Source: Eledone cirrhosa
Lineage: Eukaryota
Assembly: GCA_964016885.1 (NCBI GenBank)
Contig: OZ024741.1
Span: 99,262,001-99,326,000 of the forward strand
DNA: 64,000 nucleotides
Direction: 5' to 3'
In this document: positions 1-64,000 of the stretch, piece after piece
How positions within the stretch are numbered: position 1 is the first letter of the stretch
Layout: every line of letters begins with the position of its first letter
Position numbers and translations under genes: made by a program
Notes under the pieces: model-generated
What the model was told of the DNA's origin: nothing
The model's database searches: none
What the model saw: the letters and a program-made list of their open reading frames with translations, nothing else

Positions 1-144
1 ACCATCCAGTCAGACATCCAGCAGGTTAACAGTCCAGCCTGCCAGTAAACCTCCAGCTAACCCAACCATCCACCCCAGCACACTAGGCATGCAACCAGCC
101 AGTCAAGCGATCAGGCAATCAGAGAAATCAGTTAGACGGGATGT

Positions 145-245
145 CAGACAGGCAGTCATGCAGACATGCAGTCGTGCAGACTGGCAGTCATGCAGACAGT
201 CAGTCGTGCAGACAGGCAGTCATGCAGACAAGCAGTCATGCATAA
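145..245. repeat. 16-bp minisatellite (cagacaggcagtcatg)n, about 6 degenerate copies
   Basis: Repeated CAGTC(A/G)TGCAGAC units read directly. Confidence 0.8.
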
Positions 246-348
246 CCTGGTAAATAGAAGGAACAACTGTTTCGTTTATTTACTCAAATAAGAAAGAAAG
301 AATTAACGAAAATAAGAAGGAAAAGGCTGAATCTATACCTTTTTCTAG

Positions 349-497
349 GCGGTATATCTCAGCTGCAGCCCGCGAACAAGATGACGAAAATACCGCCACA
401 AAATACTGCCGGCGACACGCACTGCATCAGCCACTCCACCTCCCGGAGTTCCTTCTTCAGGCAGGATGCACTCCTACCAATTTTGCGGAGGAAAACG
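349..497 (+). other. Possible isolated exon (GC-rich unique sequence)
   Basis: ctttttctag acceptor-like site, two open frames, GTAGTT donor-like site; no recognisable protein family. Confidence 0.2.
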
Positions 498-1539
498 GTA
501 GTTAGGGAACAGAGGACACCGGAGGTTTAATTGTAAACAAGAGAAAATGAAAACTCTCACACACACACACAACCGTTTGTGTGGTTACATATATTCATGC
601 ATATATTCTTTTGTTCTTTTATCCTTTTACTGGTTTTAGACATTAGACTATTTTCAAGTCTGGTACTTATATTATCGATCGCTTTTTGTCGAACCACTAG
701 ATCACGGGACATAAACACAGTCATATACAAATGAAAACACAGATATGGAGACACACATGTGCACACATTAGTGTTGCATCGATTAATAGGCGGGTAATCG
801 GTATCGGCCATATCCGCCATTTTGCCGATTAATTGGTTTTGAAAATCGACCATTATTGTTTTCATACTACAAAGCCACGGGGGGGGGGGGGGCAGAGAAA
901 TTAGAAAAATGCATTGGATTCAACAAGTAGAAAAATATAAGAAATATATTATTTCCTCCGTCACACAGTCTAAGCCCACCAGTGCAGCATAAATATTTCT
1001 AGTCCTCGAACAACTGAGAAGGGCGAAACTTCTTGCAAGTTAAAGGGAGTCGAAGTAGAAGATAGACCCTGCTACCGCCCAGCGCACCCCTCATATGTTT
1101 TTAATTCACATTTTAAAACGAATTAATTTATATATTATAAAGATTCCGATTACGTTTATTTAATGGCATTTAACATGTTTTCCTGTAATAATTATTCCTG
1201 TTATCTTGACATACTCAAACAAAAGTATACCTTAATGATCAGTTTTAAGAACTGATAAGTTATGGTGTAAAATCATCAACATTTCTCCAGTTTTAGGGGA
1301 CAGCCGATTCCTTGCTTGCCCTTATATTTTACCTTCTAGGCTAAAATTTGCATAATTTTGTTACAATGTACTGTCAAGTAGTAGATCCATAATTGGAAAT
1401 AATTATATATTTTTATATATTATTTACAATGAATTATAATATACATTTTTATATCACAATACGTAATTACATTTTAGATAATCGGTTCATTCCTAATACA
1501 TTTATACACACATACGCAACACACACATATTTATATATG

Positions 1540-1702
1540 TTTAAATCAGGGTATTCCGATCTCTGTCAAACTCCACGGACAAGGCATTGATGAATCCAAA
1601 GCTATAGTATAAGATACTTGCTTAAGATGCCGTGAAGAGGGATTAAACTCAGAACCGCATGGTTGCGAAGCGTATCCCTTAAGAACAAAGGCATACCAGT
1701 GC
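1540..1702 (-). mobile_element. Degenerate tRNA-derived SINE (second family)
   Basis: Minus strand has a B-box-like GGTTCTGAGTTTAATCC followed by GCAAGTATCTT..ACTATAGC; related to 16540-16870. Confidence 0.5.
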
Positions 1703-1717
1703 CCATACACACACACG

Positions 1718-1795
<78 letters not shown>

Positions 1796-1804
1796 AATAT
1801 AGAT

Positions 1805-1857
1805 GAGATTCTACAGGACTAGAACTGTTTCATTCTTTAGAAATCATCAGGAATCTC
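1805..1857 (-). ncRNA. Type I hammerhead ribozyme
   Basis: Minus strand reads GAGATTC-CTGATGA-tTTCTaaAGAAt-GAAA-CAG-ttctagtc-CTG-TA-GAATCTC: 7-bp stem I (extendable), intact core, stem III, GUA cleavage triplet. Confidence 0.85.
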
Positions 1858-1972
1858 TATATTAAAACTTTTATACTCTGCAATGTATTGAGTACCTCAC
1901 TTACTGTGGTTACCTCCGATTCAACCCGGAATAACGTATATATATATATATATATATATGCATGTATATATA

Positions 1973-2041
1973 CAGGGTGTCCCCAATACGCAATTTATTA
2001 GTATGTTATTGACGTGTGCATACATGTTTTGGGACACCCTC
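1973..2041. mobile_element. Tiny Tc1/mariner-type MITE
   Basis: TIRs CAGGGTGTCCC...GGGACACCCT(C), flanked by TA. Confidence 0.6.
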
Positions 2042-2297
2042 TATATATATATATATATATTTAAGTATGTATGTGTTACAATGCTATAGGTATACAAAGC
2101 ATCTTGTGGTAGTGTGTTTTCCTAAATCTATTTGTCTATATATATAATAGTATTAATGAGAATAAATTGTACTCATTTACTAGGCGCTTTTTAGCTCAAT
2201 GCAATGCTAGGATCATACAGAGCTGTTATATAGAAACAATTGTCAGTTATTAAATGCCTTCAATTCTTCAATTCTTTGGTTTGTAAACAATCTGTAA

Positions 2298-2379
<82 letters not shown>

Positions 2380-2402
2380 GTATGTGTGTGTGTGTATATA
2401 TA

Positions 2403-2476
<74 letters not shown>

Positions 2477-2499
2477 TATATATTCATATACATACATAT

Positions 2500-2590
2500 C
2501 GAGGGCGGTGCCCTAGCATGGCCTCAGTTGGATGGTTGGAACAGGTAAAAGAGAAAAAGAGTCTATATATATATATATGTAGTTAAATCT
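2500..2590 (+). mobile_element. Short retro-element 3' end, duplicated at 23122-23206
   Basis: GGGCGG(T/C)GCCC(T/C)AGCATG...GGAACAGGTAAAAGAG plus shared downstream flank at both sites. Confidence 0.55.
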
Positions 2591-2603
2591 CTCTCTCTCT
2601 CTG

Positions 2604-2678
<75 letters not shown>

Positions 2679-3085
2679 CTCTCCCTCTCTCTCTCTCTCT
2701 CTCTCATCTCTCTCTCCCTCCCCCTCTCTATCTCAATCAATCCATATATACCTCTCACTTCAACCGCACCTATGTAAACTGTATAATGCTGAATATAGAG
2801 TCAGTCTGTTCCACTTTACTTCCTGTCACTTATATCCGCTAGGATTAACAAATAAATGTCACCAAACAGGTTTCTGCTATCTCCAAGGAAAAATACGTGA
2901 CTTTAATGAAAATAGATTCACTTTTACGCCAAGAACAAGGTATGTTCGTTCACGAAAAAATGTCTGCTTTTGCGATGTCAAATCCAAATTTGGTGACAGT
3001 CGATATAGGTGTGTATGTTCATATGCCCATATGTATGCACGCATGATGGCAGGATCCAAAAAGGTATGAATACGAGTATATATAA

Positions 3086-3242
<157 letters not shown>

Positions 3243-3391
3243 CGCGCGCGTTTAAGACCACTTTTTCCATCCACTCAAGTATTTTACCCGATTTTCTAAG
3301 CTAATATATATATATAACATCTCTGTCTGTTAATATTGTCTAGGGTACTGTGTTGTTCACTTTCTAACTAAATATATATATATATATATTA

Positions 3392-3420
<29 letters not shown>

Positions 3421-3422
<2 letters not shown>

Positions 3423-4067
3423 AATGAAATAGAATGAAACGAAATTTCATTTCTCACTCTTAGTACGGCACTTACAAACAAACAAACCGAGCATTATAAT
3501 AAATGTTCGGTAAACCGATACGTGCATATATATATGTGTGCATGTATGTATATATATACATACTACTGTATGTCTGTATACATATATGTATGTACGTATA
3601 CATACATACATACTTACATTTAAGTAAGTGCCGTATTAAGAGTGAGAAATGAAATTTCGTTTCATTCTATTCCATTTATCGTTTTCGGTGCGCCCGGCCG
3701 ACTGAACTCACTCGATATGCAAATTAGGCTGCTCAGCCGTTAATATGCATAAGGAAAGTATATACTTTCAGACGTTCAACCATCTGGCAGGAAGGTATAC
3801 GAAGCTGACGATAGCTAATAAGCTTGAAACTAGTACATCGTTCCTGTGTCAGTGTTGAACAAAACAGTGACGTGGTTGCCTAAACACTGTACGGCGTAAT
3901 TCGGGCTGTTTGTTTGTTTACAAACAAACAAACCCAGCATTATAATAAATGTTCGGTAAACCGATACGTCCATATGTATATATCTGTGCATGTATGTATA
4001 TATATACATACTACTGTACGTCTGTATACACATATGTATGTACGTATACATACATACATACTTACAT
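3421..4067 (+). mobile_element. Penelope-like (PLE) non-autonomous fragment with inverted plus partial-tandem architecture
   Basis: 3421-3475 is the reverse complement of 3624-3678; 3474-3620 is repeated at 3920-4067; contains a hammerhead at 3800-3840. Confidence 0.65.
3800..3840 (+). ncRNA. Minimal type I hammerhead ribozyme
   Basis: CGAAG-CTGACGA-tAGCTaataAGCTt-GAAA-CTAG-TA-CATCG; palindromic ACTAGT stem III, GUA triplet, one stem I mismatch. Confidence 0.8.
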
Positions 4068-4242
4068 ATATATATATATATACACATAAATACATAAACG
4101 GAGAAAGCTATTAGCGATACTCCGACCAATTTCCAACTCACTCAACAAACAGGAAATACCGGAGTATATTCCCAATTAAACATTTCGGGTGCTAACTATA
4201 TTGTATTGTGTGGATAATCGGCTGTATTATTTTATACGAGAT

Positions 4243-4430
4243 AGGGCGGTGGATTGGCAGTATCGGTAGAGGGTCGGACGCCATGCTTTCCAGCATAGTT
4301 ACGTCCCTTTACGATCTGAGTTCAAATCCCGCCGAGGTTGACTTTGCCTTTCATCCTTACGGGGTCGATAAAATAAAGTACCAGTAATGAACTGGGTAAT
4401 TGCTGGCCTTGTGCCTAAAGTAGAAACAAT
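4243..4430 (+). mobile_element. tRNA-derived SINE (major family, Meta/Sauria-like core)
   Basis: A-box-like TGGCAGTATCGG, B-box GAGTTCAAATCC, core GCCTTTCATCCTTACGGGGTCGATAAAATAAAGTACCAG, TSD-like tatttta..gagata on both sides. Confidence 0.85.
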
Positions 4431-5108
4431 TATTTTACATGAGATATATTAAAATCTCATTCCCCATACGATCGTTTCATTATAAGATTTCTACATGGTG
4501 GGTGAAATTTTACCAAGTTATGTAGAAGCTTGCATAAGATCAATGGATTCCCATGCAAGTGGGCGCTTATAAATATTCAGTGTGTACCCAATAATATCAA
4601 TATTAATAACTAAATCAACTTTAATATTTAGCGATAATCTCCATCAGTGCTAGAAAGAGCTGCCTAGGTTGTATGTCCAGCAGTTCTAAGGAAAATCTCA
4701 CACTGTCCCCAAATGGGAGGGGGAGGTCATTGTGAAAAATAAAATAATATACACGCAAGTCAATGAACCCTGTCAAGAATTCAAATCTCGTACGAAGAAC
4801 TCAATTGGATATGAAAAAATAAATATATGTGTGCACTGTTTTAAGGACACATATAGGTATTTTCTCAGGCAAAATAACAGATATGAGATACAAGAACAAA
4901 CAATCAATATTCATATAAAAAAAAAATAAAGAGAGTCATACCTTATATCGGGAAAATTCATGTCTGGCGATCCAAGAGTATAATACATAAATACATAAAC
5001 GGAGAAAGCTATATATATGTATGTAAAAGGTAAACAGAAATAACAACACAATCGGTACAGTATATGGAAGGGATATATTAGGTTAACGCTTGATATAGCA
5101 GAATGAGG

Positions 5109-5145
5109 GTTTTAACGTTTCAGACACTAGTCCTTCATCAGAAGA
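5109..5145 (-). ncRNA. Minimal hammerhead ribozyme (GAAACGTH type) in a PLE-derived repeat spanning 5020-5145
   Basis: Minus strand reads TCTT-CTGATGA-A-GGAC-tagt-GTCT-GAAA-CG-TT-AAAA; homologous element at 63157-63277. Confidence 0.7.
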
Positions 5146-5165
5146 ATATATATATATCTATCTAT

Positions 5166-5704
5166 CTAGGGCGGGCAACATTCCCGAGATCCATGGACGA
5201 GTCCTCTCCAGCGGTCTCTGTCCCTCATTATCGCTGCCATGTTCTGCATCTCCAACAGACCAGTGTCTGTCCTTAGGGCATCAACATACGTTAACCTTGG
5301 TCTTCCTCTTCCAGTGTGTCCATGCAGGGACACCCACAGGAGCACTGAGTGCAGTGTCAACTCTGGATGTAGGTGAACATGTCCAGCTAACCTCAGTCTC
5401 CTCTGTGTCACTTTTGAGCTGACTTTTAGGAGGCTCTCGTACAGCTCTGTGTTTTTCATCCTCAGTGTATACTGATTAATGTTCAGAGCCATCCTCAGCA
5501 TTCTCGTGTAGCACCCATCCACCATCTGAGTGAGTTTCTTGGTCAGTGTCCAAGTCTCAGACCCGTACAACAGCACAGACTCCACTACAGCAATGAAGAG
5601 GCGGATCTTGAAGTCTTCACGAAGGTCCGACTTCCACACCGATCTCAAACTGTGGCACGCCGCCCAGGCTTTGCTTTTCCTCTCAACCACATCATCTTCC
5701 GTAT
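5166..5704 (-). mobile_element. 5'-truncated RTE-clade LINE (RT C-terminus)
   Basis: ORF with VESVLLYGSETWTL, RRLRLAGHV, GRGRPRLTYVD; ends at its stop followed by (ATAG)n; same family as 48470-49893 and 56578-57158. Confidence 0.85.
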
Positions 5705-5709
5705 ATATA

Positions 5710-6042
5710 TAGCCATCGACTGTTTACAGCTATTTTCTACATTCGAGATACCTATATTTTCTATGAATTGCATAACTACTCAGCGCTCGATAGTTTTAAA
5801 CATTCACAAGCTATTCTATTATCTATCTAATTTAGACGCCCGTTGTTCTCAGAGGGCCCTTAGCTCAATATTTTGAGAACTCGGCCAGAAATGAGAGATA
5901 CGGTGTTCCATTCTTCGTAGAGTCTACTGTCCACGTTTTGAGTCCATAGGGTTATTTTACCAGATTTTCTAAGCTATTATTTATAGCATTCGACTGTTCA
6001 TAGTTATTTTCTACATCTAAGATTCCTATATTTTCTATGAAT
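5710..6042. repeat. Partial tandem duplication (about 60 bp unit, about 275 bp apart)
   Basis: tagc..tcgactgtt.a.ag.tattttctacat...agat.cctatattttctatgaat at about 5710 and 5984. Confidence 0.6.
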
Positions 6043-6178
6043 ATATATATATAGAGAGAGAAAGACAGAAAAAGATAGGTAGATAGGCTGATTTATTATT
6101 TTTTTATTGACCGAAATCACACGTATACCTATGTCTAAATAAATACATATTCATACACACATACATACATACATAATG

Positions 6179-6406
6179 ATGGCTGCCCCATCGTTATCGA
6201 GTATGACCATTGCACGATATACCATTATTAATAATTATCAATTAATTCTATCGTGCAATGCCTGTGCGTGAAAATTTTTTTTAAAGTGAGGAAAAACTGT
6301 GCACTGAGCCAATCCCACTCTCTGAACAACAGTAACTATAACCTGGAAAAAAGAAAAGATCAAGATCATCGCTAACTACTGAGTCGCAAGTTTTATGTCG
6401 GAGTTA
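6179..6406 (+). mobile_element. (CATA)n-inserted structured non-coding element, type A (3'-truncated)
   Basis: ATGGCTGCCCC..CGTTATCGAGTATG head and shared GCAATGCCTGTGC..CCAATCCCACTCTCT core. Confidence 0.75.
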
Positions 6407-6419
6407 CATACATACATAC

Positions 6420-6892
6420 ATCATCTGTCCCGTAGTCTGGTGGACAGCACAGATGACCTGGCAACCAGCTCCTTCCATTCCTCTCGTCTCTCCGCCCTCC
6501 TCATGGTTACGCCCAGCCTCATGTCGTCCTTCTATCTCTTTCTCTGTCTGCGTCTCTTCCTTCCTCCTTGTATTGGTCTCTGCAGGACAGTCTTAGCAAG
6601 CCCTGCAGATCTTGTCACGTGCCCGTACCATCTCAATTTGCGTTTTTTTTTTTTTTACAATGGACAGCAGGTCTTCGTAGGGCTTGATGGCTTGCCAAAT
6701 TCTGTTTCTCACCTCCTCATTGGAGATGCGGTCTCTCTAGCTGATGCAAAGGATCATTCTGAAGCACCTCGTCTCCGTAGTCTGTATTCTTCTTTCCAGA
6801 TCTGCTGTTATAACTGTAAGTCTTACACAATAATTATTGTCCACGACTCACAGGCATGCAAGAATATGAATATGACCAAAGAGTGCGTCAAT
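6420..6892 (-). mobile_element. RTE (BovB-like) LINE 3' fragment
   Basis: Minus strand translates to RKLRWYGHVTRSAGLAKTVLQ..QGGRKRRRQRKR, a typical RTE C-terminus. Confidence 0.7.
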
Positions 6893-6983
6893 CATACATA
6901 CATACATATACATACATACATACATACATACATACATACATACATACATACATACATACATACATACATACATACATGCACAC

Positions 6984-7335
6984 ATAGTGGCTGCCAACTC
7001 GTTTTCGAGTACGGCCACTACTTTATATCCATGTAGGAGAACCCCTACCGACGCGCTGAACGAGTGTGACTTTTTAGTCCAGCCAGCGACTTGAAAACTC
7101 TGGTACAAACACTACACTTGTGACAATTATTAACCCATAGTGCTGGGCCCTTGGTACCATGTGACGACAAGTGCGGAGAGATCTCCAGATATAAAGCAAT
7201 GCCTGTGCCGTGAAGCTTTTATAGTGAGCAAAGGCACTGCACAAAGCCAGTCCCACTCTCTTAACCAATATGATATTTACCAAAAAGAAGAACAAGTCAA
7301 CATCATTGGATACCATCAGGGTTGCAGGTGTTATA
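6984..7335 (+). mobile_element. (CATA)n-inserted structured element, type C
   Basis: GTGGCTGCCAACTCGTTTTCGAGTACGGCCAC head; homologous to 24758-24904 and 45842-46444. Confidence 0.75.
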
Positions 7336-7388
7336 CATACATACATACATACATACATACATACATACATACATACATACATACATAC

Positions 7389-7880
7389 ATCAAAGATTAG
7401 TGAAAAGGAGAATATTTATGCAGAACTGATGAGAAATCTGCAGATACTCCACTCTGATTACACCTTCTGATTTATGCCTGTGATTATTGTGGTACTGGGA
7501 TATGTTAGTAACTGCCTCAATACAAATCTTGAGAAGCTGGGCTTCACAGGAACAGAAAGAACACAACTAGTTAGGAAACTACAAGTACAATCCATTAATG
7601 GAACAGTAAAAATATGTAAAACATTCCAAAAATGTTGCATCTAATAACTGCATATACACATGTACAGATACAAAGCATATACACATGTACACATACAACT
7701 CAAAACATACACATCCACACATACAATAACATCCATATCTACACATGCATGCATGCATGCATACATACATATCTACCTAGTTGATGTTGTGTAAATTCCA
7801 ATGAGAGAGTCTTGTGTCTATGTTAGAAACTGACTCTCTCTCTATTGGTAAAACTTTGTGAAATTATAAAACCAGAAGAA
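7389..7880 (+). mobile_element. R4/Dong-like LINE 3' end (RLE C-terminus and 3'UTR)
   Basis: Near-identical to 41213-41696; ends CCAGAAGAA|CATACATA. Confidence 0.85.
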
Positions 7881-8360
7881 CATACATACATACATACATA
7901 TATATATATACATACATATATATATATAAAGAGAGAGGGGGGAGAGACGGATACATGAATGGAAAGAGGAATATGTGGATGGATTTGATGAAAATCCCCA
8001 AAACATCAAATGGGTTTTCATAATTTCAACATAATTAAAGAAAAGATGATCTTTCTTTTGTGCATTTATACTTATATAGTCAATACAATTATCTGAATGA
8101 GCTACTGTGTATATGTTTATGTTTGCATTTGTATATATTTTATATATTAAAATAAACGTGTCTCATTATATGAATGTTTGTATTTAAACATACGGTTTAA
8201 GTATGTATATATAATCTTTGAATGAATGAACAGTGTGTATGGGTGTGTTTCAACACAGATATTTTAACGTGTAAGTGTGTATTGGAATATACTTATTTGA
8301 CTGTGAATATGTATTGAAATACACTGCTTCCAGTGTTAGTATTCAAACATCACTATATTC

Positions 8361-8433
<73 letters not shown>

Positions 8434-8812
8434 TATATATATAGATATATATGATACACTTAATACTTGTGTGTGTGAATGTATGTGTGTGTGTGTGTGT
8501 GTGTGCATGTGTGAGTGTAAGTGGTTTCATGAGTGTGTGTGTGTGTGTATTTGTGTATGGGGGCATGTATGTGTGTCTTCCGAGAAACGAATATGTGAAT
8601 ATATCCTTCAAACCAAAAGCATATTACTTTTTCACTTTTGGTACCGAATGTACCCTAACTGAAGCACTTGTTACATTAAATTCATTGATAGTTTGGGGCT
8701 GTGTGCCTTTGTACCTATATGAATAGTTTCGCAAAAATCTGCATCTTACGCAAAAGTAAAAGAAATTACACCTACCCTCATTCACATTGTCTATCTCTGT
8801 CCGGCTAACACA

Positions 8813-8894
<82 letters not shown>

Positions 8895-9189
8895 AATGCA
8901 GGTGTGTGTGTGTGTGTGTGTGGAATGCAGTTGATGTACAGTTAATTATCGTGTAATTGACCACTGCACACGAAAGAACCGTGTGTGTATTTCAAACAGT
9001 TAAGAATCTGAATCTGAAGGATTAGCAAAGTGGTCTGTGCGGGGTATAGGTGCGGCTAACGATGGAAGGAAAGTTAGTTGAGGCTGGTTTATGTGGTATG
9101 TAATTATCTAGAACTAAGAGGCAGGGGTTGTGATAGTAACGGTAGAAAAAGAAAAGTGAAGATGGGGTGTTTATTTAGATTAGAGGCAA

Positions 9190-9367
9190 GCCTGGATTAA
9201 CCATTAAGCAAAATAAACATATACTTTGAGCATCAAGGGAATAAAGGCACTATTATATTCAAATGCATTTATCATTCAAATAGAATTTTTTTTTTTTACA
9301 GACTTTATATATGGGAGGCACCATAAACTTTTAAGTGCTTAGTACCTCAAAAGTACTTAATCCAGTC
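9190..9367. mobile_element. Possible hAT-type MITE relic
   Basis: Imperfect TIRs GCCTGGATTAA...TTAATCCAGTC. Confidence 0.4.
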
Positions 9368-10129
9368 AAGGATAATGTTTGAAGTGGTCTGATGAATGTC
9401 TTCTTGCCGACTACTCGATGTCTGTATCGGAAACACCGCCACAGATGTGGGAACAGTAGTCAATTGTGGATCTCATTTGAACTTTGTAGGGAGTTAACAT
9501 TTGGTAAGAGCTGAAGTATGAGTTTTTTTCCATGAAGCAATGGCCAGACATAGGAACGCATATTTTTGCCATGTTATAAATTTGGTTTAGCCAGGAAGAT
9601 TATGTTATGAGTCTTAACATTAACTGCAACTTTAATAGTTTTGATTGCATGTTGCCTATAACTAGAAGCCGGAATGCAATGAACAGAAGAGTGTGTTTAA
9701 CCTAGTAGTAAGAGTAGCATACGCTACGAATCTCGCATTTTCAAAAGCCCTGCTTTTATGTATTATACGGCCTTCAACTTTAGAAATGACTATGGCGATA
9801 AAATTTGATCGAATATTCCGAATATTTCCGAAATCCAGTACATCAAAATTAAACAAATTACAGTAATCATTTTGATTACGTTTGGCAACGTTCAATAGGC
9901 AGGTTTCATTTTTGTCAGATGCTAATTAATAGGCTTGCTATTTTCCATTGCTTTGTTTTAATGCATTAAACTCGTCATACACTAAGTGAGCTTAATTATT
10001 AATCATAATGAATTTAGTTAGAGCGCATCATTAAATCAAATCGGGATTTTAAAGCAGGTAAGATACATTTTATTGTGTTCAGTTTCTACTTTAACCTTAT
10101 ACTATCATGCCAAACTGCAACACAAATGA

Positions 10130-10340
10130 TGGTTTCTGATTTAGGCACAAGGCCAACATTTTTGGGAGAGGGGAAAGTCAATTAAATCGACTCCAATGCG
10201 TTACTGGTACTATGTTTTATCGACCCCGTAAGGATGAAAGGCAAACCTAACCTCGGCGGGATATGAAATCAAAACGTATAGGAACTTAACTATATGCCGC
10301 AAAGCCTGTTGTTCGACGAGATGCCAATCTACCGCCCTAA
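10130..10340 (-). mobile_element. tRNA-derived SINE (major family)
   Basis: GGCACAAGGCC...CTGGTACT...TTTTATCGACCCCGTAAGGATGAAAGGCAAA. Confidence 0.8.
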
Positions 10341-10970
10341 CTATAGCACAAATACAGATTAATAGTTACATTTTAACATAGTTACAGCGTTAGACCACTA
10401 AAAATAATTTGTATTGCTTCTATAATAATCTTAGCTAAATTCACTCCCGATATTTTTTTCGCAATGAAGTGGGGTTCTAGAAATCTTATGATAAACGTTT
10501 CGTTTTCATTTCATAGAAGTTATATAAGAAATACTGTTAGATTTTGTTTTTGTTTTTCTAACATCCATATATAATATAACATTTTCTATCAGTGCTGAAA
10601 ATGATCAATCATTTATGCAAGTTGCTTTTCTTGTCTGAAGTTAATTTCTCTTTTGTGAGCATTATTTATTTTTCTTTTAAAAAAGCGTTTATTTATTACT
10701 ATAACGCAATCATGGAGGGTACTGCAGACAATTTAAGTTTTAACTAATAGTACACTGCTAACTGGTATAATCACCCATTATTAAACACTGTAGTATCCAT
10801 CCAGTCAATTTTTTTTTCTATACATACAGATTATGGATAAAACTGAACCATTGGAAAGAAAGGAACAGGAAATTGGCAGGCAAAGACACAATCGACAAAA
10901 CACATGAAAATAGTTGAAAGAACATAAAAATGGAAAAGACGAAGTGGTGGCAGTTTGAGAATCTTAAGGT

Positions 10971-11200
10971 GAACTAAAGCTATTGAAAAACGGATATATT
11001 GTAATACTATTGCAAAATTTAAATAAGGTTAATGGGCTTTGCAATGAAACAAGAATTGCAATAACCCATTTCTTTCTATAAACGCATGATTGAAGACGAT
11101 GTTGTTAGAGAAGGCGAACATTATGGAAAAGATGTCATTGTAGCAAGAATTAAACTGCGACCTCTGACACCACTCCACCATTTACCATTTTTACAATGTC
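10971..11200 (+). pseudogene. Helitron RepHel Pif1-like helicase relic
   Basis: Translates ELKLLKNGYIVILLQNLNKVNGLCNETRIAIT, then (frameshift) MIEDDVVREGEHYGKDVIVARIKLRP, matching the Pif1/Helitron LLRNL..GLCNGTR...G...GK.V.IPRI.L.P motif. Confidence 0.75.
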
Positions 11201-11281
11201 AAAAAAGTTGCCAATATTGTGCAAGATGAAGTTTTCTAGTGTTAAAACTTTCTTGGTAGGGTGGTATTATTTTAGGTTTCA

Positions 11282-11470
11282 TGGCGGTGAATTGGCAGTA
11301 TCGGTAGAGGGTTGGACTCCATGCTTTCTCGTATAGTTACGTTCCTTTACGGTATGAGTTCAAATCCCGTCGAGGTTAACTTTGCCTTTCATCCTTACGG
11401 AGTCGATAAAATGAAGTACCAGTAATGTACTGGGTATTTGCTGGCCTTGTGCCAAAAGTAGAAACAATTA
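11282..11470 (+). mobile_element. tRNA-derived SINE (major family) with TSD
   Basis: Full head, core and tail; ttattttaggtttc duplicated on both sides. Confidence 0.85.
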
Positions 11471-11507
11471 TTTTAGGTTTCTTGTATATCACAACTGTTT
11501 ACAATTG

Positions 11508-11843
11508 CTAGATGTTTGCTAATTTGGACTCCTTGTTTGGTGCATAAACTTGCACCACCCACAGAGACAAATCTTTCAGCCTAAACTTCAAGAGGCAAAT
11601 CCTTCCTCCTAATGGAATCCAGTCCATAACACATTCTGACAGTCGGGGACTTGTGAGTATCTCGCTTGAGGGTCCAGTCAGATCAGTTGGAGGTGGTTGC
11701 TTTTGATAGGACCCGCTGGAAGGAGTGTTTGAGGACTCTGCCTCCACAACCCTCTCAGGTATAAGTGGGTGAAGAAGAAGAAGAAGAAGAAGAAGAAGAA
11801 GAAGAAGAAGAAGAAGAAGAAGAAGAAGAAGAAGAAGAAGAAG

Positions 11844-11872
<29 letters not shown>
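11508..11872. mobile_element. RTE/Expander-type LINE fragment: inverted APE segment plus forward 3' end with (GAA)n tail
   Basis: Minus: ILTSPRLSECVMDWIPLGGRICLLKFRLK..VVQVYAPN (APE); plus: LEVVAFDRTRWKECLRTLPPQP, then (GAA)n 11771-11872. Confidence 0.65.
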
Positions 11873-11874
<2 letters not shown>

Positions 11875-12579
11875 CTTAATTTGGTATTCTTAAAGGCTAA
11901 CTGCCATGGTGATGGAGAAAATGTCAACATAATTTACCGCGCCTAAGCCGTAGTCTTCCATGTCTAACCTTCTACATGTTTCAAACGTTGGCTAGCAGGT
12001 AAATATCTGGCTTTAAGTTAAATAATAAATAATGGAATCCTTGAATTCATTTTGATTATCACGCAGTGCTGCATACATTGATCCTTCAAATATGCAGTTG
12101 AGTCACTAAATATAACTATATTTCAGCTGTTTGGTGGAATACATATTTAACAGAACAATGATGATTGGCCTATTTACCTCTCTTGCCTCATGCTAGCTGG
12201 TTGATATATATTGATAAGACAAATATGTAGTGTTATACAAATAATCATATTTCCTTAAAATAGTTAGGTTTCGATTCAAGTAATGACTAAGTATCTCTAG
12301 ACTTTTAGTAATATCCCAAAACGATGTAACATATGAGACATTTCTCGACTCTGAAAGTTCTACACAAGAATTATGGTCACATTTAGTCTGCAAACCAAAA
12401 TATTCTAAATTTCGGCTCATATATTACGTCTGATAGTATACAGTTCTCTAACTGCTATAGATCAGTCAATATATCAATATGATCAACCCTCCGAAACGAT
12501 CGTAAAACAATGAAAAAATTATGTAAAGTAACTTACTTGCCTTTGTTATTATTATCATTGTTAAACTAATATCTAACAC

Positions 12580-12626
<47 letters not shown>

Positions 12627-12634
12627 TACACACA

Positions 12635-12736
12635 CATACATACATACATACATACATACATACATACATACATACATACATACATACATACATACATACA
12701 TACACACACACATACATACATACATACATACATACA

Positions 12737-12770
<34 letters not shown>

Positions 12771-12775
12771 CATGT

Positions 12776-12806
<31 letters not shown>

Positions 12807-12840
12807 CATGTATACATACATACATGTATACATACATACA

Positions 12841-12872
<32 letters not shown>

Positions 12873-13121
12873 CACATGTATACATACATACATGCATACA
12901 TACATACATACATACATACATACATACACACATACATACGTACATACATACGTACATACATACATACATACATACATATATACATACATATATACATACA
13001 TACGTACATACATACGTACGTACGTACATATATACATACATACATACATACATACATACATACATACATACATACATACATACATACATACATACATACA
13101 TACATACATACATACATACAT
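12635..13121. repeat. Long (TACA)n microsatellite
   Basis: Direct reading. Confidence 0.95.
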
Positions 13122-13263
13122 AATGGCTGCGATAGCTGGCACCTTCAAAATTTGCAAAACATTCTTGCGATTCAAGGGATGACAATTTCTTTTCTTTTAC
13201 AACCTTGCCACCAGGACGGTGGCCGGTCAAAAAAATATACTCAAAATTAAGAGAAAGAGAAAA
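13122..13263 (+). mobile_element. 3' end of a second R4/Dong-like LINE family
   Basis: Encodes AIAGTFKICKTFLRFKG*, homologous to GTVKICKTFQKFCI* of the main family; different short 3'UTR; flanked by (CATA)n. Confidence 0.65.
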
Positions 13264-13309
13264 CATACATACATACATACATACATACATACATACATAC
13301 ATACATACA

Positions 13310-13345
<36 letters not shown>

Positions 13346-13860
13346 TCAGCACATTCTTTATTATTCCAACCCTACACTTGGATAATTTTTAGATAATAAG
13401 ATAAATATTTAAATATTTTTACCTTTATTTGGTGGCTGTTTTTGTTTAAATTATAATTTCCCTCCACTGATACAGCCCCTGTCACGTCTTAATATTAATA
13501 TTTTGTTGACGTCATAATTAATTCTCTTGCTATCTCAGCTCTTACTATCACAATACATAATACCCCTCTATCACGACCACCATTAGCACCACCAGCATCA
13601 GCATCCCCCACAAAAACTACCCACAGTCCACAACACCATACCACACAGTCTAGCCCGCCACTACACCACCAAGTACTCTTATCACCACACACACTTTACC
13701 TCTATAACATACACATTATATCCATTACAACCAACCACCACCCTACAGCACACGCTACCCACTCTTCTGCACAACCTACTACTACATACACTACCACCAC
13801 TCACTACCACTAGCCACAGTATCACTACACACAACCACCACACACTACTATCGAACACAC

Positions 13861-14228
13861 ATGCCATCACACACTACCATCACACATACTGTCACCACAC
13901 ACTACTATTACACACAATGCCATCACACTTTGCCACCACACACTACCATCACACATACTATCACCACACACTACTATTACACACAATGCCATCACACTTT
14001 GCCACCACACACTACCATCACACATACTGTCACCACACACTACTATTACACACAATGCCATCACACTTTGCCACCACACACTACCATCACATACTGTCAC
14101 CACACACTACTATTACACACAATGCCATCACACTTTGCCACCACACACTACCATCACACATACTGTCACCACACACTACTATTACACACAATGCCATCAC
14201 ACTTTGCCACCACACACTACCATCACAT
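13861..14228. repeat. 69-bp minisatellite, about 5.5 copies
   Basis: atgccatcacactttgccaccacacactacc... recurring at 13917, 13986 and onward. Confidence 0.9.
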
Positions 14229-14329
14229 ACACCACTACAGACGCCACCACCATCTACAACGCTACTACTACGACCACCACTACCGCCACACACACTAACA
14301 CTGTACACCATTATACACCACTACCTCCA

Positions 14330-15625
14330 GCAACTCTACCAACACTACACCTCCACCACTATCACCTCCACCACTATCACTACTTCTACCACCATTACCG
14401 CCACAACCACCACAGAAAACATTACCACCACCAACAACAACATCACAACTACTTCTGTAACCACCACCACCACCACCGCCACCACCACCTCCAGCACAAC
14501 TACCACCACCACCACTGACAACAACAACAACAACATCACAACCACTTCTGAAACCACCAACACCATCACCACCACCACCAGCACAACTACCACCACCAAC
14601 ACTACCACCACCACCACCTACATCACCACCACTTCTACAACCACCGCCGCCACCACCAGCACAACTACCACCACCAGCATTACCACCACCAACAACAACA
14701 TCACAACCACTTCTGAAACCACCAACACCATCACCACCACCACCAGCACAACTACCACCACCAACACTACCACCACCACCACCTACATCACCACCACTTC
14801 TACAACCACCGCCGCCACCACCAGCACAACTACCACCACCAGCATTACCACCACCAACAACAACATTACAACCACTTCTGAAACCACCAACACCACCACC
14901 ACCACCACCACCACCACCACAACTACCACCACCAACACCACCACCACCACCACCACCACCACAACTACCACCACCAGCATTACCACCACCACCACCACCA
15001 CAACCACTTCTGAAACCACCAACACCACCACCACCACCACCACCACCACAACTACCACCACCAACACCACCACCACCACCACCACCACCACCACCACCAC
15101 CACAGCTACCACCACCAGCATTACCACCACCAACAACAACATCACAACCACTTCTGAAACGACCAACACCACCACAACTACCACCACTTCTACAACCACC
15201 GCCACCACCACCACCACAACTACCACGACCAGCATTACCACCACCACCAACAACATCACAACCACTTCTGAAGCCACCAACACCACCACCACCACCACCA
15301 CCACCACCACCAACATCACCACCACTTCACAACCACCGCCGCTACCACCAGCACAACTACCACAACCAACATCACCACCACTTCACAACCACCGCCGCCA
15401 CCACCAGCACAACTACCACCACCAGCATTACCACCGCCAACAACATCACAACCACTTCTGCAACCACCCCTACCACCACCAGCAACACTACCACCAGCAG
15501 CACCACCCCTACCACCACCACCACCGCCACCGCCGCCACCACTACCAGCACCACCACTACCACTACCACCACCACCGCCACCGCCGCCACCACCACTACC
15601 ACTACCACCACCATCGCCACCGTCA
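14330..15625. repeat. (ACC/ACA)n low-complexity array with a 165-bp higher-order repeat
   Basis: TCTGAAACC landmarks at about 14550, 14715 and 14880; produces a Thr-rich open frame. Confidence 0.85.
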
Positions 15626-16484
15626 TCTACCTAGCCATATTTCTTAATCCTCACATTAATATTATTTTTCATTTTTTCCATAATGTTCTGTTGTTTTCAG
15701 TCATTTTGAGTTCTGTTGTTACTTTTGTTGTTAGTTGTGTTGTGTTTTTTCTGTTGAGTTTATTGTGTTGTGTTTGCTGTATTATGTTTGTTGTGTTATA
15801 TTTGCTTTATTGTATTATTCGAATTTATTGTTTTCCTTCTGTTGTTCGCCTGTACTCTTGTCTATGTTTCTTGTTATTGTTGTTGTTGTGATTGTTCTGT
15901 TGTTTTTTATGCTGTTTGTATTGATGCATTTATTTATTTCATTGTATTATCGTTCTTTAACTTTTTGATTTTATTGTTAATTTCTTTTTTCTTTTTTGCA
16001 TTTCATGTTTAGTTTCGTTTGGTTTTGGTGTATTTTTTTTGTTTTTTGTTTTTTTGTTTCTAACCTCCTTCTCCCCTCTGCCACCCCTCCTTTTATCTAT
16101 CGATTTTCGTTAATTTGATCTTTCTCGATATTTCTAATTCTGCTAGTAAATCTATGTCCTTCCATTTAAGGTGAATTAAAGAAGTCTGTTGCTTTCGAAG
16201 AATTCGCTGACTAGAACTACATACGCTCTTTTACAAATAAGAGAGCTTCTATCTGGTTGCATGACCTGCTAGAAATAGTAGTTGAATCTATCTCAAATCG
16301 CACCCCACCGTCTTAGATAATGTGCTCCTGGGTCCCATGAACATAGAAAAAGGACGAAATGGCGTGATTTTTGCTATACGATTGTTCATAGGTCTGCCTG
16401 TTCACAGTTGTTCTGCTGCTAAACAGTAATTACACACACACATACACACAGACACACACATACACAGACATACACAGTGCGCGC

Positions 16485-16537
<53 letters not shown>

Positions 16538-16539
16538 GG

Positions 16540-16870
16540 TCTCCGTCTGTTTCGACGATGATTGTTTCATTTGTTCGATTAGCTGAACGACCTGCTCATG
16601 AAATGAACCTAAGTGGCTAAGCATTCCACAGATATGAGAACCATTAGCGTAATTCACAGGAACATTCAGCATGATACAGTGTATGACAAGTTTACCCCTT
16701 TGAATTAAAGATACAATCGATCCGACGGGGTCCTTCCAATCAGTTCCTGTCCATATCATTTCACTCACAAGGCATTAATCGACTCGAGTCTATCGTCAGT
16801 GACATTTATCCAAGATGTCACCCGGGACCTAATGATTGTGGAGCGAATTTTTTAATCATGCTATGTCCAC
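16540..16870 (-). mobile_element. Degenerate SINE (second family)
   Basis: Similar to 1540-1702 and about 32990-33225 (AAGTGGCT.AG.ATTCCACAGA, ATTTCACTCACA). Confidence 0.5.
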
Positions 16871-17393
16871 TACTTCTTGTGACGCTAAACTCTGCCAGTT
16901 GCAGACTGCGCATCAACATGTGATACCTCTCTCCACAAAGTTTGATCACCAGCAGCAGAGTTCAAAGAGCAAAGATCAAGTCTAGTCCATAAGTTGACAT
17001 TATTAAGCCAATGTCCACTACACATGGTGGATTTTCCGTCGGGCTCGACGAAGAACATTCAGTTGTTCGACTAATTGATTTCCTACATGAGAAATTAACA
17101 TAGAAGAAAATGTGTGTAAGCTGGAGATAAACCACGTCGAATCGACGTGACAAAATATGACCAGGTTGGACCTTAAAACTGTAGCTACAATTCTAAAGAG
17201 AGGGAGAGGGGAAAGAAAGTGAGAGAGAAAAATAGATATATAGAGAGAGATCAACAACGCTACTGAAATAAATTGACTTTGGCAGGATTTGAACTCAGAG
17301 CCAAAAGGCCGGATCAAATACCGCAAGCAACTCTATCCGACACGTTAACGACTCGGCCAATTCCCCGTCTTACACACATATAAACGCACGCAC

Positions 17394-17477
<84 letters not shown>

Positions 17478-18329
17478 ACACACGCATGTTATACTTTCAT
17501 GATAAACGCACAACATAAAACCCACGCACATATAATCAGATAAATATACACTCTTGCACATACACAAACACCTAAACACGCACACATAAACTCATAGATA
17601 CATACTAACAAACATATATACAGACATACATGCATATATACAGGCATAAATACACACATACATACAAACATACATATATACATACATACAAACATACATA
17701 CAACATATATACAAGCATACATACAATCATACATACATACAAACACATATTCATACAGACATATTCACACTATGTATTCAGCATACAACTAGTGTGTGTA
17801 TGTGTATGAATGTGTTTTAGTTAGTTATTAATACCACATTGAAAATATTCCTCCTCTTTAGCGAAAACAAACAAAAACTCCCTCATTAATACACCTCCAG
17901 CCCATCCATTTCATGGCACATAATTATCTTTATAATTCACACACTATTTTTATTATTATTATAATTATTATTATTTTCATCATCATCCTCATCATCATTA
18001 CTATTGCTATGATTATTATTGTCGTTGTTCTTGTTGTTATTGTTGAAGTTTAGTTGTTGTTGATGTTAATATTTTATTGGGCATTTTATTTTTCTTGATT
18101 CGTTGTTATACAAATTCTGCATTATCAATGTTATTGTTGATTCTGCGAAGGAAAACATCATTTTTATAATTTGTCATTGTAATGTTTCCTCATCCGTTGG
18201 CCTTGTGGCAGATAAAAGATATAGTACTATAATTATTATTAAAAGAAACCATAATTATTATTATCACTATTATAACACTTAAATTGCTGAATCTGTGCCA
18301 ATATTAGAAATAATTATTATATCTCTTAA

Positions 18330-19050
18330 CATTCTCAGTTCAAATCACCAAGGTCAATCTTGCTTCTCATCCTTCCGAGGTCGATAAAATAAAGTACCAG
18401 TTAAGAACTGGGGTTGATATAATAGATTCTCCCCTCCCACCCAAATTGCTGGTCAATCTTCCCTTTCATCCTTTTGGGATCGATAAAATAAGACAGCAGT
18501 CACGTACTAAGGTTAATATAATCGTCTACACCCTCCCCATAAATGTCTGCCCTCGTACCTATGTTAGACATTATCATAACATTAATGTTGTTAAACGGTG
18601 GAGTAGCATTATCGGTAGAGCATCGGACATTATACTTTGTGGCGTATATATACGTCCCTTTACAGTCTGAGTTAATTTTACCGCCTAGGTTAATTTTGCC
18701 TTTCATCCTTACGAGGTCGATAAAATAAAGTACCAGTAATGCATTGGGTCGATTTAATCGACTTTCCTCTCCCTTCAAATTGCTGGCCTTGTGCCTAAAT
18801 CAGAAACCAATATTACCACTGTTAATGATATTGTAATTATCATCATTATAGACATTATTAATATTATTACTGCTGTTATGGTGGTTTGGCCGAATTAGTA
18901 GATGTTCTGAGTTCAAATCCCGCTAAGGTCAACGTTGCCTTTCATTCTTTCGTGATCGATGAAATAAAGTACCGATAACGTACTGGGGTTCATTTAAACA
19001 ACTTCTCTCTTCCCAATAAATTTGCTGATCTTCTGTTTCAATTGGAAATC
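18330..19050 (+). mobile_element. Cluster of four degenerate major-family SINEs
   Basis: Four GCC/TTTCATCCT..(G/A)TCGAT(A/G)AAATAA cores at about 18370, 18470, 18700 and 18940. Confidence 0.75.
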
Positions 19051-19089
19051 AATATTATAACCATTGTTATGATAATTATTTCTTTCTAG

Positions 19090-20225
19090 TGTTGTTAAAA
19101 CATGGTCAATTTGGCTCTCTTGAATTTGGATTATTAACTGGTTTTAAGCGAAGAAATGTTCCTACTTTATATGCGTACCATTTCTACCTTACTTATAGCT
19201 AGTATTTACAGTATCTACTTGTGAGGACTGCAGTCAAAGACCTTATGGTAGTCAGTCTATGCCATACTCAAACGCATTTTTCTCCTGCAATCTTGAGCAG
19301 TTATCAATAAACTTTCTGTTTCTCTCTTAAGATCACCTGTTACCAACCGGTTCCATGAATCCTACGCTTACTTCTTTCGTTTCTCTTTCAAATTGACCAT
19401 GTTTGTAATTTTCTTTACTTTCAATTGTTTCAATGCATAGGCCTCTGCTTTTGGCAACACGCTTTAAAAGGTTTTCTTTACTACTGGCCAAATACGATTC
19501 TTAGGACTTGCATTCGTTAGCAGCGCAATCTTTCACACAAGTCCTTGACCTCATACGTTTCGTGGTGTACATAGCCTGATGACATTTGCCCTTAGGTGCA
19601 ATGCACTGTGTCAACCATTTTCGGCTATCCAACGTCTCTATTTCTTCTTTGCTCCAATTCAAAATAGCTTAATTATATCTAATAACTGGCACAGCCCAGA
19701 CATTGATAGCGGTAAGTACATTCTTCCCATTCAATTTCGTTTGTAGTAGCAGTTCTAAGCTACTTAGATAGACTCCCTTCACATTTCCTTTCATCTTCAC
19801 ATTTACAAATTTGTGAAGCTCCAATATGCCCAGATATGTGTACCCACTATCGTCAGGGTCACCAATCGACTCTACATCAAGTAATTCTATCCCACTACAT
19901 GCCTACCTCTCATCGTATTCGGAATGACATAGTGTCCGCCCAACACCAGTGGACAGATTTGACCAGTGAGTCAACCTGAGATTCATTCCTACCAAAGAGC
20001 TTCAGACTATCCATGAAATGTAGATGATTAATCTTAGGTCCTCTGTTTTCCATCTAATAACCAATATCTGTATCCCGTAAGACCATTGATAGTGGAATCA
20101 TGGCAATCACAACAAGCAATGGTAAGAAGGAATCTCATTGAAATACTCCTCTTCCTATATTGACCACACCTAGGTGTTTATTTCCTGCATACAGGTTTGT
20201 CTTGCACAAAGGCATACTAGACTCC
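19090..20225 (-). pseudogene. Highly decayed RLE-type (R4/NeSL-like) RT fragment
   Basis: Minus strand gives GVFQ*DSFLPLLVVIAMIPLSMVL and DSGYTYLGILE; many stops. Confidence 0.55.
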
Positions 20226-20239
20226 ATTACATTAATAAC

Positions 20240-20424
20240 TGCTTCTACTTTTGGCACAAGGCCAGCAATTACCCAGTACATTACTGGTACTTTATTTTAT
20301 CGACCCCATAAGGATGAAAGGCAAAGTTAACCTCGACGGGATTTGAACTCAGACCGTAAAGGGACGTAACTATGCTAGAAAGCATGGCGTCCGACCCTCT
20401 ACCGATACTGCCAATTCACCGCTC
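20240..20424 (-). mobile_element. tRNA-derived SINE (major family) with long TSD
   Basis: ctccattacattaataac on both sides of a full-length copy. Confidence 0.9.
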
Positions 20425-20529
20425 TCCATTACATTAATAACACTGAGTGCTATCCCAAATGTTCTCAAACATTTCAGTTCCCAAATTGCTGGCCTTGTGC
20501 CAAAAGTAGAAACTATTGTTTATACTACC

Positions 20530-20765
20530 ATGGACATCCTCACAATCACCATCATTACCATCATTATTATCATCATCATTATCATCACCACCCACACTAC
20601 CACCATTACCATCACCGCGATTACAAATACTATCATCATCATCTTCATCACCATCACCATCACCATCATCATCATCATCATCACCATCATCATCGTCACC
20701 ATCATTATCATCATCATCATCATCATCATAATCGTCATCATCATAATTATCATCTTCATCAGTAT
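20530..20765. repeat. (CAT)n-type low-complexity repeat
   Basis: Direct reading. Confidence 0.9.
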
Positions 20766-21209
20766 CACTAACCAGACGTATCATTATCCACCCTACCAAC
20801 ATCCTCATCCTTCAAAAAAATCACCTCTGTACAACGTGTTTGTTTTGATTCATTCAGTCCATATTAGTTTTAAAGCGGAAGGACAATGACGTCATGCGAT
20901 ATCTAGTAGTACCTTTCCGCCATTTTTGACTCATACCCCATTATTGACTTTTAAGCATCTGTCGTCACCGGTAGAGAGCAATTATAAATGCTTTTGTTGC
21001 TAGTTTATATCTTTGGTACCTTTGATCTTACCGCCTAGTTATTTCGACTGGGAGGGGGATGTTTTTACTTTTACACTAATTTTTACCTTTTGTTATTTAT
21101 TAATTTTATGTATAATAATTGTTGCTGTTGTTGATGCTGTTGTTGTTGTTTTAGTTGTTGTTTTAGTTGTTGTTACTCCCGCCCACATTATTGTTTATTT
21201 ATTTCGTTG

Positions 21210-21820
21210 TTGGGTTGGCTGGCTGGCTGGCTGGTAAGCTGGATGGTTGATTGGCTGGCTGGTTAGTTAGTTGGTTGGCTGATTGGTCGGCTGGCTGGTC
21301 GCTGGTTGGTTGGATGGTCGACTGGGTGGTTGGTTGGTTGGCTGGTTGGTTGGTTAGTTGGTTGGCTGGATGGTTGGCTGGCTAGATGGCTGGTTGGCTG
21401 GCTAGATGGCTGGTTGGTTGGCTGGTTAGGTGGATGGCTGGTTGGATATTTAGGTGGATGGCTGGTTGGCTGGTTGGCTGGTTGGTTGGTTGGTTAGGTG
21501 GAAGGCTGGTTTGATGATTGGCTGGTTGGTTGGTTGGTTAGGTGGATGGTTGGTTGGCTGGTTGGCTGGTTGGTTGGTTGGTTAGGTGGATGGCTGGTTC
21601 GATGGTTGGCTGGTTGGTTGGCTGGTTAGGTGGCTGGCTGGTTGGCTGGTTGGTTGGTTGGTTGGCTGGTTGATTAGGTGGATGGCTGGTTGGATGGTTG
21701 GCTGGTTGTTGGTTGGTTGGTTAGGTGGATGGCTGGTTGGCTGGTTGGCTGGTTAGGTGGATAGCTGGTTGGCTGGTTGACTGGTTGGATGGTTGGCAGG
21801 TTGGCTGGTTGGCTGGTTGT
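21210..21820. repeat. (GGTT/GGCT)n tetranucleotide array
   Basis: Direct reading; complementary-type repeat also at 1-100. Confidence 0.9.
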
Positions 21821-22016
21821 TTATTTGGATATGTTTTCCTTTTCATTTTTTTGTCTTTGGTTGGCCTCTCAAAAGCATTACATCCGCTTCAGTAAGTCAA
21901 CTGATGCTATTGTCCAATAGTGAAAAGGTATTTTAGTTACGATGGAGATCGATAAAAGATAACTGCCAAACAACACCTCTGTATATATATGTATGTGTAT
22001 GTGTGCGCGTATGTGA

Positions 22017-22081
<65 letters not shown>

Positions 22082-22961
22082 AGAGAGAGGGTGAGTGCGT
22101 ATGTATATATGCATGTATATATTTAGGGATGGATGGATGTACGTATGTATAAATATATGTACACTTGTACTTTTGTAAGTACGTATGTACGTATGTATAT
22201 GTACGTGTACATGTATGAGTGGGTGTGTGCATGTGTGTATTTGTGTGTATGTATATATGTATATATGTATATATTTAGGGATGGATGTATGTATGCATGT
22301 TTGTAGGTATGAATATATGTATGTAAGTACTTTTGCAAGTACGTATGTACCTATGTATGTATGTACCTATGTACATATGTATGTATGTATGTACCTATGT
22401 GCGTATGTACGTATGTACATATGTACGTATTGACATATATGTATTTATGTATGTATATTTATGTATGCATGTATGTTTATATGTGTGTATGCATGTAAGT
22501 ATGTATATATGTATGTATATATGTATGTTTATATGTATGCATGTATGTATGTGTGTATGTATGTGTGGATGGCTGAATGAATGTATGTATTCAGAGTGTG
22601 AGAGTCTAAATCATAGGTTGTTCATAGTAACAGTGAACCATATATCGCCATTACATATCTTTTTACTACATTTCTCATTGTGCTTCTTGTTAGGTGTAAA
22701 TTGATTATTTTGCATAGCCACAAGGCTTTGCATTTGTAGAGGGAAAAAAAACAACTCATCTTTTCTATTGCCATGCCTGACTGAATTCTGATACTATGAC
22801 TACTGTCGTAGCAAAACCCGTTGATACGGCAAGCAAAGCAGGAGCCCTGATGGGATTGATCGATTTGCTAGCAACAGCAGTCAAATATCTCTTAAATCAC
22901 AACCTAGCATCTTAAAGAAAATGAAACTTGAAAGGATAACGTAGTCATACATATATTTAGT

Positions 22962-23085
<124 letters not shown>

Positions 23086-23942
23086 CATATATATATATAT
23101 TCATATATATATATATATATCAAGGGCGGCGCCCCAGCATGACCTCAGCTGGATGGTTGGAACAGGTAAAAGAGTAAAAGAGTCTCTATATATATGTAGC
23201 TAAATCTCTCTCTCCCTCCCTCTCTCATCAAACACATATAACTATGCTCATGGCGAGAAATTAAAGCGAACAGAGCAATCTAACAAATCACTGCTGTCAC
23301 TACTTTAGTTGTACATAGCCTGTGGTATCTATTTACAGTTAAGCGGACTGAGCTATTACATAATTAACTGTCTTCGTAGTCACGAGCAATGACATCCACA
23401 TTGTCAGTGATAAGACTTGAACTGCGAGCCTCTCAGCGGGCTGCTTAATGCATTTTTCACATGGTCATCTTCCATGGTTTTGATTCACTTTGTACATTTG
23501 TTGTTATTGTTGTTGTTGTTGTTGTTGCTGTTAAGAAAATGCATTTGAATCGTGATCATCCCTTTTGACAAAGTCGTGAAGCCGTCAAATTAAGTATCAG
23601 TATTTGTTCCGGCTTAATACTCAAATCCCACCAAAGCCAACTTTGCCACTCATCTTTTCAAGGTCGATAAATAAAGTACTAGACGAATACTGAGGCTTAG
23701 TCTTCCTCTATTTCACTTTATCACTTGCTTTCTCTTTCTTTCTTTGGCAGAATTGGGACGTGGAACAGGATCCCTGGAAGGGATGAGCTCCACCAGGTCT
23801 TAAGTGCCCACGATGTGTGACAAGGTGGTGCCTCTACGGCTCCACAAAAGTTAAGAGCCCCTTACTTGATACATTATCTTATTGTTTTTGTCATTTTTAA
23901 TGATAGTAGAATGTAGTTTGACGGAGGTTTGGTTGTTATTTA

Positions 23943-24071
23943 GAAGATGAAGAAGAAGAAGAAGAAGAAGAAGAAGAAGAAGAAGAAGAAGAAGAAGAAG
24001 AAGAAGAAGAAGAAGAAGAAGAAGAAGAAGAAGAAGAAGAAGAAGAAGAAGAAGAAGAAGAAGAAGAAGAA
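23943..24071. repeat. (GAA)n microsatellite
   Basis: Direct reading. Confidence 0.95.
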
Positions 24072-24757
24072 GGCACTAATGTGAAAATGTATATATATGT
24101 ATATAATAACAACGACGACACCAAGAAAAACTCCGTTTCGACCATCTGTTTAAAAATCTACTTCTCGATATGGGAACCAATTAGAGAGGCGGGACTTGGG
24201 GAGAGCTAAAAACAAACAAACGTTGATGGGGTCACGAAAAAGTTACCTAGAGTGGAAGGTTAAAGGGTTCTGCTATTTCTTCTCATATACAATATAACGA
24301 CTCAAGCCCCCCCCCCCCCTCCACAACACCTCCAGCCTCCATAACTGCACGATTTTCTCCCCATTTGCTTATCCTCTGTCTCTCTTTCTCTCACGCCCCT
24401 CTCTCCCTGTCTCTCCCTCTCTGTCTCACCCTTCTCTCCCTCTTTCTCTTTCTCCCTCTTCTACACCCTGTCTTCATATTCGTAAATCTGTATTTAAACA
24501 TATGCATCTCTGTGTGACAGTGCAAATATGGATATAAAATTCTTAAAATAAAAAAGGTTTCGTGTACCGTCAGATGGGCTGAAAAATATGACGTTTCGGG
24601 CAGGCTTCTGCTTTGAAGAAATATAAATGTACTGTGTTTATATTCACATTTGGGCATGTTTCCTTTATTGCAAACGCACACTGACACACACACACAAACA
24701 CAAACACACATACACAAACACAAAAACGCACACACACAAACGTACGTACATACATAC

Positions 24758-24904
24758 ATGGTGGCTGCCAACTCGTTTTCGAGTACAGCCATTACTTTAT
24801 ATCCATGTAGAAGAATCCCTACCGATGCGCTGAACGAGTGTGACTTTTTAGACCAGCCAGCGACTTGAAAACTCTGGTACAAACACTACACTTGTGACAA
24901 TTAT
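24758..24904 (+). mobile_element. Structured element type C (head only)
   Basis: Matches 6984-7130. Confidence 0.75.
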
Positions 24905-24918
24905 GTATACATACATAC

Positions 24919-25406
24919 ATCAAAGATTAGTGAAAAGGAGAACATTTATGCAGAACTGATGAGAAATCTGCAGATACTTCACCCTGATTACACCTTCAGA
25001 TTTATGCCTGTGATTATTGGGGCACTGGGATATGTTAGTAACTGCCTCAATACAAATCTTGAGAAGCTAGGCTTCACAAGAACAGAAAGAACACAACTAG
25101 TTAGGAAATTACAAGTACAATCCATTAATGGAACAGTAAAAATATGTAAGACATTCCAAAAATTTTGCATCTAATAACTGCATATACACATATACAGATG
25201 CAAAGCATATACACATGCACACATACAACTCAAAACATCCACATCCACACATACAATAACATCCATATCTATACATGCATGCATACATACATACATACCT
25301 ACCTAGTTGATGTTATGTAAATTCCAATGAGAGAGTCTTGTGTCTATGTTAGAAACCGACTCCCTCTCTATTGGTAAAACTTTGTGAAATTATAAAACCA
25401 GAAGAA
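24919..25406 (+). mobile_element. R4/Dong-like LINE 3' end
   Basis: Same 5' break (ATCAAAGATTAG) as the copy at 7389; ends CCAGAAGAA|CATA. Confidence 0.85.
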
Positions 25407-25432
25407 CATACATACATACATACATACATACA

Positions 25433-25462
<30 letters not shown>

Positions 25463-25463
<1 letters not shown>

Positions 25464-28400
25464 GAACGTATTAAAACAACAATATTTAATTAAAAAAACA
25501 AATAATGAAATATTACGTGTTATTGACGAAATAGAGGATAAAAACCCCAACATTTTGGCAAATCAACGCCTGTTTATATCCCTTAGCAACGATAGTGAAG
25601 CATTATCTTGGTGATATCAGAGATATTAACAAGAACAAATGATACCATCAAAAATACCATCATGTATAACTAAAATAGAAAAAAAAGATTGCTGATATAC
25701 CAAAAACTATAGGATATGTGACAATGCTCTTTACATGCAAACAAACACAAAAAAAAGTCACTGCTCACCAACAAAGAGTGAAAAATAAAATAGAGACGAT
25801 GTTTGGTAACAGTAGAACCAGAACTCTCCAATAGAAGCTGATCACCCTCAAACAAGAATTGAGAGCTGTTAGCGAAAAACGCCGATACCTGAAGACGGTA
25901 GATGAAAGAAAAGTGCTTAATAAAAGATTCAGACAAAACCAAACATCTGTCTATAGAGATATGAAGGGCAAAATAATAAGTGTCACTGAGGCCCCATCCC
26001 AGAAAGACATAGATTCCTTTTGGAAAAAATATGGGGTGAAAAGAAGAATTTCAACCAAGATGCAGTGTGGCTAAAAGAAATCCAAAAGAACTATTGCTCC
26101 TACACTACAACAAAACATACGAAATAATTGAGGGTACCCTTGAGACTGTGATAGGAAAACTCCAAGATAAGAAAACACCAGGAAGAGACATGATTGTCGG
26201 CTACTGGTACAAAAAACTAATATTCTATCGGAGGTATCTTACTGACCTCTACCAACATGTTCTTAATGGAGATACACTTATACCAGAATGGTTGACATTA
26301 GCACAAACATTACTGGTCCCCAAGAACAAAGACACCCTCCAGGAAAAAAACTACCGACCTATTGCATGCCAGAACCTGATGTATAAGATGTATACAGCCT
26401 GCCTGAACCTATTCCTCCAAGATCACTGTGAAAATAATAACATCATCACAGATGAACAAGTAGCTGGAAAGAAAGGGGTTTGGGGATGTGCTGAACAACT
26501 CCTAATCTACAAAACTGCGATGTCGGAGATGCGACAACTTAGGAGGAATATGGCTACAGTCTGGCTGGACTACAGGAAAGCTTTCGATTCTGTTCCCCAT
26601 TCTTGGATGATAGAGGCCCTCCGACTTGCTAAAGTCCCAGATATTATTGTCAGAGCCATAGAGAGGCTGTCTTCTTCTTGGGCTACTATCCTAAAGTTAA
26701 ATACAGAGAAGGAGGACTCTATTTTCACTGATAAAATAAAATATCACAGGGGTACATTTCAGGGAGACAGTCTCTCTGTGATATGATTCATCTTGTCATT
26801 AAACTCCTTGTCCTTTCTGCTCAAGAAATGTGAAGGATACATCATTGGCTAACAGGAGGATAGAAATACGAACCTAACCCATAATTTCTTTGTGATGGTC
26901 TGAAACTCTATGCCAAGAACAAGGCTGGGATGAAGAAAAATCTTAACCTGGTTACAACATTCTCAAAGGATATAGGAATGGAGTTTGGCCAAGATAAATG
27001 ATCATATATGGCTGTAAAGCGGGGAAAAACAACAACCCAATCTAGAAACATTAGTATCAATGGCCTAGCTGTTTCACCAATATCTGATGAGGACTGCTAT
27101 AGATACCTGGGGATAGATGAGAACATATCCTATAATGGTATTTGTAATAAGGAACGCGTAACAAGGGTATACTACACCCGATTAAGAAAGATCTGGTCAT
27201 CGGAACTCTCTGCGCAAAATAAAACAGTGGCTCACAATGTGTTTGCTGTGCCTGTCCTAACACCAACTTTTGGAATACTCACTTGGACGATAGACGAAAT
27301 CCGAGCAGTTGATGTTGGAACTCGAAAAATACTGAACAACACGGGAAACTTCCACATCAACAGAGACATAGACCACCTTTACTTGAAACGTAAGCAGGGA
27401 GGCAGAGGCTTAACATCAGTCCAGACAACATTTGAATGTCGCATCATATCACTCCGACAACATCTACGAACCTCGAAGCGTAGGAGCCCATTTCTCGAGC
27501 AAGTCTATCTGCATGAAACAGATAAGTTCATGAGAGTTGGGAAGGAACTCCTCGAGAGATATTCCCTGTGTGATAATCAAAAACTCACACCCAGGGAAGT
27601 CGCTCAGCAGTATGGCAGTGAATCCATGGATGAAAAACTGCATGATTATCAGCAAAAAATCATGCATGGATATGTTGCCAGGAACCTCCAGAGTGAGAGT
27701 AATATAGATAAAGAAAGTAGTCTAACAACCGCTATATTGTCTCTCACTTTGAAAGATACGCTTTTGTAATCCAAGAACAGGAAATCAACACGAAATACCT
27801 GATTCACAAAAGAGATTTGGATGCAGGCAAAACACCTAGATGTGATAACAAGTGCAGACTCTGCAGAATTAACATCGAAGATGTCACCCATGTCATAAGT
27901 AGCTGATCAAAGATGTCATCGCGGTACTATCTACCTATGAGGCATGATATAGTGGCTAAAACACTGTACAATGTAATCCGTAGAAAAGATAGCCCCGATA
28001 ATAAACACATTAAAAGCTACAGTAATGTGGAAGACATACATATACATAATATGACAGAGTACTGGTGGAATGTTCCAGTAAAAACCCCAATAAAATGCAG
28101 GCATAACAGACCAGATATTATGATATGGGACAGGGAAAAGAAGGCATGCACAGTAGTGGAAGTTAGATGTACAGCAGATGCCAATATAATATCAAAGATG
28201 AGCGAAAAAGAGAATATTTATGCAGAACTGATGAGAAATCTGCAGATACTCCACCGTGATTATGCCTTCAGATTTATGCCTGTGATTATTGGGGCACTGG
28301 GATATGTTAGTAACTGCCTCAGTACAAATCTTGAGAAGCTGGGCTTCACAGGAACAGAAAGAACACAACTAGTTAGGAAATTACAATTACAATCCATTAA

Positions 28401-28695
28401 TGGAACAGTAAAAATATGTAAAGCATTCCAAAGATTTTGCATCTAATAACTGCATATACACATGTACAGATACTAAGCATAGACACATGCACACATACAA
28501 CTCAAAACATACACATCCACACATACAATAACATCCATATCTACTCATGCACGCATGCAGACATACATGCATGCAGACATACATATCTACCTAGTTGATG
28601 TTGTGTAAATTCCAATGAGAGAGTCTTATGTCTATGTTAGAAACCAACTCTCTCTCTATTAGCAAAAATTTGTGAAAATTATAAAACCAGAAGAA
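25463..28695 (+). mobile_element. R4/Dong-clade non-LTR retrotransposon (RT + CCHC + RLE), 5'-truncated, inactivated
   Basis: NYRPIAC, WLDYRKAFDSVPH, FQGDSLS, YRYLG, CRLC..H...(C), RHD, NRPDI..E motifs split by stops and frameshifts; (CATA)n on both sides. Confidence 0.9.
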
Positions 28696-28775
28696 CATAC
28701 ATACATACATACATACATACATACATACATACATACATACATACATACATACATACATACATACATACATACATA

Positions 28776-29297
28776 ATGGCTGCAAACTCTGTTAAGAGTT
28801 TTGCAATCACTTGTCAGATTATAGAGTTTGGTGCACGTTTAGGCTACGACGAGCCACACGAACCTATAACATCCTGAACAAGCAATGCCTGTACTTGGAA
28901 GGTTTTTTTAAGTGGGGAAAGGCTTTGCACTCGACCAATCCCACTCTCTGAACATCAAAAACACTACCCGAAAAGGAGAACTGGTCAACTTCCTCGGATC
29001 CTTCCGAAACCGCAGGGTTTTTTTTTTCCAGCTTACCCACCCCTAGAAAGGTGTTGTGACAAATGGGGGCCTTTTACTCCTAGGTGAATTTAAAAAAATC
29101 TACCATTTGGATGGCCGTTGACGCTGCTGAGTTCCTCCGCCCTTTACCGGGTCTTGCATTTCATCCTGCAGGGTGTCCAAATATCACCCTCCTCACCAAG
29201 CAAGCTTGCCGGGTTGCTGGTTTAGTCGCCGACGACCCGACCATGAGACAGGTTGTACTGGGTTACATGTTACCAGTAGCACTCGAGAGCCACCTGA
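28776..29297 (+). mobile_element. Structured element type B (full length)
   Basis: ATGGCTGCAAACTCTG head, shared core, ends GAGAGCCACCTGA|CATACATA; homologous to 31942-32467. Confidence 0.8.
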
Positions 29298-29469
29298 CAT
29301 ACATAGATAAGTGCATACATACATACATACATACATACATACATACATACATACATACATACATACATACATACATACATACGAACATACATGTATACAT
29401 ACATATAACTATATAGGTTTTCTCGTTTTTGTTTACATTGAAGCGTATATATTCAAGTAATTACACACA

Positions 29470-29561
<92 letters not shown>

Positions 29562-29584
29562 CGTATGTGTGTATATATATTATG

Positions 29585-29776
29585 TCGGGTCACTCTTGAG
29601 TGCTACTGGTAACATGTAATCCAGTACAACCTGTCGCATGGTCGGGTCGTCGGGGACTAAACCGGCAACCCCACCAAGTTTACTTGGTGAGGAGGGTGAT
29701 TTTGGACACCCTGCAGGACAAAAATCAAAACTGACAAAGGGCAGAAGAACTCATAAGAGTCAACGGCAATCCAAAA
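29585..29776 (-). mobile_element. Structured element, type B 3' module only
   Basis: Reverse complement of the 29105-29297-like tail. Confidence 0.75.
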
Positions 29777-29846
29777 TGTGTAAATATGTATATACATGTG
29801 TATGTATGTATATGTGTATATACATGGGTGCATGTGTATGTATATG

Positions 29847-30186
29847 CGCGAGGACATAGAAATAGTCGGGCTGGACACCCGATCGCGCGGTTAAATCACT
29901 GGGAGGGAAGGACCCCTAGCCTTTGTCAAGGCATTCTTATAGGAGAAGGAGGAAACTGGGATAACTCCGATATAAAACCTACGGCTCAGTAGTTACCGAT
30001 GATGTTGATCTTTTCTTCTTTTCGGGTTATAGCTACTGTCGCTCAGAGAGTGGGATTGGTTCAGTGCACAATCTTTCCTCACTTTAAAAAATATCTTCAC
30101 GCACAGTGCATTGCACGATAGAATTAGTAATTATTAATAATGGTATATCGTGCAATGGCCATACTCGATAACGAGGGGGCAGCCCT
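29847..30186 (-). mobile_element. Structured element type A (full length)
   Basis: Reverse complement of 39142-39490. Confidence 0.8.
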
Positions 30187-30188
30187 CA

Positions 30189-30320
<132 letters not shown>

Positions 30321-30335
30321 TATATATATATATAT

Positions 30336-30971
30336 AATATGTGAAAAAATGGGGAGAAGAATACTGCAGGTTGCACATGGATAACATGTTATAAAATGAG
30401 TCCCTCATCAGTGATTTGCCGACGATCATAGATATTTCATTACATTAAAAATCATATACCTCACGTCGGTGCAATAATAACTAAATTAAGTTATTAGGAC
30501 AATTAAAACGCGTAAAGCGAGTGAGACAAGTAAACAACAAAGAGGAGAGCTAACCGTAGAGAGGAAGGGAACAAGCTACATAGTTATTCTGTTAGCATAA
30601 GCTAGGTGAATATATGAGCGCTTAGAAAAAAGACCTTTCGAGATAAATCCAAATGTGAGAAAGAAAGAAAATGTATTCGTCGCGAACGGGGTGAAGTGAG
30701 AAGGGGAGAAACAGTGAGTGAGTGAGTGGAAGTGTGAGGAAGAGTTAACTGACATGACAGAGGGGGCGAAAGAAAGTAGGAGAAACAGAGAGAACGAGGG
30801 AGCAGTAAGAGAGAGAGAGAAAAACAGAATCGCAGTTTAGGTAAATATATGTGAAAAAATGGGGAGAAGGATACTGCAGGTTGCACATGGATAACATGTA
30901 ATAAAATGAGTCCCTCATCAGTGATTTGCCGACGATCATAGATATTTCATTGCATTAAAAATCATATACCT
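30336..30971. repeat. About 125-bp direct repeats (30336-30461 and 30845-30971) bracketing about 385 bp; PLE-like partial tandem
   Basis: atatgtgaaaaaatggggagaag...aaatcatatacct at both positions. Confidence 0.8.
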
Positions 30972-31364
30972 AACGATGCATATATGTATGTGTGTATATT
31001 TATATGTATATATGTATGCATGTATGTGTGTGTGTGTATACAATATCCCTAAAATAGCTCCATACTACAATTTTAAATATCTTGTTCACTCTATCTTCAC
31101 TATAAAACAAATAGGAAACACAAAAAGCCACAAACACACAACACAGAAAATACAAAACTCGGTTATAGTCCAACCTGTCTCCCACCACCAACACTCTATC
31201 CCTCTCTCACAGTTACTCTCTCTCTCTCCCCCACTCTTTCTCTTTTTCCCTCTCTCTCTCACTATATATATATGTGTGTGTGTGAGCGTGTGCAAGATAC
31301 ATATATATATATATATGTATCTTGCACACGCTCACACACATGAACATATTTATATATATATATA

Positions 31365-31420
<56 letters not shown>

Positions 31421-31464
31421 TATATATATATATAAATATGTTCATACATGCATGTATATATATA

Positions 31465-31516
<52 letters not shown>

Positions 31517-31561
31517 CGTATATTTGTGTGTGTGTGTGTGTGCGCGCGCGTGCACGTTTGC

Positions 31562-31609
<48 letters not shown>

Positions 31610-31803
31610 TTCACACCTCACACACAAACAGATCATATATTGATATATTCCAGAGTCATTCAGTTCTAACTCATTACATGGAATATTTTTAGGTTGGGCT
31701 AAGCCAAATTCAAGAATCTATTTCAAGTGGACACTTAAGAAATTTCTACACTCACGCGTGTGCTTAAACAAGTAAGCACATACACATACATATATACGTG
31801 TAC

Positions 31804-31842
<39 letters not shown>

Positions 31843-31882
31843 CATACATATATATATATGTGTGTGGGGGGTGGGGGGTGTT

Positions 31883-31913
<31 letters not shown>

Positions 31914-31941
31914 GTGTGCATGTGTGTGTGTATGTATTATG

Positions 31942-32467
31942 TCAGGTCGCTCTCGAGTGCTACTGGTAACATGTAACCCAGTACAACCTGCCGCTTGGTC
32001 GGGTCCTCGGCGACTAAACCGGCAACCCCACCAAGCTTGCTAGGTGTGGAGGATGATATTTGGACACCCTGCGTGGTGAAATACAAAACCCGGTAAAGGG
32101 CGGAGGAACGCAGCAGAGTCAACGGCCATCCAAATAGTACCTTTCTCTATTTTTTGTTCACCTGTGAGTGAAAGCCCCACCTCCCAGTTGTTGTCACAAC
32201 ACCTTTCTAGGAGAGGGAAACTCTGAAAAAAACCTGCGGCTTCGGAAGCATCCGATGATGTTGATCCTTTTCGGGTAGTGTTTTCGATGCTTAGAGAGTG
32301 GGATTGGTCGAGTGCAAGGCCTCTCCTCACTTAAAAAAACTTCAAAGCACAGGCATTGCTTGTTTAGGATATGTTACAGGTTCATGTGGCTGGCCGTAGC
32401 CTAAAAGTGCACCAGTTTCTATAATCTGACAAGCGATTGCAATATTCTTAGCAGAGTTTGCAGCCAT
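31942..32467 (-). mobile_element. Structured element type B (full length)
   Basis: Reverse complement of 28776-29297. Confidence 0.8.
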
Positions 32468-32468
32468 C

Positions 32469-32528
<60 letters not shown>

Positions 32529-33589
32529 ATAAATGTGTGTATGTGTGTGTGTCCGCGCGCGCATAGAGGCATACAAACACACACATATATATGTGTGTGC
32601 TGATACAAAGACAAACATACATCTATGTGAGTACATAAAGAGCCAAATATTAAATATATTAATATAAACCACAGACAGTCACAATTACGCATATATTGAC
32701 AAATACAGGTATATTGATGTACATGCAATAGTGAATGCAATATCTTTCCACTTATCTACTTGCTCACAAACTTTTTTCTTAATTCAATCAATTCTAATTC
32801 AATCAATTAATCAATATCCGAAATAAATCATGCTGATTTGGCTGTCATTATTTAAAGAAAAATTACGTTAAACATCATACAAGATTTGCGTTATTTGATT
32901 TATAGTATATAAAAGTTTTCCAGTTTTGTCTAATTTCCTAATTTGGGCGTGAAAACTCCTCAAGGGAACAAGATGGTTGCTCAAATGGTTTTGACGATAA
33001 GCTTTCAGTCGTTCGATCAACTGAAAGTCTGACTTGGGAATTAGCGCATGAGTGGTTGAGTATTCCACAGACACGTGTACCCATAACATAATTCTCAGGC
33101 AGAATCAGAGTGACACAATAGATGACAATGACTGACTTCTGAAACGTACGTCTACGCTATTTCCTTCTGCCTAATTTCACTCACAGAAATAGGGTCGTCC
33201 CAAGGCTAAAGTAATGACACCTGCCACACACACACACGCACGCGCGTACAATTCTTGTTTATTTTGCTGATTTTGATCATTATTGTGGTTGATGGTAATA
33301 ATAATAATTATTATCATTGTTGTTTTTATTGTTAAAGTTATTCGGACGTAGCAAGAAAAAAGAAAGTAGCCACACACACAAACACACAGGTACATAAACA
33401 AAATTCCTGTACTTTTGAATTTTGGGATTGCCACAGGAACAATAGCAACTTTATTAAATATACATGTTTATTTTCAATATAGAAATAATAAAAAAAAAAG
33501 AAGGGGAAATAAAAGGAAAGAAAGAATAGGGAAATATAGAAAAATATATATATAGAAAAAAAGAGAAGGAGAGAAAGAAAGAAGAAAAA

Positions 33590-34035
33590 GATCGGGAAGA
33601 GGGGGGGGCAAGAGATCTGGTGTCGCAGAAGAGAGGGGGTGAAGGGCGAGGGTGATTGGGCTTTGGGCCTAGGGCAAGAGGGCAGAAGTGCTGCGCCCCG
33701 CTGACAAGACGACAAAATCATTCCCCTGTACGATGGCCAGTGACACCCGCTGCAACAACCAACCAACCTCGCGGGGCTCCCTCCTCAGACGGGCCGCCAA
33801 CGCCCCGATCTTGCGGAGGAGCTCGGCAACTGACATTGACTATTGAATATAGCAGGCATGAATCGCTACTCGAAAGTATCACCAAACTCAATGTCTAATC
33901 ACGTGATGAACTTCAGTTTATCAAATGATAATTTAAACTTGAGTCACCTTTCTGCAAAAACCTGAAAGAACAAAGGCCTTCTCGATTTTTGACGCGAAAT
34001 TACCATGAAATTCGACGCCTAACCACGTGATCTTC
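33590..34035. promoter_or_regulatory. GC/CpG-rich unique island with two CACGTG E-boxes; possible promoter or first exon
   Basis: Sharp GC rise at 33590-33830; TCACGTGA at about 33899 and CACGTGA at about 34024. Confidence 0.25.
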
Positions 34036-34655
34036 CTTAACTTATCAAATTATACTTCAAACATATAGCAGTCTGATCCACATGTTTTGTATAAAACTGA
34101 AAGAAAGTGCCATCATCAGTTAGATGCGAGATACAAGTCGGCATAGTCATATACTTCTCCATCTCTCTTGATTTTTGAAAATCATGAAACTTGTGAAACC
34201 GGTCATAAATTATTATAAATAAACCTTCTTAAAGACTCCAATTGTATTTTCAACTTCTTTTTCCTATATGTTTACCTATATTATATAACGTAATAAACGA
34301 GACGGTAGGCTAAAAATTTAACGTATTTGTTTGTCGCTCAGAAAAGGGAAAAAATTTATTGTTGACCTTTCAGTCTAAGTCCTTCTTTGGAAAACAGAGT
34401 ATGAATGACAGAAAGATGAGAATATATTAAGTAAAAGGGGTTTAATCGGATAGCTCATGTGTAGAGAATTTGTTTATATAGTTGCAATCTTCCGGAAATT
34501 GGAGAACGATCAAGCTAGTATTTAGGAAAAGGAGGGCGAATGAGGTAGGCATATTGTATATATGTGTACATTAGTGTGTATGGACAAGTGTTTGTAATGT
34601 TATATACCTTATATATGTGTGTGTATTTATCTGTTTACATATGAATTTATGTATG

Positions 34656-34701
<46 letters not shown>

Positions 34702-35115
34702 TGTGTGTATATATATATATATTTATACCTACATACATACATATATGCTACATACATACACAATCACACACACATACTGATAATAAAAAACATAGACTCT
34801 CATTCCTTAGTTCCCTCTTTCCTCACAAATCTTTAACTGTACAACTCCGTAATGGTTATTTCTATAAATATCGTGGTTTGAAATGTCAGACGTTAAGAAA
34901 AAAGATTGCCAATATCAGGGATAGCGGGTTATACATAGCTCTTCATCTATTTGAGAATTAATACATACCAGTAGTATATACTAGGTTGTGAGACACCATC
35001 TATGTTCTATCTAACATGCTATAAATAGAGCCAAATCTCTGCTAAAAAGTCTTTAAAAATCATAGTCAGTGATTGTATAGTCGTGGATGGAACGCCTTTA
35101 ACGATATGTGTAATA

Positions 35116-35277
35116 CAATGGTTCCCAAAGTGGGTTCCGCAAAGAAGTGTCGGGGGTTCCTTGAAAAAAGGTAGAAGAGTATATTTATATTACAACCATA
35201 TAACAGTATTATATTTTGAGGTTCCCCCCAAAAGTACCAAAAATGGTTCAGTATTTAAAAACGTTTGGGAAACGCTG
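35116..35277. mobile_element. hAT (Charlie-like) MITE
   Basis: TIRs CAATGGTTCCCAAA...TTTGGGAAACGCTG; 8-bp TSD gtgtaata/gtgtaacc. Confidence 0.7.
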
Positions 35278-36614
35278 GTGTAACCAATCGGAGCTCAATA
35301 GGAGGTTAAATAACAAGAGCAGTTTTGATACAAATCGAATCATCTCACAAAACAAAATGCTGTTAAAATACACTTTCGGATGCAGCTCCATTTAGCTAGA
35401 CATACCTTTCCACTCTGATCGTATCTGGCAATTAATATTTTGCACCACTCTTCTCTTCTTATAATATTTAATCTCTGTCTATGTTCATGATGTTTATAAA
35501 ATATTTGTTTAAACTGCTAAAACCAACTCGACCATCAAGAATTCTGCTAAAATAGCCACTCACTCTACTCAGCCACCAAAAATACTGAATGTAGAACTTA
35601 AAAGACGCTATGCCATTTAGCATATATATTTTTTCCACTTGAAAGTGATGCAAAAATATTTTACACCTCCCTGCTTCTATTAGGATTTTCAATTTCTGCC
35701 ATTTTAGAAGGTTTTATGAACATTAGAAAGAATGGGAGAAATCGCTTTATATAAGAAATAAAAAGCAGATTTCTGAAATTGAATTAAGTCTTAACCAAAG
35801 ACTTTGACCAAAATTTCATTCGAATTCTCAGACCACTTGTCACCAGGTGTATCCGGTATATTTGTGAATTTAAAGGTTAGTCAAGTTTGAAACTCATAAA
35901 AGTAATTTCGTTTAAAATCTTGAGACAAACACAGACTCCATTATTGGGAATAGCCGTCACAAACATTAATGTCTGTGAAATTTTCTCGTAAAATATATGT
36001 GTAGCGTGTGTGAGTGTGTGTATGTGTGCATGTGTATCTGGTGATGTAGCTGCCTTTGTGTTTGTGTGTGTGTTTGCGTGTGTGTCTGTTATCCTAAATG
36101 TATTATTGTACCTGTGCATATATATGTATTAAAGCGTACGAAAAGTGTTTGCAAGAATGCGTATGGTAATTTGTTTATGAATGTATGTGGCTGTGTGTGG
36201 ATAGTGATATTCAATTTAAATATATTATTCTATGTGTGTATATATGTATATAGCAAATGGAACGTGTTTATAAGAGTTCGTGTGTGAATTTGTTTGTGTG
36301 TATGTGCGGGAGTGGTTGTGGATATAGGAGTTTCAGTGAATTTCTGTGTGATATTATTTTTAAATGAATTACTATGTGTATATATATATATATATCTATG
36401 ACATACGAAAATATTCGTAAGAGTGCGTATGTACATATGAAAGTGTGTATATAAGGTTGCATTATGTGCGCGTGTGTATCATTTTCCATATAAATGTTTT
36501 AATGTGCACGTATTGACATTTTGAATATATATATTAGGTCTAAGTGAAGCACAAAGGGATCGTTTCTGTGTGGAACGCCTACAGTTAACTTTAGTTACAG
36601 AATTATAGATGACA

Positions 36615-38690
36615 GATGACAGAGGCATCATCATCCTAGCTGGCGACTTCAATGGACGTGTTGTTAAGTACTAGGATGGCTACATTGGAATACACGGTAA
36701 CTATGGTTATGGCTCAAGAAATTTTGTGATGCAAATGAAATTACTATTTGCAACACTAACTTCAGAAAACCGGCCACTCACCTGATCACCTATTAGGCAG
36801 GCGAACACACACGCTAGATTGAGATTTTACTTGTTAGAAGACGAGATAGGCAAGTGGTTATGAATACTAAGTCTTTCCTCGGAAAAGAAGGCGCCACACA
36901 ACATAAGTTAGTTAATACTTATATCAGAATACGCACAAGGCGGAACAAGTATGGAAGAGATGTGGAGAAGGAGAGTGTAGAAGCTAAAGGATTTTTCAAG
37001 TTGAGGAGAAATAGATACATGTGACATAAAAAAAACAACCTACTACGGGTGACAGGTGAGATTCGTGGCTCAATTAAAGCACCAGCCAGAGAGAAAGTAA
37101 ACTGTTTGTGGAACAGCAGTGTGGATAGAGATGTTAAAGCCAAGAGATTTCCATGGAAAAATTGAAATAATAGAGACAGCAAAAATCAGCACGAGGTAGC
37201 TAAGTATGAAGCTTAATGACAGGAATATGTAGCAAGTAAAGAAACCGAAAACAGGAGGTTAATTTCTTCCAACGTGAGGATCAGAGACCTGACGTATTCC
37301 GCGTCGCGAAGCAGTGTCAGTGAAAATCAGATATTGTTGGGAAAGAGCGCAATTCAACTGACACCGATGCACTTAGCATCACTGACGCTAAAAAAAAAAG
37401 ACGCCAGAAAATTCTATTATGAGAAGTTGATGAATGTTGAGAGTGAGTGGGAGGAAGAAAGTCTACCTTTAGCTGACCAAACAGAGATAACAGGAACCGA
37501 AATTTACAGTTATAGGGTCAAAGAAGCCGTCGGACCGTTTGAGATATTTCTTGAAATGTTTTGATCTTCTGTGGAAGTAAGAATCGAACTAGTAACCCAC
37601 ATAACCAGCCAGGTGATATATGATGGAGTCATATTCAATAACTAGCATAACATTTTACTCAGTGATTGCTACAAAGGAAAATGTAATGCGCTACAAAGGG
37701 GCAACTATAGGGACATGAAAAAAATTAACAAAGATATGAATGTGACGAAAAGAATTTTAGCACAGCTATTTAGGGGAAGAGTTAAATTAGATGAGAAGCA
37801 GTTTGGTTTTGTGCTAGGAAGGATTACTATATATGCTCTGTTCTTAGTGAGAAAACTACAAGATAAGTTCCTAGCTATGTGTAAGACACTATATCTAGCT
37901 TACGTTGATCTGGAGAAGGCTTTTGCCAGATTACCATGACTTTTCATCTGGTGGTCCCTAAGAAGAATGGCTTGTGACTGCATTACAAGCCATATACAGC
38001 GAACGGTAAATAAAGTGATATTAGGTATTGAATTTAAGTGTGGAATTCAACGAGCAGATAGGTGTTTATTATCGTTTTCCAGGTCATAACGAAGGAGTTT
38101 AAAACTGGCTGTCCATGGGAATTTCTGTTTGCTGACAACTTTGTTCTTATAGCTGAGTCTGAGGAAGAGCTAGAGAAGAAATTTAGGCTTTAGAAATAGA
38201 ATTTAGAATCAAAAGGGCTTAGAGTAAACTTGGAGAAAACTAAAGTTTTGGTGCGTAGGAAAGAAGACAGGACACTGAAAAGTGATCTTGTTCGATATAA
38301 AACAAAGAATAGGTAGAAAATCTAAACTATGGACACAATGTAAATCTTCGTTTCACAAAAGGTGTAGTGGGATTGTAGAGAGACTAATCGAATTGGTTAA
38401 CTCTGTATGTTGCTGTATAGGGCTAGTTGATAGTAAAAAGTATCAGTGAAACAAACTTTGTTCCAATTCCAGGAAGGATCCATAGAAGTAATTGACAGCT
38501 CCTGCTACCTAAGTGATCTAATTAGCAGGGAAGGCGATTGTTCTAAGAGCATTGTAGCAAGAATAAGAACAGGAGGGAAATATTAAGAGGTCTACAAATC
38601 CAGTTAACAACAGTTGACAACAAAAGATATCCCTCTACTAACGACAGGCTGGTGGTATGATTTCTGTGTAAATTTTGCGATACTGCAACG
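36615..38690 (+). pseudogene. Decayed RTE-clade LINE (APE + RT)
   Basis: IILAGDFNG, CNTNFRKP..HLITY, QFGF, YVDLEKAF, GCPWEFLFADN, GLRVNLEKTKV; many stops. Confidence 0.8.
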
Positions 38691-39005
38691 GAGGAAGACT
38701 AGTCAACATTATCGGATGCTTCACCAGGTTTTTTTTTCAGAGTTTCCCTCTCTTAGAAAGGTGTTGTGACAACTAGGGGCCTTTCACTACCAGGTAACAT
38801 AAAAAAGTACTATCTGGATGGCCGTTGACTCTGCTGAGTTCCTCTGCCTTTTGCCAGGTTTTGTATTTTATCCCGCAGGGTGTCCAAATATCACCCTCCT
38901 CACTAAGCAAGTTTTGTGGGGTTGCAGGTTTAGTTGCCGATGGCTCGACCATGAGAGAGGTTGTACTGCGTTACATGTTACCAGTAACACTCGTGAGCTA
39001 CCTGA
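38690..39005 (+). mobile_element. Structured element type B, 5'-truncated
   Basis: Matches 28975-29297; ends CCTGA|CATACATA. Confidence 0.75.
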
Positions 39006-39141
39006 CATACATACATACATACATACTTACATACACACATACATACATACATACATACATACATACATACATACATACATACATACATACATACACACAT
39101 ACATACATACATACATACGTACATACATACATACATACATA

Positions 39142-39490
39142 ATGGCTGCCCCCTCGTTATCGAGTATAGCCATTGCACGATATACCATTATTAATAATTA
39201 TTAATTAATTCTATCGTGCAATGCCTGTGAGTGAAGATATTTTTTAAAGTGGGGAAAGACTGTGCACTGAGCCAATCCCACTCTCTGAGCGACAGTAGCT
39301 ATAACCCGAAAAGAAGAAAATTTCAACATCATCGGTAACTACTGAGCCGCAGGTTTTATGTCGGAGTTATTCTAGTTTCCTGAGTTTCATTCTCCTAGAA
39401 GAATGCCCTGACAAAGGCTAGGGGTCCTTCACTCCCAGTTGTTTAACCGTTCGATCGGGAGTCCAGCCCGACTATTTCTATGTCTCCGCG
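39142..39490 (+). mobile_element. Structured element type A (full length)
   Basis: Head hairpins, core and 3' CCAGCCCGACTATTTCTATGTC..CGCG|CATA. Confidence 0.8.
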
Positions 39491-39600
39491 CATATACACA
39501 CACATGCACCCATGTATACACACATACATACATACATACATACATACATACATACATACATACATACATACATACATACATACATACATACATACATACA

Positions 39601-41696
39601 TTTTGTTCCCCACTATTGGATGATAGAGGCCCTCCAACTTGCTAAAATACCAGACATTATTGTCAGAGCCTTGGAGAGGCTGTCTTCTTCTTGGGCTACT
39701 ATCCTAAGGTTAAAGACAGAGAGGGGGGACTCTATTTTCTCTGATAAAATAAAATATTGCAGGGGTACATTTCAGAGAGACAGTCTCTCTGTGATATGAT
39801 TCATCTTGTCATTAAACTCCTTGTCCTTTCTGCTCAAGAAATGTGAGGGATACATCATTGGCTCACAGGAGGACAGAAATACGAACCTAACCCATAATTT
39901 CTTTGTGGACGATCTGAAACTCTATGCCAAGAACATGGATGGGATGAAGAAAAATCTTGACCTGGTTACAACGTTCTCAAAGGATATAGGAATGGAGTTT
40001 GGCCAAGATAAATGCTCATACATGACTGTAAAGCGGGGAAAAACAACAACCCAATCTAGCAACATTGTCATCAATGGCCTAACTGTTTCACCGATATCTG
40101 ATGAGGACTGCTACAGATACCTGGGGATAGATGAGAACATATCCTATAATGGTATTTGTAATAAAGAACGCGTAACCAGGGAATACTACACCCGATTAAG
40201 AAAGATCTCGTCATCGGAACTCTCTGCGTAAAACAAAACAGTGGCTCACAATGTGCTTTCTGTGCCTGTCCTAACACCAACGTTTGGAATACTCAATTGG
40301 ACGATAGACGAAATCCGAGCAGTTGATGTTGGAACTCGAAAAATACTGAACAACACCGGAAACTTCCACATCAACAGTGACATAGACCGCCTTTACTTGA
40401 AACGTAAGCAGGGAATCAGAGGCTTAACATCAGTCCAGACAACATTTGAATGTCGCATCATATCACTCCGACAACATCTACGAACCTCGAAGCGTAGAAG
40501 CCCGTTTCTCGAGCAAGTCTATCTGCATGAAACAGATAAGATCATGAGAGTTGGGAAGGAACTCCTTGAAAGATATTCCCTGCGTGATAATCAAAAACTC
40601 ACACCCAGGGATGTCACTCAGCAATATCGCAGTGAATCCATGGATGAAAAACTGCATGCCTATCAGCAAAAAATTATGCATGGATATGTTGCCAGGAAAC
40701 TCCAGAGTGAGAGTAATATAGATGAGGAAAGTAGTCTATCTTGGACCAACAACCGCTATATTGGCTCCCACTTTGAAGGATACGCTTTTGCAATACAGGA
40801 ACAGGAGATTAGCACGAAATACCTGATTCACAAAAGAGATAGGGATGCAGGCAAAACACCTAGATCTGATAACAAGTGCAGACTCTGCAGAACTACATCG
40901 AGGATATACCCATGTCATCAGCAGCTGTCCAAAGATGTCATCGCGGTACTATCTACCTATGAGGCATGATGTAGTGGCCAAAACACTGTACAATGCAGTT
41001 CGTAAAAAAGATAGCCCCGATAATAAACACATTAAAAGCTACAACAATGTGGAAGACATCCATGTACATAATATGAAAGAGTACTGGTGGAATGTTCCAG
41101 TAAAAACCCCAATAAAATGCAGGCATAACAGACCAGATATTATGATATGGGACAGGGAGAAGAAAACATGCATAGTAGTGGAAATTAGCTGCCCAGCAAA
41201 TGCCAATATAATATCAAAGATTAGTGAAAAGGAGAATATTTATGCAGAACTGATGAGAAATCTGCAGATACTCCACCCTGATTACACCTTCAGATTTATG
41301 CCTGTGATTATTGGAGCACTAGGATATGTTACTAACTGCCTCAATACAAATCTTGAGAAGCTGGGCTTCACAGGAACAGAAAGAACACAACTAGTTAGGT
41401 AATTACAAGTACAATCCATTAATGGAACAGTAAAAATATGTAAAACATTTCAAAAATGTTGCATCTAATAACTGCATATACACATGTACAGATACAAAGG
41501 ATATACACATACACACATACAACTCAAAACATACACATCCACACATACAATAACATCCATATCTACACATGCATGCATACATACATATCTACCTAGTTGA
41601 TGTTGTGAAAATTCCAATGATAGAGTCGTGTGTCTAGGTTAGAAACTGACTCTCTCTCTATTGGTAACACTTTCTGAAATTATAAAACCAGAAGAA
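39601..41696 (+). mobile_element. R4/Dong-clade LINE, second long copy (5'-truncated in RT)
   Basis: FFVDDLKLY, YRYLG, CRLC..H...C, RHD, NRPDI..EIS; highly similar to 26590-28695; (CATA)n flanks. Confidence 0.9.
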
Positions 41697-42044
41697 CATA
41701 CATGCATACGTATGTACATACATGCATAATATATATATGTATGTGTGTGTGTGTATTACAACTGAGGTTGTTCTCTTTGTTACTACTCAGATTTTAACGA
41801 GTTCATTGAACGCAAAACTTCATCAGCCACATTCGTGAAAACCTTAAATAATAGTAACATAGAGTAACCTCGGTTGTACAATAAATATTTACACTGCGTC
41901 TGATTACACTTTCCTCTTGTTTGTAAAGTCAAACGTCCATAAATATTATGTACATACATACATACATACATACATACATACATACATACATACATACATA
42001 CATACATACATACATACATACATTCATACATACATACATACATG

Positions 42045-42842
42045 ATGGCTTCCCCCTCGTTATCGAGTATGGCCATTGCACGATATAACATTATTAGTAA
42101 CTAGCAGAAAAACCACCCTTCGGGTGGTTTTCTGCTAGCATGTGTAGTGTGCATATTGATAGTATACGCAAGTATATATGCATGTAGATATGATACGTCA
42201 AATAAAATCGTAATTGACAATATCCACAGAAATTGAACGAAGACTGCGTTACTGTGTCTTATGTAATCAGTAACGTAATCCATGATACATTAAAAAAAAC
42301 GTTATTATATATAAATTGCATTAGGAGAAAATTAGTGACAGAAAATTAATATGTTTATTTAAGCGATCGCCACCGGAAGTGGTGAATCTTTAAATAAATA
42401 ATAAAATATATTTAATGAATAGGCCACGAAATTTAATAGATAAATTATGTAATATTCATTCATTATTTATTCAAAGTAATCCAACTTATTTTACTAGTGG
42501 GATAAAAAATTATAAACCGTACGCAGTCCCGCGCTTCTTACTTTATTATAGTTTAGATTATTAATTAATGCTATCGTGCAATGCCTGTGCGTGAAGATTT
42601 GTGAGGAAAGGCTGTGCACTGAGCCAATCCCACTCTCTGAGCGATAGTAGCTATAACCTGAATAGAAGAAAAGCTCATCATCATCGGTAACTACTGAGCC
42701 GCAGGTTTTATGTCGGAGTTATCCCAGTTTCCTGAGTTGCCTTCTCCTAGAAGAATGCCCTGACAAAGGCTAGGGGTCCTTCACTCCCAGTGGTTTAACC
42801 GCGCGAACGGATGTCTAGCCCGACTATTTCTATGTCCCCGCG
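42045..42842 (+). mobile_element. Structured element type A interrupted by a Helitron
   Basis: Joining 42045-42100 to 42558-42842 restores the type A sequence. Confidence 0.8.
42101..42557 (-). mobile_element. Non-autonomous Helitron
   Basis: Minus strand starts TCTAAACTATAATAAAG and ends with hairpin AAAACCACCC-GAA-GGGTGGTTTT then CTAG; inserted at A^T with no TSD. Confidence 0.9.
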
Positions 42843-42949
42843 CATATATATACATATGTATACATGTATATACATATATACATATATATACATGTGTGTA
42901 TGTTTATACATTTATACATACACACATATATCCATATGTATATACATAT

Positions 42950-43199
42950 TTACACATACATACATACTGCATGTACACATGTACAGATACAAAACATATG
43001 CACATGCACACATATAACTCAAAACATACACGTCCACACATACAAAAACATCCATACCTGCACACGCACGCATGCAGACATGCATATATACCAACCTAGA
43101 TGATGTTGTCTAAATTTCAATGAAAGAGTCTTGTGTCTATATTAGAAACCGACTCTCTTTCTATTGGGAAACATTTATAAAATTATAAAGCCAGAAGAA
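42950..43199 (+). mobile_element. R4/Dong-like LINE 3'UTR only
   Basis: Matches 28460-28695; ends CCAGAAGAA|CATA. Confidence 0.8.
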
Positions 43200-44846
43200 C
43201 ATACATACATATTACATACACACATGCATACATACATAATTACATACACACACGCATACATACATAGGTATTACATGCATGCACACACATACATACATAC
43301 ATACATACATACATACATACATACATACATACATACATACATACATACATACATACATACATACATACATACATACATAACTAGTCGTGCTGAAATTTTA
43401 GTATATGGTATCATATGATTTTTTAACTGCAATATGACTGCAACAGTTTATGATGACTGCACATAAATGCGAACTGTATCACCATCTTACCGAACGTCTG
43501 TCGGGAATATTAGTTTAACATTTAATACTATATGTTATAAGATGTTGGTTTCATTTGATAGAAATAAAATACGACAGAAAACGTAAAAAAAAAAAAGGAC
43601 GATAGATCTTTGCTGCGAATTTTTTTTAAGGTCACAATTGACATTTAAATAATATAGCTGCTTTTCTATATTTATTTAAATAACTCTTCGAGAGTTTCTT
43701 GGTTAATTGGCGTCACGGGAGACATGTTTGGTACGTATTTCTCACGGTTGGAGAGTCGCTTGATACGCACTTCTGTTTGTGTGGTCTATAGTTGCACATA
43801 TTTTGGATAGAGTCGAGTGTCTGATGCAAGCATTCAAACCTCTCCTGCTTCTATCTATCTTAATCAATTCGGCGCCATTATATGTTTTATATAATACGTG
43901 ACTCGACCTTCTATTAACAGCTACAAAATATCCATCAAATCTATAATAATAATGGAATATAGTTCTGAAATATATTTCAGATTATATGGTATTAAATACA
44001 TTATGCATGAAACAAGACATAATTATAGTTACAATGACATTGATCAAAAGTCTACATCAGGAGTGTGCAACATATTCCGTTGGCGGGCCACTTTTGAACA
44101 TAGGTAGTAAATTGGCAGGATGGTGAAGCCTTTTTTCATTCTGGGTCCAAATCCTTTGCATTTCATCTTACCGGTGTCGGTAGTATAGAGTACCAATCAC
44201 GTGATGGAGGGGGTACAATTTAATCAAATTGCCCTTCTTGCAAATCGTTGGCCTTGTGCCTCAATTAAAAACCTTTTTTTTTTATATATACATATATAAG
44301 ATTTTTATGAATGAAACAGTTCTAGTCCTTTAGAAGTCATTTCTATAATAAAATAGATACATTTATATACATACACACATACATAGAGAGAGAAAGAGGG
44401 GGAAATGCCGTTTGGTCGTCCGTCGTTGATCGAACTCATGATGAAAAGATTTCCATTCATGACAACCACTTTTTGTAGGCATCATATACCAGGAACTAAA
44501 GCCGATGGTATGGTATTGTCAGAGGAGTATTTGGCTGTTATTTTTAGCACAAAAAACCGTCATGTGAGACTCCCGAAGATGGTGGTGACTGTGAGTGTGG
44601 TAAGTAGGGTGGAGCAGGTGGATGAAGTTTCTAGTACAAGGATCGACGCTAATATATTCGCATGTCACTCACGAATTTCGGAAGTTTTCTCTCAACACAC
44701 AAAGGTGTTGAGCTATGACAAGATAGGTTGTTTATCTTTTCCTTTTCTTTCTTTCTGTTTGCTGTTTTTTCTTGGGGCGTGGGTATATATGTATGTGTAT
44801 TTGCTCGATTTTAAAGTATGTATGTGTAATTATATGTATGTGTGCT

Positions 44847-44872
<26 letters not shown>

Positions 44873-44880
<8 letters not shown>

Positions 44881-45230
44881 TAAGAGGAATTCCAACTTTG
44901 TCTGATTTACTCGTTTTATTTACAATCCTTTAAAATTTATAATGTTATTATAATGAAATAGTATGATAGAATATTAAATTCTAAGTGTTAATGGAACAAG
45001 TACTGTGGTGACAGTCAAGTTTGCAATTTTCAACTGTTGAAAATTGCAAACTTGACTGTCACCACACATTATGAACCTGAAGATTGCGAAAGCATGAAAG
45101 TACTTGTTCAATTAACACTTAACATTTAATATTCTATCATACTATTTCATTATAATACCATTATAAATTTTAAAGGATTGTAAATAAAACGAGTAAATCA
45201 GACAAAGTTGGAATTCCTCTTATTAATATA
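44873..45230. repeat. About 355-bp fold-back (nested inverted repeat), PLE-like
   Basis: 44873-45003 is the reverse complement of about 45098-45230; inner perfect palindrome at 45004-45066. Confidence 0.9.
45072..45110 (+). ncRNA. Minimal type I hammerhead ribozyme
   Basis: TGAAC-CTGAAGA-tTGCgaaaGCAt-GAAA-GTAC-TT-GTTCA; 5-bp stem I, palindromic AGTACT stem III, CUU triplet. Confidence 0.8.
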
Positions 45231-45260
45231 ATCTTCTATACACAATCATACACACCCGTG

Positions 45261-45297
<37 letters not shown>

Positions 45298-45584
45298 ATA
45301 TATATATGAATGTGACTGCGTGTGCCTGAGAGTATGTATAGATGCGTGTACTTTTGCATGTATGTGTTTACGTGTGTTACGAAAAAAGAAAGAGAGAAAG
45401 ATTACTATTCATGTTTCCAGCGATTCTTTGCTTAAACTTTAATCTGTTATTTTAATAAATATTTGCTCTACGGCTCTTATATATTTGATATATATTTATC
45501 CTTATCGAGCCCTCTTTGGATTTTAGTCTTCCAATTTATTATTATTACTATATATATATACGCATATATTTATATATACATACG

Positions 45585-45733
<149 letters not shown>

Positions 45734-45759
45734 ATATATATATATATATGCATATTACG

Positions 45760-45810
<51 letters not shown>

Positions 45811-45841
45811 GTGTATATATATATATGTATATATATTTATG

Positions 45842-46444
45842 TCAGGTCACCAGATGGTGCTACAGGTAACATGTATGCCAGTACAACCTGTCTCATGGTC
45901 GGGTCGTTGGCGACTAAACTGGCAACCCCACCAAGGTTTCTTGGTGACAAGGGTGACTTTGGACATCCTGCAGGTGAAAAACAAAACCTGTCAAAAGGGC
46001 AAAGGAGCTCTTAAGAGTCAATGGCCATCCAAAATCACCGGGAGAGATGACCCCTTAGCCTTTGTCAAGGGAGAATTCTAGAAGGAAAACTCTGATATAA
46101 CACCTGCAGTCCTGATGGTATCTAATGATGTTGACTTGTTCTTCTTTTTGGTAAATATCATCTTGGTTAAGAGAGTGGGACTGGCTTTGTGCAGTGCCTT
46201 TGCTCACTATAAAAGCTTCACGGCACAGGCATTGCTTTATATCTGGATATCTCTCTGCACTTGTCGTCACATGGTACCATGGGCCCAGCACTATGTGTCA
46301 GTAATTGTCACAAGTGTAGTGTTTGTACCAGAGCTCTCAAGTCGCTGGCTGGACTAAAAAGTCACACTCGTTCAGCGCATCGGTAGGAGTTCTACATGGA
46401 TATAAAGTAGTGGCCGTACTCGAAAACGAGTTGGCAGCCACCAT
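45842..46444 (-). mobile_element. Structured element type C (full length, ends in the type B 3' module)
   Basis: Reverse complement of 6984-7335, continuing into GGATGGCC.TTGACTC...GACCTGACAT. Confidence 0.8.
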
Positions 46445-46445
46445 G

Positions 46446-46499
<54 letters not shown>

Positions 46500-46500
<1 letters not shown>

Positions 46501-46612
46501 CGAAGGGATTGTGGTAAGGAACCAGATGGACCATAACGCACCAAAGTACTCAATACTAGTCCAGATATAGCCGTCGAAACGGCTTGAGCTCTGCCGTCGG
46601 GTCATACTTGTT

Positions 46613-46614
<2 letters not shown>
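46500..46614. mobile_element. Half-hammerhead family element with internal inversion
   Basis: 46500-46557 is the reverse complement of 55813-55870; followed by GTC-GAAA-CGGC..GCCG-TC-GGG. Confidence 0.6.
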
Positions 46615-46697
<83 letters not shown>

Positions 46698-47371
46698 TAA
46701 CACAGAACTGCATACGCATCGACCATGTACACCAAGGTCTTCCACTGTTGATTGTGAGTCAGACTTCTACTAGTCTCTGTCTTCCTCGGTGGCCGCTGAT
46801 GCCGAACTAAAATCTATAGGCGAAAAGATGTAATGACAGATGCATTGCCGCCATCTTGCTTTCATAACAAAGCCCGCTTGAAAAAAGTCACCGCCTCATC
46901 ATCACTATCCCAATTAGAGTCGTCATCATCACCACATCATCCATACTACTGTCCTTTTAACTCCGTAGCATCACCAACGATTATGTTTCGGATCCGCACA
47001 TATTTTTATCTTTATGTTAACTGCTGTACTTTAGTAATGGCATATCATCAAACACTGACCTTTTCGATTCGTTTGTGCAGCATTCTTGGGAAATAGCGTC
47101 TGTTAATTCTCCCACCTGGTCTTCTTCTTTTAACTATAGTCAAGCCATATGTTTAATATTTTTGACACATATATCTATGTGCGTGCACAGACATGTGTGT
47201 ATTGTGTGTGTATGTGTGTACGTGCGCGTGTGTGTATTACGTGCGCGCGTGTGTATTGTAGTGTGCGTGAAGCATTGAACAGTATAATAACAATGACTTA
47301 GAAAAGCCATGATCATGCAGAGAGGAATAAACTATATACACATATGCATACATACATATATAAATGTGTAC

Positions 47372-47433
<62 letters not shown>

Positions 47434-47444
47434 ATATATATATA

Positions 47445-48092
47445 TAATTGTTTCTACTTTTAGCACAAGGCCAGCAAATTACCCATTGTATTACTGGTAC
47501 TTTATTTTATCGACCCCGTAAGGATGATAGGCAAAGTTAACCTCGGTGGGATTTGAACTCAGAATGGCAATATATAATGTATGTATGGCTTAGTGGTTAG
47601 AGCATCGGGCTTACAATCGTGAGGTTGTGAGTTCAATTCTCGGACCGGGGCTTTGTCTTGAGCAAGACACTTTATCTCATGTTGCGCCAGTTCACTCACT
47701 GGTGCCTAGCTGTATCTGCCTTTGCCTTTCCATTGGACAACATCTGTGGTGTGGAGAGGGGGAAACCTTGTCCGAAAAGGAACTTTCTAGGTGCAAATCA
47801 TATGGTCATTCGTGACCAACGGGGGTGGTTACTCTTTATATATTTATATACATATAACATGCATACATGAGTGTTTTAATATTGACTTCTAGTATAGGCA
47901 CAAGGACAGTAATTTGGGGGAAGGGAAAGTCGATCAAATCGACCCCAGTACGTTACTGGTGCTTTATTTTATCGACCCCGTAAGGATGAAAGGCAAAGTT
48001 AACCTCGGCGGGATTTGAACTCAGACCGTAAATGGCCGTAACTCTGTGCTGCAAAGCATGGTGTCTGACGCTCTACCGATACTGCCAATCCT
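47445..48092. mobile_element. Three SINEs: major family (-) 47445-47565, other tRNA-SINE (+) 47585-47835, major family (-) 47885-48092
   Basis: Core motifs as above; middle copy has A-box TGGCTTAGTGG and B-box-like GAGTTCAATTC. Confidence 0.75.
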
Positions 48093-48373
48093 AATATTAC
48101 AATTGTGTGAGCCAGTTATACATTGAATGCCTCGTACATTTGTTAATTGTATTAACTTCCCGGAGTTTAACAGAAGTACTTTCATATACACATAAATATT
48201 TACTGGTATCAGTCATATCGACACCACTACTTGTTTCAGTTTGATAATTGTGATACAAATCTGTAGTTATCGAATATATAGAAATTATATAAATTGATGC
48301 GCAGAAATTTACTTCGGTATGCAGAAACATACACATATGCATAAACAGAGAGAAACACACAAGCCCCCCCCCC

Positions 48374-48469
<96 letters not shown>

Positions 48470-48472
<3 letters not shown>

Positions 48473-49892
48473 AGAGCGAGAGGGTAGGAAGAGGAAATGG
48501 CTAGACCATTTTAGGACCCTACTAGGAGAGCCACCCTCCACAGCCCAGAGCACTGGGGAGATCAGGCGGCTGTTTGAAGAACTGGATATTGAGGCAGAGC
48601 CCTTCACCAGAGAGGAGCTTCAGAGAGCTAAGAAGAGGATCAAGGAGGGCAAGGCTCATTGAGGAGATGGAGTGGCATCAGAGGTGATGAAGAAGTGTGA
48701 TTTTGATGATATCATCCTGGGGTTCTGTAACCAGGCACTGGAGAAAGGAGTTGCCCCGAATCAGTGGAGGATCGTCCCAGTGCCAAAGAAGGGGGATCTC
48801 TCTAACAACTACAGGGGGATCTCACTGACGTTACTTGTGGCAAAGACGCTCAACAGGATGATTCTTAACAGGAGTTAAGTGCCTTCCTGCGGTCATGGTT
48901 TTCATTGACTTTAGAAAGGCCTTTGATTCTGTGAACCGTCACTGCCTGATGGAGATCTTACAGGCTTATGGAATCCCCAAGAAGATAGTGGACCTGATAT
49001 CACTGCTCTACACTAACACCAAAGCCCAAGTCATTACACCTGATGGGATGACAGAGTTCTTTGAGATACGGGCTGGAGTGCTCCAGGGAGATACATTGGT
49101 TCCCTACCTTTTTATCATCGTAGTGGACTATTGTATGCGCCTTGCACTGGAGAAACACCAGGACTCTGGCTTTACTGTAGCAACGGCTCAGAGCAGGAGA
49201 GTTAAGGCGACAAAGATATCAGATGCTGGATTTGCCGACGACATAGTTTTGGTGACAAATACAGTGAAGGAGGCAGTGGATTTGATGCAAGAGGTTGAGA
49301 CTGTGTCGATGGGTGTGGGGCTGAGAATGAATGAGACTAAAACAAAATATATGGTAGAGGATGTTGAGAAGCCAGAGGGGATCACTAATGTAGGCGGAAA
49401 GCTGCTAGAATTAGTTGCGGACTTCCTGTATTTGGGATCAAAGATTGGGAATACGGAAGATGATGTGGTTGAGAGGAAGAGCAAGGCCTGGGCGGCTTGC
49501 CACAGCTTGAGATCGGTGTGGAAGTCGGACCTTCGTAAAGACCTGAAAATCCGCCTCTTCATTAATGTAGTGGAGTATGTGCTGCTGTACGGGTCTGAGA
49601 CTTGGACACTGACCAAGAAACTCACTCAGATGGTGGATGGGTGTTACACGAGAATGCTGAGGATGGCTCTGAACATTAATCAGTATACACTGAGGTTAGC
49701 TGGACATTGCACTCAGTGCTCCTGTGGGAGCCCCTACATGGACACACTGGAAGAGGGTGACCAAGGTTAACATATGTTGATACCCTAAGGACAGACGCTG
49801 GTCTGTTGGAGACGCAGGACATGGCAGCGATAATGAGGGACAGAGACCACTGGAGAGAACTCGTCCATGGATCTCGGGAATTTTACCCGCCC

Positions 49893-49893
<1 letters not shown>
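48470..49893 (+). mobile_element. RTE-clade LINE RT region, 5'-truncated with internal deletions
   Basis: NYRGISL, FIDFRKAFDSV, GVLQGDTL.PYLF, FADD, FLYLGS, LLYGSETW. Confidence 0.9.
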
Positions 49894-49936
<43 letters not shown>

Positions 49937-50047
49937 ATGATACTTTCCTTCTATGTACCACTTTCAGTGTCTCTATCACGCTACAGTATGTAAGTGTCGT
50001 GTTATGTGTTGTGTGTGTCATCGAGCCACTGCAGGTTTAACATGGAA

Positions 50048-50115
<68 letters not shown>

Positions 50116-50986
50116 ATGAAAGGCAAAGTTAGAAATAAACAAACTAACAAACAAACAGGCAGACAGACAACCCTTGAAACCATTGAAACATTTCAATTTG
50201 TGTCTTCAAAGTCACCAAAAAATGGCCAAATGACTGGAAGCAAGATCCAAAAGTAGAGAGCCAGACAGCTAGACTGCCAGCCCTACTCACAACCCTCCAG
50301 TCATCCAGTCATCCAGTTATGCCGACGGCCAAGTAGCTATAGAAGATTCTGGAATCTCTGGAAGCGATTCAAACAAAGGAAAACTTGCAAAATAATCACA
50401 GAGTATTGTTATGTATATGTGCGTGCGAATGTGCATGTCTGTGCGTGTGAGTGTGTATGTGTGTGTGTATGTATGTATGTGTATGTGTGCATGTGTCTGT
50501 GTGTGTGTGTGTGAGTGTGTGTCTGTTTGTCTGTTTTATCGGATGAAACAATTCACTCTTCTCATTCGCAATATTTTCCTTCGTATGTTAACATGAAAGA
50601 AATAATTCCTTACCTTCTTGTTGTGTTTTTTTTTTTTTTGTAGTTTTTTTGTTTCGCTTTTTTTTTCCTTGTTTTTTTTTACCCTACAATTAAAAAAAGC
50701 CTTTGGTGGATTTTTTTTTCGCTGACAATATAGTCAGAAATGTAGCACAATTGAATTCATAGACCCAGATTTCGATGTTTCTATGGTACTGTTGTTTCCT
50801 TGCCCCACAACTAAAGATAAAACTTTGGGGGAGATTTCTGTAGTAGAGGATGTTACTGTTAAGATATTTGTTGTTGTTACGGCTTATATTTGATGAAAAG
50901 CAAAGTTGAACGATCTGAGAGTTGAACTCACGACATAGCGTAATGTATTGAAAGAAATACGGCTAGATATTTTGTTTGGGGCTCTT

Positions 50987-51153
50987 CCAATTGCCTGGTT
51001 CTTTGCCAATAGTCTGGTGCTTTACCAATTGCCTGGTGCTTTACTAATTGTCTGGTATTCTACCAATTGCCTGGTGCTTTATCCAATTGCCTGGTTTTCC
51101 ACCAATTGCACGATGCTCTACCAAATGTTTGGTACTCTACCAATTCTACCAAT
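50987..51153. repeat. About 19-bp minisatellite (ccaattgcctggtgcttta)n, about 8 copies
   Basis: Direct reading. Confidence 0.85.
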
Positions 51154-51993
51154 ATATCATCTTCCGTTTCCCTGTAATAACATTAATGATTTATTACATA
51201 TGCACAATGCTTCACCCGGGAAAGATGAAAGCCAAAATTGACGTTGCTGAAAAAACAAAAAGCATAACCAACACGATACAAACAATACTGACATACATGT
51301 CAATTGTAATAACTTAATTTATCTAAAAAATCATTACTAACAATTAGAATTCTTCGCCTTAAGAAAATTCTTAGAGGGAGTTAAACATACTTTTATTTCG
51401 CCAGAATTGCTTATTTAAGTTTTGCGTTCCTTTCTTCTAATAGCCATGTTAAACGGGAGAACAATCCCCGCTATATTCAAGGCAAGTAAGATGGGATGTG
51501 AGAAACGGATTATATTTTGTAAAAGAGAATATGGTGGGGGTATTCCATTAAGGGGTGAAGACGTGCTGCACCACGTTTCGCCATCTCATTTGAAAAGTAT
51601 GTTTTCATTCTGGAACTATCTAATGTTCAAATATTCAAAGCAAATCCCAAAAGAATATTTTTGACGAAGATTCCTTTCAGAATTCTTCGTTTGACGCAAA
51701 AATTGAATAGAAAGCAATCATTTGGGAACATCTTTAAAGAGCATTAAGATAATTCTTGTATCAGCACTATGCCCTAGGATATATTTTGTCTGTGTTCATA
51801 TTTTTCTAAAATCAGCAAATTCAAGGTTCTTACACGTCTCCCTCAAAATTCAACAATAGCTTAACTCTTTACTTATTATATTTTCACGTTGTAACATCCG
51901 ATATTGCCCTCAGAGAAATTAACCATGATAAATATTATTGATAGGTAATCATGTGTAAACAGGAAGAAATTATATTAGAACAACAATTACAAC

Positions 51994-52059
<66 letters not shown>

Positions 52060-52342
52060 TCTGTGGTTTTAATAGTGTCGGTTGTGGTGGTAGAGATATT
52101 TCCATCGAAGTTATTAAGGTTTATTAGGGCTCACGAGGGAACTAGCTATATATCCTATATTAAATATTATTTTTGCAGAGTCAGCCGAGACAAAAACTAG
52201 ATGTTTTCTCATTTTCTCAAATAAAATTAAGCAGTGATGACACATCACACTGTATACACAAACAAACAAACAACAACCCCCCCACCACCACCACCACCAC
52301 CACCACCACCATCACCACCACCCACCACACACAAACACGTAT

Positions 52343-52375
<33 letters not shown>

Positions 52376-52527
52376 ATATATATTCGATTGGCAAGGATGC
52401 AATTCATTTCAAGCACTCGACGTCATATTATTTCTTCAAAATAAGGATGACGGAGTATATTTAGAATAAGGAAAACGCGAAGTTGTAGATGTTCAAGAGA
52501 CCTTTATACATGAGCCGTCATACATGA

Positions 52528-52578
52528 GCCGTTATACATATTTCGATGACGATCGATATCGTGATTTCATCAGACAGC
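52528..52578 (-). ncRNA. Type I hammerhead ribozyme
   Basis: Minus strand reads GCTGT-CTGATGA-aATCACGAT-atcg-ATCGTCATc-GAAA-TATGTA-TA-ACGGC; stem I GCTGT/ACGGC, AUA triplet. Confidence 0.7.
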
Positions 52579-52961
52579 AAAATTAAGTAAAAGGTAACGT
52601 TTCCGAGGCAATTATGGGTGGAAAGGAGCGGACTAAAATTATGCTTTTGCTTTGTTTGTCCGCTCAATCTATATACATACATTGGCGGACTGGGTCTAAA
52701 AATATTGCAAGGAAGAGCCAAAGCCACACAACTACAATACAATCATTTAATTTTAATACTAAATAAATGATTTTTTGTTAATCCTCTCTATTTCTGTGTA
52801 TGCAATTGACAAAATAACTACCAGTTTTTTAAAACTCATGTTCTAAACATTCACCTCTAAAACCTCTATCGTCTTTCCTGCTTTATGGATTTCATTAAAT
52901 ATCTATATCATATCCTTCCATACTGGCTTTATTTCTTCTATCATTTGTCAGGCATTAATTT

Positions 52962-53150
52962 TGGTGGATTGGCAGTATCGGTAGAGGGTCGGAAGCCATG
53001 CTTTGACGCATAGAGTTACGGCCCTTGCCATTCTGAATTCAAATCCCGCCGAGGTTAACTTTGCCTTTCATCCTTACGGGGTCGATAAAATAAAGTACCA
53101 GTAATGCACTGGGTAATTGCTGGCCTTGTGCCAAAATGTAGAAACAATTA
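52962..53150 (+). mobile_element. tRNA-derived SINE (major family)
   Basis: Full head, core and tail. Confidence 0.85.
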
Positions 53151-53741
53151 TTTATTTTTATATATATAAATATATATATATGTATAGCTTAGAGTTTACA
53201 CTCAATGGGGTCATTTACAATCATTTCAGCTCTAAGAATCGCTTCTGAGCAGAATAAATTAATATTTGATGAACATTTACATGTTTTAGTTGCAATTGAC
53301 TAATAAAATCGCTACAATGAAATATCTTAATTCAACAACATAAAGTTTGCCTGTACGATCTAAAAAATAATAAATCAATACTCACAGACTCATATGGGCA
53401 AAAAGCCTTGGTACCTAGACACGTTTAAAATTCAAAATACAAACTTTTTCCGCAGATCGGTCAGAACTTCAAACTTCAAACATGTTTCACAAAGGATGGT
53501 ATAATAGTGAAATAATTAATTAATTAGTAGTGAGTTAATCAATTTTCTGTGTTTATCAATAGGCACCCAGATAAATTAAATAACTTCACCTCAGAAAAAT
53601 ATCTAAGGTCTGGTTAGCGTAGCGAAAATACACGAGGTTTTGCACACGGCTTATTCCAGTCCTCTAACGTCCCACACATAGTGCTAGAAATAACAGCCGT
53701 TTATATGGGATTACAAATTCAGCTCACCTGGGGGAGCAGTA

Positions 53742-53895
53742 ATATAGCTTAGAGTTTACACTCAATGGGGTCATTTACAATCATTTCAGCTCTAAGAATC
53801 GCTTCTGAGCAGAATAAATTTATTCTGCTCAGAAGCGATTCTTAGAGCTGAAATGATTGTAAATGACCCCATTGAGTGTAAACTCTAAGCTATAT
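53742..53895. repeat. Perfect 154-bp palindrome (77-bp arms, no spacer); arm also present as a direct repeat at 53183-53260
   Basis: Arms compared base by base; centre 53818/53819. Confidence 0.95.
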
Positions 53896-53920
53896 ATATG
53901 TATATATTTACATTTACATT

Positions 53921-53986
<66 letters not shown>

Positions 53987-54037
53987 AAACTACGTAAATG
54001 TAAATATCTACATGTGTAAATTTACCAACACACACAA

Positions 54038-54159
<122 letters not shown>

Positions 54160-54979
54160 GGAAAGTGAGATTGTTCTAATATTATAACAAACAACAACAA
54201 CGGCGGCGATAACGTTATCGGACCTAACTGTTGTTGATGTAAAATTCCTTAGAAGGAACTATGTGATATTATCATCAAGAATGAATATGAAACAGAGGAG
54301 ACCAATGGCACACTTTTCAGGGATACGTATATATTGCTATAATTACAAAGTTTGCAATCTATAACAACATTATGGAATATCTACAGAAAATATATAGCTG
54401 TTTTTCTTCAAAGAAGGCCCCTACCTAAAATATTTTATCTCTCCTCATGGAACACAAATCTATCTTATTTTACGAATTGTTATTAGCTATTTTTAGATGT
54501 CGGGAATCGATCGACGCAGACGATCTCTAGTTTTCAGAGATTCTTGTGTGATATTTTTTCTAAATCAAGACGAATACATTCCTTAATATTAAACATACTA
54601 ATTGCTATAAATGGAGAGGAGAATTCTGGAGACAGTATGTGATTAATTAAGATAGTGTTAATTAAAATATTTACCAATTTCGTATTAGAATCTTGTAGAT
54701 GATTGCCTTTGTGTCACTTAATTGAATGAAAGCTACAAAGATATCAGTCGTTAATTAGCTTTCTAGTTAATTAAACATAACAAACCTTTAGTAAATACAC
54801 ATAGACGCCTACGAGCGAACTAGAGGTTCTTTACATCATCAATCTTAGAAATAGCAGCAAAGACTCGCTCGGATCACACTTCTCCAACGAAACAAAGCTT
54901 ACCGGCAACCCGTGTCTAGCGGCTGTTCACTTCGGCAAAATACGTGAAATGACAAACAATGGACAAATAACATCTTCAA

Positions 54980-55395
54980 TGACATCTGGAACGTACGCAC
55001 GTTATTGGATTTACCAGCTTCAAGTCATCCTGAAAGTCAATCTGCTCCATCGGTTCCATCGAATTCCATCGGTGTCAATTATATATTGCCACTCTCTCTG
55101 AAACATGGCTACCTGAAGTTGGTAAGCTAGGGAAACAAAACTCAGGATACATCTTACTCTACAAAGGTCGGCCAGAAAATGAGCGGTCTGAAGATAGAGT
55201 CGGTTTTGCACTAAGAACCATCCGGGTGCAAGATATGATGGAGCTTCTACGTGATATCTCGGATCGGATTATGACACTAAGGTTGCCGCTCCAATTTAAC
55301 CGTTTTATGACTTTGGTCAGTATGTTTACTCCAACTCTTGTAAGTCCCCGAGAATAAATAAATAAATTTTACGCAGATCTGTGAATAGTCTTGAA
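54980..55395 (+). pseudogene. RTE (BovB-like) APE endonuclease relic
   Basis: WNVRTLLD, ATLSETWL, RVGFAL, ISDRIMTLRLPL, FYADL. Confidence 0.75.
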
Positions 55396-55444
55396 TATAT
55401 ATATATTCAAGACTCTACACACATATATATATATTCAAGACTCT

Positions 55445-55496
<52 letters not shown>

Positions 55497-55647
55497 TACA
55501 CAATTCCTGCTCTGTAAAACACCTGATGTTCTTACATTGAGCTATTTCTCTTACTGGTAATAAGGTAGTAGGAAATTACTGACCTTTCCTGTTTATAGTT
55601 GTTTATAGTATAGTATATACATAAATAACTATAAATAGTATCATTAT

Positions 55648-55675
<28 letters not shown>

Positions 55676-55678
<3 letters not shown>

Positions 55679-55793
55679 GGAACGAGTAGGACCCCGACGG
55701 CTGAGCTCAAGCCGTTTCGATGGCTAATTCTGGACTCCAGAATTAGCCGTCGATACGGCTTGAGCTCAGCCGTCGGGGTCCTCTCGTTCCTAT
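55676..55793. repeat. About 118-bp near-perfect palindrome built from a hammerhead 3' half
   Basis: Centre about 55735; each arm carries GA(A/T)A-CGGCT-tgagctc-AGCCG-TC-GGGG. Confidence 0.85.
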
Positions 55794-55875
55794 TACCCAC
55801 TCTACTACCCTAAGTATTGAGTACTTTGGTGCGTTATGGTCCACCTGGTTCCTTACCACATTTCCTTCGTTATAT

Positions 55876-55915
<40 letters not shown>

Positions 55916-56106
55916 TCAAGTTTCTACATATTTGCTCGACCTGCTAGAAATACCAACTAAATACTGCAGTATAACATAAATAAAATCAGACACATTGAAT
56001 AATGTAGGCTTATTTACGCTGACTTGAATGAATTACTGGCTGTTCTCGGCGAATATGTCTTTAATAGAAACAGAATTGTGACTAAACAACAACAATTATT
56101 TAAAGA

Positions 56107-56465
56107 AGTAGATTGGCAGAATCGGTAGAGCGTCAGACACCATGCTTTCTAGCATAGTTACGTCCCTTTACAGTCTGAGTTCAAATCCCGCCGAGGTTAA
56201 CTTTGCCTTTCATCCTTACGGGATCGATAAAATAAAGTACCAGTAATGTACTGGGTAATTGCTGGCCTTGTGCCTAAAGTAGAAACAATTATTTAAAGAG
56301 CAGGTCGGACATGCTTCCCAGCATAGTTACGTCCCTTTACGATATGAGTTCAAATCTCGCCGAGGTTAACTTTGCCTTTCATCCTTATGGGGTCGATAAA
56401 ATAAAGTACCAGTAATGTACTGGAATAATTGCTGGCCTTGTGCCAAAAGTAGAAACAATTATTTA
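56107..56465 (+). mobile_element. Two tandem major-family SINEs
   Basis: Each ends AGTAGAAACAATTATTTAAAGA; acaattatttaaaga acts as TSD. Confidence 0.85.
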
Positions 56466-56527
56466 AAGAGCAGTTTTAAAACTAGTTACAGCAGAGGCCT
56501 TACATTCCATATCTCTCTCTCTCTCTC

Positions 56528-56575
<48 letters not shown>

Positions 56576-56577
56576 AT

Positions 56578-57158
56578 GTATACTGATTAATGTTCAAAGC
56601 CATCCTCAGCATTCTCGTGTAGCACCCATCCACCATCTGAGTGAGTCTCTTGATCAGTGTCCAAGTCTCAGACCCATACAGCAGCACAGACTCCACTACA
56701 GCAATGAAGAGGCGGATCTTCAGGCCTCTACGAAGGTCCGACTTCCACACCGACCTCAAGCTGTGACACGCCGCCCAGGCCTTGCTCTTCCTCTCAACCA
56801 CATCATCTTCCGTATTCCCAATCATTGCTCCCAAATACAGGAAGTCCTCAACCAATTCCAGCGGATGAAAAACTCAGAGCTGTATGGGAGCATCCCAAAA
56901 GTCAGCTCAAAAGTGACACAGAGGAGACTGAGGTTGGCTGGACATGCTCACCGACATCCAGAGTTGACATTGCACTCAGTGCTCCTTTGGGAACCCCTAC
57001 ATGGACACACTAGAAGAGGAAGATCAAGGTTAACTTATGTTGATGCCCTAAGGACAGACACTGGTCTGTTGGAGATGCAGGATATGGCAGCGATAATGAG
57101 GGACAGAGACCGCTGGAGAGAACTCGTCCATGGATCTCGGGAATTTTACCCGCCTTAG
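56578..57158. mobile_element. RTE-clade LINE with 5' inversion (twin priming)
   Basis: Minus segment 56578-56861 and plus segment about 56863-57158 are adjacent in the family consensus; TSD atatatagtaat; (ATAG)n tail. Confidence 0.85.
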
Positions 57159-57351
57159 ATAGATAGATAGAGATATATAGTAATAATAAATGTGAAGGGA
57201 AAATCCGAAGAGGGCTGGATAAGGATTATATATATATATATATACATATATATATAGAGAGAGAGGTAGTACACTGGAAGGTAATATCCGTAGTGGTAGA
57301 GCACTCAGTCCATGGGAAGAGTTAGGTAGAAGTGGTTACACACACACACAC

Positions 57352-57396
<45 letters not shown>

Positions 57397-57680
57397 ACTG
57401 ACTAAACATATACGTGCTTTCCTCCTATACTTTTTCCATTTCTTCCTTTTCTTACTCTTGCCTATCCTTCTATTTCTTCTACTATATCTCATTCTCTTTT
57501 CCAATAAAGGACTAACGTCCAATAGGTTAAGACTTTAACCATTAAAATAATAAACATCCCCATTGTATTCGATTGTTTTCCTGTGTTGTATTTCCTCGTT
57601 GAATTTTAGAATGTATATATATATATATATATATAATCCTTATCGAGCCCTCTTCGGATTTTAGCCTTCACATTTATTAT

Positions 57681-57724
<44 letters not shown>

Positions 57725-58263
57725 TATGGAATGTAAGGCCTCTGCTGTAACTAGTTTTAAAACTGCTCTTTAAATAATAGTTTCTACTTGTGGCACAAGG
57801 CCAGCAATTATCCCAGTACATTACTGGTACTTTATTTTATCGACCCCGTAAGGATGAAAGGCAAAGTTAACCTCGGCGGGATTTGAACTCAGATCGTAAA
57901 GGGACGTAACTATGCTGGGAAGCATGTCCGACCTGCTCTTTAAATAATTGTTGTTGTTTAGTCACAATTCTGTTTCTATTAAAGACATATTCGCCGAGAA
58001 CAGCCAGTAATTCATTCAAGTCAGCGTAAATAAGCCTACATTATTCAATGTGTCTGATTTTATTTATGTTATACTGCAGTATTTAGTTGGTATTTCTAGC
58101 AGGTCGAGCAAATATGTAGAAACTCCCTTATTGGTTGGATTTCAACACTGTTTCGTGGTTTCTATTGCTGCCATTCTTGTTGGTGTCTGTTTAATTTGTT
58201 TTCCAACAGAAGCAAAGAAAACATTCATAGTAATGGGTGTCAACAATCGCAAACGAACATAAT

Positions 58264-58301
<38 letters not shown>

Positions 58302-58345
58302 CATATATACATAAATAAGTAAGTTCGTTTTACACACACACACAC

Positions 58346-58423
<78 letters not shown>

Positions 58424-58637
58424 CGATAGCTAAACAGAAGGCATGATAAACCATGATGGAAATTTAGTCATAAGTGGTGTGACCAAAGAGTCATCCAGAC
58501 AACTTTGCCAGGCTAAGATATGCAAAGAAGGGGTCGTTGCGTACATCTAGTATGTGAACTTGGTGACATTTCAGACAGTAATACTACTGGCGACCTGTCT
58601 GTTGGTCAATCATTTACACTGCTATCCTCATGATACA

Positions 58638-58826
58638 CGGCGGTGAATTGGCAGTATCGGTAGAGGGTTGGACGCCATGGTTTCTAGCATAGTTACGTCC
58701 CTTTACAGTCTGAGTTCAAATCCCGCCGAGGTTAACTTTGCGTTTCATCCTTACGGGGTCGATAAAATAAAGTACCAGTAATGTACTGGGTTATTGCTGG
58801 CCTTGTGCCTAAAGTAGAAACAATTT
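58638..58826 (+). mobile_element. tRNA-derived SINE (major family)
   Basis: Full head, core and tail. Confidence 0.85.
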
Positions 58827-58911
58827 TACACATAAATAACATTACAAATTGCTCTCAACTCATTCCCTTCCGGCATAAATGTTTACTTCGTGATTGTGTC
58901 ATTTCTATCAT

Positions 58912-58974
<63 letters not shown>

Positions 58975-59428
58975 TTCTGTGTTTCTGTAGGTGATGAATC
59001 TGTAGATAACATTTGGGCGGGAGATATTTTGTTTATGTTTATTACTTCTCATTCAGTTGAAGCAATTGATTACCAGAATCCCACCATGATCAACTCTTCC
59101 ATTCATACTTCCAGGGATGATAAATTAAAGTTCCAGGCAAGTATTGCGATCAATTAATCCCCTTCCCCATCCCACCTATATAGATACATATAGATAGATA
59201 TATTTCTTTATAAATGAACACTAGATGGAACACATGTGACTTTGGAGCATTTCAAATCATGTGGAACAATAAATATTCAGTAGATTTTGTAGGATTCCAC
59301 ATATATTCCATAGAGTCCAAATTTATTGGGGGACGAGGGGTGTCACAGTGGGGCAATAAATAGGGCTGTAGAAAAGCCTTCGGGGATGCACGGAGTCATG
59401 TGAGAAACGCGTATGGGGTTGTACTCAC

Positions 59429-59483
59429 CTGTGAGGCAAAGACTTCGATTTAATGATCAGCGTTGTTTGAATTCCGTGTCGAT
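59429..59483 (-). other. Possible 55-nt internal exon
   Basis: Minus strand has acceptor tttacattcacgcag and strong donor CAG|GTGAGT; one open frame (RHGIQTTLIIKSKSLPH). Confidence 0.25.
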
Positions 59484-59961
59484 CTGCGTGAATGTAAATA
59501 AGGTGTCAATGCCATCACGAAAATTGTGTGAGACTAACTGGAGCCGGCTTACGCCGTCTGAAGTCGTCTGATGCACCGAGGGACCGTACAAATAGAAGTA
59601 GTGTCTCCAGGTAGCTTAAAATATTATCTCCTCCCCAGCAGATATACTATTGGAGACTTGCCATCACAGTGGGCATTTGTAAATTATTGGGAGAAAATTA
59701 CTATAACAATTAAATTCTTCTAATCTTGCTTTGTTGTTCCATATTATTTACCTATTTCCCTTTTTATATTTCTTGCTTTGTATTTCTTCCAAATATTGAT
59801 ATTGTGTGACTGGTTCAATAGATGTCTGCCTAGCAACCCCCTTTTTCGTTTTCTTCTTACTTTTATTCGTGTTTTTGTTGTGTTTTTTCACAACAGCTGC
59901 TTTCTGCCAAGGATTGGTTGCTTAATTTAGAATATAAATTGTGTGTGAGTGTGTGCGTGCA

Positions 59962-59993
<32 letters not shown>

Positions 59994-60639
59994 CATATAT
60001 ATATATATATATATTGCAGGTACACAGATATACATATATATTTGTGTGTGTGTCTGTGTATCTGTGTGTGTGTGTGCGTGTGCGTGTGCTTGTGTGTGAT
60101 ATATATATATATATATTGCACGCACACAGATATACATCTAGAGAATAACTTTAATATAGATCAACTATTTATGTAAAATAGATTTTGTTTTGTTTTGTAA
60201 GTACATTATATATGTGTGTGTGTGTGTGCGCGTGCGCGCGTGTGTGTATGTTTGTATGTATATATATAACTTAACAAAAGAAAAGGAGAGGAACTGCGTG
60301 CAATACTGCAATATTAGCGATAAGTACAATACTGCAATATTAGCGATAAGTACAAAACTCCACCGAAATCGACGTATAGTTTCGATCCCTATCGACGGTA
60401 CTGCCCGTGTTTGAGTTGATGAATTAACGATGTATGCCCGATGTTAGGTCAATCCAATAATAATGAAAGGTTGCATACTTTCATATCTTTTTATTTATGA
60501 CGATTTGGGGGATCTGTAGTATACAGTCCTTTATGTTCACTTTACTGAATGAAATGTGGAAATCACACGTCTGAACGAAATGGGATGAAAATATGCGGGA
60601 AGAATATGTTGAAAATACACAATAATATTGACGTTAAAG

Positions 60640-62000
60640 AGAGAAATACTTTTTATGAATAAAATTCATAACCAGAAATGACCTTTTGTAGATCTCTTGA
60701 GTTACATGGTGTAAGCTTATGTTGTTCTTTGAACAGAACTATTTTCATTATATATATTGCTTTAGCCATGTAACGAGCCGGTGGTAAGCGCTGGGTCCAA
60801 TGAAGAAAACTGGGGAGATGGCCAACCACCAAGTTATAGAAGAGAGAGCTATATGAACTTGGCTTAGTCTTCTCGGTTATGATCTCTAGAAAGCAATACA
60901 GTCGGTAGATATTCAAGCAGCTCCTCCCTCTTTTGCTCATAAAAATCTTCCATGGTCTCATCCAGGATAGTTTATTAATAAGACTAGTCAATAGAGTCCC
61001 AACCTTCATGGAACTTTTTGAACATTTTGAAACCAGATGATGGGAAAAAGATCTCGAAGACTTTCTTCAACACCAGTTCAAGAATGTGATGGTGGCAAGC
61101 CAGCCACAAGAGAGATTTTTATTCAGAGCTCCTTCAATATTTGTATAGGCTCCTTGGTGCATGCCGGTGTTACTGGCGGTGGTGTTGAAGGACATACCAA
61201 TTATTCTAACCCCAATTTTGAATCGTTGAATTTCCTTCAAAACAACTTCAGCGACTTCTCGTCCTGTTCCATCTCTTACAATTGGAACTCATAAGAGCTC
61301 CTTTCCTTTTCCTCTAACTAAAACTGCAAGCCGATCTACGAGTGTGCTAGATCGGAAAGCCGATAGTAATAATTCTCCATCCCAGTGAAGAACTAGGTAG
61401 ACTCTGCCTTCAGGTGGAAAGTGGCTAACTTGATTTCCTGAGCCATCATCTCACAGTGACTGGTTCATGCTCGATAAACAGTTGAGGTGGGGGGGGGGGG
61501 TCAAAAGTTCAGGCAAATCATGACCAAGATTCTCCGCAATTGTGATGTAAGAAGTACTTGCTTGTTACACCCATAGTTACTCCCGTTCCCACTGGCAACA
61601 AGAGTGGCGTCTAGAGTCTGGTTTATTCGCAGTGATTTTCAGAGCAGTGCTGACTTGAAGATTTCATCATCATCACTAATAGCTGAGCTGGATGACGAAC
61701 TTTCTAGAGCTACTTTCTCGGACATCTTCTTGACTTCTTCATCCTGCTTTCTCTTTATTACTTTCATATAAGGTATTTTCTTTTCCTTCTTCTGGATGGC
61801 TCTCACGTGTTTTTCATCAACACCGGCCATGAATGAAAGCAATCGATCTTCCCGCTGTGTCTTAAGAAAAGTCTTGTCTTCAAATGGGACATCCTTTCGT
61901 TCGAAAACGCCTAGGCTCGCAATGTCAAAATTGGCCTTGATATAACATTTGCAAATTTTACGCTGTGCAATTGCTTTGTCAGTCATCCTTGATTGAAGTG
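60640..62000 (-). pseudogene. Decayed DDE transposase with CxxH motif (hAT-like)
   Basis: GMSFNTTASNTGMHQGA, WLACHHHILELVLKKVF, ARYMAKAIYIMKIVLF; frameshifted. Confidence 0.7.
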
Positions 62001-63241
62001 CGGGTGATTTTTTGTTTGTTTGGTTTTTTTTTTCATTTTGGTAGTGATATTTACTAGGGTTTCAATGTCCAATTATGACCATCCCTCCAGATTTTTCACG
62101 ATGATACAGTGTGAAGAGCGATGAAATTTGTAACCTCGTCACTATCTATCTAGCTCCCTCTGTATCTGTCTATCTCTCTTTATCTATCTACCTGTCTGGC
62201 AATCTATAGCTCTATCTGTCTTCCTCTGTATCACTCTAGTTGATTTACTGACTATAGCTATATATGTATATTTACCAATGTATCTCTCTTCGAACAAAAA
62301 CAAGAAGAAATCATGTATCTTAATAGCAAGCCGAAGATAAACATATACATTACTAGAACAAAGTCTTCGAAATTTAATGGATATAGGTTTGTTAATGATT
62401 ACAGAAAAGATGGAGGAAATTATTATATGGGATTTCAATGAATGGCCAGTAGGACAAGAGGAAACTCGAGGATTCAAACGTTTTACATAGAATGTTGTAA
62501 TCAAGGAATTGTCAAATTAAATATTTTCTTTACTATAAACCCCGCCAATTGTTACGGGTACTTTGCTCGTATATATATATATGTGTGTGTGTCTGTGTGT
62601 CTGTGTGTATCTGCGTATCTGTGTGTCGATGTGTGGGTATGTGTCTGTGTGTGTGTGTATGTGTGTGCGTATGTGTGTGAGTGTGTTTGCGTGAGTATCA
62701 TATATATATATATTTTTTTTTTTTTTAGCATATATTCTGATAGGTATATCCCTATATTTACATAATATGCACTCGCTCCACTACAGAAATATCATATTTA
62801 CACCAGGATATTTTGATTTGTATCTTGAAAATACATTTTTACTGGTATAACAACACATGGATTTTTTCCAGTTGTCCTTTTTGTTTGCATGTGATAAGAA
62901 TTATCAACTTTCTATTAATAATGTTTTTACTGATGAATAATTGCCATGAGATACAATTGAGGAAGGTAGAGTTGGCAAGCGCTCAAATTTACGTTTATGT
63001 ATTATAGGTGTTATTATAGGTGTCGTTGAGACGCTATTATTTATCATGAACTTATATTCGTTGAACATGGTCACTATATTTATACTCTCTCTCTATATAT
63101 ATACATTGATTATATATATATATGTATATATATGTATATATATATATATGTGTGTGTAAAAGATAAACAGAAATAACATCACAATTGGTAAAGTATATGA
63201 CAGGAATATATTAGGTTAACGCTTGAAATAGCAAAAGAGAG

Positions 63242-63277
63242 TCTTGGCATTTCGTACGCTAGTCCTTCATCAGAAGA
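63242..63277 (-). ncRNA. Degenerate minimal hammerhead (homologue of 5109-5145)
   Basis: TCTT-CTGATGA-AGGACTAGCGTAC-GAAA-TGCC-AAGA; cleavage-site U mutated. Confidence 0.55.
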
Positions 63278-63375
63278 AAGAATGAGAAATAAGATAGATT
63301 AAAGGGACGGGCGGGTTGGAATTGGAAAAAATGTCTTTAGATAAAAATAACAGGGAGAACATACTCTATATATAC

Positions 63376-63459
<84 letters not shown>

Positions 63460-63519
63460 AGGATTTTACCAGTTTTAGACTCGATACTTCGGATAGTTGA
63501 GTGAAACTATATCAAAGAG

Positions 63520-63874
63520 ATTCGGAGCCCAATGGCTGAGCTCTTGCTGTTTGACAGCCAATTCCAGACTGGGGACAAAACTAGGTGGTCTAAGGGGATT
63601 GAAGTGTCGGTAAATGGATAAGTGGTCAGTTAAATGATATTGGCTCTTAAAAGGCTATTAATGAAAGTTCTAGAATCAATTGATTTTTTTTTAATATATA
63701 TATTTTAAGGTAGTAGATGAGTGTATGAGTGCCTGCTCCGGTGCCTGCGCATATGGGTTTGTGCGTGCGCTTGTATATTTCATTATCTATGTAGACAGGG
63801 TATCATTGTCTATGTAGATATTGGAATTAGCTGTCGAAACGGCAAGAGCTCAGTCGCTGGGCTCCGATTCTCTG

Positions 63875-63918
<44 letters not shown>

Positions 63919-64000
63919 AGTCACGACCCCGACGGCTGAGCTCCGGCCGTTTCGACAGCTAGATCCGAATTAGCTGTCGAAACGACCGGAGCTCAGCCGT
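63520..64000. mobile_element. Three more copies of the half-hammerhead family (63520-63600 -, 63822-63872 +, palindrome 63925-64000)
   Basis: AATTAGCTGTC-GAAA-CGGC..GAGCTCAGCCG motif shared with 46560-46614 and 55676-55793. Confidence 0.65.

Follow-up and report, generated by a model that had tools for sequence, protein, structure and literature searches.

A conserved 5' UTR module of RTE-type LINEs in Eledone cirrhosa with a predicted H-type pseudoknot and predicted pairing to the RNA 3' end

Elements carrying the conserved block

The window, a 64,000-nt stretch of Eledone cirrhosa contig OZ024741.1, contained eight copies of a conserved block (the core) in three types of element. The copy at 39218-39286 lay in a repeat of about 380 nt bounded by (ACAT)n, and the block recurred across all three types; its conserved letters, as listed in a first-pass annotation, and its presence in each type were confirmed. 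The 3' part of this type-1 element was terminated by an (ATGT)n microsatellite, and the type-3 tail (45838-46445) matched the C-terminus of the LINE family RTE-A (see below) at 44% over 41 aa (E 1e-7). Coordinates of the elements and of the predicted RNA features are given in Table 1.

Table 1. Elements in the window and predicted RNA features of the type-1 element (pairings are model predictions)
Feature	Position	Strand	Remark
Type-1 element, by sequence a bipartite non-autonomous RTE element (5' UTR part + 3' end)	39142-39518	-	RTE-A likeness
(AUGU)n microsatellite tail / target	39005-39141	-	
Type-2 copy, architecture as in the type-1 element	31935-32490	+	
Type-3 copy, tail a remnant of RTE C-terminal zinc finger	45838-46445	+	
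Further type-1 copy	29819-30184	+	
Type-1 copy, 5'-truncated	6179-6406	-	
Second type-2 copy, core region	28882-29020	-	
Type-3 copy, 5'-truncated, core region	7196-7334	-	
Type-1 copy, 5' part, broken off after 5' arm	42557-42870	-	A 3' end at 42045-42103
Outer stem, 5' strand AGUGGG	39277-39282	-	Predicted to pair with 39248-39253; RNAfold MFE
Outer stem, 3' strand	39248-39253	-	MFE and covariation
Inner stem, 5' strand GGCU	39270-39273	-	Predicted to pair with 39258-39261; MFE in five families
Inner stem, 3' strand AGUC	39258-39261	-	Overlaps the strand paired with AGGC in the first-pass annotation
Loop GUGC, putative pseudoknot helix, 5' strand	39264-39267	-	
Putative pseudoknot helix, 3' strand GCAC (UCAC in this decayed copy)	39227-39230	-	
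A-rich linker, putative loop 3 of the pseudoknot	39231-39247	-	
Invariant AGG	39224-39226	-	GG predicted to pair with terminal CC 39144-39145
Putative clasp helix, 5' arm, 12 bp in this copy	39212-39223	-	
Putative clasp helix, 3' arm	39171-39182	-	In RTE-A 3.9 kb downstream of 5' arm
3'-terminal hairpin CUCG-4 nt-CGAG	39153-39164	-	Seen in types 1-3 and RTE-A

In the 3.0-Gb, microsatellite-rich genome, a strict pattern for the core gave at least 27,978 exact matches, versus none for the reversed control, and 18 cores at E <= 1e-3 were found in 800 kb sampled as 80 evenly spaced 10-kb stretches. The bipartite elements were dispersed and of high copy number, with 5'-truncated copies present; copies were embedded in microsatellites, which masks target-site duplications. 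At least five non-autonomous families, types 5 and 6 among them, retained the core, and likeness between the non-autonomous types ended a few bases past it. Inspected by eye, the element types of the window showed no tRNA-like head.

Two type-2 5' ends stood head to head across a microsatellite stretch at 29296-29780. At 39602-40500 (+), a reverse transcriptase fragment of another LINE, presumably R4/Dong-like from its motifs, began exactly at an (ACAT)n run, and decayed reverse transcriptase fragments of other RTE-like families were noted by eye at 38000-38660 (+) and about 6420-6870 (-).

Strand of the core and its relationship to RTE LINEs

An RTE-type endonuclease in a flank led to the intact LINE family RTE-A, the ORF of which (1,181 aa) had endonuclease (EN), reverse transcriptase (RT) and C2H2 matches. 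The reverse complement of the core was located upstream of the ORF/endonuclease, in sense, in 24 of 30 RTE-A loci. The core was also found upstream of EN in a second family, RTE-B (10 loci), and in a metagenome contig (L230), as well as in a decayed autonomous family (L321). The partner LINE was taken to be of the RTE clade partly from its protein motifs. Besides these motifs, the assignment used the 5' UTR's likeness to RTEs with Repbase names in the Kojima 2018 supplement.

The minus strand of the window is the functional one, because the block is in sense with the LINE ORF and because its G.U-compatible variation pairs better there; the paired fraction of the type-1 outer stem was 0.98 on the minus strand versus 0.82 on the plus strand. 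The block had initially been read on the other strand, which was wrong, the RNA being the reverse complement and lying in the 5' UTR of RTE-type LINEs. Window positions 39186-39492 shared 88% identity over 307 nt with the 5' UTR of intact RTE-A LINEs, and the last 41 nt of the type-1 element were 95% identical to the RTE-A 3' end. Since it matches both, the window element is, judged by its sequence, a bipartite non-autonomous RTE derivative on the minus strand.

Long T-runs preceded the 5' module, the ORF and the 3' end of RTE-A (L172, 1300-1863 and 5408-5643), and one RTE-A locus (L144) lacked the 5' module between two T-runs. RTE-A may be chimeric, looking as if a type-1 element had received the ORF within its AT-rich loop, and since it was possibly rebuilt in this way, RTE-A is not necessarily independent of type 1.

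Endonucleases sought in the genome with Pfam belonged to L1/Tx1- and CR1-like elements, from which the core was absent, and a pattern search of the same genome for squid- or vertebrate-like core variants returned only mutated known types. A pattern scan of metagenomes gave 92 matches, one of which (L230) had an RTE endonuclease, while the remainder looked like chance. Two related metagenome contigs, L224 and L227, resembled the 3' two-thirds of the core at about 1480-1530; they were rejected as core carriers, having neither 5' stem strands nor an RTE protein, and the likeness is probably due to chance. No core was found in the viral and prokaryote collections.

Predicted pseudoknot of the core

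On the sense strand, RNAfold predicted a two-part hairpin common to types 1, 2, 5, RTE-B and L230, with a loop of 8-10 nt (5 nt in L230); the minimum free energy (MFE) structures of the type 3 and RTE-A cores were other folds, and nested-fold z-scores of the core alone were modest (-1.9 to +0.9). Covariation points to a single H-type pseudoknot, in which the hairpin loop would form a helix with a downstream segment and an A-rich stretch would make the third loop. The alignment was small, with 10 related rows of which two were out of register in the inner stem; on it, this model had 94% of cells paired and two-sided change at four pairs. As high a score was reached by 6 of 500 shuffles, and slid registers gave 34-56%. 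The structural-register parse covered 134 of 245 profile matches.

The first outer-stem pair was A-U, G-C or C-G across families. In RTE-B the first outer pair became G-C, the inner stem CAGU/ACUG (34 of 36 cells paired) and the loop helix GCGC/GCGC, in place of the GUGC/GCAC of types 1-3 and 5, with pairing kept throughout. In types 3 and 5, pairing of the inner stem was no higher than 70-72%. The pattern by which RTE-B initially came to light demanded pairing; a second pattern with the loop left free returned it again with the same loop. As a control, single dead copies with a loop change carried a compensating base in 1 of 34 cases (by eye), after 5 of 39 loci had been set aside (two of another family, two without the downstream part and one with no loop change). 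Among published families in the part of the Kojima 2018 supplement used here, the loop pair read by eye was U-A in 8, C-G in 9 and ambiguous in 1 (n = 18), and the first outer pair was A-U in 8, C-G in 8, U-A in 3 and unpaired in 2 (n = 21). The pseudoknot helix is short, at 4-5 bp, and because its covarying pair occupies CpG-mutable positions the support from covariation is weakened, though not removed.

The L321 variant GCAC/GTGC was left out of the covariation evidence, its sister copies showing CpG decay. A helix that would enclose the module, formed by AGGC with the segment just upstream of the outer stem, appeared weak and inconsistent by eye and was discarded. The A-run of loop 3 was kept in nearly all aligned copies, one window copy having lost most of it, and this A-rich loop may dock on the stem.

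The first-pass annotation had described three mutually crossing pairs in the order 1-2-3-1'-2'-3'. This order of 4-bp complements was present in three of the five window copies tested, but not in the copy at 39218-39286. Some triple crossing arose in 100-215 of 500 dinucleotide shuffles (20-43%) for each of seven stretches; being so common, the geometry alone is no more than expected by chance, and the weight rests on conservation rather than on crossing. Two of the three pairs, AGTG/CACT and GTGC/GCAC, held up with two-sided changes, whereas the third (AGGC) had none: the earlier pairing model had 96.5% of cells paired and only two two-sided pairs, none in the third helix. On the sense strand the AGGC pair was 96-100% paired in types 1, 2, 3 and 5, in which it might form an alternative conformer, and dropped to 9 of 36 cells in RTE-B, and in the pseudoknot model the strand that had been assigned to AGGC is part of the nested, covarying inner stem. 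The two point changes reported for this copy both exist. GTGC>GTGA was private to it, but AGGC>AGAC was the major type-1 allele (48 of 55 parsed copies) and converts G-C to G.U on the minus strand and to a mismatch on the plus strand. The suggestion of a compact conserved tertiary module was supported on the opposite strand, as a predicted single H-type pseudoknot.

Complementarity of the 5' end to the 3' end

The 10-15 nt following the AGG were complementary to a segment just before the 3'-terminal hairpin, and the sequences of these arms were family-specific. From the covariation and folding models, the module would consist of the hairpin, the loop-to-downstream helix, a 10-15 bp helix between the arms (the clasp) and a GG/CC junction. 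The arms were 2.8-4.1 kb apart in autonomous LINEs, and the clasp site lay at a median of 19-23 nt from the terminal CC in non-autonomous copies. A clasp dG of -10 kcal/mol or lower was computed for 55 of 62 type 1, 36 of 42 type 2, 84 of 85 type 3 and 12 of 14 type 5 copies, the type-5 pattern having let in at least one type-2 copy; counts for type 6 were discarded, its pattern overlapping that of type 5. Cognate arms outdid those of other families in six of seven rows, type 1 and RTE-A sharing arms and being counted as cognate; the lone type-5 copy in this matrix, which was decayed, failed (266 of 1000 shuffles).

For RTE-B, the clasp was predicted before the 3' ends were examined, and in 7 of 11 copies the pre-terminal segment ranked first among about 700 windows; arms were mutated in the four remaining copies, which had ranks of 5, 9, 22 and 31. 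The 3' arm of RTE-B was 2.8-3.55 kb from the 5' arm and overlapped the last codons, and the clasp was split into 5 + 8 bp around an internal loop, although the predicted complement had been contiguous. In the forward scan of RTE-A the site ranked 8-11 of about 780 (five loci; a sixth was without the 3' end), and the reciprocal scan gave rank 1 in 7 of 11 RTE-B and 5 of 5 RTE-A copies.

Folding from the core through the 3' end gave z-scores of -4.6 (type 1), -2.6 (type 2) and -2.3 (type 3). The GG of AGG was paired with the terminal CC in the MFE structures of types 2 and 3, but not in that of the type-1 copy at 39142-39518, and a terminal GCC was present in 58 of 62, 37 of 42, 79 of 85 and 11 of 14 copies of types 1, 2, 3 and 5, respectively. 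In types 2 and 3, GG and the terminal CC are thus predicted to make a three-way junction beside the repeat tail. Since GG would pair with the terminal CC, the invariance of AGG is explicable without the third crossing pair.

A 3' end at L014 1916-1982 (-) was 81% like that of RTE-B, with an arm change fitting the altered 5' arm of sister families (RTE-D/E). A match to an L014-like 3' end was located about 3.2 kb downstream of the L488 core; this placement and the arm fit, judged by eye, are suggestive only.

Possible role in reverse transcription

The block is the reverse strand of an RTE 5' UTR module probably composed of the H-type pseudoknot and the 5'-3' helix, which would serve as a likely platform for EN/RT. 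In the proposed mechanism, the RTE RNA would fold the 5' UTR pseudoknot, and the clasp would place this against the 3'-terminal hairpin and the tail, the site at which target-primed reverse transcription (TPRT) starts. By analogy with the R2Tg 3' UTR pseudoknot, the RTE endonuclease/reverse transcriptase may recognise the composite of pseudoknot and 3' end and bind it to begin reverse transcription. Internal deletions keeping both arms would keep the platform, and the 5' part of the parasites would accordingly end just past the core; the parasites would be bipartite because a composite platform needs both ends, which internal deletion leaves.

A further-reaching version, evenly balanced in our estimate between true and false, is that RNA recognition in this RTE subgroup relies on a split element, the pseudoknot being clamped to the 3'-terminal hairpin across an ORF of 3-4 kb, so that priming would be confined to RNAs that are full-length or internally deleted. 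If true, this would provide an inbuilt check on full length, conserved in cephalopods and from sea anemone to reptiles, would explain why the parasites are bipartite, and would add to the 3'-only signal of LINE RNA recognition a split one. The sections of Kojima 2018 drawn on here leave open the reason that RTE LINEs give rise to bipartite parasites retaining a piece of the 5' UTR, and the clasp would be a concrete answer. The model covers this RTE subgroup only, since other RTE-derived SINEs, according to the same sections (PMC5786205), retain different 5' UTR segments. It would also bear on RTE-based gene-writing templates, which, in the part of a review consulted (PMC13708176), carry both UTRs and are tuned through screening.

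Alternative explanations

Four other roles for an RNA structure were considered, which rank in the order nuclease protection, translation, switch and catalysis. It is unlikely, in the first place, that the same fold shields uncapped RNA from 5'-3' exonucleases in the manner of a class 3 xrRNA, with the clasp merely circularising the RNA. The topology does resemble that of class 3 xrRNA, a stem-loop with an internal loop and an apical-loop pseudoknot (PMC12397905, in part), and RTE-B RNA would be uncapped following HDV-like cleavage (see below). However, the pseudoknot helix has 4-5 bp versus 9 bp in the solved example, the linker is longer, the 8-nt loop is too small to leave room for a T-loop, and the context of class 3 xrRNA is, in the text covered, a viral 3' UTR. 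Type-3 5' junctions falling 0-30 nt upstream of the core (52 loci) were spread over about 20 offsets by eye, with a maximum of 6 at one, in a tally of the first 100 of 754 matches listed, and landing of the clasp beside the priming site would be left unexplained.

About as improbable is a translation element, in which the pseudoknot would recruit ribosomes cap-independently and the parasites would ride on ribosomes and seize nascent RT. The module is located in the 5' UTR, and 5'-3' pairing is common as an aid to translation. Ribozyme-processed LINE RNAs, moreover, require cap-independent initiation according to the part of a review used here (PMC6765202). Against this, the distance from core to ATG varied from 126 nt in RTE-A to 332 nt in RTE-B, upstream ATGs were present without a conserved small ORF, and the parasites dropped a second module of RTE-B and RTE-C that lies nearer the ATG. 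By eye, neither a slippery heptamer nor a stop codon was seen upstream at a conserved spacing, and a frameshift or readthrough signal was rejected on these grounds together with the lack of a conserved small ORF. The second module was located at about L299 1577-1800 and about L230 225-450 (minus), with RTE-B and RTE-C 63% alike across some 230 nt, and had an apparent covarying hairpin; no counterpart was found in RTE-A or among the non-autonomous types, and it is itself a candidate translation element.

More doubtful still is a switch, in which the strand after the loop would alternate between the inner stem and AGGC and so toggle the RNA between translation and reverse transcription states. 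The AGGC helix is nearly completely paired in types 1, 2, 3 and 5, and in types 3 and 5 its pairing exceeds that of the inner stem; read by eye in the Kojima 2018 supplement as far as covered, about 7 of 18 published families had all 4 of its 4 pairs. Yet this third pair showed no two-sided change, fell away in RTE-B and was absent from RTE-7_PM in the same supplement; both partners carry GG, so that the variation is compatible with either, and GG has an alternative candidate partner at the 3' terminus.

Catalysis was raised by the first-pass annotation, which called the block possibly catalytic. As it stated, the core does not fit the HDV, twister, pistol or hammerhead consensus: Rfam covariance models (twister, pistol, hammerhead and other ribozymes) had no match at the core, and a descriptor for the HDV-like fold, a nested double pseudoknot with P1.1, the L3 consensus and a catalytic C in J4/2, had none there on either strand, the same search having found a ribozyme in the RTE-B locus L299. 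This HDV-like candidate lies at the 5' boundary of RTE-B (L299 904-979), about 500 nt upstream of the core; the descriptor matched in one of two RTE-B loci scanned, and Rfam drz-agam-1 scored 31.4 bits there (E 0.0065), short of the 37-bit cut-off. The idea of a novel self-cleaving ribozyme built on three crossing helices would agree with the compactness, deep conservation and invariant bases of the core and its lack of an Rfam match, with the occurrence of ribozymes in RTE LINEs (e.g. twister in Perere-3, from the part of PMC8501958 used), and with the lack of an HDV-like fold in types 1-3 and RTE-A. Cleavage at the core, however, would remove the 200-600 nt that full-length copies of all types retain upstream of it, 5' ends of incidental copies were dispersed without a spike at the core, and triple crossing is frequent by chance. 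Because RTE-B has its separate HDV-like ribozyme and no spike of 5' junctions was seen, self-cleavage of the core is unlikely, and the three-helix ribozyme in particular is very improbable; the catalytic proposal found no support. Hairpin runs with apparent compensatory changes were noted at 31935-32080 (+), 45838-45980 (+) and 38870-39005 (-); they are shared by the 5' ends of types 2 and 3 and had no HDV descriptor or Rfam match.

No more credible than catalysis is an element acting at the DNA level, such as an internal promoter or a site for a factor, or else plain inheritance with incidental pairings, since, although Kojima 2018 speculates in the text covered that conserved RTE 5' UTR segments bind transcriptional regulators, the two-sided changes in three helices, the G.U strand asymmetry and the family-specific long-range complementarity point to RNA.

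Comparison with known systems

The platform reading may be set beside several described systems, cited here from the portions covered. R2Tg has, near the RNA 3' end, a likewise small pseudoknot with a helix, which is bound by the R2 protein and starts TPRT (PMC12222951); its clade and protein are different and its element forms one unbroken stretch within the last 67 nt, whereas the 5' UTR pseudoknot of the RTE module would reach the 3' end via a kilobase-spanning helix. The 5' RNA of R2Bm is likewise a 5' region with a proposed pseudoknot that directs a retrotransposon protein, but, unlike the RTE module, it lies within the ORF and governs second-strand cleavage (PMC2346776). RTE LINEs and Au-like SINEs have a terminal stem-loop before the repeat tail, as here, which is thought necessary to start reverse transcription; the portion of PMC6007223 covered deals with this 3' hairpin only, without a 5' partner or pseudoknot. 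HDV-like and twister ribozymes are also pseudoknotted RNAs in RTE 5' UTRs, but they occupy the extreme 5' end, and RTE-B appears to carry one besides this module.

For RTE elements, neither this pseudoknot nor any pairing of the 5' with the 3' part was found described in a literature search that left most subscription papers, patents and Repbase reports outside its range. Active RTE LINEs have been published in octopus (PMC9115989, PMC13282606, in the parts covered), and the portion of PMC13295347 covered makes no mention of RNA structure terms.

The element class and the sequence block are already known, while the proposed split RNA element is apparently undescribed. Bipartite RTE derivatives, also treated in part of PMC7245038, were published together with this block by Kojima 2018 (PMC5786205), in which the RTE-derived SINEs IdioSINE2 and MonoRep87A/B, like the elements of the window, comprise an RTE 5' UTR part and a 3' end. 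In the alignments covered, the block is visible by eye in IdioSINE2, MonoRep87 and about 19 RTE families; in MonoRep87 it makes up the entire aligned segment, and the block-bearing RTE families come, according to the supplement, from sea anemone, lamprey, coelacanth, reptiles and platypus. Those portions of the study present sequence similarity only, with no fold or 5'-3' pairing, and label the SINE 3' parts as 'unknown'. By eye, arm pairing and a terminal hairpin were observed in the published sequences of IdioSINE2 (7 bp) and MonoRep87A/B (9-11 bp), the 'unknown' 3' parts of which resemble RTE 3' ends in the succession of arm complement, terminal hairpin and end.
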